DNA of 64,000 nt from a virus, in IMG/VR virus record IMGVR_UViG_3300038386_000109. One strand, written 5' to 3'. Numbering within the stretch: position 1 is the first letter of the stretch; every line of letters starts with the position of its first letter. A program made the translations under genes and the position numbers. The notes beneath the pieces are model-generated. The model was not told the origin of the DNA. It worked only from the letters and a program-made list of their open reading frames with translations, and ran no database searches. Below are positions 1 through 64,000 of this stretch, in pieces.

Positions 1-933
1 GGTATTGCTTGTATAATTGGTGAAGGTGTCGAGTGTTACGACCCATGTGACCTGCACCTGTATGGGCCTGAAAAAGGCGATCCTGTGCGGAATCCCCCAC
101 CTGTTTGTGAGGGTAAAAATCTCGTTGCCGTAGGTCCCAACCCCGCCGCCCTTCTTGAGCTGGATCGTCGTAGCAATGACATTGGCGTCACCGCCGTCGA
201 TGACGATCGATACGCAATGGCCCGGAATACCGTTATCATCAGGTGCGTCGGTATCGTTTTCGAAGGCTGCGATTTGCCGCACATCAGCAAGCGTCCACAG
301 AGCGCCAACCAGACCTTCAATCAGCCCTTCTGACGGGATCGCTGTCGACAAGGTCTGCCGCGCCTTAAGCTGAGGATCGGTCTCCACAGGAAGCCCTGGC
401 GTCGCATCGACCTGGTTAACTATTGATTGCCAGCCCGGCTGTGTATTGACGATTGAATTAATTGATCCGGCTGGTGCAGCTATGGAACCCAATATGGTAC
501 AGGTAACGGTCTGGATGATCTGCCCCGAATAGGGAATTTCAACCAATGGCGGCAGGCTCCAGGTGAACCCAGATTCGTCTTGGACCAGTCCATCCGTGAT
601 GAGCGTCCCCGCCTGGCCGACTACGATGACGTCGCATGTCGAACGGGAGGGCACCTTTCTGGCAATTCCATTGATCTTGACAACGCTCGATAGACCAGTC
701 CCCTGCGCCGTCGCCGGGCTGTAGGCATTGTAGACCTGCACGGCCATTGCGTTGGCGTCGAGGATTGCTGTCGCAAGAATGCTGATAAACTGGCCGTCTT
801 GGCTGTCTGGATCGAGGTAAGTGTCCTCGCCATAGATGGCGCGGTACGACGCCTGCATGAACGACAAAACAGTGGGAAAATCCGGCACATGGATGCCGGA
901 CTCGTCGACGTAGGCTACGGGGGTGTTTCCCAT
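1..933 (-). CDS. Baseplate J-like protein (3' end runs off the window)
   Basis: Not in the ORF track because no stop codon is present. Hand translation from ATG at 933 begins MGNTPVAYVDESGIHVPDFPTVLSFMQASYRAIYGEDTYLDPDSQDGQFISILA..., typical of baseplate J/gp47 proteins; last gene of the baseplate cluster. Confidence 0.8.
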   Translation of the reverse strand, partial: MGNTPVAYVDESGIHVPDFPTVLSFMQASYRAIYGEDTYLDPDSQDGQFISILATAILDANAMAVQVYNAYSPATAQGTGLSSVVKINGIARKVPSRSTCDVIVVGQAGTLITDGLVQDESGFTWSLPPLVEIPYSGQIIQTVTCTILGSIAAPAGSINSIVNTQPGWQSIVNQVDATPGLPVETDPQLKARQTLSTAIPSEGLIEGLVGALWTLADVRQIAAFENDTDAPDDNGIPGHCVSIVIDGGDANVIATTIQLKKGGGVGTYGNEIFTLTNRWGIPHRIAFFRPIQVQVTWVVTLDTFTNYTSNT

Positions 934-1287
934 TCAGATCGGCCCAATAAACGGGATCGCGCCATACACCGTATCTAAAAGGCAGTTCACCGAAAAAGCC
1001 CGAGGCTCACGATCAAGCGCGCTCGAGTAATTGGTGAAGCCCTTCACCCCCTGCGTACCGAGTATCCGCGCGCGGATCGCAGGATCGCGCGTCGTGCCTG
1101 TATAATACCCCAAAACCTGGGTGTTCCAAGGCATGCCCTCGTTGAGGTCAAGGAACCACTCGCCTGTCCAGAGCATCAGGCGAGTTTTGACACATTGTGC
1201 TGGTCCATCCGGTACATCGCGCCAAAAATCATCCTGACCATTGCCAAACGACATATCGCCGTTCTTGTCGAGCTTTCGCACTCTCAC
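934..1287 (-). CDS. Baseplate wedge protein (gp25/gp46-like)
   Basis: MRVRKLDKNGDMSFG...VKTRLMLWTGEWFLD motif; position between spike and baseplate J. Confidence 0.7.
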   Translation of the reverse strand: MRVRKLDKNGDMSFGNGQDDFWRDVPDGPAQCVKTRLMLWTGEWFLDLNEGMPWNTQVLGYYTGTTRDPAIRARILGTQGVKGFTNYSSALDREPRAFSVNCLLDTVYGAIPFIGPI

Positions 1288-2093
1288 GACGTGTACTCCG
1301 TGACATCGGGCGGATTGCCTGGCGCGGCGTCTATCTGGGGAGCCTTCAGACCAATATCTGACTGGATTGTCTCTGTGGCGCGAAGTCCACCGTTATGGTT
1401 CCAGGTTCCCTTAGTAGTAATTTTGGGAGCTTCGACATGAACTTTCATGGACGACTTGTGGGATATGCCGCTGCCTTTGTCTACCACCGTGACATGCTGG
1501 CCGCTGTCGACACTTGTCGTGATAGTCCCATTCGAGTGATCGAAGTCGATCACATGCTTCGGCTTTCCGTCACCGCCTTCATCATCGCTGCGCAGCTGCA
1601 CGGTCTTCGTCGATATATTTTTCAGCTGCCGTGGCTTTGCACTGATGCCGGGAATAAAAAATACATCGCTGAGGTGGTTCATGCGCTCGTCGGTAGGTTC
1701 CTGAGTACCACCCTTGTCGTACCACTTGTCCATCGCGCGCGACGAGATGATCACCAGACCCTCGTCGCCCTTTTTGATCGGGTGCGTGAGTGACCAGCCG
1801 CCCTTTCCCTCCTTGTCGGCGCCGCCGCGGATGAAGTGAATCGGGGTCTCGTCGAGCGTGGTGATATCCACATATTTGGAGCCGCCCTTGATCACGTCCG
1901 TCTCCTTGGACTTGATCTGGATTTGGAGTTTCACCTTTTTCCCGTCCTGGCTGTCCTCGACAGCTTGAACGGGGAAGCAGAAAAACATCTCGCGCATCAT
2001 GCCCTCGAAGGCGGCGCGCATCCTCTCCTCTGCGTCCTCAAAGCTCTCGCGGATATCGAAGCCAGCTCCGCTGGCCCCGCTTGTGTCGCTCAT
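1284..2093 (-). CDS. Baseplate spike/assembly protein (Gp138 N-terminal-like, gpV-like)
   Basis: PIHFIRGG...SLTHPIKKGDEGLVIISSRAMDKWY...RMNHLSDVFFIPG; start moved to ATG 2093 (ATGA overlap with hub stop). Confidence 0.8.
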   Translation of the reverse strand: MSDTSGASGAGFDIRESFEDAEERMRAAFEGMMREMFFCFPVQAVEDSQDGKKVKLQIQIKSKETDVIKGGSKYVDITTLDETPIHFIRGGADKEGKGGWSLTHPIKKGDEGLVIISSRAMDKWYDKGGTQEPTDERMNHLSDVFFIPGISAKPRQLKNISTKTVQLRSDDEGGDGKPKHVIDFDHSNGTITTSVDSGQHVTVVDKGSGISHKSSMKVHVEAPKITTKGTWNHNGGLRATETIQSDIGLKAPQIDAAPGNPPDVTEYTS

Positions 2094-3037
2094 GCCGGCA
2101 GCCTTCCCTGCAGCGGTAGCGGTGTCGGATTCTCCACCGCATTGCAATCGATCTCGGCATACCACGGGATGCCGTGCGTGTCGCCAACCCAATCTATATA
2201 AAGAATTCGGTAAGTCCCAGATGGAGAAAGGCCAGGCAACGTCGACGAGCTGGTGGAAAATGCATCCTGGTTCGATAGGTCGAGCTGCCCGGCCTGAATA
2301 GAATCGTTGTTTAACCGAAGAAGCCTGCCGACCTCAAAGTTTGGGTTAATCAACGCGCGGACCTTCACACCCTCGTAAGTTTGGAGCGGAGACCCTATCA
2401 TGCCAGTCGCCGCGTTCACCTCGATAGGGCCGCCAGGAATACTGTCGTCCTTTCTCTTGATGAACGTCAGCTTACCGTTCGTGATGAACCATAGACCCTT
2501 GGCCGTGTGTGTAATATCCCGCAGGAATTTCCGCGACATCCCGCGCATGACGAATGGCTGAGGGTAGATGATTTTGGAAAATATGGACTCGAGGCCGTTA
2601 TAGCCCTGGGTCAACGTCTCGTCCTGCTTCTGCATCGATTTGAATGCAGCCTTATTAACATCCTGGGCGCTAGACCCCGCCTTGAGCGTCTCATTGTTCG
2701 TGGCATTGTTGTAAGCCTTGTCGCCGTCCTGACTGCGGATCATCACAAAGGTCTCGGTCGGCGTCTCTCGGCCTTTATATTTCTGCTGGACCCAGCCTTC
2801 GTATATCTTGCCGTGATTATCCTGGTACCCAGCTTCCAGTCTGACGCGCGAATTTCTCTGCTGGAAAATGGCGTTGGCGGTCTGAGCCGACAGATTGTAG
2901 ATCGTGAAATCGGCGATGTTCGGCGTCTGCGTCGTCTTGTGGGAAATGCGAAATTTAATGCGCATGTTGGAGACGTCGTACGACTGGTTCCCGTCCCCCG
3001 TCGTCAACTTGATGTAGCGAATCCAGTTGCGACTCAC
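2090..3037 (-). CDS. Baseplate hub protein (gp27/gp44-like)
   Basis: IKFRISHK...NIADFTIYNLS...VRLEAGY...TGMIGSP...VRALINP...YRILYIDWVGDTHGIPWY pattern. Confidence 0.8.
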   Translation of the reverse strand: MSRNWIRYIKLTTGDGNQSYDVSNMRIKFRISHKTTQTPNIADFTIYNLSAQTANAIFQQRNSRVRLEAGYQDNHGKIYEGWVQQKYKGRETPTETFVMIRSQDGDKAYNNATNNETLKAGSSAQDVNKAAFKSMQKQDETLTQGYNGLESIFSKIIYPQPFVMRGMSRKFLRDITHTAKGLWFITNGKLTFIKRKDDSIPGGPIEVNAATGMIGSPLQTYEGVKVRALINPNFEVGRLLRLNNDSIQAGQLDLSNQDAFSTSSSTLPGLSPSGTYRILYIDWVGDTHGIPWYAEIDCNAVENPTPLPLQGRLPA

Positions 3038-3369
3038 GCGATCGCCTCCGCGTACGCATAGTAGAGCTTCGTTGTCACGCCGAGATTGTCGAAGGTCGGT
3101 GGCGCCGCCATGTCACCAGCGCTGACGATGAACATGCTGCCGATACCAAGGTACTGGTACTGCGCTAGCAAATCGGCCCCGGGCACAAGCGGGATGCCAC
3201 AGACGATTGGATCATCAGTCGGACCGTCGGCGATATCCATAATCCACCCGCCCTCTGGGGCATTGATGTACAGAAACCGCAGTCGATAATTTATCCCGTT
3301 CAACGGAATATAGAATTGCTGCGCAGTCGAGGGCTGCAGCGGTATCTCAAAAACGATCCTCTGGGCCAT
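3034..3369 (-). CDS. Small baseplate protein (plug/DUF6983-like)
   Basis: EIPLQPSTAQQFYIPLNG...WIMDI...GIPLVPGADLLAQYQYLG; synteny. Confidence 0.65.
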   Translation of the reverse strand: MAQRIVFEIPLQPSTAQQFYIPLNGINYRLRFLYINAPEGGWIMDIADGPTDDPIVCGIPLVPGADLLAQYQYLGIGSMFIVSAGDMAAPPTFDNLGVTTKLYYAYAEAIA

Positions 3370-3379
3370 CTTCCAGCTC

Positions 3380-3964
3380 CTACGCAGGCTCGTTGTTTAG
3401 GCCGCCGATCGATCCGATGCCGGCACCCCCATCGTCAAACAGGCCGGAGGCCCCAAGCTGCTGCGTACCCAGCTGCTGCACCCCGCCGGTAGCGGCTGGA
3501 TCGGATTGCGCGCTGTTGCTTGCCAAACCACTCCCCCCGCTTGTGCTGGTGATAATCACCTCTCGAATTCCGGCGACGCAGCTGAGAGCAAACTCGCTCT
3601 GCTTATCCGTGGTGATCGCCAGTGATGCTATCAGCATATTTTTGTAGGAACGCTTCCCGGTGGACACATTAAATGGTTCGCGACTTCCCTGGAGTATGCG
3701 CAGCTCCTCGTAGACGCGCTGAACAAAACCGACCGACTGCTCTGTCGAATCCGACCAGCCGACGCGCATCTGGACCTCGACGGGCCGCATGAACGCATGA
3801 TCAGAGATTGTCGATCCGATCTCGACCGGGTGATCCGTGATCACCAGCTCGTCGTGGTGTACCTCCTCGATCGTGACATCGGGGATAATAGTTCCGATCA
3901 TGCGCTGACGGGGTCGCTGGATCAGCGCGTACGGTATGGCTAGATCGCCAATCAGATCGACCAT
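3380..3964 (-). CDS. Tail tube initiator / Dit-like protein
   Basis: TIEEVHHDELVITDHPVEIGSTISDHAF...FNVSTGKRSYKNMLI; follows tape measure. Confidence 0.7.
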   Translation of the reverse strand: MVDLIGDLAIPYALIQRPRQRMIGTIIPDVTIEEVHHDELVITDHPVEIGSTISDHAFMRPVEVQMRVGWSDSTEQSVGFVQRVYEELRILQGSREPFNVSTGKRSYKNMLIASLAITTDKQSEFALSCVAGIREVIITSTSGGSGLASNSAQSDPAATGGVQQLGTQQLGASGLFDDGGAGIGSIGGLNNEPA

Positions 3965-3972
3965 CGAGGCTC

Positions 3973-6027
3973 CTACCTATCGATGACGAGCGCTGGCAAT
4001 GCATGATTATTGCCGCTCTTGCGCTCACCGACCCCCGACTGCGCCCCTGGCGGGGCGTGACCTGTTTTCGTTTCCTTCGTACCCTTAGGTAGCGCCGACG
4101 TCGGCCCACCAGTCGCCTCTTTTATCATGTTGTCGTGCGCCCGGGTAACCGCTTTCGTGACCTGCTGCGCAACGGCATGAGGGTCCGACATGCCGTGCAC
4201 GTCGATCGTCAGGTGTTGCTTGGTCGATGAATTTTTAATCGTGTTGTTCCAGGTGTTCTGCACACCCGGGGGTATGTCGGTCCTGAAGCCATGCAGGTCG
4301 AAATAGCGCGAGCCGTCGTGCAGGAACTTCGCCTTCTCCTTATCGATCAGCGGCGCAACGATAGGGGGAGGTGACACTGTCGCCGCTACCGGTCCGCCGA
4401 GGCCTGGACCCATCGGCGTCGCACGCGCCTCGCCGCCGTAAAATTGGCGGTAGGCGCCAGACGAGTACGTGCTCCAATCCCGATAGCCACCCGCCTCGCG
4501 CGCCATCTGCAAAGCAACACGGGCGTTGGTTTTCGGGTCATAGAGGTCGCTGTACGACTTAAGACCGAAGCGCTTCAAGCGTTCCGGCCCCATCCGACCG
4601 AGCATGTTGATCTGCCAGAGACCGAAACTGTAGTCCCGGCCGTACGGATTAAGCGCCGACGGCCGACCGCGAGATTCCGCCATCCCTATCGCCGCGAGCG
4701 TTCGCGCCTCAGCGTCGGAAGCGCCAGCCTGCTTCATCAGCTGGAAGAGCCCGGCGGTATTGAACCGCTCCTTGCTGCCAGCGCCAGGATCAGCGCCGCC
4801 CATCAGCTTGTTCAAGCCGGCGCGCACGCGAGAGAACACGCCCCCGGCGCGGCCCCGTAGAGTGTCGCTGTAGGCTCCGGGGTCTACAGCAGCCCCACCG
4901 CCGCCAACCGCACCAGCGCCGCCCCCAGCGGCTCCTGCGGGGGTTTCTCCGCCGCCTTCCCCTGTAGGGGCGCTGCCAGTGTTGGCTTCGGCCGGCGTCG
5001 CCCCGAAGAGCTTCATGAACGAAGCGAATGCGAGGGCCAGCGCGCCAATCGCGCCGATCGCGGTACCGAGCCGCCGTCCGATCAGCAAGAGCAGCAGCAG
5101 CTCGATGGCACCCTTCCATCCAACCGTGTTGACGGTAGCTTTGCTGACGTTGACCGCGAAATTCTTAAAACCAGTGGCCATCTCCTTCAGCTGCGATAGC
5201 CACTGGTCTCTCGTTTCGATCAGGTGAATGAGACCGTCGGCCAGAGCCATTAACGCCTTGCCGACGTCGACCAGAAAATCCCTGATCTTTACAGAGTTTG
5301 CATCGATCAGCGCCGTGAGCCTCTCGAGCTTCTCGCCAGTCGGACCGGCGAGCCGTTCGGCAACCGAGTAGAGGATGGTGTCGACCGACTGGACGAATTC
5401 GTTTTTCGATTCGGTGAGCTTCGCGCTTTTCTCACCGAAGTTCGGGTCCTTGGGGTCTATCCCGTGCAGACCCTCCCGCTGCTCGAACTTCTTGACCTCC
5501 TCCTCGAAATTTTTGCGGGTGGCCGTGTACACAGCCATCTCGGACACATGGTAGTGCTCCGCCATTATCGAGACGACGGTGCCGTACGGGTACTTCTTCT
5601 CCAGCGCCTTGATGAGCGCGACTAAGTTCTGCGCATCAGTGTTCGTCTCTGGATGCTCGACGCCGTTCTCGCGGAGCACACGCGCGGCGCCGCCCGGCGT
5701 GTTTTCGAGCTGGCGGAGCTGTTGGCTGAAGCTCTCCAGCGCCTGGGTCATTACCTCGGCTTGCGTGCCGACGGCTTCAGCAGCGCCGCCGAGTGCCCTT
5801 ATCTGCCCGACAGTGGAATGTGTGCGCTGCGCCTGCCAGTAGAGATGGTCCAGGCTGCCGACGATGGTCTCGAAGACCTGCGAGCGCGCCGCGGCGCCGG
5901 CAACGAACGCCAGCGAAAGCTCGGTGATGCGCTTGCCCACATCCTCGATGTGGTCGAGCATCTTCCGCTTCGACTGTTCGTCGATCTTCCAGCTGAGGCC
6001 GACAAAGAATTCGGTGATCGGATTCAC
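3973..6027 (-). CDS. Tape measure-like protein 2 with lytic transglycosylase (SLT/lysozyme-like) domain
   Basis: 684 aa, helical N-half; AAIGMAESRGRPSALNPYGRDYSFGLWQINM...DLYDPKTNARVA...WSTY lysozyme-like motif; GTG start overlapping upstream stop. Confidence 0.75.
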   Translation of the reverse strand: MNPITEFFVGLSWKIDEQSKRKMLDHIEDVGKRITELSLAFVAGAAARSQVFETIVGSLDHLYWQAQRTHSTVGQIRALGGAAEAVGTQAEVMTQALESFSQQLRQLENTPGGAARVLRENGVEHPETNTDAQNLVALIKALEKKYPYGTVVSIMAEHYHVSEMAVYTATRKNFEEEVKKFEQREGLHGIDPKDPNFGEKSAKLTESKNEFVQSVDTILYSVAERLAGPTGEKLERLTALIDANSVKIRDFLVDVGKALMALADGLIHLIETRDQWLSQLKEMATGFKNFAVNVSKATVNTVGWKGAIELLLLLLIGRRLGTAIGAIGALALAFASFMKLFGATPAEANTGSAPTGEGGGETPAGAAGGGAGAVGGGGAAVDPGAYSDTLRGRAGGVFSRVRAGLNKLMGGADPGAGSKERFNTAGLFQLMKQAGASDAEARTLAAIGMAESRGRPSALNPYGRDYSFGLWQINMLGRMGPERLKRFGLKSYSDLYDPKTNARVALQMAREAGGYRDWSTYSSGAYRQFYGGEARATPMGPGLGGPVAATVSPPPIVAPLIDKEKAKFLHDGSRYFDLHGFRTDIPPGVQNTWNNTIKNSSTKQHLTIDVHGMSDPHAVAQQVTKAVTRAHDNMIKEATGGPTSALPKGTKETKTGHAPPGAQSGVGERKSGNNHALPALVIDR

Positions 6028-8012
6028 GCGACGGCGCCCTTTGTGTTGCGCAGCAGTCGCGCATCATGCATGGGCCCGGCCATACTCCCGACCTTCGTCG
6101 CCGGATCGTTGTCACTGCCGTGGATGTTTACGGCCACCTCCTGACCAAATGAATAGCGGTTCGACGACTGATGGAATGTCCCCGCTGGACCAGGCCGGCG
6201 GAACCGCTCGCGTATCTCCTCGGCATTGAGATTGCCGAAAGGCGACGCACCAGGCGTCGCTCTTGCCCCCGGAGATGCAGCCGTGTGAGGTGCGCCTTCT
6301 TGAGACTCTGGACGCGGTGTGTAGGGCGCGAACTTCGGATCACGCCGAGCGCTCGCTCCGGCCGCACTCGGAGATATATCGACCCTGGCTGCACCGTCCT
6401 TGCCTACGTGCAAAAAGGCGCGACCGTGGGCGGCGATCATACGTTTCACATGCTCTTTGAATTGCGGCCACTGAGCGCCAGCGATAGCGACGCACCCTTC
6501 CGTAATTAACTGGTCCGAGGAACCAGCATGAAGTTCTATCCCTCGACGCATACGTCCGAGAGACGAGTCCCAAATAGCGTTATTGTTTATGCCGAGCGCG
6601 CCGTGCGCCCGACCCCACGGACCGATAGTGTTGGGCGTAATTGGGTAATCGCCAGGAGGGATTGGCGCGTTGCCGTGACCACCTGATCCAAATCGGTAAT
6701 GCTCTCCCTCGATATCTAACTGACCGCCGACGTGACCAGGACCACCACTGCCGGATACCGGACCGCCTGTTGCGTCGGTTGTCTTTTTCCCGGTGAGCCA
6801 GTCCCATCCTTTTTTCAAGGCCCTCCCGGGAGCCTGTAAAATCCCGAGCCCCGGCCCTGCCCCGACCGACGGTCCCTCTGGAACTTCCGGCAGAGGACCA
6901 ACGCCGCCTGCACCAGAACCCGCGATCTCTGGATGCTCCTGTGTTGCGTAGAGACTACTGAGACCAAGCGCCAACATCCCAGCAATCACCGGATGACGCG
7001 CGAGAAGGGCGATAATGCTCGTGACAATTCCGCGGGCCCTAAGCATGCGCAGAATGAATACCCCGAGCAGCAGCTCGATAGCGGCCTGCCATTTATTTGT
7101 CTGCCCGGTCAGCTGCGCGAAGGTGTTAACCAACCAGCGCAGACTTGCGATGATCGGGGTCATCACATTGTGCATGGCGTCGAGAGCAGGCTTCGCTTGA
7201 CCCCTCATCGATTTAATGAATTCACCGAGCTGCGTGACGGTCTCGGTGATCCACTTCTGGATATCCTTGCCGTTCTCGTCGAGCAATTTGACGATCTTCT
7301 CGATCTGCTCGGTCAGGTACGGCGAGAGCTTCTCGGTGACCGATTTGACGATGGTATCGACGGCGCTCCACAGCTCGCGCCAGGACCCCTGCAGCTTTCT
7401 GCTGTTCTCGGTGAGCTTCCCGACATTGATGCCGGCCTTGTCCCAACGCTCCGCCGTCCGCCTGATCACCCTTTCGAATTCAGGGTAGTTCCATCGGCCG
7501 AGATTTTCATTGATGCCGAACAGCCGCCTATAAGCGTCCTCGGCAGCCGGATTTTTCTTGGCATTGATGGCCTCGATGGTCTTCTGTATGATCGGGAATA
7601 AGTTTCCCGCTGCGAAAAGCTCATCGATCTCCTTCTTCGCCATTCCAGCCTGGCGCAATGTCTCGCGCACGGTGTTCTGGATGGAGCCGTTGCGCCACTG
7701 CTTCGAGAACCCCTCGATCGAGGCGTCGGCGTCGGCGAATGTGTTGCCGGTGGCCTCAGCAGCCTCGCGCAGGGCCGTGAGGTCCTTGACGCTGCCGCCC
7801 GCTCGCTCCGCGACGAACGACGTGGATTCGACCGCCTCGGATGATTTTAGAAGCAGACCCTTGAAGGCGAGAGACGCCGCCTCGATCGCCGCGGCAATAC
7901 CGAGGATGGCGGTGCTGACACTATTGACCTTCAGGAGCAGATCGCGCGCCTGACCCGCGTCGACCTTAAATTCGAGAAGTGCTACCCAGTTCTTAAGGAC
8001 CTCGTCCGCCAT
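6024..8012 (-). CDS. Tape measure-like protein 1 with L,D-transpeptidase-like (Tlde1/DUF2778-like) domain
   Basis: Start moved to MADEVLKN (8012); helical N-half; C-region YRFGSGG...PIPPGDYPI...RRGIELHAGSSDQLITEGCVAI carries the H-x(n)-GC motif of the YkuD fold. Confidence 0.7.
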   Translation of the reverse strand: MADEVLKNWVALLEFKVDAGQARDLLLKVNSVSTAILGIAAAIEAASLAFKGLLLKSSEAVESTSFVAERAGGSVKDLTALREAAEATGNTFADADASIEGFSKQWRNGSIQNTVRETLRQAGMAKKEIDELFAAGNLFPIIQKTIEAINAKKNPAAEDAYRRLFGINENLGRWNYPEFERVIRRTAERWDKAGINVGKLTENSRKLQGSWRELWSAVDTIVKSVTEKLSPYLTEQIEKIVKLLDENGKDIQKWITETVTQLGEFIKSMRGQAKPALDAMHNVMTPIIASLRWLVNTFAQLTGQTNKWQAAIELLLGVFILRMLRARGIVTSIIALLARHPVIAGMLALGLSSLYATQEHPEIAGSGAGGVGPLPEVPEGPSVGAGPGLGILQAPGRALKKGWDWLTGKKTTDATGGPVSGSGGPGHVGGQLDIEGEHYRFGSGGHGNAPIPPGDYPITPNTIGPWGRAHGALGINNNAIWDSSLGRMRRGIELHAGSSDQLITEGCVAIAGAQWPQFKEHVKRMIAAHGRAFLHVGKDGAARVDISPSAAGASARRDPKFAPYTPRPESQEGAPHTAASPGARATPGASPFGNLNAEEIRERFRRPGPAGTFHQSSNRYSFGQEVAVNIHGSDNDPATKVGSMAGPMHDARLLRNTKGAVA

Positions 8013-8253
8013 GAGCTTGCCGCTCCATCGCCTCGCGCGCGCGATACTCGTTCTCGTCTTGAACATCTAACGCATCGTTCATGCGCTGGATATCCTCGAG
8101 GTCGATGGTCGTGCCCTTCAGTTGCTCGTACCCGATCAGCCCGCGTACGACTGGCCGCATAAGCCAGTCCTCTCCATCCTCCATTTGGACGGATTCGAAA
8201 TCTACCGCCCCTGCACCACGCCTACTGAAGGTGAGAGGCTTGCGGGAAAAAAA
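7993..8253 (-). CDS. Tail assembly chaperone frameshift extension (GT-like, DUF6889-like)
   Basis: WLMRPVVRGLIGYEQLKGTTIDLEDIQRMNDALDVQDENE motif; reached by a -1 shift at T TTT TTT (8253-8247). Confidence 0.65.
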   Translation of the reverse strand, partial: FFSRKPLTFSRRGAGAVDFESVQMEDGEDWLMRPVVRGLIGYEQLKGTTIDLEDIQRMNDALDVQDENEYRAREAMERQAHGGRGP

Positions 8254-8663
8254 CCGGAAAATGACTCCATCAGCACATTGAAGACGATACGCATCATCGT
8301 CGCCATGTCGACGTCGGAGTACATCATGGTCTGCGCGGAGCGGTTCCAGATCGCGGTCCACGGATTACCCGGGGTCACCTCGCCCTTGCAGCGCACCACC
8401 CCTGACAGACATTTGTCGAGGACGTAGTTCGCGTCCTCCTCCTTCATTTGCGCCAAAACTTGGGTCAGCGGCTCGATCATCGCAATCGCTGCCGCCACCC
8501 GCTCGTCGTCTGTCATTGGCGCCGACGAGATGGCTGCCCTGATAAGCTCAGAGTCTTTGAATGCCCCCATGACGGGCGCAACCTTCCGAGCTACGTGGAA
8601 CTGAGTAATAGGGTCCATAGGCGCGTTCCTGTACGCATATCCCCCGATCTGAAACTCACCCAT
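8202..8663 (-). CDS. Tail assembly chaperone (G-like)
   Basis: MGEFQIGGYAYRNAPMDPITQFHVARKVAPV...; lies between tube and tape measure; slippery heptamer near the 3' end. Confidence 0.75.
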   Translation of the reverse strand: MGEFQIGGYAYRNAPMDPITQFHVARKVAPVMGAFKDSELIRAAISSAPMTDDERVAAAIAMIEPLTQVLAQMKEEDANYVLDKCLSGVVRCKGEVTPGNPWTAIWNRSAQTMMYSDVDMATMMRIVFNVLMESFSGFFPASLSPSVGVVQGR

Positions 8664-8670
8664 GTCCTAT

Positions 8671-9150
8671 TTACGCTGCTCCCTGGTTAATGTTGGAGAT
8701 CGGGAATCCGTCGCCAACCTTCGGATCGTAGATGCCGCAGTTGAAGGTCCATTCCATGATGCCGCCGTCCTCGGCGTACACGAGGTCTGGATGCTTCACG
8801 AAGCCGCACTGCTGGCAGGTCGCGATGTCACCGCGCACAGGATCGCGCACGGTGATCGTGTTCTGACCGTAGTAGGCGGCGCTTGTCGTCTGGTACCTGT
8901 ACATCGCATTCAGCGCGGCGTTGGCGGCGCTGGTCTTCTGCAGGCGGATGGTGACCCTGGCTGCCTTGCTGGCGTGCAGCGAGTGCATCACCGCGCCGTC
9001 GGCGCCGACCACCATCGTCGCCTTGTCTTCCAGCTCGGCCATCGTGATGCCGCCCTTGTCGACACCTACACCAGTCGAGAGATTAACGTCGCCGCCAGGA
9101 CCGCTGATGGCGCAAGCGACGTCTAAGAAGCTATAGGTGTTCGCAGCCAT
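8671..9150 (-). CDS. Tail tube protein (DUF3277 family)
   Basis: YSFLDVACAISGPGG...GADGAVMHSLHASKAARVTIRLQKTS. Confidence 0.85.
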   Translation of the reverse strand: MAANTYSFLDVACAISGPGGDVNLSTGVGVDKGGITMAELEDKATMVVGADGAVMHSLHASKAARVTIRLQKTSAANAALNAMYRYQTTSAAYYGQNTITVRDPVRGDIATCQQCGFVKHPDLVYAEDGGIMEWTFNCGIYDPKVGDGFPISNINQGAA

Positions 9151-9164
9151 CGATCAGCTCCTAA

Positions 9165-10679
9165 TCAGCGGTTAACAGTTACTGCGACATTGACGCTGTG
9201 GATCGCGCCAGCGAGCTTCGCCGCGACTTGAATTGGCACCGATTTGCGCTGCTCGCGATCCGCGGGCGCCTGCGTCGCCACCAACGGGGCGTAGACATAG
9301 TAACCCAAAGTGAGCGTGTCCCCCTGATTGAGCTGGCCGAAGCCGGCGACATTCCAGACACCAGGCGCGACCCACCCGTTGTTGACCGCCGCGTCGCACG
9401 ACTTGTTGATCGTGTTGACGATCTGGTGCGTACCTGCGTCGGTCTGCGGGATTTTCGTCGGCGACTGGTAGAGCAGATTGTAAACGTCAGTCTGAATGCG
9501 GTTCTGGAACCAGTCGGCGCCGACGCGCTCGTCGATGTAGTAACCGCCCGACATCACGCCTTCCTGGATGATAGCGGTATCGTTCTGGTATTCGACGAAG
9601 ACGTTGCAGTTCTTGTCCTTCAACGTCTGCGCCCAGGTCTCCGTAAGGTACTCGGCGACGACGCCAGGCTCCTGCTTGAACTTCAGGGTGATCGTCGTGT
9701 TGTTCGCCTCGTAATTCACGGTGGACTGGCGGGCCCACAGCGAGAACGCAGCGTACTGATTCGTCGAAGAATACTGAATGAAGGTGCGATTATACCCGCC
9801 GGCCTTCAGCTCGGACGCCAAGTCGGCCTGGATCGTATCGTCAAGCGTACCTGTTTCCTGCGTCGTGATACCGAGGATTCGGCTATTAAATGCACTGCCA
9901 GCTGCCTCGATGTAGGCTGCCGCATTCAGATAATCAGCATCGGCTGGGGCATTGGTCGCAGCGACAAGCACCGCGTACCACTTCGAGGAGATATCGACCA
10001 GCGTCTGCAGACAATCGACAAGGCTCTCGGCGAGCACGCCAACGATCGGGGCGGGCGTGTTGACGGTATTGGTGAATCCGAAAATGCCGGACACATCAGT
10101 TCCGGCCGGCGGGCTAACAGCCGTAGCGTAACCGACCGTCGACGCAACGCCCGTCGTCGGACTGGTGATCGTGAAGCGCTCCTGCTCGAGGTCCCACTTC
10201 ACGGTCGAGCCTGAGACTGCGGCAGCGACGCCGGTCTGCAGTACGGAGGCGACACCATTCAGATTGAGCGCACCAGTGAAATCCAAACCCGTGATGTCGT
10301 GACCGGTCCCGTTAATGACCACATGCATCGAACCATTGGAGATTCCTGTGAAGTTCGACATGATCTGCTGCACGGGCGGTAGAATAGCGCCGTGCAGCTC
10401 GCCATGCGTCGGCGTGCTGGCCCAGCGTCCGATGTATAGGATGCTGTTTTCAGGCTCCTGCGAGAAGAATATCTCGGCCGCCAGGAATTCCGGCGATGTG
10501 GACGAGAAGTCCTCGCCGACCTGCACCATCTCGGAATATTGGCGGATGCGCTCGTTGGTGTCGATGACGTCGCTGTCACCGAGAAGAAGCGTGGCGCCAA
10601 AATTACGATACGCAGCCGCGAGGGGGCTGAGATTGACTGTGACGTTGACGACGTCGCTGAGACTTAGTCCCTTGGGCAT
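9165..10679 (-). CDS. Tail sheath protein (DUF3383 family)
   Basis: 504 aa; LSLSDVVNVTVNLSP...LKFKQEPGV...GADWFQNRIQTDVYNLL...KIPQTDAG...AGAIHSVNVAVTVNR. Confidence 0.9.
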   Translation of the reverse strand: MPKGLSLSDVVNVTVNLSPLAAAYRNFGATLLLGDSDVIDTNERIRQYSEMVQVGEDFSSTSPEFLAAEIFFSQEPENSILYIGRWASTPTHGELHGAILPPVQQIMSNFTGISNGSMHVVINGTGHDITGLDFTGALNLNGVASVLQTGVAAAVSGSTVKWDLEQERFTITSPTTGVASTVGYATAVSPPAGTDVSGIFGFTNTVNTPAPIVGVLAESLVDCLQTLVDISSKWYAVLVAATNAPADADYLNAAAYIEAAGSAFNSRILGITTQETGTLDDTIQADLASELKAGGYNRTFIQYSSTNQYAAFSLWARQSTVNYEANNTTITLKFKQEPGVVAEYLTETWAQTLKDKNCNVFVEYQNDTAIIQEGVMSGGYYIDERVGADWFQNRIQTDVYNLLYQSPTKIPQTDAGTHQIVNTINKSCDAAVNNGWVAPGVWNVAGFGQLNQGDTLTLGYYVYAPLVATQAPADREQRKSVPIQVAAKLAGAIHSVNVAVTVNR

Positions 10680-10695
10680 GAACAGCGCTCCTTTT

Positions 10696-11346
10696 TCACG
10701 GCGTTCTCACGTTCGCCGTATCGAAAGGCTCCGTCCCCCGCGCTTCGCCTTCTACACTTCCTTGATCCGTCACAATCGTGCCGACACCCTCTAGCAGGTT
10801 TTCGACACCGTAGACACGGAGAATTACACGACGGACGCGGAAAGTTAAGTCCACGCGGTTCCGCCAGACATTATTTATTAATTCCGGGACGTGACGAGCC
10901 GTATCGGCGTTGACGAACGCCATCCCGGCAAGAATAAGCTGCTCTCGATTTTGAGCGATGTAGAGACCGTCTCTGAATAAATTAGCGAGGCGGCGTGCAT
11001 TTGGCCCATAAAAAGAAGCCATAAGTTCGAGAACGACATGGCGCTGCTCCTCGTCGAAACCGTCTCCGGTATCGTCGTAATAATTGGCAGGCGTCCCTTT
11101 GAAGTGCTGGACCTGCGCGTTCCCGTCGGGAATTTCGTCGATGACGCCGATCGCAACCCAGTCGACATTTACGGGCGGCTCCGGCTGCGGTACCGGTAGC
11201 CACCGCGGGCGCACGTACTGACCGGATATGCCGCTGATCCCGCGCACGACGCCCTGAAAAAATTCGTCTAGGTTCAGGTCGTCAGTGACCTGCGAGAACG
11301 GCTGAAGATATCCACCAGTCGAACTATTCGGCGTCGGGTAGGTCAT
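10696..11346 (-). CDS. Tail terminator/neck protein
   Basis: GISGQYVRPRWLPVPQPEP...SFYGPNA...LFRDGLYIAQNRE; precedes sheath. Confidence 0.7.
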   Translation of the reverse strand: MTYPTPNSSTGGYLQPFSQVTDDLNLDEFFQGVVRGISGISGQYVRPRWLPVPQPEPPVNVDWVAIGVIDEIPDGNAQVQHFKGTPANYYDDTGDGFDEEQRHVVLELMASFYGPNARRLANLFRDGLYIAQNREQLILAGMAFVNADTARHVPELINNVWRNRVDLTFRVRRVILRVYGVENLLEGVGTIVTDQGSVEGEARGTEPFDTANVRTP

Positions 11347-11732
11347 ATCGGGCCCCCCGGCGGATTGACGCCCGTCAACGTCGCCGTCGCCTGCACGAAA
11401 CCAGACCCGTAACCAGACCAGTCGCTGACGTTCACGACCGTGTAGGTTCCGCCATGCCAGACGACACGGTCAGCCTGGTAGCCAACCCCGGAGCCGGTCT
11501 GCAGACGGAAGCGTGTGATGATGGTGATAGTGCCCTGCTGGAACGAGCCTTCAGGCAGGAGCTGCAGCGTCCCCGACGACGCCGGGGCAACCACTCCGGC
11601 AACGCTATTGAAGGTGGTATCCTGCTCGAACGGTACGCCGGTGTCCTGCGCGAGCACGCCCGGCCGCACGACATCAAAGAAGTCCGAGAAATCGGCGTCG
11701 TCGAGAACGTCGGAGACATCCTGAAGAGGCAT
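11343..11732 (-). CDS. Head-closure / head-tail connector protein
   Basis: DVSDVLDDADFSDFF...LQLLPEG...ADRVVWHGGTYTVV; synteny. Confidence 0.65.
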   Translation of the reverse strand: MPLQDVSDVLDDADFSDFFDVVRPGVLAQDTGVPFEQDTTFNSVAGVVAPASSGTLQLLPEGSFQQGTITIITRFRLQTGSGVGYQADRVVWHGGTYTVVNVSDWSGYGSGFVQATATLTGVNPPGGPI

Positions 11733-11733
11733 G

Positions 11734-12213
11734 TCATGCCTCCTTGGGACGGATCACATACGTGATCGAGTTGATCAGTGATCCCGTAACCACAAGCGGC
11801 TTCTCAGAAAAGAAACCCTTGCGGCGGCGCGCCGCGATGGTCGCAGGCTTGAGCGGTGTAAAACTACCACTCGTGATCATTTTTTTTGCCGCGGTCATCC
11901 CGATGAGACCGGCGGAATTCAGCGCGACGTCGCCGGCCTTCTCGTCGCCATCGAGCGCCGCGTCAGCGCCCTTGCGGAATGCCGCCTCGATCTGCGCCTG
12001 CGCAGAGCGGATGCCTGGATGCAAAAAAGGGCGGGGAGGGATATTGCGGGCCGGACTACCAAACTCATGCACATACCCAAGCAGTGCGTTGGGTGGGCCA
12101 TCATTGGGCCGATCAGCGCCAGCTGGAATGCCTACGAGCACCTCTTTCTTCGTGAGGTTCTCGACGGCCTTCAGCATTTCGGGGATGCGGTCGGTCTTGA
12201 CCGAGATGGCCAT
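11734..12213 (-). CDS. Neck/tail completion protein (HK97 gp10-like)
   Basis: VLVGIP...YVHEFGSPARNIPPRPFL...KPLVVTGSLINSITY. Confidence 0.75.
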   Translation of the reverse strand: MAISVKTDRIPEMLKAVENLTKKEVLVGIPAGADRPNDGPPNALLGYVHEFGSPARNIPPRPFLHPGIRSAQAQIEAAFRKGADAALDGDEKAGDVALNSAGLIGMTAAKKMITSGSFTPLKPATIAARRRKGFFSEKPLVVTGSLINSITYVIRPKEA

Positions 12214-12669
12214 CTACCACCGCCTTACCGGATCGTATCCGGCAATGCCTGCAAGCCTGTCAGAAGGCCATGCATTGAGCCGCGTGCGAGGCCTTATGTA
12301 GACCCCACCCGCCGCCGTAGCCCTCATCAGCGCCCACAGGCGCTGGCCGTACGTGGTATTGTTGTACTGACCGGCGCGCGGGTCGACCGAGAACGTGCCC
12401 ATGGTCTTCGAAACAGGCCCGACAGCCTTCGAGATTACAGGCCCGATCGACTGGCCGGGTACGCCGCCATTTGCGACGGCCTGCTGATTCTGGATCGAGC
12501 CGGCGACGAAGTGTGCAGCGAAGAGCATCACCGCGAGATCGTACTGGTTGCCGAGAAGACGCGCGTTAAGAGTCGCCACCCCCTGCATCAGCCAAAAGCT
12601 GACCTGAGCATCGGCGTTACTGGCGAACTCGGGGAACGCCTCTTTGAATGTGGCGACATCAACGGTCAT
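12214..12669 (-). CDS. Head-tail adaptor (DUF4054 family)
   Basis: FKEAFPEF...MLFAAHF...VGPVS...TTYGQRLWAL. Confidence 0.8.
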   Translation of the reverse strand: MTVDVATFKEAFPEFASNADAQVSFWLMQGVATLNARLLGNQYDLAVMLFAAHFVAGSIQNQQAVANGGVPGQSIGPVISKAVGPVSKTMGTFSVDPRAGQYNNTTYGQRLWALMRATAAGGVYIRPRTRLNAWPSDRLAGIAGYDPVRRW

Positions 12670-13154
12670 GCGCTCTTGCGATCAGCGGGCTCGATTGCCG
12701 GCGTACCGTCGACCTTGCGCGGGAAGCGAGGGTCCTTCGGACGGCCGATGCCATTGTTGAAGACAACGGTCGGGTCGAGCGGATCGTGGCCCTTGTAGCG
12801 CTGCTCACCCTGCAGCTCTTTCGCCACTTCTTTGACCGTCGGCTCGCTCGCGCCAAACACAATCTTGTTCTTGACCAGCGGGTTTTCCTTATTTTGGTGC
12901 ACCCACTTTTCGTAGAGCGCCTTATCGACGCCGTGCGTCAGGCCGTGGCGCGCAGTCATCGCGCGCGGCGAGTCGCGCTCTTCGCGCGGGATGATGTCCC
13001 AGTAGCCGTTGAGCTTGATGCGATCAACTTCGACGGATCGCTTCACCATCTTCGAGCCGCCGCCCTGCATGGGCTCCGGCACCTCAGTCCAATCGAAAAT
13101 GCGCAGCACGAGGCCATTAGGCCTAGCGCATGCGACCGTAATTGTGTCTCCCAT
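12666..13154 (-). CDS. Conserved virion-associated hypothetical protein
   Basis: ITVACARPNGLVL...GLTHGVDKALYEKW...LVKNKIVF; directly after capsid gene. Confidence 0.6.
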   Translation of the reverse strand: MGDTITVACARPNGLVLRIFDWTEVPEPMQGGGSKMVKRSVEVDRIKLNGYWDIIPREERDSPRAMTARHGLTHGVDKALYEKWVHQNKENPLVKNKIVFGASEPTVKEVAKELQGEQRYKGHDPLDPTVVFNNGIGRPKDPRFPRKVDGTPAIEPADRKSA

Positions 13155-13205
13155 AAAGGCGATCCCCTAGTCGCGGACGCTGCGGGGGCAGCGCCCTCAA
13201 TTCCC

Positions 13206-14300
13206 TTAGATACCGACCATCGTCGCGACGGCCACCGGGTACTTGAAGACCGCGCCCCAGGTCCCGCCCGAAACTTTCTGCTTGAAGCTAGACATATCCG
13301 GCACGAGGGGATGCTGGCGCATCTTCTCGTTATAGGCGGCAAACCCGGTCTGCTGGCCCTGGATGGTCTTCGCGAACAGCATCAAGAATTCGCCGCCCGG
13401 ATGACCGTGCGGGTTCAGAGACGACTGCGCGCCGAACTCCGGCACCGTGACGATCGTGATGTTCGGGAAGTTTTTCTTCAGCAGGTCCTGGACGCTAACG
13501 CCAAACGAGTTGGTGATCGTCAGCGCGGTTTCGGCAAACGACGACATGACGAGCACCAGCGGGGTGTCGGTGTCGACGGCGCCAATCGTCTGCGCAACGA
13601 GCTGCGTATAGAGCGCCTGGATGTCGGCGTACACTTCGTTTGCGGTAGCCTGCGGAATACCACCGTATAGCCACGAGGTGTGCGTGGCGTTTCCGTAAGC
13701 CTTCAGGCCAGCCTGGATGGAAGCCTGCAGTCCTGGGTCGTTCAGGATGCCGTACGTCTGCATGCCGGCGACGCCGAACAGGTACGACAAATTCATAAAG
13801 CGATTCATGACGTCGGCCGCTGCCGCGTCCTGCTCCGCAACCCAGTTGATCTTTGCGAGCGCAGCGCGCGCCACCTGACGCTCGCCGTACTGCTTCACGG
13901 TCTGGAAGTAGTAGGCCTGGCGGGTTGTCCAACCTTCGTTGACCGACACGTTGCCATTGTTGTTCCAGTCGCCATAGCTGGAGACCTCGCCCGCGTGCTC
14001 GAGGATCGAGAAGATGGTGGTATCCATCGTCCAGTCGCCGCGCTTCTCTTCGCCGAGAATCTGAGCCGCCTTTGTGGGCGCCATCAGAATACGGATGACG
14101 TTCGGATCGATGAAGGTCGTGAACCACGCCGGTACGCCGTTGGTCGGTGGCGCGAACAGCTGCGGCTGCGCGTCCATGACCGGCTGATCATTGACCAAGC
14201 CCTCGGGCATGTAGGCCCTAACCTGCGGCAGCACGATGCCGAGCTGCTCTAAGTGCGCCCGGTCAGCGGCGAAGGACGCCTGCAATTCTTGGAAGTTCAT
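13206..14300 (-). CDS. Major capsid protein (DUF2184 family)
   Basis: 364 aa; KRGDW...GEVSSYGD...YLFGVAG...YGILNDP...FKQKVSGGTWGAVFKYP. Confidence 0.9.
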   Translation of the reverse strand: MNFQELQASFAADRAHLEQLGIVLPQVRAYMPEGLVNDQPVMDAQPQLFAPPTNGVPAWFTTFIDPNVIRILMAPTKAAQILGEEKRGDWTMDTTIFSILEHAGEVSSYGDWNNNGNVSVNEGWTTRQAYYFQTVKQYGERQVARAALAKINWVAEQDAAAADVMNRFMNLSYLFGVAGMQTYGILNDPGLQASIQAGLKAYGNATHTSWLYGGIPQATANEVYADIQALYTQLVAQTIGAVDTDTPLVLVMSSFAETALTITNSFGVSVQDLLKKNFPNITIVTVPEFGAQSSLNPHGHPGGEFLMLFAKTIQGQQTGFAAYNEKMRQHPLVPDMSSFKQKVSGGTWGAVFKYPVAVATMVGI

Positions 14301-14341
14301 CGCGGTACTCCGTTAAGGGGTTGGGCGTCCTAAGCCTCCGA

Positions 14342-15307
14342 TCAGCCAAGTGCCTGATCAGAAATTTTCACCAGTTCCCCCGGAGCGGCCGAACTAACGG
14401 CCCACCATTTCGTCTCGACACTGCCGCCCATGGTGAGCGTGGTCGAAGACACGACGGTGTTATTGTCGACGATGTACGTGCCGGTCCCACCCGTGCCCGT
14501 ACCAAACGCACGGACGCGCGTACCAGCTACGACGCCAGAGCCGGAAATCATGTCGCCTACGGTAAGTGCTCCAGAACCAACAGCAGAAACCGTCAGCACG
14601 CCGTAAGCCGCAGTGATGGTCGTAGCGGCGACCGTCTGCTCACCGATCGACAGAGCGTAAGTGCCGACGCCGCCCGTCGTGCCGGATAGTTGATCGGTGA
14701 TCTGCGTGTTGGCCGCGACACCGGTGCCGGAGAGCGTCGCACCAGGAACCAACGTGCCTGAGCCTACGGCGCTGACTGTCAACACGTTGTCGGCGATCGA
14801 ACCGGTAACAGAGGCAGAGCCTGCGGCGACCGAGCCCGTGACAGACGCGCCGCCTGCACCAGTTCCGCCGGGGACCCCGAAACTGACAGTTCCGTCAGCA
14901 TAGTTCGCGAAGGCCTTCATACCGACAAGCGCTTGCGCGGCGCCAGCATTCCTGACCCAGAAATCGCCCCTGCTCATCAAGGTGACTTCCTTGCCGGGCA
15001 GAATGCGCATCAGGTCATTGGGGATGGCGCCAGAACCGGGCGGCCAGCTGAGAATTGTGCCCTGCATGTCGCGATGCGCGAAGCCGGCGACAGGGCCGTA
15101 GCCGAAATTATTGGCAATCGCCGGAGCCTCGTCGGTGTCGACAACTGATGGGTCAACCCAGGCGAATCGGCCAACGACGAGACCACTGGAACCCGCAACG
15201 AGACCGCCGGGGCCGGCAACTACTGACGCCCACGGATTGGCGGAGCAAAAGTCGCCTTCAATGCCGGGAGCCGGACCGGACCGGAATGCAGTTTGGAACC
15301 CAACCAT
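14342..15307 (-). CDS. Head decoration/cement protein
   Basis: GFQT...[14 protein letters not shown]...[11 protein letters not shown]; duplicated LTVSAVGSG...G.GG.GTY modules; precedes capsid. Confidence 0.7.
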
Positions 15308-15351
15308 ATCTTTCTCCTACGTCTCGATCTTTCGGTCCCCGGAGGTCGTGA

Positions 15352-16689
15352 TCAGGCGGCGCTGACGCGGATTTTTGCTGCGTTCGGATAGCGTTCGAGG
15401 AAGCTCTTCTTCTGGCCAGCATCGAACGTCTGCCGATGCTGCTCGCGCTCGGCGCGCTGCGCCTCGTCGGCGGCCTTCGGCTGCATTTCGAGGATCGTGC
15501 GGTAAGCGCTCGGATGAATTTTCTCTGCCTCCTTCACACCCTTGATCTTCAGGGCGGCGAGGTAGACGGAGTCGGCATTGACGAACTTCGTGTCCATGTC
15601 GCCGACATACGGACGGCAGACGCGGCGAGCTTCGTCGATCGCCATAGCACGCTCGACAGCGGAGGCCTCGGCCGCGGCTATTGCAGCGTCCATAGCTTCC
15701 TTGGTGACGGTGTCCTTGGCGCCTTCGGAGCGCGCGGCAGCGAGAGCGGCGAGGCGCTTTTTCTTCTCTTCCTCAGTCTCATCGTAGTCGTCGGGGTCCG
15801 GGTCGGCGTCCTTGGCCTTCGCATCGACCGGGAGAACGGCGCTGAGCGCGTCGAGCACGGGAACGATGTCGTCGAGCGATGCGCCGGCATTGAGCTTGCC
15901 GTCGCAGGCGATCTTCAAACCCTCGAAGATATCGGTCTTCTTCGAATCGAAATTGGTCGCGGTCACATCCTTCAGGATCGGGATGAGGTCGACCTTCGAG
16001 TCCTTCGCTACTTTTTGGAAAAGCGAGGCCATGAGCGCGCCCTGAACGAGTGCGGCCTTACGGGAGAGAGCGGTCGGCATTGTGAAACACTCCATGCTGA
16101 TTTTCGGGATACCGTCGGCCACATGAACGTCGGGTCCTGCCCGACCTTCCTCTACGATCGCGACATGGTTTCCGCCGATGTCACGCATGATGCCGTCGTA
16201 AGCGCGGCCCTCGTACGTGCCTGGCGTCATGTCGGCGACGTAGCGGTACCCGCAGGACAATTCCTTCTGCTTGTCGCTCGTGATCGCCTTGATTGCGCGA
16301 CCGGGCCACACATGCAGATTGGCCTTCAGGTAGGGGTGCTCGTAACGAACATCGCTGATCGACCCGATGGTCAGATCATAAGCGTGATCGTTTGCGTGAA
16401 CTGGCTTGTGGTGGAAGAGAAGAGGTTTGCCGTCGAACGTGCTAGCGGCCCGAGAAAGCTCGTCGGGGTGGCGCAGCATCATGTAGGTCTTGGTGGGCTC
16501 CAGCCCGAGCTTCTGCCAGTTCGGGACTTCGCGGCCGTAATATGGGTTGACGGTGGCCTTGGAAATATTGGTGTCGACCACATGCATATGACCGTCATCG
16601 TCAATGCGACGAGCGGATGCGCGGTCGAATATAAGTTCTTGGCTGACTGCCTCCCCCGACGACAGCCGCTGTCGAGCGACTGCTGTCAT
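15352..16689 (-). CDS. Prohead protease/scaffold (DUF2213 family)
   Basis: NISKATVNPYYGRE...ELSCGY...TPGTYEG..YDGIMRDI.GNHVAIVEEGRAG. Confidence 0.9.
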   Translation of the reverse strand: MTAVARQRLSSGEAVSQELIFDRASARRIDDDGHMHVVDTNISKATVNPYYGREVPNWQKLGLEPTKTYMMLRHPDELSRAASTFDGKPLLFHHKPVHANDHAYDLTIGSISDVRYEHPYLKANLHVWPGRAIKAITSDKQKELSCGYRYVADMTPGTYEGRAYDGIMRDIGGNHVAIVEEGRAGPDVHVADGIPKISMECFTMPTALSRKAALVQGALMASLFQKVAKDSKVDLIPILKDVTATNFDSKKTDIFEGLKIACDGKLNAGASLDDIVPVLDALSAVLPVDAKAKDADPDPDDYDETEEEKKKRLAALAAARSEGAKDTVTKEAMDAAIAAAEASAVERAMAIDEARRVCRPYVGDMDTKFVNADSVYLAALKIKGVKEAEKIHPSAYRTILEMQPKAADEAQRAEREQHRQTFDAGQKKSFLERYPNAAKIRVSAA

Positions 16690-16737
16690 AGCGAAAACAA
16701 TTACAGCGGTTCCGTTAGACTTTCAAGCCCCGAGATT

Positions 16738-17469
16738 TTAGTCGATGCCGGGAATAATAGGCTCCGCAAAACATCGGCACCGGTAAATACATCCTGGGTG
16801 CGCACGGGCTCCTGTCCTCGCATCGGCTACAGGTGGACTTGCCCAGGCAAATACCTGACCATCTAGTTCTCGATGGAGGGGCCTTACATGATTATCGTGG
16901 ACGGACCGCCACACATATTGCGTAGAGCCGACATGCTCAGCGCGGACCTGCGTGATCGTCGTCATCGCGCGGCTCGTCTCAGTCTGCGCAATAAGCTCAG
17001 CCCGGCTGCGGACCACCTTGCCCGTCCGCATTATTTCCTCGACGAGAGACGCTGGCCTCTCGCCCGACACGAAACCCTGAAGCGCCAATTTTTGCACACG
17101 CGACGCGGCGTCTTTCGGCATCGACGTTATCAGGTCCACCTGGGACCGGATTAAATCCTGGATCGCCGCACCAGTCGGCGCCGTATCAATTTCCTGATGC
17201 AGGTTCCGGGAAATTTCCTGAGAAATATTCCACCAGCTTTTTCTATTTCGAGCGGCCACCTCAGTGGTCATGCGGGTCGCAACCGACGCCGCCCATGGCC
17301 CAAGAATTTCGGCGTACCGGTACAGGGCATCCTGAATTTTCTGGTAGTCGAGGACAGGGTCGAAGCCTTGAATTAGGTCGGCTATGTGCCGGGCAACCTT
17401 GCGCAGCTTTGCTGCATATTGCCGCTCGGCAGTGCGAGCCCTTACCCATTCAGCCCTAGGCGACGGCAC
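16738..17469 (-). CDS. Head morphogenesis protein (Mu gpF / SPP1 gp7-like)
   Basis: RAELIAQTET...YVWRSVHDNHVRPLHRELDG...HPGCIYRCRCFAEP. Confidence 0.9.
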   Translation of the reverse strand: MPSPRAEWVRARTAERQYAAKLRKVARHIADLIQGFDPVLDYQKIQDALYRYAEILGPWAASVATRMTTEVAARNRKSWWNISQEISRNLHQEIDTAPTGAAIQDLIRSQVDLITSMPKDAASRVQKLALQGFVSGERPASLVEEIMRTGKVVRSRAELIAQTETSRAMTTITQVRAEHVGSTQYVWRSVHDNHVRPLHRELDGQVFAWASPPVADARTGARAHPGCIYRCRCFAEPIIPGID

Positions 17470-17473
17470 GTCG

Positions 17474-17707
17474 TCAGTCGAACATCTTCCGCCACCACGG
17501 GCGGGTAGCCTGCTCGAGCGCGTACAAACGATTATCGTGCTGCATGAGCTTCTGATCGTGGCTGAGCAGCATAGCGCGCTTCTTGCGCTCGGTCAGCCGT
17601 GGGCCACGCGGCTTTTTCCCCGCAGACCCTTGGGTTGGAGTCGAGCCGGTAGGCGCAGGACCAGAGACCGACCGTCCAGAACCTCTCTTCGGTTTCATCC
17701 TTTTCAC
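17474..17707 (-). CDS. Hypothetical protein
   Basis: 77-aa ORF in operon orientation, overlapping upstream stop. Confidence 0.5.
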   Translation of the reverse strand: MKRMKPKRGSGRSVSGPAPTGSTPTQGSAGKKPRGPRLTERKKRAMLLSHDQKLMQHDNRLYALEQATRPWWRKMFD

Positions 17708-18027
17708 TCCGCTCGTTGCTGCCTATCCCCGCCGCTCGCCACAAAATCCATAATAGCCGCGTGTCTCCGCATGTGGCGCTCGCGCAGCTCATCCTGATGA
17801 CGCTGGATATCTGGATGCCGCTCAATGGCGACGGGGTCGTCTGCCTTTACATTGGCGTAAGTACGAGGAGGCTCGTCGAGCTTTGTAACTTGCGAGCGCG
17901 CTACCAGAATCATCCTGGCGATCTCTTGGGGGTCTGTAATACCATGCTCCTCCGCCTGCCCGATCGCCTGCTGGGTGGCCTTACTGTATGCGGCGTTAAA
18001 ATCTTCCGCAGTTTTGTACTCTGGCAT
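17704..18027 (-). CDS. Hypothetical protein
   Basis: Start moved to MPEYKTAE with AGGGAG RBS. Confidence 0.55.
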   Translation of the reverse strand: MPEYKTAEDFNAAYSKATQQAIGQAEEHGITDPQEIARMILVARSQVTKLDEPPRTYANVKADDPVAIERHPDIQRHQDELRERHMRRHAAIMDFVASGGDRQQRAE

Positions 18028-18040
18028 TGGTGGTCTCCCT

Positions 18041-21000
18041 TTATCGCGCAATCGGCAGGGGGTAGATGGGGAAGTCACCAGACATAACCGCCGTGTGCCC
18101 ACCGAGGGTCATAGAGGCTGGCGAGCCGTTGGTAATGGACGCAATGGTGGTCGCAGTCGTACCTCCAGTGATCGGCCATTTATCAGCGTTGCTTGCGCCA
18201 GCCGCCGGGAAGCCCTGCATGGTGTCGAGCGGGTTGTAGTACGTTGCAGTATCGCCGCCATATCCGTCACCGCGAGAGATATTGGTAACAGATGCCGATC
18301 CTGACGTGAAAGTTCCGAACGACACTTGATTCGTGATGATCGGCCCGCAATGACTGCAATACCACAATGTACCAGCGGCTGCTAAGGCCGCCGTTGTCAT
18401 GTGGTTTGTGGTCGTCGCCCAAGTATTTATATTGACTTCCATATTATTCATCTGCGTGGCTATAATATCCCAATTTCCACCATCGGCAGTCACCGCCGTC
18501 ACAATAGCCATTGTTGCAGTTGCAAAATGAGTGATGAAATCACCAGGGATGATTTCCAGCACGTCCTGGGTCCCGCCAGACAGAGTCATCGTAATAGTGT
18601 CACCGCTGATCGCAGGAGCAACTACGGCGCTGCTCGCATCAAAAACATTGCCTCCATTCCGGTGCAGAATACGGAACTCTCCATTAGGAGCGCCCCCTGA
18701 GAAGGCCTCAAAGCGCTGGGTTGCTTGCGTCATTTGCTGACGCGAGGTTCGCCACTGCATACTCTCGTTAAGATATTGCGCAGAAAAGGAACTATCCGTT
18801 GGATTAACGAGATAGCGACCATTGGTGCTCCCTATCCAGCGAATCTTGGATTGAACGTTAACATACGGTGCAGTTGGATCATGTAGCGGACACATAATGC
18901 CGCCCGAATGGTTAAACGCCCGCTGGAACGCGGCGTTTCCATTAGAGCCGATCATCCGATCATAATGGCCCTGCCATTCATTTGTTTTAATAATCAAATT
19001 GCCCGTAGTAGCGCCGGTCGTCATTGCCGCCATGGGGATGATACGGCTACCGGTATTAAATGCACAATCATCCAGTGTAAGCGTGACTCCACCCGGTAGT
19101 TCAAAAAATGCAACTGGAATTGATCCATGCAGGGCTTCGGCGGAATCCCACTGGAGCCCCTTGATGGTGATGGAATTCGTCACCGAACCTGAACCGGTTC
19201 CGAAGGAGCCAACACGGACTCCAACTTCGTTGTAAATGCTTTCAAAGGTCATTCCCGCTAGAGCACTCGGATTAAAATCAAATATCTGATAGACAGTTGT
19301 GACCATTAAATTCGAGACCTTTCCACCAAACAAGCCACCCTGCTGACCAAAGTGCTGGTTAGATAGAACGGCCCAACACGTATTGACATTGCAGTAAGAG
19401 ACTTCAACACCACGAGACTGTGTGTTGACTATAGCTATTGGAATTACATTGTAGTTAAAGTTGCAGTCCCTGACCTTGATGAAGTCACCGTTACCGTCAC
19501 CATTTGGCGAGCCGCAGATGCCGATGATTCCGCCGTAGAACTGGCAACCCTTAATCGTCACGTCAGACGTAGCAAGCTTACTATATTGGGTAGAGATTCC
19601 GGTCCACGAAGGATAGGTGACGGTTGGATACGGATTGGGCGGAGCAGCACCCTTATAGGCATCAACCGTGATAAAGGCGAGAGGTGAGTAACGTGTCAGT
19701 CCGCCGGGACCAGTTGCAAGTGATGGGTCAAGCCACGAGTTGATATTGGCAGGAAGATTGCTCGGATTTCCTGAAGCAATAATATTTGTACCAATCCAGT
19801 TGAGATTTTTGCCGTAAAAGAAAATATTTTCAATGCGGTTCAGACGACCACCCTGAATGTTAATGCAGGGCCGATCTGTGTTCAAAGGCGCCCATGCAAC
19901 ACCAGCCAAATTGCCGTCGAAGGATGCGTTACAACGTCCTACGAGAGAAATGGTGCGATAAGAATCACCGTAACCAACGTGAATTACATCGCCAATCTTT
20001 GCCATGGCTGGACAAGCCGGGATGGAAACTTCTGGATAACCATTCTGCATAGCCCAGTCGAGGGCTGCCTGAACGATTGGCTGCTGATCCGTTCCACCTG
20101 CTCCATTTGGCTGGTACCCCCACTGACCAAGATCAACCGGGTATCGGTCATAGATCGGTTCCCAATAATTACCGGTGCCATTTGGATGCACTTCGCCGTA
20201 AATGTTCGTCGGCGTGGACGTGCCACGCGAATACCAAAGGCGCGAACCGGCTGAACCACCAGATACATTCTGGACCAACACCCAATTCATCGCGGAGAAG
20301 TCGGCGGTGCTTGCGGCAAACAGCGCCTTATTTGAAAAGACCATGATGTCGCCAGCAACGCCACCCGAGCCACCGGTGGGAGGCGTAGCCCACGTCAAAT
20401 CGCCGCGAAGGAAGGTCGAAGTGGAGGCGCCGCTATTGGAGACACCGCCAAACGCGCCAGAGCTGTTGACCTGAAGCTGACCGCTCGAGCCGCCGGGGCT
20501 TCCACCCCCGCCACCGCCTGCCGGGGTCGCCCACGTACCGTCGCCGCGCCAGAAAGTAGTAGAAGACGCGCCAGTCCCGCTATTCAAGTTGCCGACAGGC
20601 AAGTTGCCGGTTACGCCGGTCGCGAGTGGCAGCCCCGTAGCGTTTGTTAGCACTAGGGCTGACGGGGTCCCCAAGTTCGGCGTGGTCAACGTCGGCGATG
20701 TCGCCAGAACGGCGCTCCCCGACCCAGTGGTGGAAATTCCCTGAATGTGTGTCGAGTCCGTCCACGCCGCGATTTGACCCGCAGTAGGCGTTCCAAAATT
20801 AGCAACATTGCCGCCGCCTGCCGGGGTTGACCACACGCCGTCACCGCGAAGGAACGTGCTGCTGGATGGGGTACCTGTGGGCGCGAGGGTTGCGAGGGCA
20901 CCGAACACCACGCCGCTCGTTTTCGTGATCGTGAGCGCGCCGGTAGACGTGTTCAGCGTGCCGTCGCCGTTGATAGCAGGAACACCGCCGAACGATCCGC

Positions 21001-21181
21001 TGATATTGACCTGTAGCTGGCCGTTTGATCCGCCCGGCGTGCCGCTGCCGCCGCCGCTCGTAATCGCATTGGCGAGCGCGGTGTCCGCCGCATTGAGAGC
21101 TGCGATCAGCTCCGCCTTGGTGATGGGGCCCGCCGATAGATTCGCCGCAAGTGCGACTGCAATATCAGAAGCTAAAGTCAT
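18041..21181 (-). CDS. Tail fibre/tailspike with pectate-lyase-like beta-helix
   Basis: 1046 aa; N-terminal repeats (GQLQVN.SG.FGGV x2; STF.RGD..W.TP x3); D...QPIVQAALD and N/G/I-rich beta-helix-like body; lower GC in the body. Confidence 0.7.
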
Positions 21182-21274
21182 CTCGGTTCACTCACGGGCT
21201 AGGATGGTCGTACTGACATCCCCCCGGATGATGACCTCAGAACCTTAGACCTCTGCGTTGGTGAACGCAAACAA

Positions 21275-21628
21275 TCACGGGTTCGGGCTCGGCAACACTC
21301 GGAATATTCCATCAGGACTATGAATAGTCTCGTCGGCGAGCACGATCTTTGCCTCGTGATATAAATCACCCGCAGGCAGAGATGCGGTATCATCTGGCGT
21401 CAAGTCCACCGAAACAACCGCATACTGAACCCCATTTTCGGTCCGCGTCGAAATCGGCAGGTTCGTTTTATATAAATATACGATGCTCGTGTACGCATCA
21501 CGGTAAACGCCCCAAGAACAGCTGGCGCCCGTAATGTCTGGCAGCGAGCCATCTAAATTATTCGGCATAGCCAAATCGAACCCGTACGTGTCGCCACGCT
21601 TACAGAACAAATTAGGGGTTACCGTCAT
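21275..21628 (-). CDS. Fibre-attachment/BppU-like small protein
   Basis: KRGDTYGFDL...DITGA...VDLTPDDTASLPAGDLYHEAKI. Confidence 0.55.
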   Translation of the reverse strand: MTVTPNLFCKRGDTYGFDLAMPNNLDGSLPDITGASCSWGVYRDAYTSIVYLYKTNLPISTRTENGVQYAVVSVDLTPDDTASLPAGDLYHEAKIVLADETIHSPDGIFRVLPSPNP

Positions 21629-21641
21629 CGAACCAAGCCTT

Positions 21642-24569
21642 TCAACGGTTGGGCGGGAACCAGCGGGTTGTCCCTACTATCATAGGCCGAGCACCCCGTC
21701 CCTGATACTGCGAAATATCCATATAAAAATCTGGTCCAAAATCGGAGCCAAAATCTGGAGGACCATTTAGCGTTTGCGCCATCAGGATGGGCCGCACGCG
21801 AGATGCCCCCTGCAATTCCGGCCGAACCCAGCCAGTCGAAAATATCACTGGCCGCGCGACTGGGGTAGCGTACAATTCCGGCCGGTCTGGAGCTACGGCA
21901 AACAGAGTAGCGCTAGGACCAATCCGAAGATGTGGGGCACTGATCTGTGGGACAACAATGCCGGTCGAATAAATAATAGATGTCGCTATTAAACCTACAG
22001 GAATAACAGCGATGATCGAGCCGGCACTGAAAAGCACGCTGTCGCCGATCAGCCCTGGCGTGATGTACGCGACTAGCGGCGCTGCCTCATCGACTATTCC
22101 GAGACCTGTAAACTGCGCGGTGGTTATCTGACCGGCAATCCCGCCAGCGAGCTGAGCGACGGCCACCCCGGAGAGAACAACAGCCTCCATCGGCGCTACA
22201 GCGCCAGCGGTAAAACCCTCTGAGGCGGCCAAGGCCTTGGCTATCGTTCCAGTAAAGACTGAGAGATCACCCGCAGTCGCAGACGTTGCCGCACTAGGAT
22301 CGGAGACAGCGGCAGCCAACGCCGGAGCGCCGGCAGTAGCGGCCATACCGGCGCCGGAGATGATTATTGCGTCGGTTCCGGTGGTGGTTACCTGACCGGC
22401 TTGGTGCAAAATATCAGCACCAACAATGCCTAGCGAAACGGTTGGCCCAAGCAGCCCGGCTGTCTCAGCTACTCCAGCCCCCAGTAGCGCTTGGGTCAAG
22501 GTCGTGGCGAGCGCAGCCGCCGCATACACGCCCGAGACACCAGCGAACAACGGCTCGCCGGCTACTGCTAGCGCCCCGGCCAATTCGAATAGGTCGGCAC
22601 CAGAAATACCGAGGGAAACCACAGGTCCAGAAACTGACCCCGCCTGTTCGGAGACCGCTCCTCCATTGAGCGAGAGAGTAATCTGATCGGTCAGCAACCC
22701 GGCCGAATCACCAATTACGGCTGAAGCGAGTGTGTAAGCTAGAACAAAGCCGAATGAGCCGGCTTGTTCGACAACTGATGCCCCGTCGATCGATGGAACC
22801 GGGGCGGCGACAATCGTCCCGGCGGACCCTGCGACCACATCCCCCGACAATGTAAACGCAATCTGGTCTGTAATGGCGCCAGCAGAACCGGCGACCAACG
22901 CGCCAGTAACGACCGGGGCAACGGCGGCGACCACAGTACCAGCCGACCCGGCGACTACGCCGCTCGGCAAAGACAGACTAAGTGTCTCAGCGATCGAGCT
23001 AGCCGTCTCGGCGATTGAAATCCCAGAAATAGCGGGAACGTCAGCGGCAATCGCCGACCCCGCCGATCCGGTCATGATGGCGCTCGGCAGGGCGACGCCA
23101 AGCGCGATTGCAACAGCGCCGGCCGTCTCAGAAATCACGTCACCGGCGATGACTGGCTGCACGGGCGCGGTTAGCGCCCCCGTCACATAAGCGTCGGCCG
23201 CGCCCGTAATCGTCGGGCTAATCGTTATCGAAAGCACAGAAGTCGAGTCGGCAACTGTTGCCCCAGCAATCGCTGGAGCTGGTTGCGCGACGACGCTACC
23301 AGCGGCATCGGCGAGCAAAGCGGACGGCAGCGTATAGGCTATCGTGAAGCCAAACGCGCCAGCCGTGTCAGTTATTGAAGCTCCGGCAATAGAGGGAACA
23401 GCCGCCGCCCCGACAGCTCCGGCCGCATCAGCGACTAGGGCCGTCGCCAAGGTGAAGGAAGCCGTAAAGCTGAATATGCCAGCGACATCAGCAACGGTCG
23501 CACCAACGATTGTAGGTACCGCAGGTGCGGTTACTCCACCGGCTGTATAAGCGTCCGCTGCGCCTGCGAGGGTGGTCTTTACCGTTGGCCCCAGCGCAGA
23601 TGTCGCCTCTGCAACCAGAGCACTTGAAATACTTGGGTTAACAGCAGCAACGACAGTCCCCGCACCATACGACGAAGACGCGCCCGTCAAACTGACGGTT
23701 ACCGGTGTATTGTCGTCGATTGTTGAAACATCTGGCCGATTAAGTGCGGTCGGAGAGATGCTGTAAGTCGTGCCGCCCGTCAGCCCACTAAAGGTTTGGG
23801 TCGACGAGTCGTCGTAGGTGCAGGTCAGCGCGGTCGCCGCCGCCGCGAGGGTGAAGCTATCGGTGTCGCCGCTCTCGATCCGCAGGCCGAGCACACCGAA
23901 CGGCGATACAGAGCTGTGATCTATACGCTCGCCGAACTGAGGCTTCGATGTAGTCTTAACGTATGGGCACGTGGTCCTACTGAGAACAAGACCAACAGAA
24001 GCCTCTGAGAGGTAGAAACCCTTGACGCCGTCACCGGAACCAGAGTCGGCAACATAGCCGTACCAATTTCCACCACCAGAATTGTAAGGAATGCGAGCAA
24101 CGCAGCGCCACCATCCACTCCCCAAGGACGTGGACGACAGATTGTCAGCGCTACCTACTGCCGCAATCGCACCTGTGCTGGTATTGATAGTGAATCCTTG
24201 TCCAGCACCATCCTGAACCAAAAAGCTAGTAAACCCCGACCCTTTAATTGTTACTCCCAGAATAAAGTGATCGCTGCTGCGACCGGTCAGCGAATAGCCT
24301 TGGGCAATAGCATTGCCTGCGCCATTGGTACCGCCATTCGGGGGCACCCATAACGTCGCCTCTGTACCGTTGGGGGTGGTTGTCGAATTTTGAGTAGCGG
24401 TGCCCTGGTAACCCCAGTTACCCGAGCCAACTGCTTCACTGTCTTTGATAAAATTGTTGTCTGGATATTCAGTGGTCCCGGTTGCGTCCGTATATGTTGC
24501 CGGGGAAGACCTAGCATGGGCCCATGCAGTTGGGCGAAGTCCCGAACTTGCGTCGAGAATACGCGCCAT
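21642..24569 (-). CDS. Ala/Gly-rich repeat fibre protein with N-terminal spike/CBM-like domain
   Basis: 975 aa; ARSSPATYTD...NF....GWWRC N-terminal domain, then many imperfect ~19-20-aa A/G/V/S repeats. Confidence 0.6.
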   Translation of the reverse strand: MARILDASSGLRPTAWAHARSSPATYTDATGTTEYPDNNFIKDSEAVGSGNWGYQGTATQNSTTTPNGTEATLWVPPNGGTNGAGNAIAQGYSLTGRSSDHFILGVTIKGSGFTSFLVQDGAGQGFTINTSTGAIAAVGSADNLSSTSLGSGWWRCVARIPYNSGGGNWYGYVADSGSGDGVKGFYLSEASVGLVLSRTTCPYVKTTSKPQFGERIDHSSVSPFGVLGLRIESGDTDSFTLAAAATALTCTYDDSSTQTFSGLTGGTTYSISPTALNRPDVSTIDDNTPVTVSLTGASSSYGAGTVVAAVNPSISSALVAEATSALGPTVKTTLAGAADAYTAGGVTAPAVPTIVGATVADVAGIFSFTASFTLATALVADAAGAVGAAAVPSIAGASITDTAGAFGFTIAYTLPSALLADAAGSVVAQPAPAIAGATVADSTSVLSITISPTITGAADAYVTGALTAPVQPVIAGDVISETAGAVAIALGVALPSAIMTGSAGSAIAADVPAISGISIAETASSIAETLSLSLPSGVVAGSAGTVVAAVAPVVTGALVAGSAGAITDQIAFTLSGDVVAGSAGTIVAAPVPSIDGASVVEQAGSFGFVLAYTLASAVIGDSAGLLTDQITLSLNGGAVSEQAGSVSGPVVSLGISGADLFELAGALAVAGEPLFAGVSGVYAAAALATTLTQALLGAGVAETAGLLGPTVSLGIVGADILHQAGQVTTTGTDAIIISGAGMAATAGAPALAAAVSDPSAATSATAGDLSVFTGTIAKALAASEGFTAGAVAPMEAVVLSGVAVAQLAGGIAGQITTAQFTGLGIVDEAAPLVAYITPGLIGDSVLFSAGSIIAVIPVGLIATSIIYSTGIVVPQISAPHLRIGPSATLFAVAPDRPELYATPVARPVIFSTGWVRPELQGASRVRPILMAQTLNGPPDFGSDFGPDFYMDISQYQGRGARPMIVGTTRWFPPNR

Positions 24570-24619
24570 ATCGGCAGCCTTGTTCTTCTACGACGGCAGT
24601 GACTTCGAGCGTTGCGCGT

Positions 24620-25102
24620 TCAGTTGAACCGCAAGATAGCCGTCGCTAGTGCTGCCGTCGGGAACACGATCGACAACGTACCACTGGTGACGGTTTGCGT
24701 ACCGCCAAAGTCGTGCACCGAGATGGCTCGATTGGTGGTGCTGTTCTTGGATGATGAATTGATCAGAACCAGCGCGGTTACCGATATGGTAGCCGAGGTC
24801 AGAGAATAGCCGGCGAAGTCCGCATAGGCGCCGGTACCTGTGATCGTCACACCATTGTTGGTGAGGGTGTTGCCGCCCGACGTGTAGCCCGTCCCCGAGG
24901 CTTCGTCCGTGCCAATATTAGTGGCCGATGGCGTGCCTGTGCCGGGCGTACCACCATTAGTCTGCGTGTAGTCGAAGGTGCGGGCCGGGCTTACCTTGAT
25001 CAACACCGCCTTGATGGTGTCGCCGCCGGACGAACTTAGATTGTGGCCGGTACCGTTGTAGCCTTCACCCTTGAAGGATGCGCAAATGCCTGTAGTCGCC
25101 AT
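24620..25102 (-). CDS. Virion structural protein (fibre-associated)
   Basis: MATTGICASFKGE...HNL...DTIKAVL...VHDFGGTQTVTSGTLSIVFP; type commonly found next to repeat-rich fibres. Confidence 0.6.
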   Translation of the reverse strand: MATTGICASFKGEGYNGTGHNLSSSGGDTIKAVLIKVSPARTFDYTQTNGGTPGTGTPSATNIGTDEASGTGYTSGGNTLTNNGVTITGTGAYADFAGYSLTSATISVTALVLINSSSKNSTTNRAISVHDFGGTQTVTSGTLSIVFPTAALATAILRFN

Positions 25103-25131
25103 GGGTGGTGATCCTTATTTTGGAAAGGCGC

Positions 25132-25671
25132 TCACGCGGTGCCTTGGGGCGCTTGACCAACCCCGTTACCTCCGGGTGCGATCTGCTGTTGCGCTTGCGG
25201 CAGATGCTCACCGAACACCTTGCCGCCCAGGTCTCGATGCCAGCCGCGCTCAATGTGCATGATGTGGTTCATGTGCGAACGCAAAATGCGCCGCACGACA
25301 TCAGCCGCCTCACCTTCGGAGAAATGATTGCCGAGCACTGGATACTTTGATGCGGCATCTGAGACGGCCTGGCACGCTGCCTCGAGCGTCTCGGGGTGGT
25401 GATCGTCAACGACTTCGGACTGGTCGTAACGAGCAACGCCATGCGTCTTGAGGGCGCCGCGCTCTTTCCCAATACAATCGTCGTGGTGGCCAGTAAGCGT
25501 ATCGATCAGGTCTTCTCGAAAACGACGCTTGGCTCGGCGGGCCTCAGTGGCCTGCGGGCTGTCGGCCCGATCATCAATATCGATTAGAGCAACAATTTGG
25601 TCAGCCGAAACCTCAGCCCATTTGTCAGCGGGGTGCGGACCGCCATTCGTAATCAGGACGCCGGCTTGCAT
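25132..25671 (-). CDS. Hypothetical protein
   Basis: 179-aa ORF with GGAG RBS in operon orientation. Confidence 0.55.
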   Translation of the reverse strand: MQAGVLITNGGPHPADKWAEVSADQIVALIDIDDRADSPQATEARRAKRRFREDLIDTLTGHHDDCIGKERGALKTHGVARYDQSEVVDDHHPETLEAACQAVSDAASKYPVLGNHFSEGEAADVVRRILRSHMNHIMHIERGWHRDLGGKVFGEHLPQAQQQIAPGGNGVGQAPQGTA

Positions 25672-25772
25672 GGGGGAGGTCTCCGTATTGCCGAACCATT
25701 ACCTTCCCCCGGATATGAAGGCAGGCCGCCATGCGAAGACGGCCTGCGCAATCAGTATAACCCGACCAACGA

Positions 25773-26273
25773 CTAACGTCGAGCAATTACCTCGGCGCGC
25801 GCAGTGTGGTCGGTCTTGTGCCGCTCATAAGCCTGCGCTTCCTCGCGCATCCCTGGGCGAAATTCGCGATTCTCTTCCGCGATCTGCTCCCGAGCGCGTC
25901 GGTTTGGATCGAATGCGACCTGCGCCTGAGGCGGGGTGAAGACGCGCCGCGAATTGCGGGTGTCGACGATGTCCATGCCGCCATACAAACGGTGGCCGAT
26001 CTTTTCAGGATCGTAACTGGACAACTGCTCCTCGAGCGCCTCGTCCTGCATTTCCTTGGCGCGATCATTGTGCGCCTCGATATCGGCGAGCTGCTCTTCC
26101 TCAGACCGTGGGTCTTCCTCGTCGGAATATTCCAGCTCGCCCTTGCTGCCGCCCTTGGCGGACTGGGCTCGCTCACGGTTTGCTTTTTCGCGCTCAGCTT
26201 GATCGCGCTGAGCCTGTTCGCGCTGAGCCGCTTCGCGGCGGCGGGCTTCTTCCTGATTGTTGGCTTCGGCCAT
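25773..26273 (-). CDS. Charged coiled-coil hypothetical protein
   Basis: Start at MAEANNQEE; E/R/Q/A-rich. Confidence 0.55.
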   Translation of the reverse strand: MAEANNQEEARRREAAQREQAQRDQAEREKANRERAQSAKGGSKGELEYSDEEDPRSEEEQLADIEAHNDRAKEMQDEALEEQLSSYDPEKIGHRLYGGMDIVDTRNSRRVFTPPQAQVAFDPNRRAREQIAEENREFRPGMREEAQAYERHKTDHTARAEVIARR

Positions 26274-26349
26274 GGGTTCACTCCTAGTCAAAGTTTCCCC
26301 CGGGCGTTCCGCTCAAGTGTAGAGCAAAAGCCCTCCACGTCAAAGCGGG

Positions 26350-26571
26350 TCAATGCGGCAGACTTAAAATGATGATGTGTCTGCCGATGTCTTTCAGCTG
26401 AATTTTGTAAACGACATTCTTACCGACGTCAGTCGCTGCCGGAAAATACCCGGCTACTTGGTACTGGCCGATATTCGTATAAAAATCTGGACCCAAATCG
26501 GCGGCGAAGTCAGGAGGATAGTTCGGCACCCACCCTAGCTTCTGCGCTAATTTATTGAGCACTGATCGCAT
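26350..26571 (-). CDS. Hypothetical protein with PPDF..D.GPDFY motif
   Basis: Motif shared with the C-terminus of 21642-24569. Confidence 0.45.
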   Translation of the reverse strand: MRSVLNKLAQKLGWVPNYPPDFAADLGPDFYTNIGQYQVAGYFPAATDVGKNVVYKIQLKDIGRHIIILSLPH

Positions 26572-26766
26572 TTATTTCGACGCTTCTTCTCTATCATAGT
26601 CATCAAGCCACTTCTTAAGGTCGGCGTCCGATACCGAGTCCTTGTTCGACTTCCCAGCCTTACGCAAGGCAGCGGCGATCGCTTGTTCCCGTGGATGGCC
26701 AGCCTCGATCATTTCACGGATGTTCGCCGAAATCACGGCCTGACTGGAACCGGATTTTAATGGCAT
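26572..26766 (-). CDS. Small conserved phage protein
   Basis: [34 protein letters not shown], a widely seen phage head-region peptide. Confidence 0.7.
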
Positions 26767-26792
26767 GGTCAGCCTCTCGTTTTTAAGGAGTG

Positions 26793-26817
26793 CCCGGCGG
26801 GTGACACGCCCGCCGGG
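26793..26817. other. GC-rich hairpin (possible terminator or RNA processing site)
   Basis: CCCGGCGGG-TGACACG-CCCGCCGGG inverted repeat in an intergenic gap. Confidence 0.4.
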
Positions 26818-26846
26818 TGTTCACCCACCCCCTGCCACGGCCAAAC

Positions 26847-27026
26847 TCAGGAACCGGGCAAGCCGTAAATTCTTTCGCGCTCAGCCTTCTGTCTGGCCTC
26901 ACGCCGTTTTCGCGCCTCTTCCTTAAACTCGTCGTTCTGTTGCGAGATATAATTCGAGAGGCGATAGCCGGTCTCCTCGCTAGTAGACCGTCGGCGGCGA
27001 TCCTCAAGGCGCTTGGCGAAGCTCAT
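26847..27026 (-). CDS. Hypothetical 59-aa protein (below ORF-track cutoff)
   Basis: Hand translation MSFAKRLEDRRRRSTSEETGYRLSNYISQQNDEFKEEARKRREARQKAERERIYGLPGS; ATGA overlap with upstream gene. Confidence 0.5.
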   Translation of the reverse strand: MSFAKRLEDRRRRSTSEETGYRLSNYISQQNDEFKEEARKRREARQKAERERIYGLPGS

Positions 27027-27232
27027 CGCCCGTGATGCCTTCCACCACCGCTCAGATGTTCCGTCTTCTCGCCCGGCTTGGCAACTATCTGATAGCCGGA
27101 GGCATCGAGGTCTTCCTGCAGCCGCTTGGATATTGCCGGCAGGTACGGCCGCACCTCACCTTCGAAAAAACTCGACTGCTCGCGGACCATTTGATCGATG
27201 GATGATTGAATAATGTCGTCGACAGTTCGCAT
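27023..27232 (-). CDS. Hypothetical protein
   Basis: 69 aa, starts just after the pentamer mini-array. Confidence 0.5.
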   Translation of the reverse strand: MRTVDDIIQSSIDQMVREQSSFFEGEVRPYLPAISKRLQEDLDASGYQIVAKPGEKTEHLSGGGRHHGR

Positions 27233-27237
27233 CGGAT

Positions 27238-27308
27238 TATCCTCGCCTCGCCTTGCCTGCGCCTTGCGCAGCCGAGCCCGACCCAGCCATGCAGTGGACA
27301 GCCATACC
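27238..27308 (-). repeat. Orphan GGY-NN pentamer mini-array (putative guide ncRNA)
   Basis: Minus strand reads GGTAT GGCTG TCCAC TGCAT GGCTG GGTCG GGCTC GGCTG CGCAA GGCGC(A) GGCAA GGCGA GGCGA GGATA: 14 units, one atypical, one 1-nt insertion. Confidence 0.65.
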
Positions 27309-27604
27309 TTGTCGTACGCAGATTACTGCGGCTTCAGCCATCGCGCCAGCATCATCGTGATATGCCGATCCTGCTGGGCGCGCCAAGGGGCTGGATGCTC
27401 GCGGTCTTGATGGAATTGCAGGGTCAGCATTGCGATCCACGAGGTCGAGGACTTTAGTCTTGCATCCCAGCTGGCCCTGCCGCGCATCGATTCGCTCTCC
27501 CTAGACGGAAAATCCTTCTACCGCGCCAACTGTATCGTGGAAAGTCCCTCTATAGCCGGACCTGCGACCCTCAAAATAAATACGAATATTCCCCTGGAAT
27601 AAAA

Positions 27605-27633
27605 TTGACGTTTCGTCACACAACTCCTATTTT
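27605..27633 (+). promoter_or_regulatory. Sigma70-type promoter with overlapping palindromic operator
   Basis: TTGACG-17 nt-TATTTT; TGACG-TTT-CGTCA palindrome at 27606-27618. Confidence 0.65.
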
Positions 27634-27672
27634 AATGGAGCCGGGATGAACCGGTTAGACCTTGGGAAAGAA

Positions 27673-27885
27673 ATGAGCACTCAGACACAAATGGACGCCT
27701 TCACAGCGGCAATGATCGCGGACGGCGAATTCGAGATGGTCGGCGTCGACCCCGAAGACGAGGAGACGATCCTCGCCGGTTGGCAGTACCTCGTCGATAC
27801 CGGCATGGCGTGGACCCTTCAGGGCCGGATCGGCCGACAGGCCCGCCGCATGATCGAGGCAGGTCTGCTCCGAGAGGCGGCGTAG
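27673..27885 (+). CDS. Hypothetical early protein
   Basis: Start MSTQTQMDAF after GACCTTGGGA leader. Confidence 0.6.
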   Translation: MSTQTQMDAFTAAMIADGEFEMVGVDPEDEETILAGWQYLVDTGMAWTLQGRIGRQARRMIEAGLLREAA

Positions 27886-27888
27886 GCC

Positions 27889-28368
27889 ATGACCCTGCTA
27901 GAGAATGTCGAACACGGAAATCGAACGCCTCGGCAGGCAATGCGAGACGGCAGAGGCCTTCCAGCTCGCTTGGAAAAACCAGGATTGGTGGACCGACGCA
28001 AGCATGAACAGGAGCGTATGATGGGCACCTTCACCATCCACTTCCGCCGCGCCGGATCGAATCACACAGAGCAGGCTCGGGTCAGCTTCGCCAAGACCCG
28101 CGCTGAGGCCGAGGACTTCGTGCGCTCGACCTTCGGCCAGCTCGAAGTTCTCCCGCCGAGAACTGGCCGCCACGCACGGCGGCGGCCGCCGGTCAACGCC
28201 GAGCCACCGGCTACGTACTCGATCGAGGTGCCGTTCCCCGGTGACCACGCACCCTACAAGATAGTCCGCACCGATGGCGCGGGCAGGAAACGCATCGTCG
28301 ATTCGGCGATGACCAGAGAGGTTGCGCGCGAGTACCTGAAGAGCGCGCGAGAACGGAGGCTGAAGTGA
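27889..28368 (+). CDS. Hypothetical protein
   Basis: 159 aa, in operon. Confidence 0.5.
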   Translation: MTLLENVEHGNRTPRQAMRDGRGLPARLEKPGLVDRRKHEQERMMGTFTIHFRRAGSNHTEQARVSFAKTRAEAEDFVRSTFGQLEVLPPRTGRHARRRPPVNAEPPATYSIEVPFPGDHAPYKIVRTDGAGRKRIVDSAMTREVAREYLKSARERRLK

Positions 28369-28664
28369 ATACCCTGGAAAAATTGCAGGAGCACCTACTC
28401 AACCGCACGCACCTAAACAACTCGCCGCCCGTGATTTGCAAGAGCGGCCTCACGATGTCGGTACAGGCCAGCGAGACGCACTATTGCTCGCCCAAGAACA
28501 ATGTCGGCCCCTACTCGCGCGTCGAAGTCGGCTTCCCCAGCCGCCGCGTGATGGCGCTAATGCCTTACCGGGATTGGGCACCGGGCCGCCCTGCCAGAAT
28601 ATTCTCGTACGTACCCGTAACGGTCGTCGCGACCGTGATCGAGAAAAATGGAGGCTTCGCATGA
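28365..28664 (+). CDS. Conserved phage hypothetical protein
   Basis: CKSGLTMSVQASETHYCSP...VEVGFPS motif. Confidence 0.65.
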   Translation: MNTLEKLQEHLLNRTHLNNSPPVICKSGLTMSVQASETHYCSPKNNVGPYSRVEVGFPSRRVMALMPYRDWAPGRPARIFSYVPVTVVATVIEKNGGFA

Positions 28665-28948
28665 CACGCCGACGAGAACAGAAAATATCGCCAATTCAGC
28701 TCGACCTGATCCGTCAAATCGCTCAGCGCGCAGTGCGCCTGTACCAAGACGTCCTCGGCGAGGATATCCCGCAGTGGGAATTCGAAGCCGAGATATCCAT
28801 GGCGCATGCGAGCAATCCGCTGCGCCTCGGCGAACTACTTGAAGCCAACGACGGTAATTTCGCCCACGACATTGGCGGTATCCGCAACAACCTCAACCGC
28901 CTCACGGGAGAGCTGCGGAATTGCTTCTCCCCACGCTATTCCGCCTGA
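28661..28948 (+). CDS. Hypothetical protein (DUF6874-like)
   Basis: LRLGELLEANDGNFAHDIGGIRNNLNRLTGELRNCFSPRY; start moved to ATG 28661. Confidence 0.6.
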   Translation: MTRRREQKISPIQLDLIRQIAQRAVRLYQDVLGEDIPQWEFEAEISMAHASNPLRLGELLEANDGNFAHDIGGIRNNLNRLTGELRNCFSPRYSA

Positions 28949-29026
28949 CGTTTCCACTAGGGGCGCGTGCGCGCGCCTCTCAGGAAGCGCCATCGCTTCA
29001 AACTGACCTTGGGAAAGGAAATTAAA

Positions 29027-29400
29027 ATGGGCACTCGTTCGGACATCATCGCAAAACGGCGCGACGGAAAATGGGCGCGCATCTACTGCCACTGGGATGG
29101 TTACCTAGAGCACAACGGCCGCATTTTCTCTTCAGGAGCTACAAGACACAGAAAAAGGTCGAGGACCTGATAGCGCTCGGCGACATCTCCACTCTGGGGG
29201 CAAATCCAGGGCGGCAGCATCCATTCGAGGCGCCGCGGCAGTTTGCTAGCGGCGGGGGCTTCAAAACTGAGAGCCGAGTACAAAGCTTACAAGAATATGT
29301 GCACCGCCTACGGCCGCGATCGCGGCGACGCTGGTGTTGTTGGAAGCAGCGCTGAAGGGCGAGGCTAAGGTGACGCCTAGCGTCAAGGCCTTCGGCGAGA
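29027..29400 (+). pseudogene. Frameshifted conserved phage gene (MGTRS..IYCHWDGY family)
   Basis: MGTRSDII...IYCHWDGYLEHNG continues in another frame as YKTQKKVEDLIALGDISTL and again as MCTAYGRDRG. Confidence 0.55.
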
Positions 29401-29517
29401 ACATGGTGATTGGCAAGCACAAGCCGCTCAGACCAGACGCTGGAGACGCCTCACAGCATTCTTGGACGTGGTACCATCCGGCCGGAACAGCCGCCTAAAA
29501 AATTAGGGAGAACAACC

Positions 29518-29976
29518 GTGCAAACTATCGAATATCGGTTCGTCGACAAATCGGCCTGGGGACACGGTCCGTGGCAGTTAGAGCCAGATAAACGGCAATG
29601 GCTCGATCCGCAGACCGGATTACCGTGCATCGTGCGGCGCAGCCCCGCGTTGGGCTTCCTATGCGGATATGTGGGCGTACCGCGCTCGCATCCAGCCTAC
29701 AGGAAGGACTGCGATGCCGTTGATGTATCAGTGCATGGAGGCTTGACATTCAGTGATACGTGCAGCGGCGGCGATCACGACATCTGCCACAAGGTCAGCC
29801 CGGGCGAAGACGACGACGTTTGGTGGCTCGGTTTTGATTGCGGCCACTTTTCGGATGCTACCCCGGGTATGATGAGCCTCGCATACCGAAACATCTACCG
29901 CGACTTCCCCTATGTTGTGAACGAATGCGAGGGGCTGGCGCGGCAGCTCAAAGCTATGACGGAGACTACAAAATGA
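29518..29976 (+). CDS. Conserved phage hypothetical protein
   Basis: W.HGPW..EPDK..W...LCGYVGVP..HP...VHGGLTF...WWLGFDCGH; GTG start with GGAG RBS. Confidence 0.7.
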   Translation: MQTIEYRFVDKSAWGHGPWQLEPDKRQWLDPQTGLPCIVRRSPALGFLCGYVGVPRSHPAYRKDCDAVDVSVHGGLTFSDTCSGGDHDICHKVSPGEDDDVWWLGFDCGHFSDATPGMMSLAYRNIYRDFPYVVNECEGLARQLKAMTETTK

Positions 29977-30353
29977 AACGCCTAGCCTTAATCCTCACCG
30001 CGCTCGCGATGTCCACCAGCGCGCACGCCGGAGACGTGTACGAGATGACCTGCACCAAGTCCGAGATCACCCCTCGGACGATGCTGCCGACGTACGTGGC
30101 CATGTTCAGGGCCAGCGCCTTCACGGGCGCGCTGGTCATCGACACCGGCGTGAAGCGCATCACCTACTCGGTCGACCGGGTGGTCGAGCGGTACACGTAT
30201 GTCGACGTGTACGGCCGAACCCCATTCGGCACAACGTACGCCGCACGGTTCCCAACTAGCTCAACCGCCAAAGCCACAGCGCAGTTCGCGAGTTTCAACG
30301 GCAACAAGCAGATCACCGACCACTGCGAAGCGGACTTCGAGTCGAGTGACTAA
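29973..30353 (+). CDS. Secreted/periplasmic hypothetical protein
   Basis: Signal-peptide-like MKRLALILTALAMSTSAHA. Confidence 0.6.
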   Translation: MKRLALILTALAMSTSAHAGDVYEMTCTKSEITPRTMLPTYVAMFRASAFTGALVIDTGVKRITYSVDRVVERYTYVDVYGRTPFGTTYAARFPTSSTAKATAQFASFNGNKQITDHCEADFESSD

Positions 30354-30658
30354 TGAAGATCGTCGACCCCAAAGACATAGACTTCCTGCCACCGGAGACT
30401 TTGGCCACTTACCCGCTAATTGGCCAGCTTCCAGACGGTCGGTATTGCGGCATCCATCGCCTGCTGTACCACTGGACCATGCATGTGGACCTGGATGAAT
30501 TCGGGTATGCTGACAAATATTGCTTCGCCACTCAGGCCCTCGCGGTCGCCGCACTGATTAACTGGAATGGCGAGGGTGATCCTGACGGATGGCACAGACA
30601 CCTGAAAACAGGGCGGCGACGCAATCTCGAAACAGGCGAGGAGTGGATACAGTGGTAA
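30353..30658 (+). CDS. Hypothetical protein
   Basis: 101 aa; last gene of the + cassette. Confidence 0.6.
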   Translation: MKIVDPKDIDFLPPETLATYPLIGQLPDGRYCGIHRLLYHWTMHVDLDEFGYADKYCFATQALAVAALINWNGEGDPDGWHRHLKTGRRRNLETGEEWIQW

Positions 30659-31494
30659 CTACAGCCGCTTAACGATCCACATAACCACCGCGATCACGAC
30701 CACGATCGCGGTGAGCGCAAGGACATTTCCCGGCCAGCCCGGTGTAGCCATCTCAAAATGCCCTCGTCCATTTTCCCCCGATTGGTCGGCAGGTCCATCG
30801 GGATTTGTCGGGATCACCCGAAACCCCAAAAAAACCAGCCCAGAATTAAACCGACCGACGCAATAACGAGGGTGCCGCAAAGGAATATTGTAGCACCCTT
30901 ACTCATTCTTCGAAGCGGTAGGTCCACGTTCCCCCCGAATCTTTCACGATTTGGTCGCGCCTGACATACCCCTGTCCCACAGCAACGGCCGCATAAATCC
31001 CCCAGCCCTTCACAGTGACACGCCAGAGACCAAGACTAGTCTTCTCGCCCTTGTAGAGATGCACCAGCTCGCCGGTGCGGATGTAGCGGTGCAGCGCAAG
31101 GTCGACGAGGCCTCGGATCATTCTGACTTCCGCCGCTTCATCGCGTACTCGTAGGAGCTGACAGCGATGGCCGCGTACCTCTTTGTCAGCTGCTTCGCGG
31201 TCTCTATCGCGACATGGTGAGGCACCTGCGAATCGGAAGCGCGAGCTAGAATCTTGCCCCTACGATCAACCTCGCAGACATAGAAGAGGCGCGGTTCGCG
31301 GCTCACTTCGACTTCTTTTCCTGCTGCCGGCCGGTGACCGGCTTCTGGATGGCATTCTTAGGCATGCTGCCCAACACCTCGCTGACGATGGCGTCGCGCT
31401 GCATCTTCTGGCTTTCGTTCAGCTCGCGGTGGATCGGATCACCATCAAAATGCTCAGGTCCCAGCTCGCCGAGTTTGTGTTTATAGGGTTTCAT
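30659..31494 (-). CDS. Four small hypothetical ORFs (30659-30880, 30903-31121, 31118-31306, 31303-31494)
   Basis: Mostly overlapping start/stop codons; downstream of the portal gene and the second mini-array. Confidence 0.45.
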
Positions 31495-31546
31495 CCGTGC
31501 CTTGCCTCGCCGTGCCCAGCCGCGCCACGCACCGCAGAGCCGTGCC
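31492..31546 (-). repeat. Orphan GGY-NN pentamer mini-array (putative guide ncRNA)
   Basis: Minus strand GGCAC GGCTC TGCGG TGCGT GGCGC GGCTG GGCAC GGCGA GGCAA GGCAC GGATG: 11 perfectly phased units. Confidence 0.75.
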
Positions 31547-31551
31547 GCTGG

Positions 31552-34500
31552 CTAAAAATGGCGATCATTTCGGCCCTCCGCAACCTTTTTTGGCGAGCCT
31601 CGCTCGCCGTTATTGTCATACAGTGTCCAGCGCTTCAGTCGCGGGATGATGTCATCGAAATTCTTCTCGTTACCGTACGAGCCAAGGATGTATTCTGGCG
31701 GCACAAACCGGCCCGTCCCCTTGTCTGATACCCCGCCTTTGGCAAACCGGCCCATAGCGCGGTCCGCAGCGATTTCCGGCGTGCTGTGCATGTAAATCCC
31801 GTGTACGTCGTGCGTATCCTGAAACTGATCGATGCGCCGCAGCGCGCTGGTGCCCGACTTCATGGTCTGGTCGAAGGCGACGTTCAGACCCTTCTGCTTG
31901 GCGATCTGCGCAGCCATGTCGGCGATGTGCGAGCTTTCCTCGTGCACTAGGCCAGCATTCCAGCCCTCGTACTCCGGGAGCTGCTGCTTGAACGCATCCG
32001 AATCGACCACGATCGTATTCTTGCGCGACACGGGGCCGTCGGCGCCGGTGATGAACGACTTGCCGGAGCCGCCGCGGCCGCCGAGGACGGTCATCGTCGG
32101 CCGCTGCCCTGGCGCTGGCGTCGCGCCCTGCACCGCCTCAGGCGTGAACAGCTTCCGCAGGATTTCCTTGTGCAGTTGGGCGCGCTCCGGCGTGTACGTG
32201 CCGTCGTCGAGGGTGTGGCCACCGTCGTTGACGTGCGCGTTGGTCGGCACAGCCTGCTTCATCATCTCGCGGATTTTCGCGATTTGATCCGTCGTCCCGT
32301 ACTTTCCATTTATCCGCTTGGCGGCGTCGTCGATCTGCCCCGGGTGAGGCGCGCCGCCGTTCCTCGCTAGGAGGTCTTGGGCGGGTCCTTTTTCCCAGAC
32401 GCGGGAACTGACGTCTGGCGTCCACCCGTACTTTTGGGCGAACTGGTCTTCGACGGCTGCGATTTTGGGGCCGAGGTTGGCGAGTAGCGTGTCGGCGCTT
32501 CGTTCCACATCGGGTCCAGCCGATCGGATGGCTTGTAAATAATCCTCGGCATGGGGGGACTTGCTCCAATCGTTCGCCAGATAATCGCCCACGTAGTGAG
32601 CGCGCTGGGCCTCAATTTGCTCTGGAAGGCTGTCGGATTCAAGACCTTCGATCGCCGAATGCACAGCCGCGCCGAACTGATCGTTGGGCATCGATCCGGT
32701 ATTCAAGACGCGCCAGCCCTGCTGGGTCGGGACGAGCGCGTACTCCAGTCCGCTAACGGCGCCGAGCGCCTGATCGATGGCTGCCGCCTCGGCCTCTGAT
32801 GGGCTGCGACCCATCCTGAAGTCGAGCATATTGCTGTCCTTCGGATCGATGTCGACGAACCGCGTCGAGGCGTGCGGATCGAGGTGCTCGCTAATCAGCT
32901 TGGGCTGTTTGTAACCCCTGCCGATATCGGAGAGCAGGCCATTCTGTTCGGCGTACTGGCGCGCCGCCGTACGACTGAGGACCTGACCCTTGTCGTTCTT
33001 GAAAACGTAGTTCGCATCGTTCTGCGCGCCGCTCGCCAGAAAAGCCTTCTGCTCCTCCGGTCCGAGGGCCGCCAGTGCGTCTTTGTGGGTGACCCCGTGT
33101 CCGGTGTCCGTCGGGAACACAACGCCCTTGGCGGTCTTCAGACCGGGAATGAGATAGGCATGGGACGGCGGGGGTTCAGGCCGGTGCCATGCGGCAGCGT
33201 CTTGACGCAGCAGGATGCCCCGAATCGCCTCGCTGGCGTTGATCTTCGCCTTATCATCGTCGCCGAGCCGACCAAGATTAACCTGTGTCTGGGCGCCTGG
33301 ATTGACGCGACCTTGGAACACGCCGGCCGATGAGAACGTCGGGCCCGTGCGCAAGCCGAGGGTCTGCGCGATGACGTCGTGACCCTTCTCGTCGCTGAGG
33401 ACTTTCTCAATCGCCTGCTGGTACTCGCGGCGCTGCTCGAGCGGAGCGTCGTGGAACTGCGGCATGTTCCGCGTGGTCTTGCCGGGCGCACTCTCCCACG
33501 AGAGCTGGGCGGGCTGCCGCTCACGCGGGTCGGTCGGCTGATACTCGACGTGCGGGTGGTGCAGCGCCGGAGCCTGCGCGACCTTGCGGGCTACTCCTGG
33601 TCCGCTGGTGAATCGCCCGTGTTGCTCGCGGGGGTGCTGCTGCTCGTTCCACTGCTGGAAGAGGTCGAGGGCGAGCGGAACTGTTCCGGCAATTCCTCCT
33701 CGTCCTCCGCCGTCGGCTGATAATCCGGGTCGCCCCAGTTCACCGCGATGTAATTCGTGCGCGTCAGCGGTATGCCGTACGTCACCATGAACTCCACCAC
33801 TGGGTCGGTGCCATGAAGGTGGGCTAATTCCTCGGCTGAGAATGCGGCGCTGGGCTTCGTCTCGGGTGATTTTTCCACTGTCGGCGTCATCCCAGTGCCC
33901 CTTTATTTCCTTGCGAAGGTCGTCGCCTTTGTCCTCGGCTTTGAATAGACCGCGCTGCGCTTCCCAGGTGACCGACTGCATCTCACGTGGCAGGACGCCA
34001 CGCTCCTGAGCTGCGCGCCGGTATCCCTCTGCATATAATCCGTAGAGGCCTTTCGAGCCAGTGGCAGCATCCTTCGCGCCGGTGAGGCCGAGACCATCCT
34101 TAACCTCGGGATCGGCGCCACTCCACGGCATCAGCGCAGCCGCGCCAATAGCATGGGTGTCGATAGTCACGTCCCCACGCTTCGACTGCGGCGCGATGAT
34201 GTTGTTGTAGAAATTCCTAACCTTGTGATTTCCGCCAAGGTTCTTGGAAATATTCTCGGGCGACGGATCGTCCACGATCGACACCGCCTTGGCAATCTCG
34301 CGGAACGACTTCCACGCGGCGCGCGAATCGCGGCCGTCCTTGTTCTTGACCGAGCCGAGGACAGCACCCTCAGGCGACATTTCCGGGAACGAGCGGGTGT
34401 TTTCGGTCTCGTCCCAGAACCTGATCCAGTGTGCGCGCTCAAGCGGCTTCTGAATATCGGCGAGGGTTTTGCCCTCGAAACCCTGCATCATCTTGCGGAC

Positions 34501-37500
34501 ACCGGCGGCAACCTCGGGCGTTTTTTCCTCGAGCTTCTGCGCGTAGGCCTCGGCCCACTCCTTCATCCGCTGCGTGGTCTTCTTGTCGCTATGATTTTTG
34601 ATCGTGTCGATGACGCGGTGCGCCAGGCTGATGTTCTGGAACCAGTCATTCTGCGGCGACAACGCGGCTATTACGCCGGCAGCGACACGCGGCTCAATGC
34701 CGAAGTGCTGCGCCCAATCCTCGGCCATCTTGTGCGCGCCGTCGTACCAGAGCTTCGATCGACCCTTGATCTCGTCGGGGACTGAATCCCACAACGCCAG
34801 CACGTTCGATTTGACGTGGTTGACGAAATATTCTGAGGCCTCGTCGGCTTTCATATTTTTCGTCGCGCCGAGCCCGGGGATTTTCTTGATCAGCTCGGCG
34901 TTCTTTTCGAATGCGGCTTTCGAGGCCTTACTGGACTCGAGACCAACCTGAAAATCGGCACTCCTATGCGGGTCGACCGCGGTCTGACCTTTCTTCGGTT
35001 TCGCGGTCGGCACCCGGGTGGAGATGCGCTCGTCGTCAGGATTGGCCTCAGGCTGCGATTCCGGCCCGCTGGGCGGCTTTTTGCCTTCGGCCGGGTCCCA
35101 ATGGCCCGACGTGAATTGACCGCCCTGGTGAGACCCCTTCGGGGCCCGTTGCTCGCTCGGGCTTAGGCGGTCTTCAGCGATCACCTTGTCGTCCTGCTTC
35201 AGGACCTTGATGTCCTTCGGATCGAAGACGACGTAATTCAGCTCGCCGCGCAGCTGCGGGTCGCGGTAGACGTAGCCGGCTAGACCCCGACGCCTCAGCT
35301 CTTCGTCGGTCCACTTCGCGTCCTGCGCCTTGGTCCACGGCACGAAGTCGGTCCGCGGGCGCATCACACGCACCGTGTACAGATGGCCAGTGATATGCGT
35401 CTGCGCAGCGTTCAGCCGATGGATAGGCTTGCCGCTGAGCTGCAGCCGGTCGGTCAGCTCGTCGAGGTACCGGCGCGCTACGACCGGCGAGGTGGCGAGG
35501 TAGATGCCGGTCCCGTAGTGGGCGCGCGCGGTCCCGGTCCCGATGTGGCTGCTATCGAAATGATCGAAGTCGAAAGGGCTGCCGTGATACGCGACAAAGC
35601 CCTCCGCGGGGTCGGCATCCCACGCACCGCAGTGTGCCTCGCGTTCCTCGAGTATCTCGCGGACTGTCTCGATGTCATTCTCGCGCAGTGCGCGCCGCAG
35701 ACGCTCGCTCTCAATTTTGGTGAGCTTGCCTAGATCGAACGGAGGTGCTTCGTCCCGCGCTGAAGCGAGGCGGAGGTTCGGGGGCGCACGGACTGGAGAG
35801 CTGGCCGTGCCACCCCCGCCCCCACCGCCAGCGGCAGGACCGGACGTGGACGACGGGTCTTCGCCATCCGGCCCAGGCGGTTCCGGTACTTCCTGATTAG
35901 CCTTCGCGTTCGCGACGTCTTCCTCGGTGATCGTCTTGAACAGGCCAGCCTCGACCAATTCGCCCAAAGCTTGCGATGCGTCAATAAGGCCATCGGTGTA
36001 CGCAGTGAGGATCGGCGTCGCCATCTTCGTCGCGTTCTCAGACAGCTGCTCGTCCGTCATCTCAGGCTCGTCGTCGAGGTCGAGCCCGGCGTACGGCATC
36101 CCCTTGTCGCTCGCGACTTTCTTGCGCACCTCGAGCGGCGACAGTACGTTCGCGTCGATGTAGGTCTTATCAGTGCTGGCATCGGCCTGCCGCACCTGCG
36201 CATCCTCCATCGCGGACTGCGTCCACAGCGGCTCGAAGTCGAAGCCAATGTCGGGATCGATATCGCCGAACAGACTGAGCTGGGTAAAGTTAATGATGGT
36301 GGTCAGTTGCGGACGAAAGAAAACCTCCTGCACGGCATGAATCCAATCGTAGAACACCCTGATCTCGCCCTCGGACGAGGCGTTCAAGCCGTGCGGCGAC
36401 AGGCCGAAAAACTTCACCAGCGGGATGCCGGTGACGGCACTCATGTGCTCCTGCGACTGCGCTTGCAGCTCGTCGAGCCCACTCAGCGGCGTAGTGACAT
36501 TGAAAAACTCTTCATCGACATCGAGGACGAACGTGCCTTGGTTCTGCTTGAAGTTGGTGAACAGCTGCAGCCGGCGGATCATATCGTCGGCGCTAATGCC
36601 GCTGTTCAGCGCCTCGGCCATCTTGGTCTTGAAGCCAGTGGTGCTAAAGCTCTGAACGAGCCGGCCGACCGACTCACGAATGCGGTCCCAGTTGTTGACG
36701 TAGGTCTCGGCTAGCTGGGTCAGCGGAATACCGCCGAACGAGTAGCTCGGCTTCAGCAAGTCGGAGACGGGTCGACTGATGAACGTCAGTAGACGAGACG
36801 CATGAATGCGCTTATTCTGTACATACCATTGCGTCGGTACGTAGTAGTCAGGTGCCAGGGGGTCGGTGGCGTTGTACAAGGCGGGCGAACACCAGACAGG
36901 CTCGACGATACGAAGCGCATTGAACCGACCGCGGCCCACCTTTGCCCGGCTGATGTCATCGCTGCCTGATCCGATAGGCGTCGCCAGCTCAACAGAATCG
37001 TTAGTGTCGGCCCCCGTATCAATGTAGATATGGCCGCGCCCGAAGTAGCCGTCATGTTCCGCTACCTTTCGGAAGAGATCGCGCACACCCAGGCGAAGCA
37101 TCTCCGCCTCGATTTTCTTGACCTTATCGGTTTTATCGTCCTCGCTCGCGACCGTTATTTTAATCCACTTCCGCGTCATCTCCGTCGCGATGATCTCGAC
37201 CATGCGGCGGTACTCAGCCTTCTGCGACAAGTTCGCGAGCGCCGGGAAGCCGATGAAGCGCATGGCGTGCAGCAGCGTGCTGCCCATGGCAGCCTCGATC
37301 GAATGCCACGCCCACTCACTGATATCGTTGCCGAACAAGGACAGGCTCTCGTCCTGCACCAAGCCGCCCTTGTGACCGACGACTGGCGGGTGAAGAGCCT
37401 CGATCTTGAATGGGTTGACAGCCTTGCTTGGGTCGATCGACGAGGACGCGAGCATCGACTGGAATGCCCCGGCGTCGACCTTCCTGGTGCGCCTAGGTGT

Positions 37501-37527
37501 CCGCTCGTTCAGATCGGTGACGGTCAT
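31552..37527 (-). CDS. Polyvalent portal protein: DUF1073 portal + ART-like + glycosylase-like + zeta-toxin domains
   Basis: N-terminal ~550 aa DUF1073-like (EMTRKWI, IHASRLL, SGIPLVKFFGLSPHGLNASSEGE); YHGSPFDFDHF..G.GIYL..YVVFDP; VIAALSPQNDW..KVRNFY..VTIDTHA; VLGGRGGSGKS..VDSDAFK..VHEES. Confidence 0.8.
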   Translation of the reverse strand: MTVTDLNERTPRRTRKVDAGAFQSMLASSSIDPSKAVNPFKIEALHPPVVGHKGGLVQDESLSLFGNDISEWAWHSIEAAMGSTLLHAMRFIGFPALANLSQKAEYRRMVEIIATEMTRKWIKITVASEDDKTDKVKKIEAEMLRLGVRDLFRKVAEHDGYFGRGHIYIDTGADTNDSVELATPIGSGSDDISRAKVGRGRFNALRIVEPVWCSPALYNATDPLAPDYYVPTQWYVQNKRIHASRLLTFISRPVSDLLKPSYSFGGIPLTQLAETYVNNWDRIRESVGRLVQSFSTTGFKTKMAEALNSGISADDMIRRLQLFTNFKQNQGTFVLDVDEEFFNVTTPLSGLDELQAQSQEHMSAVTGIPLVKFFGLSPHGLNASSEGEIRVFYDWIHAVQEVFFRPQLTTIINFTQLSLFGDIDPDIGFDFEPLWTQSAMEDAQVRQADASTDKTYIDANVLSPLEVRKKVASDKGMPYAGLDLDDEPEMTDEQLSENATKMATPILTAYTDGLIDASQALGELVEAGLFKTITEEDVANAKANQEVPEPPGPDGEDPSSTSGPAAGGGGGGGTASSPVRAPPNLRLASARDEAPPFDLGKLTKIESERLRRALRENDIETVREILEEREAHCGAWDADPAEGFVAYHGSPFDFDHFDSSHIGTGTARAHYGTGIYLATSPVVARRYLDELTDRLQLSGKPIHRLNAAQTHITGHLYTVRVMRPRTDFVPWTKAQDAKWTDEELRRRGLAGYVYRDPQLRGELNYVVFDPKDIKVLKQDDKVIAEDRLSPSEQRAPKGSHQGGQFTSGHWDPAEGKKPPSGPESQPEANPDDERISTRVPTAKPKKGQTAVDPHRSADFQVGLESSKASKAAFEKNAELIKKIPGLGATKNMKADEASEYFVNHVKSNVLALWDSVPDEIKGRSKLWYDGAHKMAEDWAQHFGIEPRVAAGVIAALSPQNDWFQNISLAHRVIDTIKNHSDKKTTQRMKEWAEAYAQKLEEKTPEVAAGVRKMMQGFEGKTLADIQKPLERAHWIRFWDETENTRSFPEMSPEGAVLGSVKNKDGRDSRAAWKSFREIAKAVSIVDDPSPENISKNLGGNHKVRNFYNNIIAPQSKRGDVTIDTHAIGAAALMPWSGADPEVKDGLGLTGAKDAATGSKGLYGLYAEGYRRAAQERGVLPREMQSVTWEAQRGLFKAEDKGDDLRKEIKGHWDDADSGKITRDEAQRRILSRGISPPSWHRPSGGVHGDVRHTADAHELHRGELGRPGLSADGGGRGGIAGTVPLALDLFQQWNEQQHPREQHGRFTSGPGVARKVAQAPALHHPHVEYQPTDPRERQPAQLSWESAPGKTTRNMPQFHDAPLEQRREYQQAIEKVLSDEKGHDVIAQTLGLRTGPTFSSAGVFQGRVNPGAQTQVNLGRLGDDDKAKINASEAIRGILLRQDAAAWHRPEPPPSHAYLIPGLKTAKGVVFPTDTGHGVTHKDALAALGPEEQKAFLASGAQNDANYVFKNDKGQVLSRTAARQYAEQNGLLSDIGRGYKQPKLISEHLDPHASTRFVDIDPKDSNMLDFRMGRSPSEAEAAAIDQALGAVSGLEYALVPTQQGWRVLNTGSMPNDQFGAAVHSAIEGLESDSLPEQIEAQRAHYVGDYLANDWSKSPHAEDYLQAIRSAGPDVERSADTLLANLGPKIAAVEDQFAQKYGWTPDVSSRVWEKGPAQDLLARNGGAPHPGQIDDAAKRINGKYGTTDQIAKIREMMKQAVPTNAHVNDGGHTLDDGTYTPERAQLHKEILRKLFTPEAVQGATPAPGQRPTMTVLGGRGGSGKSFITGADGPVSRKNTIVVDSDAFKQQLPEYEGWNAGLVHEESSHIADMAAQIAKQKGLNVAFDQTMKSGTSALRRIDQFQDTHDVHGIYMHSTPEIAADRAMGRFAKGGVSDKGTGRFVPPEYILGSYGNEKNFDDIIPRLKRWTLYDNNGERGSPKKVAEGRNDRHF
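33591..33890 (-). CDS. Putative nested same-strand alternate-frame small protein
   Basis: GTDPVVEFMVTYGIPLTRTNYIAVNWGDPDYQPTAEDEEELPEQFR reads like a natural protein while the host frame here is low-complexity filler. Confidence 0.45.
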   Translation of the reverse strand: MTPTVEKSPETKPSAAFSAEELAHLHGTDPVVEFMVTYGIPLTRTNYIAVNWGDPDYQPTAEDEEELPEQFRSPSTSSSSGTSSSTPASNTGDSPADQE

Positions 37528-37920
37528 CGCAAACCTCGATGACGCGGACCCCCGATCGTCGCGCCTGTTTCACCATGTTAGCCGTTCCCTTGCCACCAGG
37601 GAAGGCGATGACCGCAATCTCTCCACCCTCGCCGCGCAAGTGGCGCAACAATTCCGTATTGCGCATCGGCCCGGCGCGATCGCCGAACTTCGACCAACTA
37701 GCGATCATCGTCAGATTATGGGACACGCCAGCGCTCCGCCCATGTATAGGCATGGTAGTCGACACCGCCAACGGTCTGCTTGAGCCAGGGATCGAACTTC
37801 CGCTGACCACCCTCGATCAGCAATTCTATGGAGCCGACCATTGTTATTTATTTTATTCAGCTCGTGATGCACCCAGTCACCATCGCGCTCGTGCCGGCTG
37901 CCGCAGACGATGACTTTCAC
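37493..37920 (-). pseudogene. SLOG/DUF2493 (YspA-like) gene split over three frames
   Basis: VKVIVCGSRH / IELLIEGG..GVD...WAERW / WSKFGDRAGPMRNTELL..VIAFPGGKGTANMV. Confidence 0.65.
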
Positions 37921-38120
37921 AGCTGCGGCGACTTCATAACCGCAGAACGCACGGCCGCGTCCTTCGCCTCGAGCAACTTCCTCAGCGCCACAGTGCGCTC
38001 GGTGTTGCGCGGCAAGGTGTTGACGATCTTCAGGGCTAAATCGCAGAACGGCTTGCTCACCGGCTGTAGCTCCGGCTTCAGATGGTCCCATGCAAAAAAT
38101 TGCAGGATTGGCTCGTCCAT
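37917..38120 (-). CDS. Small helical-hairpin protein (possible Acb2/Tad1-like fold)
   Basis: QFFAWDHLKPELQPVSKPF...LPRNTERTVALRKLLEAKDAAVR. Confidence 0.55.
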   Translation of the reverse strand: MDEPILQFFAWDHLKPELQPVSKPFCDLALKIVNTLPRNTERTVALRKLLEAKDAAVRSAVMKSPQL

Positions 38121-38122
38121 TT

Positions 38123-38797
38123 TTATTTCCTCTGCACTGCTGGCTTCAGATATTTCTTTGTCGGGACTGGCAGACGCAGCTTATCCTTGATGCTGACCAG
38201 CGTGGCGACGGCCGCCTTGTTGTAGCGATAGGTCTGGAGCAGCGCCGGAATTTGCAGTGGGTTGGTTACGACCGAGCCTAAGATCGCCGACATATTCGGG
38301 CTGCCGTCACTATTCAGCGGGATCGTCGCGGCCGGCGGCAGCGTGAAGTCGTATGGGTCGGCAACAGCGCGGATCACGATAAACGGCAGTTTATGATCGG
38401 CCGCGATCTGGCCGACGATATGCGACTCCATGTCGACGACGCTGCTGCAGTAGACCTGCGCCATGTACTTCTTGGCCTCAGGCGTGGTCACCTCGACCAT
38501 CGCGCCGAGAACGCGCCACGGATAAAGGCCACCGCCCATGGTCCGAGACCACTCGACATCGCAGACAAACACCTCCTTGTCGGACTGCCGGATGACCTCT
38601 CGCGCAATAACCAGCTCACCTGGCCGCGCGCCCTCCGCCAGGGCACCGCACACACCAAAGCTGATCAGACCTGATAGGTCAGGCTCCCTCGCCAGCGCCG
38701 CGCGGATAGCCGCAGCATCGCCCTCGACCGTTGCGTCGCCGATGCTCGTGGCGATATTGCTCTCGTACGGCATGCCAGAAACGACAACGACGGTCAT
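38123..38797 (-). CDS. Nucleoside phosphorylase, HpnG-like / MTA-SAH nucleosidase family
   Basis: LISFGVCGAL...PGELVI...VVDMESH..GQIAA...PFIVIRAVADP..FTLP. Confidence 0.8.
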   Translation of the reverse strand: MTVVVVSGMPYESNIATSIGDATVEGDAAAIRAALAREPDLSGLISFGVCGALAEGARPGELVIAREVIRQSDKEVFVCDVEWSRTMGGGLYPWRVLGAMVEVTTPEAKKYMAQVYCSSVVDMESHIVGQIAADHKLPFIVIRAVADPYDFTLPPAATIPLNSDGSPNMSAILGSVVTNPLQIPALLQTYRYNKAAVATLVSIKDKLRLPVPTKKYLKPAVQRK

Positions 38798-38988
38798 TTT
38801 ATTCCTCGACAGACGTTACCGAACGCCAGCACGGCCGCGCAGCTCACAAACAAAATAAAGAACATGGTGGCAGCATTTCGGGATTCGGTCGTGCCGGTGC
38901 GCTCGTACAGGATAATCGAGCCGCCACACAGCACGGCATCTAAAAATCCGAGCGCCATCCACAAACCGCGCATCACGGGCCCGTCCAC
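38794..38988 (-). CDS. Small membrane protein
   Basis: Two hydrophobic segments. Confidence 0.45.
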   Translation of the reverse strand: MDGPVMRGLWMALGFLDAVLCGGSIILYERTGTTESRNAATMFFILFVSCAAVLAFGNVCRGIK

Positions 38989-39539
38989 GCTTCAGACTTC
39001 GAGCAGACCACGCAGAAACGGTTGGCCCGAGATTTATCGTAGACCCATTCATGCCTGCATGGAGGAGCTGTAGCCATAACCCGCTGCTCCATGGCCTGCA
39101 GGATATTGGCTACGCGCCCCAATGTATCGAAGAGCCCCGGGGCTATCTTGGCGTTACTGGCGGCAATGAGTGCGGTGAGATTGGCCGTTTCCTGTCTGGC
39201 CCTCTCCGCAACTTTATTCCCCTCCTTCACCGCAACAGTAAGCGCATCTATCGATACGGCGATGTCTACCAAAAAATTCTCTAACGGTGAGGATTCTGGC
39301 TTAGGTTCAGGCGTGGACTGCCCAGCATACCCGAGCTTCTCGCGAATTCTCTGTATGGTCGTGTTTCCAATATTTGGGATGCGCGCCAGTTTGTAATCGG
39401 AAGCTCGCCTGACAGCACCGACGGTCTCAAGACCATCTTCCTCCAGCCAGTGCGCCCTAAGGCGTGAATATGTCTGACGGTCGAGATCAGCAAGGCGATA
39501 ATCGTCAGGAATATTTTGCAGTGTCTCGTCGTTCGACAT
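38973..39539 (-). CDS. Protein with RNA polymerase alpha-CTD-like HhH domain
   Basis: GLETVGAVRRASDYKLARIPNIGNTTIQRIREKL. Confidence 0.6.
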   Translation of the reverse strand: MSNDETLQNIPDDYRLADLDRQTYSRLRAHWLEEDGLETVGAVRRASDYKLARIPNIGNTTIQRIREKLGYAGQSTPEPKPESSPLENFLVDIAVSIDALTVAVKEGNKVAERARQETANLTALIAASNAKIAPGLFDTLGRVANILQAMEQRVMATAPPCRHEWVYDKSRANRFCVVCSKSEAWTGP

Positions 39540-39551
39540 TTTAATCCCCCG

Positions 39552-40856
39552 TTATCTTTTCTGCTGAGCATAGGCTAGCAGACTATCCGGCACCTTGAAA
39601 TAGCCCACCCCTCCGCGGATCAGGTCGGAGAGCGCATACCGGCACGAATCGATGCCGTGGTCATGCATCGACACCACTACCGGCAGGATGCGATTAGTTC
39701 GCGCTTCCTTCTTGTACGAGTATAGTCGAAATTCCTGGGCGATGTTTGGGCAGCGCGGATGCACGACGATCCGCTTGAACTGCTTCATGTAGGCGATGCC
39801 GTCCTCGACGCTGCCCTTCCACTTCTCTGCGGCGGTAGCGCGTGGAAAACCGTGCCGCTTCATGTAGGCGATCGTCTCGGGGCGAGCGTTATCGCACATG
39901 ATCGGCCACTCGGCCGTGTACGGCACGTTCGCCTTCCAGAGCGCCGGCAGGTCGTCCATCTCGACGTGGTAGCCGTAGGCCTCGTGATCGATGAACAGCA
40001 CGTCCTCGTGGATGAAGCAGCGGATCAGGACGCTCGGGTCCTCGGCGAACCCCCAGTCGGCGCCATAGTAGAACCTGGCATCCTCTGGCGTGACAAAATC
40101 GTCGACCGTCACGCGATTGCGGAAAATGACCGCCTCGCTGAGCTTGCGGACGTGACCGTTCCAAATCCAGTCGTACGCATCGGGATCGATGCGCAGCATG
40201 TGCCGGCGCTGACGGTCGAGGCCGGCAGGGAACCACGGGTTATCTTTCCAGGTGACGTGCTTATGCATTGTCCCCGGCGGCGGATGCTTGATCCACATCT
40301 CGTAGGTCGGGTCTTCCTCGCTGTCGGGGTTGAACGTCACCCAGAGCTGGCTGCCCTCGACGCGATCAAGGGTTGGCATCAACACCTGCCAGCTGTCACC
40401 GGAAACGACATGCGCCTCCTCAACCCAACATCGATCGATGCCTTCGGCGGAGCGAACCGCCTGCGGGTCTTTCTTGAGACCCTTGAACATAAATTCTGAG
40501 CCGGTGTGCGGACACCGAATTTCGTCCCGCTTGATGTCGTAATATTTTTCCAGATTCAGCCGATATATTGCGTCGACGAGCAGCTTGCGGACCGAATCCC
40601 GCATGGTCGACTGGAACTCACGAGTACAGAGGTACCGGTGACCCTCCTGGCACGCCTCAATGACGAAGTGGGTTGCTACACTGCGCGACTTGGCGCCGCC
40701 GCGGCCGCCCTCGAGCACGTTGTACGGATGCCGGCCAAGGAACGGCTCGAAGTACGGCGGCAGCGCCAGTTCGACCTTCTGCCTGACAATATGGCTCTCC
40801 GCCTGCGGCCGCTCCTCGTCGAGAAGAGACAAATCACATGCTCCCGATCGGCCCAA
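39552..40856 (-). CDS. Terminase large subunit (PBSX family)
   Basis: EGGRGGAKS Walker A, WVEEA Walker B, TFNP, GADWGFAEDP, HDHGIDSCRYA. Confidence 0.92.
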   Translation of the reverse strand: MGRSGACDLSLLDEERPQAESHIVRQKVELALPPYFEPFLGRHPYNVLEGGRGGAKSRSVATHFVIEACQEGHRYLCTREFQSTMRDSVRKLLVDAIYRLNLEKYYDIKRDEIRCPHTGSEFMFKGLKKDPQAVRSAEGIDRCWVEEAHVVSGDSWQVLMPTLDRVEGSQLWVTFNPDSEEDPTYEMWIKHPPPGTMHKHVTWKDNPWFPAGLDRQRRHMLRIDPDAYDWIWNGHVRKLSEAVIFRNRVTVDDFVTPEDARFYYGADWGFAEDPSVLIRCFIHEDVLFIDHEAYGYHVEMDDLPALWKANVPYTAEWPIMCDNARPETIAYMKRHGFPRATAAEKWKGSVEDGIAYMKQFKRIVVHPRCPNIAQEFRLYSYKKEARTNRILPVVVSMHDHGIDSCRYALSDLIRGGVGYFKVPDSLLAYAQQKR

Positions 40857-41130
40857 AGACGCAGATCAAAACAGGGAGTCCGCTGGGTACCTCGGTCGCC
40901 GTCGGACTTTCGCAGATATGCCAGTGCTCGTCCGGCGACGGCTGTACCTGGCGGTAGGTGATCTTGCGACCATTCGGGAATTGAAAGCCGCCAGCTATCT
41001 CGACCGGATTCTCAGCATCAGCGAGCTGACGGCAGTCCTTATCCGAGCAACAGTTCGCCGGATACCATGAGTGAGAAGCAGCAGTCCCGCCCAACGCGAC
41101 GACCAGCAATATTCCGATCCAGCACCTCAT
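40834..41130 (-). CDS. Secreted Cys-rich hypothetical protein
   Basis: Signal peptide then HSWYPANCCSDKDC. Confidence 0.6.
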   Translation of the reverse strand: MRCWIGILLVVALGGTAASHSWYPANCCSDKDCRQLADAENPVEIAGGFQFPNGRKITYRQVQPSPDEHWHICESPTATEVPSGLPVLICVFGPIGSM

Positions 41131-42525
41131 TCATAACCCTGTAATCGTCATCTTAATCGCTCGCCTTGGGCACAGCTGGTTCTCGCAATACCTTGTCGCA
41201 TCCGCAGGGCATACGCAACCGATCGGACGCTTCAGTCGATCGACATCCTGGCGTAGATCGGCAACCTGCTCGATCAGCTGTTTGATGCACTGTGCTTGGT
41301 GACGCTCAATATTATCGTCAACGCGCGGTTCGGTCACCCTTAATCACCCTCAGTTTCGGTCGATCCTTGCGCGTGTACCATAGGTGTGGCGGCACATTGC
41401 CTCTCGGATTTAGGACCCACGACAGGGCCCTGAATGCCGCACACAATTCGTTCATTGGCAGGTCCTCGTCGAAACCCTGGTTAATGATGGCGCTGAGCCT
41501 GCGATGCTCCTCCTTGATAACAGAGCGCCAGATCAAACGCCTCAACCACTTCATCGCGCCGCAGCCCCAGCGATAGTCTCGAAGAACCAGCGCTCATTGA
41601 TCTTCTGCGCCAGGTCGATCGCCTCATGAGCCTTCTTGCGCAAACGTTCGACCTCGGCCTTCAGCGCCTCATGCCATTCGCGTAGTATAACGCACTCTTC
41701 GGCGTACTTGGCACACGCCGTCAGCGCACCCTGGCAGGCAACGCGCAGCCGCTCGATCTCGGTCGCGGCTTCATTTATCGTATCGAATGCTCGCCCGGTC
41801 AGATCGAGGTCTTCGGCTAGATAGCGCAGCCGCTCGACGACGTCCTTATCTTCTGCATTTCCCATCTGATTCCCCCGAATTCACGACACAAATTCTATCT
41901 TGTGATGGATCAGCACGTCCACCATGCGCTCGATTACCTGCGCGACGGCGTCCTGGTGGTGCCGATCGATATGACGCAGTACGGCATCGCCCTGCCCGCG
42001 CTCGAAGGCGCGAGTTGCGGCCAGACCGTACAGCTCATCCATCTCGCGCAGGTGCTCAAGACAGATATTCCAGACCTTGACGGCATCTGGAGGGAGACGG
42101 CTGGTCAGCGGATCGTCAATTAGCTTGAGGGTCATGCGCGGATATCTATGAAAATACCGCCTACGACCTTGGGCTTCCCAATCGGCCTGCCGCTGGCATC
42201 CAGCTCAACAACCTCGAAACCCCATCCCCAAGGGACAGCTATGAGCGCGGTGCGCTTGGCCCGTTGCTGCGGCCAAAAAACTCCCGCTCGATCCGTCGCT
42301 GAAGCCATTCCTCCACCCGATCCATCACACCAGGCCTTTATCGATCGCCAGCCTCGACGGCATGGTCACGATGATAATCTTTTTCGCCTCATCCTTGAAG
42401 ACGTACTCGACCTGAGACTTCGGTATCCACACAGCATTTTCGCGCTCGCCGTCGTCCGACGCCAAGATCGCATCCCAGGTCTGGTGGTGCAGCTGCATTT
42501 CGATGTCGACGAGATCGGACTTCAC
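41131..42525 (-). CDS. Cluster of small hypothetical ORFs (41131-41337, 41318-41554, 41551-41865, 41881-42135, 42325-42525)
   Basis: Same strand, tightly packed, several overlapping start/stop codons. Confidence 0.5.
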
Positions 42526-42528
42526 AGC

Positions 42529-43207
42529 TCAAACCCCTTCGAACAGCGGCATTATGGCCGCCTGCGCTCTCGTCGGCCTGTCGTCGACGATCATCTTTTT
42601 TGGCTGGTGGCCGTACCAGCTCATTCTCTTAACGATGAACCCGCAACTCTCATGGTGCGGAGTGGGATAAAAAACAAACCAGGCGAACGGCACGCCGGAC
42701 TTGTCGAGCTTTTTCCCCTCGTAGCCCTCGCGGTGCATCATCGGCAGCCGCTCTCGGCCGACCAGAACCCGCACCAGGTGCTCGTCGATCAGGTCGGATT
42801 TGCGTGCACCCTCCATGTATATCAGCCGCAGCAGCACGACGACCTTGCAGCCGAGGCCGAGGCCGTGACGGATGAACTGATCTGCCAGCTTGAAAGGCGG
42901 GTTGGTGACGATGGTCTTGATGCCGTACGGCGCCTGGTGCGTCATCAGAAAATCAACGCCGGTCGCTATTACCATGATCGGCGCCGGGATAGGCCACCAG
43001 ATCGCTGGTGACCACGACGTAGCCTTTGGACCGCAGTTCCCGTGCAATAGCGCCTCGCCCAGCGCATGGCTCCCAGATGTCCTTGTCGAGGGTCTCGACC
43101 GCCATTAACGCATGTACGGCCTCCGGTGGCGTTTCATTGAGGTCGTCCTTGCGAACCCTGAGGGCGGCCCGATCGGCGCCTTGATTTGAAGATTTGCGCT
43201 TATTCAT
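42529..43207 (-). pseudogene. N6-adenine DNA methyltransferase, frameshifted near 42965
   Basis: Motif I (DIWEPCAGRGAI) in ORF 42953-43207 and motif IV (IVTNPPF) in ORF 42529-43047. Confidence 0.75.
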
Positions 43208-46200
43208 TCCCCCCTCGGAGCGGATTCGGTAAGAGCGGCATCAATCATGTCTGGCCAAACATCTACCAAAACATCCCGCCCCGTAAGATAACCCTCGTCG
43301 GGGTGGAATTGCGGCATCTGAGAATCGCCTGCGGCTAGCATCCCCTCTGTCGGCTCTCGCATTGCCTGGATAGCCACGCGGGCGTGCTTCAGTGAGGCTT
43401 TACGTCGGCTCTCTTGAGCAAGAGTGTCCCCTATTTTGCTGTACCAGCCCCACGCGGCAGGTGCCAACGCCTTTGCGACCCGCACAACCATTTCGTTGAC
43501 ATCGACGATATGGCCCTCACTCATCCCCGTTTCCTTTCCGCAGTTCCCGTATCTATCTCAAACACAAGAGAGCCCACGTCAGATCGCTTAAGCTTTAGCC
43601 CGCGACATTTGATGATCGTTAGCGTTTCGGGCAGCCCGGCTTCGATCCCGAATGAAGCTTTATCCATTCCATTCCTGATTTCGACAGCCAAGTCGTTGCC
43701 ACTGACTTCAATCTCGATCATCCCGTTTCCTTTCCGCAGTGTGGAGAGGCTAAGCTCGCCGAACCATCGCGAGCCCAACAATGGCTAGAGAATTGTCGTA
43801 AGCCCGGCGGGCGCGACCATGTTCGACTAGTAGCTCAAAGGTTTTCATCTCCTCCGGGTCGAGCTGGCCCACGCAGAGATTCCATCCTCGGAAGTCGCTT
43901 TCGACATCGTTTAGCTCCTCTTCCGAAAGCTCTTTCATTTGCTGGCGTGTTCTCATCCCCTCACTCTCCATCCGTGCGGGAGAGGGGGCGCCGCAGCCCA
44001 TGAATAGCATGCCGAGCGACGGCCTGGATATTATCGCTCGTGCCACCGGGCGGCCAGGCTGCCGGGCTCGGTAGGCCATCAAGCATGTGCCGAACCATCG
44101 CTTCTGCTTGTGTGGCGGTGAGCAGGTTAGTGCCCACCGGCGTAGCGTCTACCTCGGGGGAATAGTTCGGGCGCTTATAGTTGATCCCGTTGTCGGGGTC
44201 GAAATCTGGCGGCAATCGCCAAGCCAAGAAGCGATCAACCATATGCTTGATTTGGGCGTCCGTGAACATCATAGCCTCCGCTTGCATCGCGCGAATCTTC
44301 CAAGGGCAAGGGAAATTGCCCCACTCGTCCCCGACCGCGTCGTGACAGATGCCCTCGACAGCAAGCATCCTCGCTTCATCCCGCTCAGCCTGTAGCTGAG
44401 CGATGCGGGCGTTGGCATCGACAAGTTCGTTGCGAAGATTAGCTGCAATGTAAGCATGGCCAGTTATTGGCATCTCTCACCTCCCGTTTCCGCTCGTCAC
44501 CCGTGCGTAATCCGTGCGGCAAGCCGCGTTCGTGAGGGCCGACCTCCGCCTTGGTAAGGGAGAGGTCGAGAGTTGCCCCTGCGGAGTCCTTGACGTACAG
44601 CACATCTCACTCCTCCCCTGTCTTGCGGGCCGGATCGCTGTCGGGGTGGCGGGAGAAGTGGGCGGCGGCATCATCAAAATGCCAAATGCCGAGGCAGCCG
44701 CGAAGGCGCTCAAGCGTGCCTTCCTCTCCCCACGATTGCCGTGCTTTTGCTAGGACGCGCACTATCGCCTCAGCCGATTTCGCGCGGGCACGCAGATCAG
44801 CGCTAATTCGGCAAGCAGACTCGAACCGAGCCTTGTAATCATCCCGCTCTTCTCGCGCCTTGTCCCGCTCGCGCTCTAGTTCGACGATGTGCTTCCGAAG
44901 CTCGGATAAGCAATGCCAGCATGTTCCAGCGCTACAAATGTCCGGCGAGTTATCAAGTCCGATGGGGCATTTAACGAACGCCTCTAGTTCGACGATGCGA
45001 GCGCGGGCTTCAGCCTGAGAAAAATAATCTCGCGAATGACGGCAGTTTATAGCGGCCTCTTTTGACAAGCATGGAATTGCTGCTGACCCCGACACTCGTA
45101 TTCGATCACAAAATTCACAGAACCGGCTCACTCCCCGCCTCCCTGTGTCTCTGAGGCGGCGCGGGAGCGATCAGGCAATGCTTTGCGAAGTACGTCGATG
45201 ACGCCTTCCATATCCCATCCCATTCCGAATGCGATGACCGCATTTTCCGCCGCTTCCTCCAGGCCAGATCGCGCGGGGTGCGTGTAGAGAGGTTCGACAA
45301 TTGCCCCCTCAAAAAAAGGCGGCCCGTCAGTAGTAATTTCCCAGCGATTACCCGGCCAAGCAGGGTTTCGATACAACCACGCGCGCGGCGCCTCTCGCGC
45401 GTCGGATGGTGGGGCAACCGCACGCATGGCTTTGTAGATCGCCGCGACCTCTTCGGTATCGAGAGAGACGCGACCATTCCGAGTGGCGTACTTGGCCATT
45501 TCCGGGTACGGAATCATCGGGCTTGCCTCGATGCCCGCCTGCTTCATCTCTTCGGTCGGCTCATCGGATGGTGGGCGCTCTTCAGCCTCAGCGTAGTGAA
45601 TACATTCCTCCGCTTCGTGTGTGTTAGTGCAACGATCTCCTCTATAACCACAGTACATACATGGCCATATCTCGGCGTCGGATGGTGCGCCCCCGGAACG
45701 GTGCTCCACCTTCCGTTCATCAGATGCATGGCGATCGACAAAATCCTGATCGTATGCGCGCCGCCATGTGTCGGGGCGGCCGGGGATATTGTTGTCGGAC
45801 GGCCCGGGCTTTGTCGGGTCGGTCATGACAGCACCGGCTCAAACCAAGTCGCGGGATATCCGGCAGCCTCGTCGATCTCGGCGACGTGAACGGCTACTAG
45901 GCCAAGTTTGTCAGCGACCTCAGGCATGGCAGCTTGCAGCAATAGAGGCAGTTCGCGGGTCACCGTGATGGTGTAGGTCTTGCCGTACTCCGGCAGCTTC
46001 AGAACGTAAGCCATCTTCAGTAACGCCGCCAACCTAGCCTCTTCCGCCTCTTCGAGCTCGAGCCTGCAGCGGACCTTCATACCGACTTCCAGGCGCTTGG
46101 GCTTAGCCCCCCTCAGTCTCCACCGGCGCGACATATACGGCAGGCACTCGCTGGCCATCAGGCTGCACTTCCTTGAGGCAGACGACAAAATCATCCAAAT

Positions 46201-46315
46201 AGGCCGACGCCGACACCACGGTGCAGACGTCGTCCTTCTTCGGCAGAACGAGGTCGACTCCCCTCTTTTTCTTGGTGTTCGCGACCAACATATCGCGAAC
46301 AGCGTCAGGTTCCAC
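43204..46315 (-). CDS. Run of accessory hypothetical ORFs (43204-43524, 43521-43781, 43750-, 43961-44473, 44607-45131, 45128-45826, 46103-46315)
   Basis: Packed minus-strand ORFs; two contain the phage AMREPTEGM / EPTEEM..AG motif; boundaries uncertain. Confidence 0.45.
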
Positions 46316-46593
46316 CTGACCTTCGAACCTGCTTCCAGCATTTTATTCTCCCCCGGTATTCTCCGCCATAATTAAGGTCGTCACACCAAGCTGCCGCTGG
46401 ACCCTAAAAATATGACCCTCAGAACATTTATAGCAGGTCGTGTGAATATTCGGATCGTCGTTGTGGTAGGCCCCGTCCTCGTCATAATACGGGGTCCATG
46501 CCATGGCGGTCCTGGAGCTGCCGAGGTCGAATACACGGCTCCCTCGACCTCGAAGACTTCCGACATCTGATTCTCCCCCGAGAGATAGGCCGA

Positions 46594-47016
46594 TCAGGCG
46601 GTGCCCTGATGCGGCTGGTTTATACCTTGTTTTGCTGCTTCCATAAAGCAGTTAGCGGCGGCCTCGCCCATTTGTGTGTTGAAGACGTCGGCGATACTTT
46701 CCATCGCGATCAGCCACGGACACGGCAGCTCATGCCCGCAAGGCTCGAATGCACAGACGATCTGGGGCGCATAGATCGAGACCACGGCTAGGGCAACACC
46801 CTCGACGATGCCGGTACTTTCCTCTTCGGTCGCCATATTTCTACTACCATTTCCAGGGCATTCGCTTATGGCGGCAATCAGCGCCTTCGCGACCTTGCCG
46901 TACGAATTGATGCGAGCGACAGCCCTTGCATCACCTTCGGCTCGAGCCCGTTCGGTGTCGGCAGCGAGCCTCTTATCGAGCGCCTCGTAGCTCTGGTTTC
47001 CAACGCTTATTAGCAT
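46594..47016 (-). CDS. Hypothetical protein
   Basis: 140 aa, directly after TerS. Confidence 0.5.
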   Translation of the reverse strand: MLISVGNQSYEALDKRLAADTERARAEGDARAVARINSYGKVAKALIAAISECPGNGSRNMATEEESTGIVEGVALAVVSIYAPQIVCAFEPCGHELPCPWLIAMESIADVFNTQMGEAAANCFMEAAKQGINQPHQGTA

Positions 47017-47712
47017 TCATTCCTCCCCTACAAATTTCTCGCGCTCGCGCTTGGCGTCAAGAATAGTTCCCTTGGCGTGATCCGCATCGGCTGGTGCCAA
47101 CTCCGGCATATCATCGGTGACCTTCCAGTCCTTCGGCTTGTCGGGCCGGCCGAAGGTGATGACAAACTCTGGTGTGAGCTGGGACTGCGTTACCTGATCT
47201 GGGTCCTCGGCGTGGGCCCGTCGGCTGATCCAGCTATTCGCCCCGCCTTCGATGTGCCCCATGGACTTTTCGAGCAGGTGAGCCTCCGCGAGAACATTAC
47301 GAACATCGACCATCCCCGAGCCGGCTTTAATCGAAAGACCTACAAGCTTCTCGCCGTAAGTACGGGCGCGGATGTAGCAAGCCTCCTCATACCTTTTCCT
47401 AAATTCATCGTTCTCATGCAGCCAGCGATAGAAAGCTGTGACGCCCACATCTTGGTCTGCGAGCATATCTGTGAGGCTTGCGCCATTGCAGATGGCATCG
47501 AACATCCGGTCGGCCAACTCTGGAGTGAGCTTAGTTGGCCGACCGGGTCCGAGCTTACGTCTCTCGTACTCAAGCCTGCTGTCGTAGAGGGCTACCGGCT
47601 TGGGGCTGTCCTTTGGCATCGGCGCCTGGTTGCGAGCGGTTCTGCGCGAGCTGGCCGGCTTGCTGCTGGACCTGTTCGGCTTGCTTGACGCTTTCGTCTT
47701 GGACATCGCCAT
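47017..47712 (-). CDS. Terminase small subunit
   Basis: GRPTKLTPELADRMFDAICNGASL...AFYRWL...EFRKRYEEA HTH pattern. Confidence 0.75.
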   Translation of the reverse strand: MAMSKTKASSKPNRSSSKPASSRRTARNQAPMPKDSPKPVALYDSRLEYERRKLGPGRPTKLTPELADRMFDAICNGASLTDMLADQDVGVTAFYRWLHENDEFRKRYEEACYIRARTYGEKLVGLSIKAGSGMVDVRNVLAEAHLLEKSMGHIEGGANSWISRRAHAEDPDQVTQSQLTPEFVITFGRPDKPKDWKVTDDMPELAPADADHAKGTILDAKREREKFVGEE

Positions 47713-48893
47713 CTTCGTCGAACCTGGTTTTATTCAGAGCCCTTGCGAGCTGCTGAATATCTTTATTGCCGGGAGCCACTGCCTGGAACGCGATCCCGAT
47801 GGCGCGAAGGAAGTGACCGTAGCCCGGGCCGCCATCCTTGTTGGACTGCCGCACGACACCCTTCAGGTGATCGATGTGCTTCTGTACCTCTTCCTGTTTC
47901 ATCATGGTGTGCCTGCCTCAGTGATCGAGAACTAACGCGCATGAATGTAGCACTCCTCAGTCGGCGCGACCACCCTGGCCTTGAATGTGGCTCAGCGCAT
48001 CCATCGATGCTTCCGCGACGGCCATGGAGACCTTGTGCACCAATTCTTGCTGCTTCAGCGACAGGGCGCGAATCATTGTCCGTAGCTGTCCGACATCACG
48101 AAGGACCACCATCTGCATGCTGACCACTGGCTGCAGTGTTGGGTCCTCCTCGAGCACCTGCTTGCAGACGGCAATCACCTGGGTCGCGGCCGCGTCGGCG
48201 ATCTTGCCTATCTCTGCGTTGTCCGTCATGACACCACCGTCCCGTTTGCGATCCGGTCCTCCGTCATGCGGGCCTCAAACCGCTCAAAACTCTCGGGCTG
48301 AAGGTGCAGATTTTCGACCATGCCGTGATAAATCGAGAGCGCCTCGGCGGCGAGCATGCCATTCGGATGGCGCATGCCGACAACCTCAAATGCATGCATC
48401 AGGTGGGCGTAAAAATGCTGCGGCAGGTGGCCGAGCATCGAGGGTCTCCACCTAGCTGGTGGCAGGCTTTTGAAAAAGGCGCCAGGCACATCGATCTCCC
48501 GCGCATCAGCCGGCACCATGAAGCAGAAGCGCAGGAATGCGACGAGGCCTCGCGCCACCGCATCCGGTGTATCAGGGAACGTGGGCTGGAAGCCCTTCTG
48601 GACGACATCGCAGCCGCGGACCCCGGTCAGCAGTGTACCCTGCTCGCGCAACGGCAATTCCATCACCCAGTCCTGTAGAACGCTCTGCATTTTTATTCCC
48701 CCGGTTGATCCAACATCGACGGCTGGTGCTGCCGGCGATAATCATCGGCGATCGCCTGCATGATCGCGGTCTCGTAGTCGGCCTTCTCCTGCGTCATGCG
48801 CTTCGTGTACACGAGGCGGCGGTAGACCTTCTTGCGCTGAGATACCTCGCGCTCGGCAGCCTGCATTTTCTGCTCGGCAGTGAATTCACCCAT
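47570..48893 (-). CDS. Hypothetical ORFs (47570-47905, 47957-48229, 48226-48690, 48693-48893)
   Basis: Operon-like packing; 48226-48690 has a SVLQDWV..L..QGTLL..VRGCD phage motif. Confidence 0.5.
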
Positions 48894-48985
48894 GTGTCAG
48901 TAACCCAGCACCTTTACAGTGATCTCGAATATTGCCCAGATGACTATCGTTATACTCGTCACGACCTCGAGCATGTCCCGCCAAT

Positions 48986-49972
48986 TCACTTCGACGCCCA
49001 GGCCGGCTGCGGAAGGAACGGCTTTTCGCGGGTCTCTTCCGTCAGCCGACGAGAAAAGATTGCTTTCAGCCTGCCGTAGCAAGGACTGCGATCACGGTCG
49101 GTCAGGTTTCTGCCCTGCAGCCAAGCGACATAATCAGCATCGGCCGACACAGACATCAGGCATTTTTTGAACTGCGGAATATCGAGAACAACCATGCGCC
49201 AACGATTGCCGCTCCTGTCTCGGTCGATCACCAATTTATTCCATAGCCACATGCAGAGGGTTAGATTCAGATTTCCCCAGAGCCGGAAATATTCTGGATC
49301 GCGCCCCCAGGCCGCATGTGCGGTCGAGAGGAAGGCGATTAGATTGGCTGTCGATTTCTGGTCGAGGCTCAAGGCGAGCCCCACGGAACCGCCTGTAACG
49401 GCGCCAGAGCCTGACGCTGGCGTCTCCCACTGAGACGCAACCCAGCAGCGGAGCAACGCTGACATGCTGAGAATAGGACCAGAACCCGAGCGGCGCCTGA
49501 GCTGCCCATAGCCGACAAATTCGCATGACCTTCGAATTTCGCGCAGCGCTGGTACGGTGTTCTCCATGCCGCGCAGCATGTCGTCCGGCCGCATTCTGAC
49601 CAGCGAACTATTAAGCCGCACGAACTCGTCGGACATCTCAGCAAAATTCGAGAAAATGCAGACCCTAACGTCCGCGATTGCTTCCTCGAGACCAGACAGT
49701 TTGAAAGCCTCGATTCGGTGCTGACCGTCGACGATGTAGAGGATATTGGAATCCGCCCTCAGCGTGCCGAGCGTCAGGACACCCTCGACCACCTCGTTCA
49801 CTTTGATCTGCTCGGTAACTTCCCGCACCTTCGCATTAATCCGCAACTCTCGCTGAAACGGCGGAATTCTCCAGCTGTTGACCATCGCCTGGGTGACGAT
49901 GATGGTTTCCATTCTGCTCTGCGCCGCCTTCGGCGGATGCTGAGCATTTTTAATTGCTACGACGGTACCCAT
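48986..49972 (-). CDS. ParB/Srx-like N-terminal domain protein
   Basis: PPFQRE...YIVDGQHRIEA motif. Confidence 0.7.
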   Translation of the reverse strand: MGTVVAIKNAQHPPKAAQSRMETIIVTQAMVNSWRIPPFQRELRINAKVREVTEQIKVNEVVEGVLTLGTLRADSNILYIVDGQHRIEAFKLSGLEEAIADVRVCIFSNFAEMSDEFVRLNSSLVRMRPDDMLRGMENTVPALREIRRSCEFVGYGQLRRRSGSGPILSMSALLRCWVASQWETPASGSGAVTGGSVGLALSLDQKSTANLIAFLSTAHAAWGRDPEYFRLWGNLNLTLCMWLWNKLVIDRDRSGNRWRMVVLDIPQFKKCLMSVSADADYVAWLQGRNLTDRDRSPCYGRLKAIFSRRLTEETREKPFLPQPAWASK

Positions 49973-49986
49973 AAGAACCTCCCCGT

Positions 49987-50443
49987 TTACGTCTGCTCTG
50001 TCGCTTCACCAGTCACATAAAAATCGACGCACTCGCCTTGGCCCTCAATGTCGTCCCAATCGCCCTCGTTGGCCTTGCGCTCGGCCTCGTCGGCGGACTC
50101 GGCGGTGACACGCACTACAGCATCGCGGAAGTGCATATTCATCGGCACGCGCCATACCTTTGTTGTCTCAGGTTTATTCTGGCCATTCATCGGTCGCTCC
50201 GGCTGCTAGCAATTTCCGCTTCACGATACCAACCTCCATGCCCGAGCAGGCGGCAATAAAATCGACAGCCTCATCGAAAGTAAGCTTCTTTTTGCGGCGA
50301 CGCTTCAACGACATGAGCCGCTGAAATTGCCCGTGGATATCGAAGGCGGAAACTACCATCACCGTTTCCCCAATCTCCATGCGCACTGACCAATAGATGC
50401 AAACACCCATGCCGCCGCCATTACCACGAGCGCGAATGCCCAC
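49987..50443 (-). CDS. Two small hypothetical ORFs (49987-50190, 50174-50443)
   Basis: Operon packing. Confidence 0.4.
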
Positions 50444-50525
50444 GACAATCCATACAAGATAATCACGAGCAATCCCGCACAGACTATAACGTCTACAAAA
50501 AACTCGAAGAGGATCATGATATTAT

Positions 50526-51412
50526 TCACCGCCACCGGCCTTCGGTCGCACGGCGGTGCTGCAGGAATCGCTCGCGGAATTCGCCGATATTCTGATTTAA
50601 GGCGTCGACGGATTTATTCAGTTTTTCGATATCGCCCTCGACACCCGCGGTGCCGTGCGCAATGGACTGGAGGATACGGTCGACGCGATCGCCAACCTGC
50701 TTCACTTCCCCTTCCAGCTTATCAAACCGCTGCCCATAATTAATCTGGACATCCTGGCCGGGCCGCACATGCGTTTTATGCGGGTCGTGCACCAGCCCGT
50801 TCACCTGGAGCGCAGTGTTGCCGAGGAGCACGATCAGCAGCAGCACAAAAACAGCTCTCATTTTTCCTTCGCCTTCTGGAACTGATCCTGCACACGGTGC
50901 AGCTGATCATCGAGGAACGAGAAATAATTGGTCAGGTCGTTCTTCCGCGACTGCAGGAGCGGATCGTTCGGCGATTTGGTAATCTGCGAATTAACCGCCA
51001 CGAGCTGATCCTGAATACGCTGCTTCGCTGTGGTCAAGGTCGTCATCTGGGTCTCAAGCAGAGTGGATGTGAGCTTCTCCTGCCGCTGAGCTAGAGTATC
51101 GACCTTAGTAGCGACTTTGGTGACGTCACCCTGCACCTCGTCCTTATTTTTATTGGCGAGCTTAGTGACGTCCTCTTTGCTCTCGTCGATTTTCTGACGA
51201 ATCACAGTGACTTGCTCTGTCAGGGCATGGTCGGTGATTATTTTGGGGAAACCGAAATAACTCCACCCGGTCGCGATTGCGACGAGGGCCGCGGCGATCG
51301 ATCCAGCCGCGATGATTATATTTTTCCAGGGCTCACTGCCATATAGAAAGCTTTCGTCACGGCGGGCTCGCGATGACTTTGCTCGGCCTGGGGGGCGGCG
51401 ACGAGTAGGCAT
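50526..51412 (-). CDS. Two membrane-anchored coiled-coil proteins (50526-50861; 50858-51412)
   Basis: Each has one N-terminal hydrophobic helix then a coiled coil; holin/spanin-like role possible but unsupported. Confidence 0.5.
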
Positions 51413-51422
51413 GGTTTTGAGT

Positions 51423-51653
51423 TTACCGCTTTTTGGCTTTCTTGACCAACTGCTTGCGCGCACGAACGAACGAATCGACGGTGATACGGCCACTGCATAA
51501 AAGCCCGAGCACCGATACAACCATGTCGGGGATATGATGATCCCCGGACAGCCAGCGGTAAACCGAACGCGGGTTCATCCCCAGCATGGCGGCGAGGGCG
51601 GCCGGATCGAGCTGCAGGTCATCGAGAATCTCAGTCAGCTGCTGCGACTGCAT
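51423..51653 (-). CDS. Cro/CI-type HTH regulator
   Basis: LDDLQLDPAALAAMLGMNPRSVYRWLSG. Confidence 0.75.
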   Translation of the reverse strand: MQSQQLTEILDDLQLDPAALAAMLGMNPRSVYRWLSGDHHIPDMVVSVLGLLCSGRITVDSFVRARKQLVKKAKKR

Positions 51654-51837
51654 CCTCGTCCTCGACTGGTACGTCGCGCCATTCGACCCTAGTCTTCTTC
51701 GGATCGTTGAAGTCGACGATGCTGAATTGTTGCTGAAGGATTCGGCCATCACAATGGTTCAGCCATCGAAATTTAAGGGTCGGACAGATCATCGTGTCCG
51801 CCATCGCGAGCTTCGGGTGCTCGATTGCCTCTGCCAT
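51631..51837 (-). CDS. Hypothetical protein
   Basis: LRW...RILQQ...EWRDVP phage motif. Confidence 0.5.
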   Translation of the reverse strand: MAEAIEHPKLAMADTMICPTLKFRWLNHCDGRILQQQFSIVDFNDPKKTRVEWRDVPVEDEDAVAAAD

Positions 51838-51871
51838 GCCACCCCGCTCATGGTATCCCAGGTGATCGGTC

Positions 51872-51926
51872 TAGGTAGGAGAGAATTGACGAAACGTCAA
51901 GACCCAAAAAAGTGACGAAACGTCAA
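51872..51926. promoter_or_regulatory. Divergent control region with two TGACG-AAA-CGTCA operators
   Basis: Perfect palindromes at 51887-51899 and 51913-51925; minus-strand TTGACG-17-TACCTA toward the HTH operon. Confidence 0.7.
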
Positions 51927-52022
51927 AAATATTCGCTCCGGCGGATTGTTTTTCAGGAAATTAAGTCCGATATTCAGGTGGCAGGACGGGCCAGGAACCC
52001 GCCCTCCAGACCTTGGGAAAAA

Positions 52023-52391
52023 ATGGCCTCCAGCAAATTCCTCATGGCCGAGCGTCGCGACTACGGCCAACCTGAACCAGCCCGCGACCCAAATCCAGTC
52101 CACCACGCCCTAGCGCTGATCGAGCGCATGGACCTCTCAGACCTCGAGACAGTCGCCTCCGCCCTGCTCGACCGCATGATCGACCTACACGACCAAGCCG
52201 AAGAGGAAAAAACAAAACCCAGCTACGACAACCTGCTGCTGATGCTCGACGATGTCTCGGCAGTCGCGCAGAATCTATACCTCGTCGCACCACCCGCAGC
52301 AAAAGAGAAAGCCCGCGAGGACAAAATCCGCGGCGCCCGCACAGTGTGCGATCAGCTTCTGCGAACAAAACAGCCGAAACGGCGTCGCTAA
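52023..52391 (+). CDS. Hypothetical early protein
   Basis: Start MASSKF after GACCTTGGGA leader. Confidence 0.55.
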   Translation: MASSKFLMAERRDYGQPEPARDPNPVHHALALIERMDLSDLETVASALLDRMIDLHDQAEEEKTKPSYDNLLLMLDDVSAVAQNLYLVAPPAAKEKAREDKIRGARTVCDQLLRTKQPKRRR

Positions 52392-52458
52392 GGCGCTGTC
52401 ACCTGGGGCTGGCCGTCCCGGGTCTGAAGATGGCAGGCCAAACTTGAAAGGTAGCAAA

Positions 52459-53694
52459 ATGTTAAACGCGCAAGCACAGCAGGCCTCGATGCCCGTACGC
52501 CCGTACGCAGTCGACACCTCCGCTGGATCGCTCGACAGCACGGTATCGAACCAGTGGTTCAGCCGTCCTGCCGACGAAAAATACGCCGACCTTAACGCGC
52601 TCTTCAACGCGAAAAAGGCGGCGTACGATGCCGCCTGGGAGACGCGCGTCAGCACACGGGGGTTTTGCTTTGAAGCTCCGATCCCGGAGACCAAGGAAGA
52701 CTTCAAGAAGCTGACGGTGGGCGTGCCCAACGTACGGACGGCCGGCGCCGATGTTAGCCGGACGGTCGAAGTTGCCCCGACGCACTGGGCGTTCGGTCAG
52801 CTCTGTCAGCTGGCGAAGGCACCTGCCTCGTATCTGCGGGAATTACCCTCGCAGATGGTCACCGAGCAGCTGACCTACCGCATGCGGTTCGCCCGTGAAG
52901 TCGAGGAGGTGAAACTCTACGGCGGAACGCAGCAGCTCTTCGCGGCCACGGGCCCGACATACGGGCGCATCCCCGACCACGAAGTCGTTCACGCGCTGCG
53001 GCAGATCGCCGGCAGCGGCCTCGGCGACAACCCGCGCTTCCACTGGAAGACACCGGGTCGACTGAATTGGTCGAACGGCACCTACGACCCAGAGGACATG
53101 GGCGACAAGAACGACCGGACGTTCTACGGCAGCGACCGCGACTTGTTCGTGTTCCTGGTCGACGACCGCCGGCCGATCGTCGTGGGCAAGACCCGCGACG
53201 GGCGTGACGACCTGCTCTTCCGCGGGTTCTACCTCCAGAACTCAGAAGTCGGCTCGCGCGCACTGAAGGTGCGATCGTTCTACCTCCGCGGCGTTTGCAT
53301 GAACCGCAATCTGTGGGGATGCGAAGGCTTCGAAGAGCTGACCATCCGGCACACCGCACTAGCGCCGGAGCGCTGGCTCGATGAGTGCGTCCCCGCGCTC
53401 GAAAGCTACTCGGCCGCAAGCGACCGCAAGCTTCTCGAATCGGTCGAGAAGGCGAAGGCCGCGAAGCTAGTCGAAAGCGACGACGACGAGCTAGCTTTTC
53501 TGAAGCGCTGCGAATTCTCGAAGGCAGCCAGCAAAAAAATCGTCGAGGTTCATGAGCGCGAGGAAGGCGCGCACATGAGGACTGCCTGGGACTTTGCCCA
53601 AGGCATTACCGCCTACGCGCGGAACGCCCTGAACACCGACGATCGCCTCCAAGTCGAAGCGGTGGCCGGCAAAATCCTCAATAAGGTCGCGTAA
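52459..53694 (+). CDS. DUF932-family protein
   Basis: VSNQWFSRPADE...THWAFGQL...YGRIPD..VV...SDRDLFVFLVD...NSEVG..L...RGVCMNRNLWG. Confidence 0.8.
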   Translation: MLNAQAQQASMPVRPYAVDTSAGSLDSTVSNQWFSRPADEKYADLNALFNAKKAAYDAAWETRVSTRGFCFEAPIPETKEDFKKLTVGVPNVRTAGADVSRTVEVAPTHWAFGQLCQLAKAPASYLRELPSQMVTEQLTYRMRFAREVEEVKLYGGTQQLFAATGPTYGRIPDHEVVHALRQIAGSGLGDNPRFHWKTPGRLNWSNGTYDPEDMGDKNDRTFYGSDRDLFVFLVDDRRPIVVGKTRDGRDDLLFRGFYLQNSEVGSRALKVRSFYLRGVCMNRNLWGCEGFEELTIRHTALAPERWLDECVPALESYSAASDRKLLESVEKAKAAKLVESDDDELAFLKRCEFSKAASKKIVEVHEREEGAHMRTAWDFAQGITAYARNALNTDDRLQVEAVAGKILNKVA

Positions 53695-53706
53695 GCACTG
53701 CGCCAG

Positions 53707-53729
53707 ATGCCCGGCCGAAAGCCGGGCAT
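53707..53729 (+). terminator. Hairpin after the DUF932 gene
   Basis: ATGCCCGGC-CGAAA-GCCGGGCAT, short U tail. Confidence 0.5.
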
Positions 53730-53764
53730 TCACGGAGTGCTTCAAACCCTTGGGAGATAAATCC

Positions 53765-55062
53765 ATGCTACAGGACGCCCCGCCAGCCGTGCAGAAGATG
53801 TTCCACGAAATGTGGGCCGACATCCAACATTCGCAGTGGAAGCGCGAAATTGAGCGCGCCAAGGCCGATCCGCAGGCCAACAAGCTCACGCGGGTCTTCG
53901 ATCAGGGCGTGAGTCTCGGCTACACGTACATCAACGCCGGCAAGAACCGAAAGGGCCAGTCAGTCTGGTTCTGCTGGTCGAAGGAGCGCAACGCCGCCGG
54001 CTATTATCTCGCGTGGCGACAGGTGCGAATGCGCAAGAAGACGAAGCGGGATCAGTGGTGCGCACGCAAAATCCGGCGGCGCTGCAAAGAGATCAGCCAG
54101 AAGCGCGCCGCAGTATTCGAACGGAGGCCAGTATGATCGTCGGCCTCCTATTCCTGATCCTCCTCGCGATCTTGTTCCCGCGATTCCTCAGGGCGCTCCT
54201 GCTCCTCATTTTCCTCGTCTTCACGGTCGGGCCGGTTCTCTACGCGGTTCAGCACATGGACGATCCGCCGCCCATCGAAAGGACCACGCGATGATAACTT
54301 ACGAGCAAATTTCAGCGGGCGAAGAGAATAAATTCTACATCGGAGACGGCGTGTACGCGAGCTTCGACGGCGAGCACTTATGGCTGCGGACCCAACGGGT
54401 AACCGGCTGGGACGAGATCGCGCTCGGCCCGAACGAGTTGGATGCGCTGGACGGTTACATTCGACGCCTCCGAATGCAATTAGCGGAAAGGCGCAAGGCC
54501 TACGAGGACTCCAAGAGCGGCTTTAAAAAATGAAGCTACCTAACTTCTCCGACTACTGCCGCATTATCCGGCTGCGGGCACGCGGCTGGATGAGCGACGG
54601 CGACGACGGCTACTGGCGCAGACCTCTGCGGGTTACCGACGATATTCAGTCGAACGGCTTCGACGTCTACTGCACCGGCGACTACGTGTACGCCTCCGAC
54701 ATTGACTGGGCTGAAAAGGTCGACGCCGGACAATCACCACCGGAGACGCACTGATGATCCGCTTCACCCTCTTGCACCCACGCATGACGCACGACGCGCT
54801 CGGCATAGTGCCGGAATTTTTCTCTGAGCATGACCCAGCGCCAGCACGCGAGCAGATCGAGAAAAACTACCAGCACGGCGGCGGCTGGAATCCCTTCCCC
54901 GGCTTCACAATGACCGATGTCGGTTTGCGGTACCCGGGCGACCCCATCATGCAGGTCCTCGCCGAGGCGAATCTGCGCGACGAGACGATCCGGTTCTACG
55001 ACCATTCTTGGCTCGCAATCATCCAGCCTGACGGCAGCTACGAGATCGCGCGGGTCGACTGA
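53765..55062 (+). CDS. Early hypothetical ORFs (53765-54136, 54133-54294, 54291-54533, 54530-54754, 54754-55062)
   Basis: Coupled overlapping starts; 54754-55062 has a LG.IP.F...DP..A.EQ....Y..GGGW phage motif. Confidence 0.6.
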
Positions 55063-55491
55063 GGATGGAAAATAAGTCGGCCCGCCAAGCCACCGGGGGG
55101 ATGACTATGACGGGCCGACCATCCATCGCCTTGGGAGGAATGGGCACTGCACCCCGAAAGGTTCGCGCAGCCCGGTACATAACCCAACATCTTGGGGTCC
55201 GACAATCTCCGAGCCACAATTCGAAAAGACCTGTGTCTATTTTGCACAAGCAAACCTTTTTCGCATTAACGCCACGGGTAAGCTTTGCTTCGTACGCTAT
55301 CCTGACCCACGGCGAATCGCGCCGATGGGTTGGGGAGCCTGACGTGAAGATCGGAACATCGTACTACATCGACCGCGAAATCGTCCTGAACGATCTGGCA
55401 CGGTATCTCGACAGGGAAGTCGGCGAAGGCCACATCATCGGCGACACAAGACTCCGGCAAATCGCATACCGGTGCCGTACGGACATCGACA

Positions 55492-55902
55492 TCACCCCGG
55501 AGATGGACGCCGAAATATTGGCGAGGGTCCGTCGACTGAGGGCCTCCAGAACCCGGTCCGGGGCTCACCGGTGCGTTTTTCCGAGGCCCCCGCTACCTGT
55601 GTAGCGGGACGAACTACGCGCCCTGTCACGCCGCCGTGCCGGGACCGGTAGCGCCCGAAGCCACCGCTGCTATGGGGTTCGAGATTCGCAGCAACCCCGA
55701 CCAAGCCGGCCAGGCACATCACATCCCCCCGCCAGACCTCGATCCGATCACCTCGCGAAGCCAACCCCAGCTTCAGCAACAGGCGCGCCCCCTCCAGCAG
55801 AGGCAATCGCAACGGCTTGATGACTGATCCGCGATAAGACAACGCCACCTTATCATCGAACGACGCGGACACGATATCGAGCCTATGCGTAATCACCCGC
55901 AC
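55492..55902 (-). CDS. Hypothetical protein downstream of primase-helicase
   Basis: PLLEGARLLLKLGLA...IEVWRG phage motif. Confidence 0.5.
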   Translation of the reverse strand: MRVITHRLDIVSASFDDKVALSYRGSVIKPLRLPLLEGARLLLKLGLASRGDRIEVWRGDVMCLAGLVGVAANLEPHSSGGFGRYRSRHGGVTGRVVRPATQVAGASEKRTGEPRTGFWRPSVDGPSPIFRRPSPG

Positions 55903-55906
55903 CTCC

Positions 55907-57542
55907 TCAAATCTCGTAGTCCGTCGACACGTACTTTCCGGTCTTCAGATCGAATCGAAGAGCCAACCTGCAGGGATAACCAAGCTCGTCGAAGCGGGTC
56001 TTGAGGTGAAATAAAACAGCATCCGTGCACCTCTCGCCCTTGTCCCATTTTTTTGGACGCCAGATCGAGAATCCTTGGTCGGTCATGTTCTCCCAGTGCC
56101 GACTGCCGGAGATGTGATACAGCTCTGGGTGCTGCCTCTTACCCTGCTCGGAAGCTGGCTTCGCTGGATGGGCAAATATCTGAATATGGCAGTTAAGCTC
56201 CCGCGCGAAGTCATAAATCTCGCGAAGGCAATTCCCGATGTATTGTGTTTCGGTGTCATCGCCCATCGCATGCTCAAGGCGATTCCACGGATCGAGCAGG
56301 ACGGCGCGACAGTTGTGACGAACGACAGCCACCTCTGCCACGTCCATAAACCACCGCAGAGTTGGCCGCCCCTGTGGGTGCGCCAGAAAAATATAATGAC
56401 GATCAATCCATTCGTCCGCCTTATGTTTTTCCTCGAGCGTCATCTCCTTCTCAAGCTTGCCTGTAAACAAGCTGCGAATCGTTCTCCGAATATACGGTCG
56501 AGGACGGGTTTCGAACGACGCTACAGCGATCTTGATGTCGTACCGCCTGACGATGTTGAACCATATCTGCGTGAAAAGCTGAGTCTTCCCGTCGCCGGGA
56601 TTGCCGGTGACGATGCTCATTGTCGCCGGAGCGAGACGAATCTTATTTTCCCACTCAGGAAAACCGGGGTCCCACGGCTCAAGCGGCGGCGGCTCCGGCA
56701 ATTCCGAAAGGCGGTAGATACCGCCTACGGGCCACGGCTTTGCATTTCGCACAGCGCGTTCAAGACCGGCCGCGCCGTGCTCGCGCAGCATGTCGTTAGC
56801 GTCTTTCACGCCAGCTGGCCATTCGACGAAATAAAATCTTGCCTCTCGCAATAGCCGCCGCATCGCATCGCGCAACAACAATCCCGGCCCATCGTTGTCG
56901 CCGCACCAAATGAACCTTTTCGTGCGACCAAGACCCTCCTCTAACGCTTCAGTCACGAACTTAAATCCCTCCGACTGGACGGGGTCCTCGTCCGCTTTCG
57001 ATTTAGCTCCGTGAGGAACGCTAAGCACCGACGACGGATCGATACCAGCCTCGACTAAAGACACTGCGTCGACCTCACCTTCGGTAATATACACATCCGC
57101 TGGCGACGCCGCGAGGACAGCTTCGATATTCCAAAAATCAAAGCGCGAACCCTTGCCGGCGACGAATGCCTTCTCGGCCAGAGATCGAGCCTTCCACCCA
57201 TCGCGATATAAAAAACCGAGTGCTGGTCTTTCGCGATTAACCCCTGGAAAAAAAACCCCTGTAGCTGACGCTACGGGCAGCGCCTCCAAGGTCCTCCGGC
57301 TTAGCCCTCGGCCCCTTGCCCATTTTTCTGCGGTCGGGCTGATTTGTCCTCGTTCCCCCGGAAAATTGGCAATGATGGCAGTAGAATGCGGCATCGTTAG
57401 CTCCCACAGTGACAGACAAACATCGCGCACCCTTTTTCTTCCGTGTCGGGCTGCATTTTGGACACGTCGTTCGATGATTACCGATGCGGTAATCACGCAG
57501 ACGAATACCGAATTTTTCAAGGTCGGAGGCGATCAAAACCAA
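55907..57542 (-). CDS. Twinkle/T7 gp4-like primase-helicase; Zn-finger domain in a separate frame
   Basis: CPKCSPTRKKK..CLSV..YCHHC (57237-57542); TOPRIM ITEGEVDA..WCGDND; SF4 IVTGNPGDGKT, LLDPWN, HPAKP, ISGS..W. Confidence 0.85.
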
Positions 57543-58426
57543 TCCTCTCCGTATTGGCCAGAAGGAGAATTTTTCGATTTGTGAATTATCTTGCGGCAGT
57601 AGTCCTCGCGGTCGCCCTCGGCTTTTTTTGTTGCCACAAGCACGGCGTGGACCTCGTCCCAGTCACCCTTCGCCTTGTGCAAACTAGAAACCAGCGCGCC
57701 AGACTTTTCCGGCGGGAATATTTCCTTTCCCAGCTCATAGCAGCGGGCCCTCATTTTTTCGGCCTTGGCAATCTTCGGCGGCGGCTCGAATCCAGGAAGG
57801 ATGCCGGTAGGGTGACGACCGTTAGTTTTTGGGGGCGGCTGAGCGAAGCTATTTGCCGCGTCAGCGGCATTAGGAGCTTTAGCTCCTAATGAATTACCTA
57901 CCTTAACTAACCTTACCTTAGGGAAACCATCAAGGTTTTCACTGCCATTGATTTTACTCATATTCTCGCCCCGCATCTCACCGACATCGACCTTGTCATG
58001 GGGGGGGATGACACCGAGATGAGGCTGAGATGAACCCGAGATGCCGGTGAGATCAGGCTGAGATGCGGCCTTTTTCGGCCTCCCGCCGCGGCTTCCTCCA
58101 TCGCCTCTTTTGGCGCGCCATTCATGCATCTTGGCTATCTCGAAGGCGGCCCGATCGTTGTTCAGCATGCCGTCTGCTTCGGTCAGTTTGCCGGCAACAA
58201 TTAATTGTTCGAGTGCACTGCGGGCAGCTTGCCATGAGATGTCGGCAAGGCCGGCGATTCGCCGTAGATTATTGGGGATCGGACCCTCGGCCAGATACAT
58301 CTCCTCGAGCACGGCGAGGTAGACAATTTTGGCATTGGCGCTGAGGCCACTAGTCCCGTTGCGGAAGGCAGCAATGTCGTACTGGAAGCGCTCCATCAGC
58401 GCGCCTCCAGATGTGCGATTCGGCAC
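57533..58426 (-). CDS. Replication initiator, YdaU/DUF1376 family
   Basis: FQYDIAAFRNGTSGLS....VYLAVLEEMY...GPIPNN. Confidence 0.75.
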   Translation of the reverse strand: MPNRTSGGALMERFQYDIAAFRNGTSGLSANAKIVYLAVLEEMYLAEGPIPNNLRRIAGLADISWQAARSALEQLIVAGKLTEADGMLNNDRAAFEIAKMHEWRAKRGDGGSRGGRPKKAASQPDLTGISGSSQPHLGVIPPHDKVDVGEMRGENMSKINGSENLDGFPKVRLVKVGNSLGAKAPNAADAANSFAQPPPKTNGRHPTGILPGFEPPPKIAKAEKMRARCYELGKEIFPPEKSGALVSSLHKAKGDWDEVHAVLVATKKAEGDREDYCRKIIHKSKNSPSGQYGEDWF

Positions 58427-58450
58427 ATTTCAAGGGTGATCAGAGCGGGA

Positions 58451-58501
58451 ACGTCAATATATTTTGACGATATTCCAGATAAATATATTGACGTTACGTC
58501 A
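58451..58501. promoter_or_regulatory. AT-rich inverted repeat plus operator palindrome
   Basis: ACGTCAATATATT (58451-63) / AATATATTGACGT (58482-94); TGACG-TTA-CGTCA at 58489-58501. Confidence 0.6.
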
Positions 58502-58665
58502 AAAACGTGGGCGAGGTTGACAACCCACAGGGTGGTGGAAGTGATCGGGGGATCGAACGCCGCCATATCTTGTGGTTCCCTTGGGAGGGAGGCACAAAAG
58601 TCCTTGACGACGCCGGAATAATCCCTAGTCTATTCCGTGCAACGTCCGCCAGACAATGCGCCTCC

Positions 58666-58700
58666 GAAGCCGGTCGTGGGTCCTAGCCCCGACCGGCTTC
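58666..58700 (+). terminator. Strong hairpin, possible terminator
   Basis: GAAGCCGGTCG...CGACCGGCTTC 11-bp stem. Confidence 0.5.
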
Positions 58701-58765
58701 ATCATTTGTGAACCCGTTCGCGGCCGGGCGTCAATGACGGAACGTCGCAAACAGCAAAAATTTAT

Positions 58766-59347
58766 TTATTGAAACATCACGAGAGATGTGGGCGACACCC
58801 GCGCGATGTGGGTCCTAGCCCAGTCGAACACGCACGAAGCATCGGCGATAGCTGACTGATCCTCGAAGGCGAGACCGCCATGTAGCATCCGGTGCATGTA
58901 GCCGATCAAGTAGGCGCGATCTATGACCATTTGCTTAGTTGCACGGCGAGCGGCGTTTTTCTCTGCGCTCGATCGCTGCCGACCACGGATAGCGGGCACC
59001 GCGCTCGCCCGCCCGCAGAAGTGCTTCCGTAAGGCCGGCACCTCGACCGATTCTACATCGATCTGCAGCATTCCCGCGATGCAGTGGACGGCGCCGTGCA
59101 GGAGCACCTGCCCGACGGTCGCATCGGCGCTGAACGACGCGGCTGGATTGACAAACTTTTCCACAATTATTTTTTCAGGCTGTGGATTGCTGTGGAGAAA
59201 ATCCCAGAGCCAGGCGCCGAGTGCGCCAGCCCGATATTCAACGGACTGGTTGAAGGCGAGGCGCTCGACCCCGACAAGCGGCATGCTGGCCGAATCGCCA
59301 TAGGCGAATCCGAGCCACCTGCCGAGATCAAGCGCCAACAGCAACAT
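58766..59347 (-). CDS. RuvC-like Holliday junction resolvase
   Basis: LLALDLGRWLG...IIVEK...RKHFCG...K....ADA. Confidence 0.7.
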   Translation of the reverse strand: MLLLALDLGRWLGFAYGDSASMPLVGVERLAFNQSVEYRAGALGAWLWDFLHSNPQPEKIIVEKFVNPAASFSADATVGQVLLHGAVHCIAGMLQIDVESVEVPALRKHFCGRASAVPAIRGRQRSSAEKNAARRATKQMVIDRAYLIGYMHRMLHGGLAFEDQSAIADASCVFDWARTHIARVSPTSLVMFQ

Positions 59348-60106
59348 TCACTGCATGCCGACGAAAGCTTCTCTCTCGGTCTTCTCGGCATCGTCGCCGA
59401 GCGGATGCTCGCCGTCCGTCACATCGTTGTGACCAGCATCGCCCGTGGCCGTTCCATTGGCCTCACCACGCGGCTGCGCGTCGGGGGCTTCCTGCACCTC
59501 GTCGGCCAGCTTGAAGCGGCTGGCGAGCTTCTCCTGGCCGGCACGGTACCCTTTCCGCCAGGCATTCGCCTGCGGCAGGTTCGGTGCGTAGGGAGGTGAT
59601 TCGTCCTTGCCCTCGAGCCCCGCCAATTCGCCATCCTTGTAGGCCTTGTCGTCGGAGTGCTCGCGAACCGGTTCATCGAGCAGCGAGAGCTGGGTGCCGA
59701 GCGGCAGGTTCATCCACCGGCAGACAGTTTGGAGCTTGATAGCCCGCTCGCGTGCGTGGGCCTCGAGGACGTCTGGCTCTTTCAGACTGAGCTTGATCAG
59801 CCCAAGATCGACGCCCATGCCCTTGGCGGATTTGCACACATTTTTGTAGTTGGTGTCGGCGTCGGTTTTCCGCTTCAGAGCCGCCTGCACTTTCGTGCGT
59901 TCTTGGAAAAATATCGTCCGCAGCTGCTCGTCGGTCAGCTCGGGCCGAATCGGTACTACGTTGTCGGGCCGTTTTTCTGCGGCGGCCGACCGCTTGTTGT
60001 GATTCGTGCTCACGGTCCCTGATGCCGTGGGGGCCGTTCGCCCCTTCGCTGGCTTCTTATTTTTTGCGCCCTTTGGCCTTCCTCGTCCGCGTTTTTCAGC
60101 AGTCAT
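59348..60106 (-). CDS. GapR-like DNA-binding protein
   Basis: Basic N-tail; K..AD..YKNVCKSAKGMGVDL..IK pattern resembling GapR/DUF2312. Confidence 0.5.
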   Translation of the reverse strand: MTAEKRGRGRPKGAKNKKPAKGRTAPTASGTVSTNHNKRSAAAEKRPDNVVPIRPELTDEQLRTIFFQERTKVQAALKRKTDADTNYKNVCKSAKGMGVDLGLIKLSLKEPDVLEAHARERAIKLQTVCRWMNLPLGTQLSLLDEPVREHSDDKAYKDGELAGLEGKDESPPYAPNLPQANAWRKGYRAGQEKLASRFKLADEVQEAPDAQPRGEANGTATGDAGHNDVTDGEHPLGDDAEKTEREAFVGMQ

Positions 60107-60130
60107 TTACTGGACCTTTCCTGTCGGGGG

Positions 60131-60224
60131 TTGACCACCTTTCGTCACATGATGGTGAAAAATAATCAAGCTCGCGGGGTTGACCGAATTTGACAAATCG
60201 TCACATATTAGGGGCGACTTGGGA
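60131..60224. promoter_or_regulatory. Divergent promoter region with operator-like site
   Basis: TTGAC repeats; TGACA-AAT-CGTCA at 60191-60203; TCGTCACAT twice; GACTTGGGA leader. Confidence 0.55.
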
Positions 60225-60234
60225 GAATAAATAA

Positions 60235-61090
60235 ATGGGCAAATTCATACCGCTCTCGGCCAGCGATCTGGCCGGGATCGAAGAGCAGCTGTTCGGCATC
60301 GCCGATCAGTTGAAGGTCCTGAACGATCGTATGATGGGATCGTTCGTGACGAGAGGCGGAGTAGAGGACCATCCTGGCCTTCTCGATGCGGCGAAGGAAG
60401 TCGCGAACGAGGCCAGCACCTTCTACCAGCAGACTGTCGGCCGGTATCTCCACGGCATCCAGTTGCGAGAAATCGAGCGCAAGTTCGCTCAAGCCGCGCG
60501 CGCGACCAAGGAGCAGGGGTCATGAAGGTCCACAAAGACCTTACAAACGAGCTGCTGTTTATACGACGACACGGAGAGAAGTTTGGCCTCAGCCGGTCCC
60601 GCGGCTACGAGCCAGAAGATGTTGTTGTTTTGGGAATAAGCGATCCGTTTATACTGTACTATATTCCAAAAGAAAAAAGGTACCGCGCCGGCTGTAGGGA
60701 TTTCTCCGCCAAAGGGGCGCTGAGATATTGGCAAGGTCTAGTGAAAGATCAGAGCTGGAAAGACTGTTATTATACGGACGGCGCAGCGAATCGGCTCAGG
60801 CGCGCCAAAAAATGGGTGCGGCTGATCGAGAAAAACGAGGCTGAACTAAAGGCTGAGAAGGCGAAGCGGCAGACTGCTAAACGCAAACACCGCCGGTCCC
60901 GCAAATGAGATCGGTCCCGCTCGCGATCCTCACCCTCTGCTATTGGGGAGTGTTTACAGCCATGGATATCTCGATCATGACATGCGGCCATCGCTTTACG
61001 GACGTAGAACGGAAGGGTCGAAATTTTCTGGCCTTCATCGGTGGCGTTCTCTGGACCGGCACCTTCTGTCTCGCAATCCTTGGAGTCTGA
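60235..61090 (+). CDS. Three hypothetical ORFs (60235-60525, 60522-60908, 60905-61090)
   Basis: Coupled ATGA overlaps. Confidence 0.5.
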
Positions 61091-61092
61091 AA

Positions 61093-61944
61093 ATGGGAAT
61101 GGGAATGACCATAGAAACAATCGAAAAAACCCTCGAAGAGCATCCCGGAACGGCCTTGTCAGGGGAAATGCAAACCGACGCCCCAAAGTCGTCTCAGGAG
61201 CTGAACACCTTCGCCAAGACACTGCCACCGGCACCATCGCCAGACACATTGATGCGCGCCTTGGTAATGGCGGCGTCAGACCCGGCGTTCGACGTCGAAA
61301 AGCTGAGGACCTTGCGCGAGCTGCACAAGGAGGCCATCGAAGATCAGCGCCGTGCGGCGTGGAACGAGGCGATGGCGCGATGCCAGGAGGAAATGGCCAA
61401 GATACCGATCAAGGCCAACAAAAAGAACAGCCAGACAAATTCGGTCTACGCCGACATATCAGCCATAAACAGGGTTATTAAGCCGATCTACACGAAGCAC
61501 GGCTTCTCGGTGAATTTCGACACCATCGCTCCGCGCGTGGACAATCACCTGACCATGCGTGGTGTCGTGTCCCACAATGCTGGCTTCGAACGCGCCTACA
61601 CCAGCGACTACCCCCTCGATGTCGCTGGCATAAGGGACGGCCGCAACAAAACCGACATCCATGCGCAGGGATCAACCAAGACCTACGCCCGCCGGTATAT
61701 GCTGATCGAGATATTTAATCTCGACGTCGAGGGCATGGACAAGGACGGCAATTCTCCCAACGACATGGTCACCGAAGAGCAGGTCGCGGAGCTGAAAAAG
61801 ATCGTCAAGGACAACAAGATGAACGAAGCCGAAGTCCTGAACTACCTGAAGGTCGAAAACCTCTCCGACATCTACGCCGGAAAGTTTCAAGCCGCGAAGA
61901 CAGCGATCCTTCAGCGCGCGAAGGCGGCGCAGCAAAAGAAATGA
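61093..61944 (+). CDS. ERF-family single-strand annealing protein
   Basis: NSQTNSVYADI....KPIYTKHGF...GSTKTYARRYML...FNL. Confidence 0.85.
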   Translation: MGMGMTIETIEKTLEEHPGTALSGEMQTDAPKSSQELNTFAKTLPPAPSPDTLMRALVMAASDPAFDVEKLRTLRELHKEAIEDQRRAAWNEAMARCQEEMAKIPIKANKKNSQTNSVYADISAINRVIKPIYTKHGFSVNFDTIAPRVDNHLTMRGVVSHNAGFERAYTSDYPLDVAGIRDGRNKTDIHAQGSTKTYARRYMLIEIFNLDVEGMDKDGNSPNDMVTEEQVAELKKIVKDNKMNEAEVLNYLKVENLSDIYAGKFQAAKTAILQRAKAAQQKK

Positions 61945-62432
61945 CCCTCGAGATTTTCGACTGCGAGCAGCTCTTCGAGATAGACGCGGTCGCTGGCCGC
62001 ATCTTCTGGAAGAACCCGCCTAAAAACCATCCCCGACTTAAGGGAGTGGAGGCCGGATGCCCTCGTCTGGGTCGGAACGGAAAAATCTACTGGATAATAA
62101 AAATCAATGGGAGGCCACATTACCGCGGGCATTTGATTTTTACTTACATGAACGGAAGACCTCCGCACCCACTTCTTGATCACAGAGATGGCGACTCACT
62201 CAACGACAAAATCGATAATCTCAGAGACGCCACGCACGAACAGAATGTGTGGAACAGAAAACGTAGGCGATCCGCCGCACTGCCAATGGGCGTGCGAAGA
62301 TTCAGAGATAAGTTCCAGGCGCGGATCGTTTTCCGCAAAAAATATATCCATCTCGGCACCTTCAATACCGCTGAGATGGCCGAAGCAGCCTACCTATCTC
62401 GAAGGAGGGATTTGTATGGCGACTTCGCTTGA
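61941..62432 (+). CDS. HNH homing endonuclease with AP2-like domain
   Basis: LDHRDGDSLNDKIDNLRDAT..QN..N; GV....KFQARI....IHLGTF.TAE.A..AY. Confidence 0.9.
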   Translation: MTLEIFDCEQLFEIDAVAGRIFWKNPPKNHPRLKGVEAGCPRLGRNGKIYWIIKINGRPHYRGHLIFTYMNGRPPHPLLDHRDGDSLNDKIDNLRDATHEQNVWNRKRRRSAALPMGVRRFRDKFQARIVFRKKYIHLGTFNTAEMAEAAYLSRRRDLYGDFA

Positions 62433-63036
62433 AATTTTCGACTGTGAACAAGGGAGTTTAGAATGGGTACATCTGCGCCTCGGTATCCCGACGGCGAGCG
62501 AATTCTCGACCGTCATGGCGGTCGGAAAGCAGGGCGGCGAATCGGTGACGCGGCGAGCGCTCATGAACCGGCTTGCCGCGGAAGTCCTCACCGGATCACC
62601 TTCTGATGGAGCTTTTGAGAGTCGACACACCCTGCGCGGAAAAGAACAAGAGACAGAGGCAGCCGAAATGTATTCGTTCATCAACAACGTCGAACTTCAG
62701 CACGTAGGCTTTGTCAAAAACGGCATTGCTGGCTGCAGTCCTGATCGACTAATTGGCGAAGATGGAGGCTTGGAAATTAAGTCAGGTTTATCTCACATCG
62801 TCATCGATGCGATCCGACGCGATAAATTTCCGCCGGAGCACATGGCTCAGTGTATGGGCTCGATATGGGTCACAGAGCGGTCATGGTGGGACTTGGTATT
62901 ATACGCACCCGGCCTGCCACTGTTTCAGAAGCGCGTCTATCGGGACGAAGAATACATCAAGAAACTAAAGGAGGCGGTGGAGCAATTTTACGGGCATATG
63001 ATGCAAGTGGTCGAATTCGTACGAAGGTACGGATAA
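62416..63036 (+). CDS. YqaJ/lambda-type exonuclease
   Basis: EQGSLEW...RLGIPTASEF...GCSPDRL...GLEIK...MAQ; start moved to MATSLE (62416). Confidence 0.9.
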   Translation: MATSLEIFDCEQGSLEWVHLRLGIPTASEFSTVMAVGKQGGESVTRRALMNRLAAEVLTGSPSDGAFESRHTLRGKEQETEAAEMYSFINNVELQHVGFVKNGIAGCSPDRLIGEDGGLEIKSGLSHIVIDAIRRDKFPPEHMAQCMGSIWVTERSWWDLVLYAPGLPLFQKRVYRDEEYIKKLKEAVEQFYGHMMQVVEFVRRYG

Positions 63037-63041
63037 CATCT

Positions 63042-63297
63042 GGCATGGCTAAGATAGGCATAGCAAGGCCATGCTTGGCGCTGCGGGGCGAAGCTTGGCG
63101 TGGTTAAGCAAGGAGCGGCGCGGTTCGGCTCGGCTCAGCCCGGCGGGGCCATGCAGGGCGGGGCAAGGTCCGGGTAAGGCGGTGCGAGGCGGTGCGAGGC
63201 GAGGAGCGGTGAGGTGATGCGGAGCAAAAGCAAGGCAGGCACGGCAGGGCCAGGCCGGGCAAGGCGATGCGGGGCAAGGTATAGCGTGGCGAGGTGG
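63042..63297 (+). repeat. Long GGY-NN pentamer array (~51 units), putative guide-RNA locus
   Basis: Phased (G/A/T)G(C/T/A)-NN units from GGCAT GGCTA to GGCGA GGTGG with two 1-nt insertions (63172, 63228) and one 4-nt unit (63234-63237); no credible ORF. Confidence 0.85.
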
Positions 63298-63361
63298 TGA
63301 TACTTTATTTTTTGGTTAGCTCATTTCCGAGCAGACAAGGCAGACCTTGGGAGAATGAAAA

Positions 63362-63967
63362 ATGAAGATCGAAGTTAAAATAGAGGGCGTAACGCCCCTG
63401 ATATTCAACCGATTCACCGACAAAGCAGCAGAGGATTCTACCTCAGGCAATCGAGGTGCTCAAGGTGGCGACAGAGGTACTCCGCTAGAAATCGCGCACA
63501 GCAAGCTATACTTCGATGCGTACAACAAAAAGATCGTGGTACCTCAACCAAATTTGCTGCGGTGCTTAGTCGAAGGCGGACGATTTCATAAAATCGGCAA
63601 GACCCAGATCACGACGGAGCGTAAATCAATTCTGTACTCCTGCCTCGACATTGAGGGTGCGGACATCGAACTGATTCATAAACAACCATGGAAGGTCGAT
63701 ACGCGCGCTGTACGCATTCCCGCAACAGGCGGACGCATCCTTGCCCACCGCCCCATGTTCGACGACTGGACGCTCGAATTTATCGTCGACCTTGATACAT
63801 CGATTATTGGGGTCAAGCTTCTAAGAATGATCGTCGACGACGCTGGCAAACGGATCGGGTTAGGAGACTTCCGACCTGCTACAAAGGGGCCGTTTGGTAA
63901 GTTCTGTGTGACGCTTTGGCAGGAGATTCAAGAGCTTCCGTCAACGATGCAAATCGCTGCCGAGTAA
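63362..63967 (+). CDS. Standalone Cas7/RAMP-like protein (Vipr-like)
   Basis: IEVKIEGVTPL (RAMP beta1), IVVPQPNLLRCL (position of the P.IPGSSLKG motif), C-terminal Gly loop IGLGDFRPATKGPFGKFCV; no other cas genes; flanked by pentamer arrays. Confidence 0.75.
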   Translation: MKIEVKIEGVTPLIFNRFTDKAAEDSTSGNRGAQGGDRGTPLEIAHSKLYFDAYNKKIVVPQPNLLRCLVEGGRFHKIGKTQITTERKSILYSCLDIEGADIELIHKQPWKVDTRAVRIPATGGRILAHRPMFDDWTLEFIVDLDTSIIGVKLLRMIVDDAGKRIGLGDFRPATKGPFGKFCVTLWQEIQELPSTMQIAAE

Positions 63968-63973
63968 AACTAT

Positions 63974-64000
63974 GGCGCAGCGTGGCAGTGTCCTGCACTG
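63974..64000 (+). repeat. Start of a second pentamer array downstream of the RAMP-like gene (truncated)
   Basis: GGCGC AGCGT GGCAG TGTCC TGCAC TG in the same 5-nt phase. Confidence 0.6.

Follow-up and report, generated by a model that had tools for sequence, protein, structure and literature searches.

The tract at positions 63042-63297 of the window, which is the whole 64,000-nucleotide stretch of viral DNA analysed here, is with high confidence a vrRNA array of a VIPR system. Taken as a whole, it is probably best explained as an array of several guides in which one-base slips of register lie at the junctions of guide modules and are tolerated between guides. VIPR is a CRISPR-related DNA-silencing system that was first described in 2026 preprints (bioRxiv 10.64898/2026.04.26.720920 and 10.64898/2026.04.26.720927). 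The locus was identified as a VIPR system because the adjoining protein matches the Vipr protein of SUSP1 and because the preprints' description of GGY-NN units and of the skip fits it.

Structure of the main array

A base-by-base reading of the tract gives 49 phased pentamers of the form D-G-H-N-N, distributed in blocks of 26, 11 and 12 units which are separated by slips of +1, +1 and -1. The unit list, NN strings, blocks and slips given in an earlier note on this DNA were reproduced exactly. Over the 49 units, position 1 is G in 35, A in 7 and T in 7 with C absent, position 2 is G in 49/49 (23/23 within blocks B and C) and position 3 is C in 38, T in 8 and A in 3 with G absent, so that C or T is found in 46/49. 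The two NN positions have entropies of 1.82 bits (position 4) and 1.88 bits (position 5). An independent dynamic-programming parse with slips allowed returned blocks of 27, 11, 2 and 12 units with slips of +1, +1 and -1 at a score of 158 bits. Windows of eight units along the array reach 30-36 bits, whereas no shuffle of the window rose above 10.6 bits.

Block A (63042-63171, plus strand, as are all features of the main array) consists of 26 in-register GGY-NN units with NN of high complexity. Its units 13-15 were observed to be handle-like (GGTTA AGCAA GGAGC), and the block ends with GGCGG GGCAA GGTCC. The parse places the first +1 slip at 63172, where an extra G makes CC-GGG-TA. Block B (63173-63227) follows with 11 units in which only AA, GG, GA and GC occur as NN, and it ends with TGCGG AGCAA. 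This block also contains a perfect 10-nt (two-unit) tandem duplication in 2.5 copies at 63177-63201. The out-of-register insert at 63228-63237 is formed by an extra A (63228), an AGCAA unit (63229-63233) and a 4-nt GGCA (63234-63237), and amounts to two units out of register, +1 and then -1, so that blocks B and C share one register 65 nt apart. Together with the last unit of block B, the insert reads AGCAA AGCAA GGCA and resembles an array-terminal handle such as the AGCAA AGCAA GGATT at the end of a related array (L014).

Block C (63238-63297) has 12 units in the register of block B, of which the first four are variable and are followed by handle-like units (GGCAA GGCGA TGCGG GGCAA GGTAT ... 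GGCGA GGTGG). The canonical terminal handle is degraded in the main array to GGCGA GGTGG TGATA. An AU-rich 3' tail of 19 nt, TGATACTTTATTTTTTGGT, is found at 63298-63316, and the TGATACTTTATTTTTT after block C resembles the GGATATTTTATTGATT tails which lie between guides in three related loci (L005, L035 and L038). No tails were found to separate the three blocks. Low sequence complexity is a feature of both B and C, which may be in decay.

Repeat-spacer periodicity was not found in the array region, and the fold of the array RNA was no better than that of shuffles (z -1.08, whole region). A simple scan of the array strand gave no promoter- or terminator-like site, and no terminator-like hairpin was found after the tail. 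No Rfam family covers the array, and no ribozyme was found in or beside the arrays.

The adjoining Vipr protein

The vipr gene lies downstream of the array (63362-63967, plus strand) and encodes a stand-alone RAMP of 201 residues, which was identified by phmmer against PDB entry 36pp, 'SUSP1 Vipr protein' (E 4.2e-9; Pfam family unknown), and which matches PHROG 4652. In the published cryo-EM structure, a thumb arginine and the D-aromatic-R motif of the G-loop grip two guanines and the pyrimidine of each repeat (10.64898/2026.04.26.720927). Both the thumb arginine and the G-loop motif are kept in the 201-residue protein: residues R138, D177 and R179 of the SUSP1 protein align with R130, D169 and R171 here, and W178 is replaced by F170. 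The GGY-contacting columns were found to be invariant or nearly so in 34 homologues. In addition, the top Foldseek matches of an AlphaFold2 model of Vipr (pLDDT 78) are the Csm3/Cas7 RAMPs (E 1e-5). More than 1,700 homologues of the protein are present in public data.

The genes that were scanned next to the array encode Erf, HNH, YqaJ and Vipr, and the 201-residue protein is the only RAMP among them. No Cas1, Cas2 or Cas6 family was found among these genes. Similarly, no vap gene was recognised among the neighbours Erf, HNH, YqaJ and SSB; HNH-domain Vaps are listed in the discovery preprint (10.64898/2026.04.26.720920). Among the 75 loci of relatives with more than 1.5 kb of upstream sequence, YqaJ was observed to precede vipr in 12, and the HNH gene recurs in only one. 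A binding track for a TRAP-like or other ring protein, a G-quadruplex tract, iterons and a pac site had also been considered for the tract and were dropped after the match to SUSP1 Vipr was found.

Genomic setting and other arrays

The source is an uncultivated phage, whose 78-kb contig, obtained from a rock metagenome, includes the window. The sequence was found in only two runs, both of which are DNA metagenomes, and in no RNA run. Upstream of the array, on the same strand, are the erf gene (60943-61944), an HNH gene (61941-62432) and the gene of a YqaJ-type recombination exonuclease (62416-63036; Pfam YqaJ E 1.5e-16, PHROG exonuclease E 1e-35), whose stop codon is located 5 nt 5' of the array. 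The main array thus fills the gap between the exonuclease gene and vipr. The window contains a phage module for recombination and replication, which comprises Erf, HNH, the YqaJ exonuclease and a primosomal protein, and long minus-strand ORFs of 1046, 975 and 1991 residues. The VIPR system is phage-encoded here. The tight packing of these genes and the lack of promoter- or terminator-like sites on the array strand suggest that the array is co-transcribed with the flanking genes.

A second array, which has 40 units and +1 slips at two sites, begins at 63969 on the plus strand and runs through the end of the window at 64000 to L001:10809. It ends with GGCAA GGCAA GGATT; the ATG of an ssb gene follows after 6 nt, and a gene caller had annotated the array as a 66-residue ORF. 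Two orphan arrays were found on the minus strand, in the late region. The first (31492-31551) has 11-12 units, the size of a single guide, ends with GGCGA GGCAA GGCAC GGATG and sits between the stop of the 1991-residue ORF and an ATG at 31494. The second (27238-27313) has 11 + 4 units with one +1 slip, ends with GGCAA GGCGA GGCGA GGATA and lies 8 nt before an ATG at 27232. Beyond the main array, these two orphans and the array that starts at 63969, no further arrays were found in the window.

Some other features of the contig were noticed. A type II hammerhead ribozyme (Rfam RF02276, 44.7 bits, E 7e-6) is found at 52372-52442 on the plus strand, 10.6 kb from the array, where it overlaps the stop of an ORF (51912-52391); the ATG at 52460 lies 18 nt beyond the end of the ribozyme. 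A ribozyme-interspersed vrRNA array at this site was considered and rejected because no pentamer array lies beside the hammerhead. Past the end of the window (L001:10815-11154), the ssb frame breaks off after 42 codons, and the contig finishes with ~200 nt of palindromic, GC-rich sequence (CCCTCCCTCCCCGGAGGGGAGGG...); a REP-like element, the end of a prophage or a join made in assembly could account for this. Furthermore, a phage protein of 252 residues encoded on the minus strand (59348-60106) gave a match to the ribosome-modulation-factor (RMF) domain at residues 153-192 (Pfam PF04957, E 7e-7).

Sequence conservation in related arrays

A total of 126 related loci were collected, and 136 non-redundant arrays with 5,751 units were parsed beside 82 related vipr loci. 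Relatives sit on IMG/VR viral contigs that are rated up to 100% complete. G was observed at position 2 in 92% of the 5,751 units and C at position 3 in 82%. The entropies of the GGY positions are 1.29, 0.51 and 0.89 bits compared with 1.90 and 1.97 bits for the NN positions. The earlier note had read the tract as a guide array in which the first three positions are constrained and NN is free, and had proposed positional entropy across homologous loci as a check; GGY was found to be fixed and NN hypervariable among relatives, in agreement with that reading. NN strings are not common to different loci, and a search for 18-mers of the main array shared with other loci gave one low-complexity match only.

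The ends of the arrays are also conserved. Relatives' arrays begin within a few bases of the upstream stop codon, and at their 3' ends GGCAA GGCAA GG(A/T)TT lies shortly upstream of the ribosome-binding site of the gene that follows. True tails between guides persist in some relatives, namely L009 and the three loci with GGATATTTTATTGATT. As an example, a 360-unit array upstream of vipr in a Deltaproteobacteria MAG (L009:342-2156; JAFDED010000144.1) holds at least 16 guides of 12-27 units, each of which ends with TGCAA YGCGY GGCAA GGCAA GGTTT and a conserved tail of ~30 nt (TTTTSGAGGGGAYGRA...AATATAC).

Two related genomes (G005 from the L025 record and G007 from the L039 record) were observed to carry 7-10 dispersed arrays of 14-66 units, intergenic and genome-wide; a second vipr gene is present in G005. 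Scattered orphan arrays characterise the clade and are not peculiar to the window's contig. Recent replication slippage was noticed in the duplication of block B and in a related array (L007:2023-2382), there in the form of GGCAC x7, (GGTTA GGCGA) x3 and an 11-unit duplication, and arrays may grow by duplication of units.

Targets and the limits of guides

Six guide-target matches among related phages score at least 20 under a 1-nt skip, while the maximum with a 0-nt or 2-nt skip is 16. Pairing in the six matches spans 10-16 units, which fits the guide size of 55-70 nt proposed in the earlier note. In four of the six, pairing stops 2-6 units before the array end, which indicates that the handle does not pair with the target.

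Three of these matches lie in long arrays without slips. In a 54-unit in-register block (L035), units 34-47 match the serine-recombinase gene of another phage in 26 of 28 bases. Units 13-24 of a 28-unit slip-free array (L199:140-279) match positions 47947-47981 of a rival phage (G001) in 23 of 24 bases; the target, a start-codon match, is formed by the first codons of the gene upstream of the rival's vipr locus and vrRNA array. Likewise, units 19-28 of a 34-unit slip-free array (L206:2388-2557) match G005 1335-1363 in 20 of 20 bases, in the gene next to that rival's vipr. The recombinase and gene-start matches are in frame, with the skipped base at the wobble position of the codon, as is usual for VIPR targets. 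The L199 and L206 matches are in line with the published proposal of mutual silencing of VIPR operons among VIPR phages.

In these slip-free arrays of 28, 34 and 54 units, the match is limited to 10-14 units ahead of the 3' handle. The in-register units upstream of the paired stretch must then belong to other guides, and it follows that guides are normally concatenated in phase in the clade. This result is at odds with a single slip-bounded guide of 26 units, as block A would be if slips were the points of cutting. By analogy with the 28-unit L199 array, whose pairing is confined to units 13-24, block A probably holds two guides joined in phase. The claim that the main array contains several guides was very probably right, and three or four modules are proposed here.

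The gapped target search suggested in the earlier note succeeded for relatives' guides, to which the six 1-nt-skip matches belong, but yielded nothing significant for the searched guides of the contig itself. Within the own contig (64.5 kb), the best skip-1 self-matches were no better than the skip-0 and skip-2 controls. Exact 8-unit seeds from block A (units 1-8, 6-13, 15-22 and 19-26), block C (units 1-8) and orphan 2 (units 1-8) gave 62, 9, 41, 13, 11 and 7 matches in IMG/VR, as chance predicts, and no significant target. The longest extensions of these seeds reached 10 units (L053 and L054), 11 units (L064) and, for orphan 2, 9 units (two unrelated gene families); the 11-unit extension starts at a stop codon and runs into intergenic DNA. 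These extensions of 9-11 units were rejected as targets because they are within chance for the size of the collection. No match to the contig's guides was found in 14 related phage genomes, nor of relatives' guides in the contig.

A different pattern was noticed in one distant VIPR phage (G014, from the L046 record, IMGVR_UViG_3300036828_000667; Vipr 35% identical), where each of three small, dispersed arrays (near 64190-64274, 16678-16767 and 47319-47388) matches a site of its own genome ~100-300 nt away under a 1-nt skip, with scores of 24.5, 21 and 20. These near-self matches could reflect self-regulation of the neighbouring gene or be a trace of guide origin. No self-targeting was reported for the types tested in the discovery preprint (10.64898/2026.04.26.720920).

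Register slips and guide junctions

No slip is present in 87 of the 129 complete arrays (67%), of which 25 have at least 40 units and the longest has 142. Because slip-free arrays are this frequent and this long, slips are not a general delimiter of guides. We counted as pure those slips with good units on both sides (n=35). A +1 shift was observed in 24 of the 35, a bias of 24 versus 5, and an extra G before GG, the commonest slip type, accounts for 10 of the 24. An AA unit occurs within two units before the slip in 13 of 25 pure slips compared with 19% elsewhere (Fisher p 3e-4; own contig excluded), and the array-end score is higher at slips than elsewhere (leave-one-locus-out; Mann-Whitney p 0.01). 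Half of the relatives' slips do not follow a handle-like unit.

All three slips of the main array are preceded by handle-like units: GGCAA GGTCC before the extra G, AGCAA before the extra A, and the following AGCAA GGCA before the last slip. Their handle scores are 1.8, 0.8 and 3.6, where the background has a median of -2.1 and a 90th percentile of 1.3. The score of 1.8 at 63172 is above the 90th percentile of non-slip sites and that of 3.6 at the 63228-63237 insert is above the 95th. Where a block is delimited by slips or tails, its size has a median of 19 units, similar to that of stand-alone arrays, whose mode is 14-20 units.

Neither the 5-nt register of the filament nor the 3-nt register of the target can be carried across a slip, and a slip inside a guide would therefore be harmful but one between guides harmless. 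Both the rarity of slips and their preference for handle positions would be explained in this way, as would the placement of the three slips seen here. We lean towards the view that the slips of this array coincide with functional guide junctions. The proposal of the earlier note that slips delimit guides thus holds in part: all three follow handle-like units, and slips are enriched at such positions in relatives, but 87 of 129 complete arrays have none. On this view, slips mark junctions and are not the signal that normally defines them in the clade.

Other boundary signals were also considered. Handle-like sites in the interior of arrays were counted 169 times against 149 +/- 8 in shuffles (z 2.5), with a modest excess of spacings of 12-19 units. 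This signal was too weak for long in-register arrays to be split at interior handle-like sites, and the handle-based split of block A is weak for its part. TGCGG as a boundary motif was dropped as it is only 1.4-fold enriched.

Cutting at slips, decay and other explanations

The slips might be processing signals themselves, with the precursor cut at register shifts (e.g. CAAGGCAGGC) into guides of 55-70 nt and one of 130 nt. The position of the slips at handle-like units agrees with this, and the +1 bias (24 versus 5) with its recurrent extra G suggests selection and not random indels. The arrays also have no promoter or terminator of their own in the simple scan, and the 'staggered arrays' of the discovery preprint are, as far as the figure legend describes them, processed vrRNAs with abutting ends (10.64898/2026.04.26.720920). 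However, the 87 slip-free arrays must hold several guides as well, and block A would become a single 26-unit guide, in conflict with the 10-16 units of pairing in relatives. No nuclease or ribozyme is tied to the slips (Rfam found none in the array), and small-RNA sequencing in the preprint confirmed only the ribozyme-interspersed and single-vrRNA architectures (10.64898/2026.04.26.720920). We consider slips as the cutting signal unlikely, and that the RNA is cut exactly at the slips of this array is equally doubtful.

A selected role for the slips in tail-less arrays of the clade can be suggested only tentatively. Here the +1 slip, typically NN-GGG-YNN, would be punctuation that ends one Vipr filament and starts the next on a single operon transcript.

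Decay of the 3' part of the array is decidedly unlikely as the source of the slips. On this explanation the slips are homopolymer indels, function is limited to block A, with one guide or two, and what remains of B and C has been built from duplicated and handle-like units. Each slip can indeed be written as the gain or loss in a run (GG to GGG, AA to AAA, one N lost), block B, with no more than four types of NN, contains the perfect duplication of 10 nt, handle-like units make up most of block C and the terminal handle has been degraded to GGCGA GGTGG TGATA; microsatellite-like expansions such as GGCAC x7 in L007 are found in relatives too. Random decay would, however, be expected neither to enrich slips after handle units nor to produce the strong +1 bias, and GGY is intact through blocks B and C, with G at position 2 in 23/23 units.

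Finally, a tract that is no guide at all (a decayed microsatellite, a coding artefact or a cis-acting TRAP-like mRNA track controlling downstream translation) is highly improbable: although arrays occupy intergenic gaps completely, as far as the ribosome-binding site of the following gene, where Vipr binding could affect translation, and although the downstream array was called as a 66-residue ORF, the position-specific constraint is kept in 136 arrays, every one of which is next to a Vipr homologue, coding cannot be reconciled with a period of 5 nt, the NN strings of relatives match foreign phage genes under the published code, and a cis effect could coexist with guiding but cannot replace it.

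Comparison with known systems

In the published Vipr filament, one protomer is bound per 5 nt and each GGY is held by two neighbouring protomers, while the NN pairs presented by Vipr read double-stranded DNA with every third base skipped, in a strict 3-nt period (10.64898/2026.04.26.720927). Candidate vrRNAs were called in the discovery preprint at 4 or more units, with 9-16 per vrRNA, and small-RNA sequencing there supports the ribozyme-interspersed and single-vrRNA types only (10.64898/2026.04.26.720920). Its fig. S19 gives hammerhead ribozymes between vrRNA segments, and the legend of its fig. S18 speaks of 'staggered' arrays, in which vrRNAs come from positions that overlap by 1 nt.

To the extent that this legend describes them, the staggered arrays are like the present locus in that long GGY-NN arrays flank a Vipr RAMP which stands alone, and no structured tails separate the guides. 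A 1-nt overlap of the kind named in the legend would give NN-GGG-YNN, as observed at 63172 and in 10 of the 24 +1 slips of relatives. The +1 G slips at 63172 and in the downstream array (one) fit this form of stagger, but the A slip and the -1 slip do not. Most multi-guide arrays of the clade are joined in register, in contrast to the stagger of the legend. Judged from the legend, the main array may correspond to the architecture of fig. S18.

The Type II VIPR system of Escherichia phage SUSP1 and of a Pseudomonas fulva prophage shares with the present one a homologous protein (E 4e-9), the GGY-binding residues and the grammar of pentamers. The 1-nt-skip code, validated here on relatives, is common to both, both systems are phage-borne, and a recombinase and rival VIPR loci are targeted. 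The vrRNAs of SUSP1 are transcribed separately, at ~100 nt each, and carry 9-16 repeats followed by a conserved pseudoknot tail of 40 nt, whereas guides are concatenated here. The conserved 3' element of the present clade consists of units similar to the repeats (GGCAA GGCAA GGWTT), and any AU-rich tail is short; a pseudoknot tail of ~40 nt of the SUSP1 type is absent at this locus, where the terminal flank is the 19-nt AU-rich stretch. The locus also differs in lying inside an Erf/exonuclease/SSB recombination module.

The two orphan arrays of the window (27238-27313 and 31492-31551) resemble the solo or orphan vrRNAs (bioRxiv 10.64898/2026.10.15.759431) in being arrays of single-guide size far from vipr. 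The published solo vrRNAs belong to elements without vipr which borrow the protein in trans (10.64898/2026.10.15.759431), whereas Vipr is encoded in the same genome here. With the crRNA-Cas7 backbone of Class 1 CRISPR, VIPR shares a RAMP filament on the guide RNA and a periodic thumb insertion, and Csm3/Cas7 proteins are the top structural matches. The period is 6 with one base flipped in Class 1 CRISPR and 5 nt with three bases sequestered in VIPR. In addition, the present locus has no repeat-spacer array, no cas1 or cas2 and no Cas6, and its guide information is non-contiguous.

Proposed mechanism and implications

We infer the transcript ends, the processing and the Vipr loading of the main array as follows. 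The array would be transcribed within an erf-hnh-exo-[array]-vipr-[array]-ssb operon. Vipr protomers would then load one per GGY-NN pentamer, as known from the SUSP1 system, with GGY held between neighbours and NN exposed, and the NN pairs would read double-stranded target DNA with one base skipped per pair, a rule that is supported here for relatives. Each guide is predicted to consist of ~10-16 variable units and a non-pairing 3' handle of GGCAA or GGCGA units followed by GG(A/T)TT. On this scheme the main array would hold three or four modules: two in block A, one formed by block B with the AGCAA-GGCA insert, and one formed by block C with the AU-rich tail. The one-base slips at the module junctions may physically uncouple neighbouring filaments.

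If the tentative reading of the +1 slip as punctuation were true, it would be the register that sets the ends of guides, in place of a structured tail, ribozyme or Cas6-like cut. Such a mechanism, so far only predicted, would be the third by which guides are parcelled out of a precursor.

The main array is real, but it belongs to a kind of system that has already been published. Its importance lies in the delimitation of guides outside the SUSP1 type, for which this locus and the 136 related arrays give a concrete grammar that covers a large clade. This grammar comprises ~10-16 pairing units, a repeat-like non-pairing 3' handle, mostly in-register joining of guides and rare +1-biased slips that prefer junctions, and it makes guide calling and target prediction possible for such arrays.
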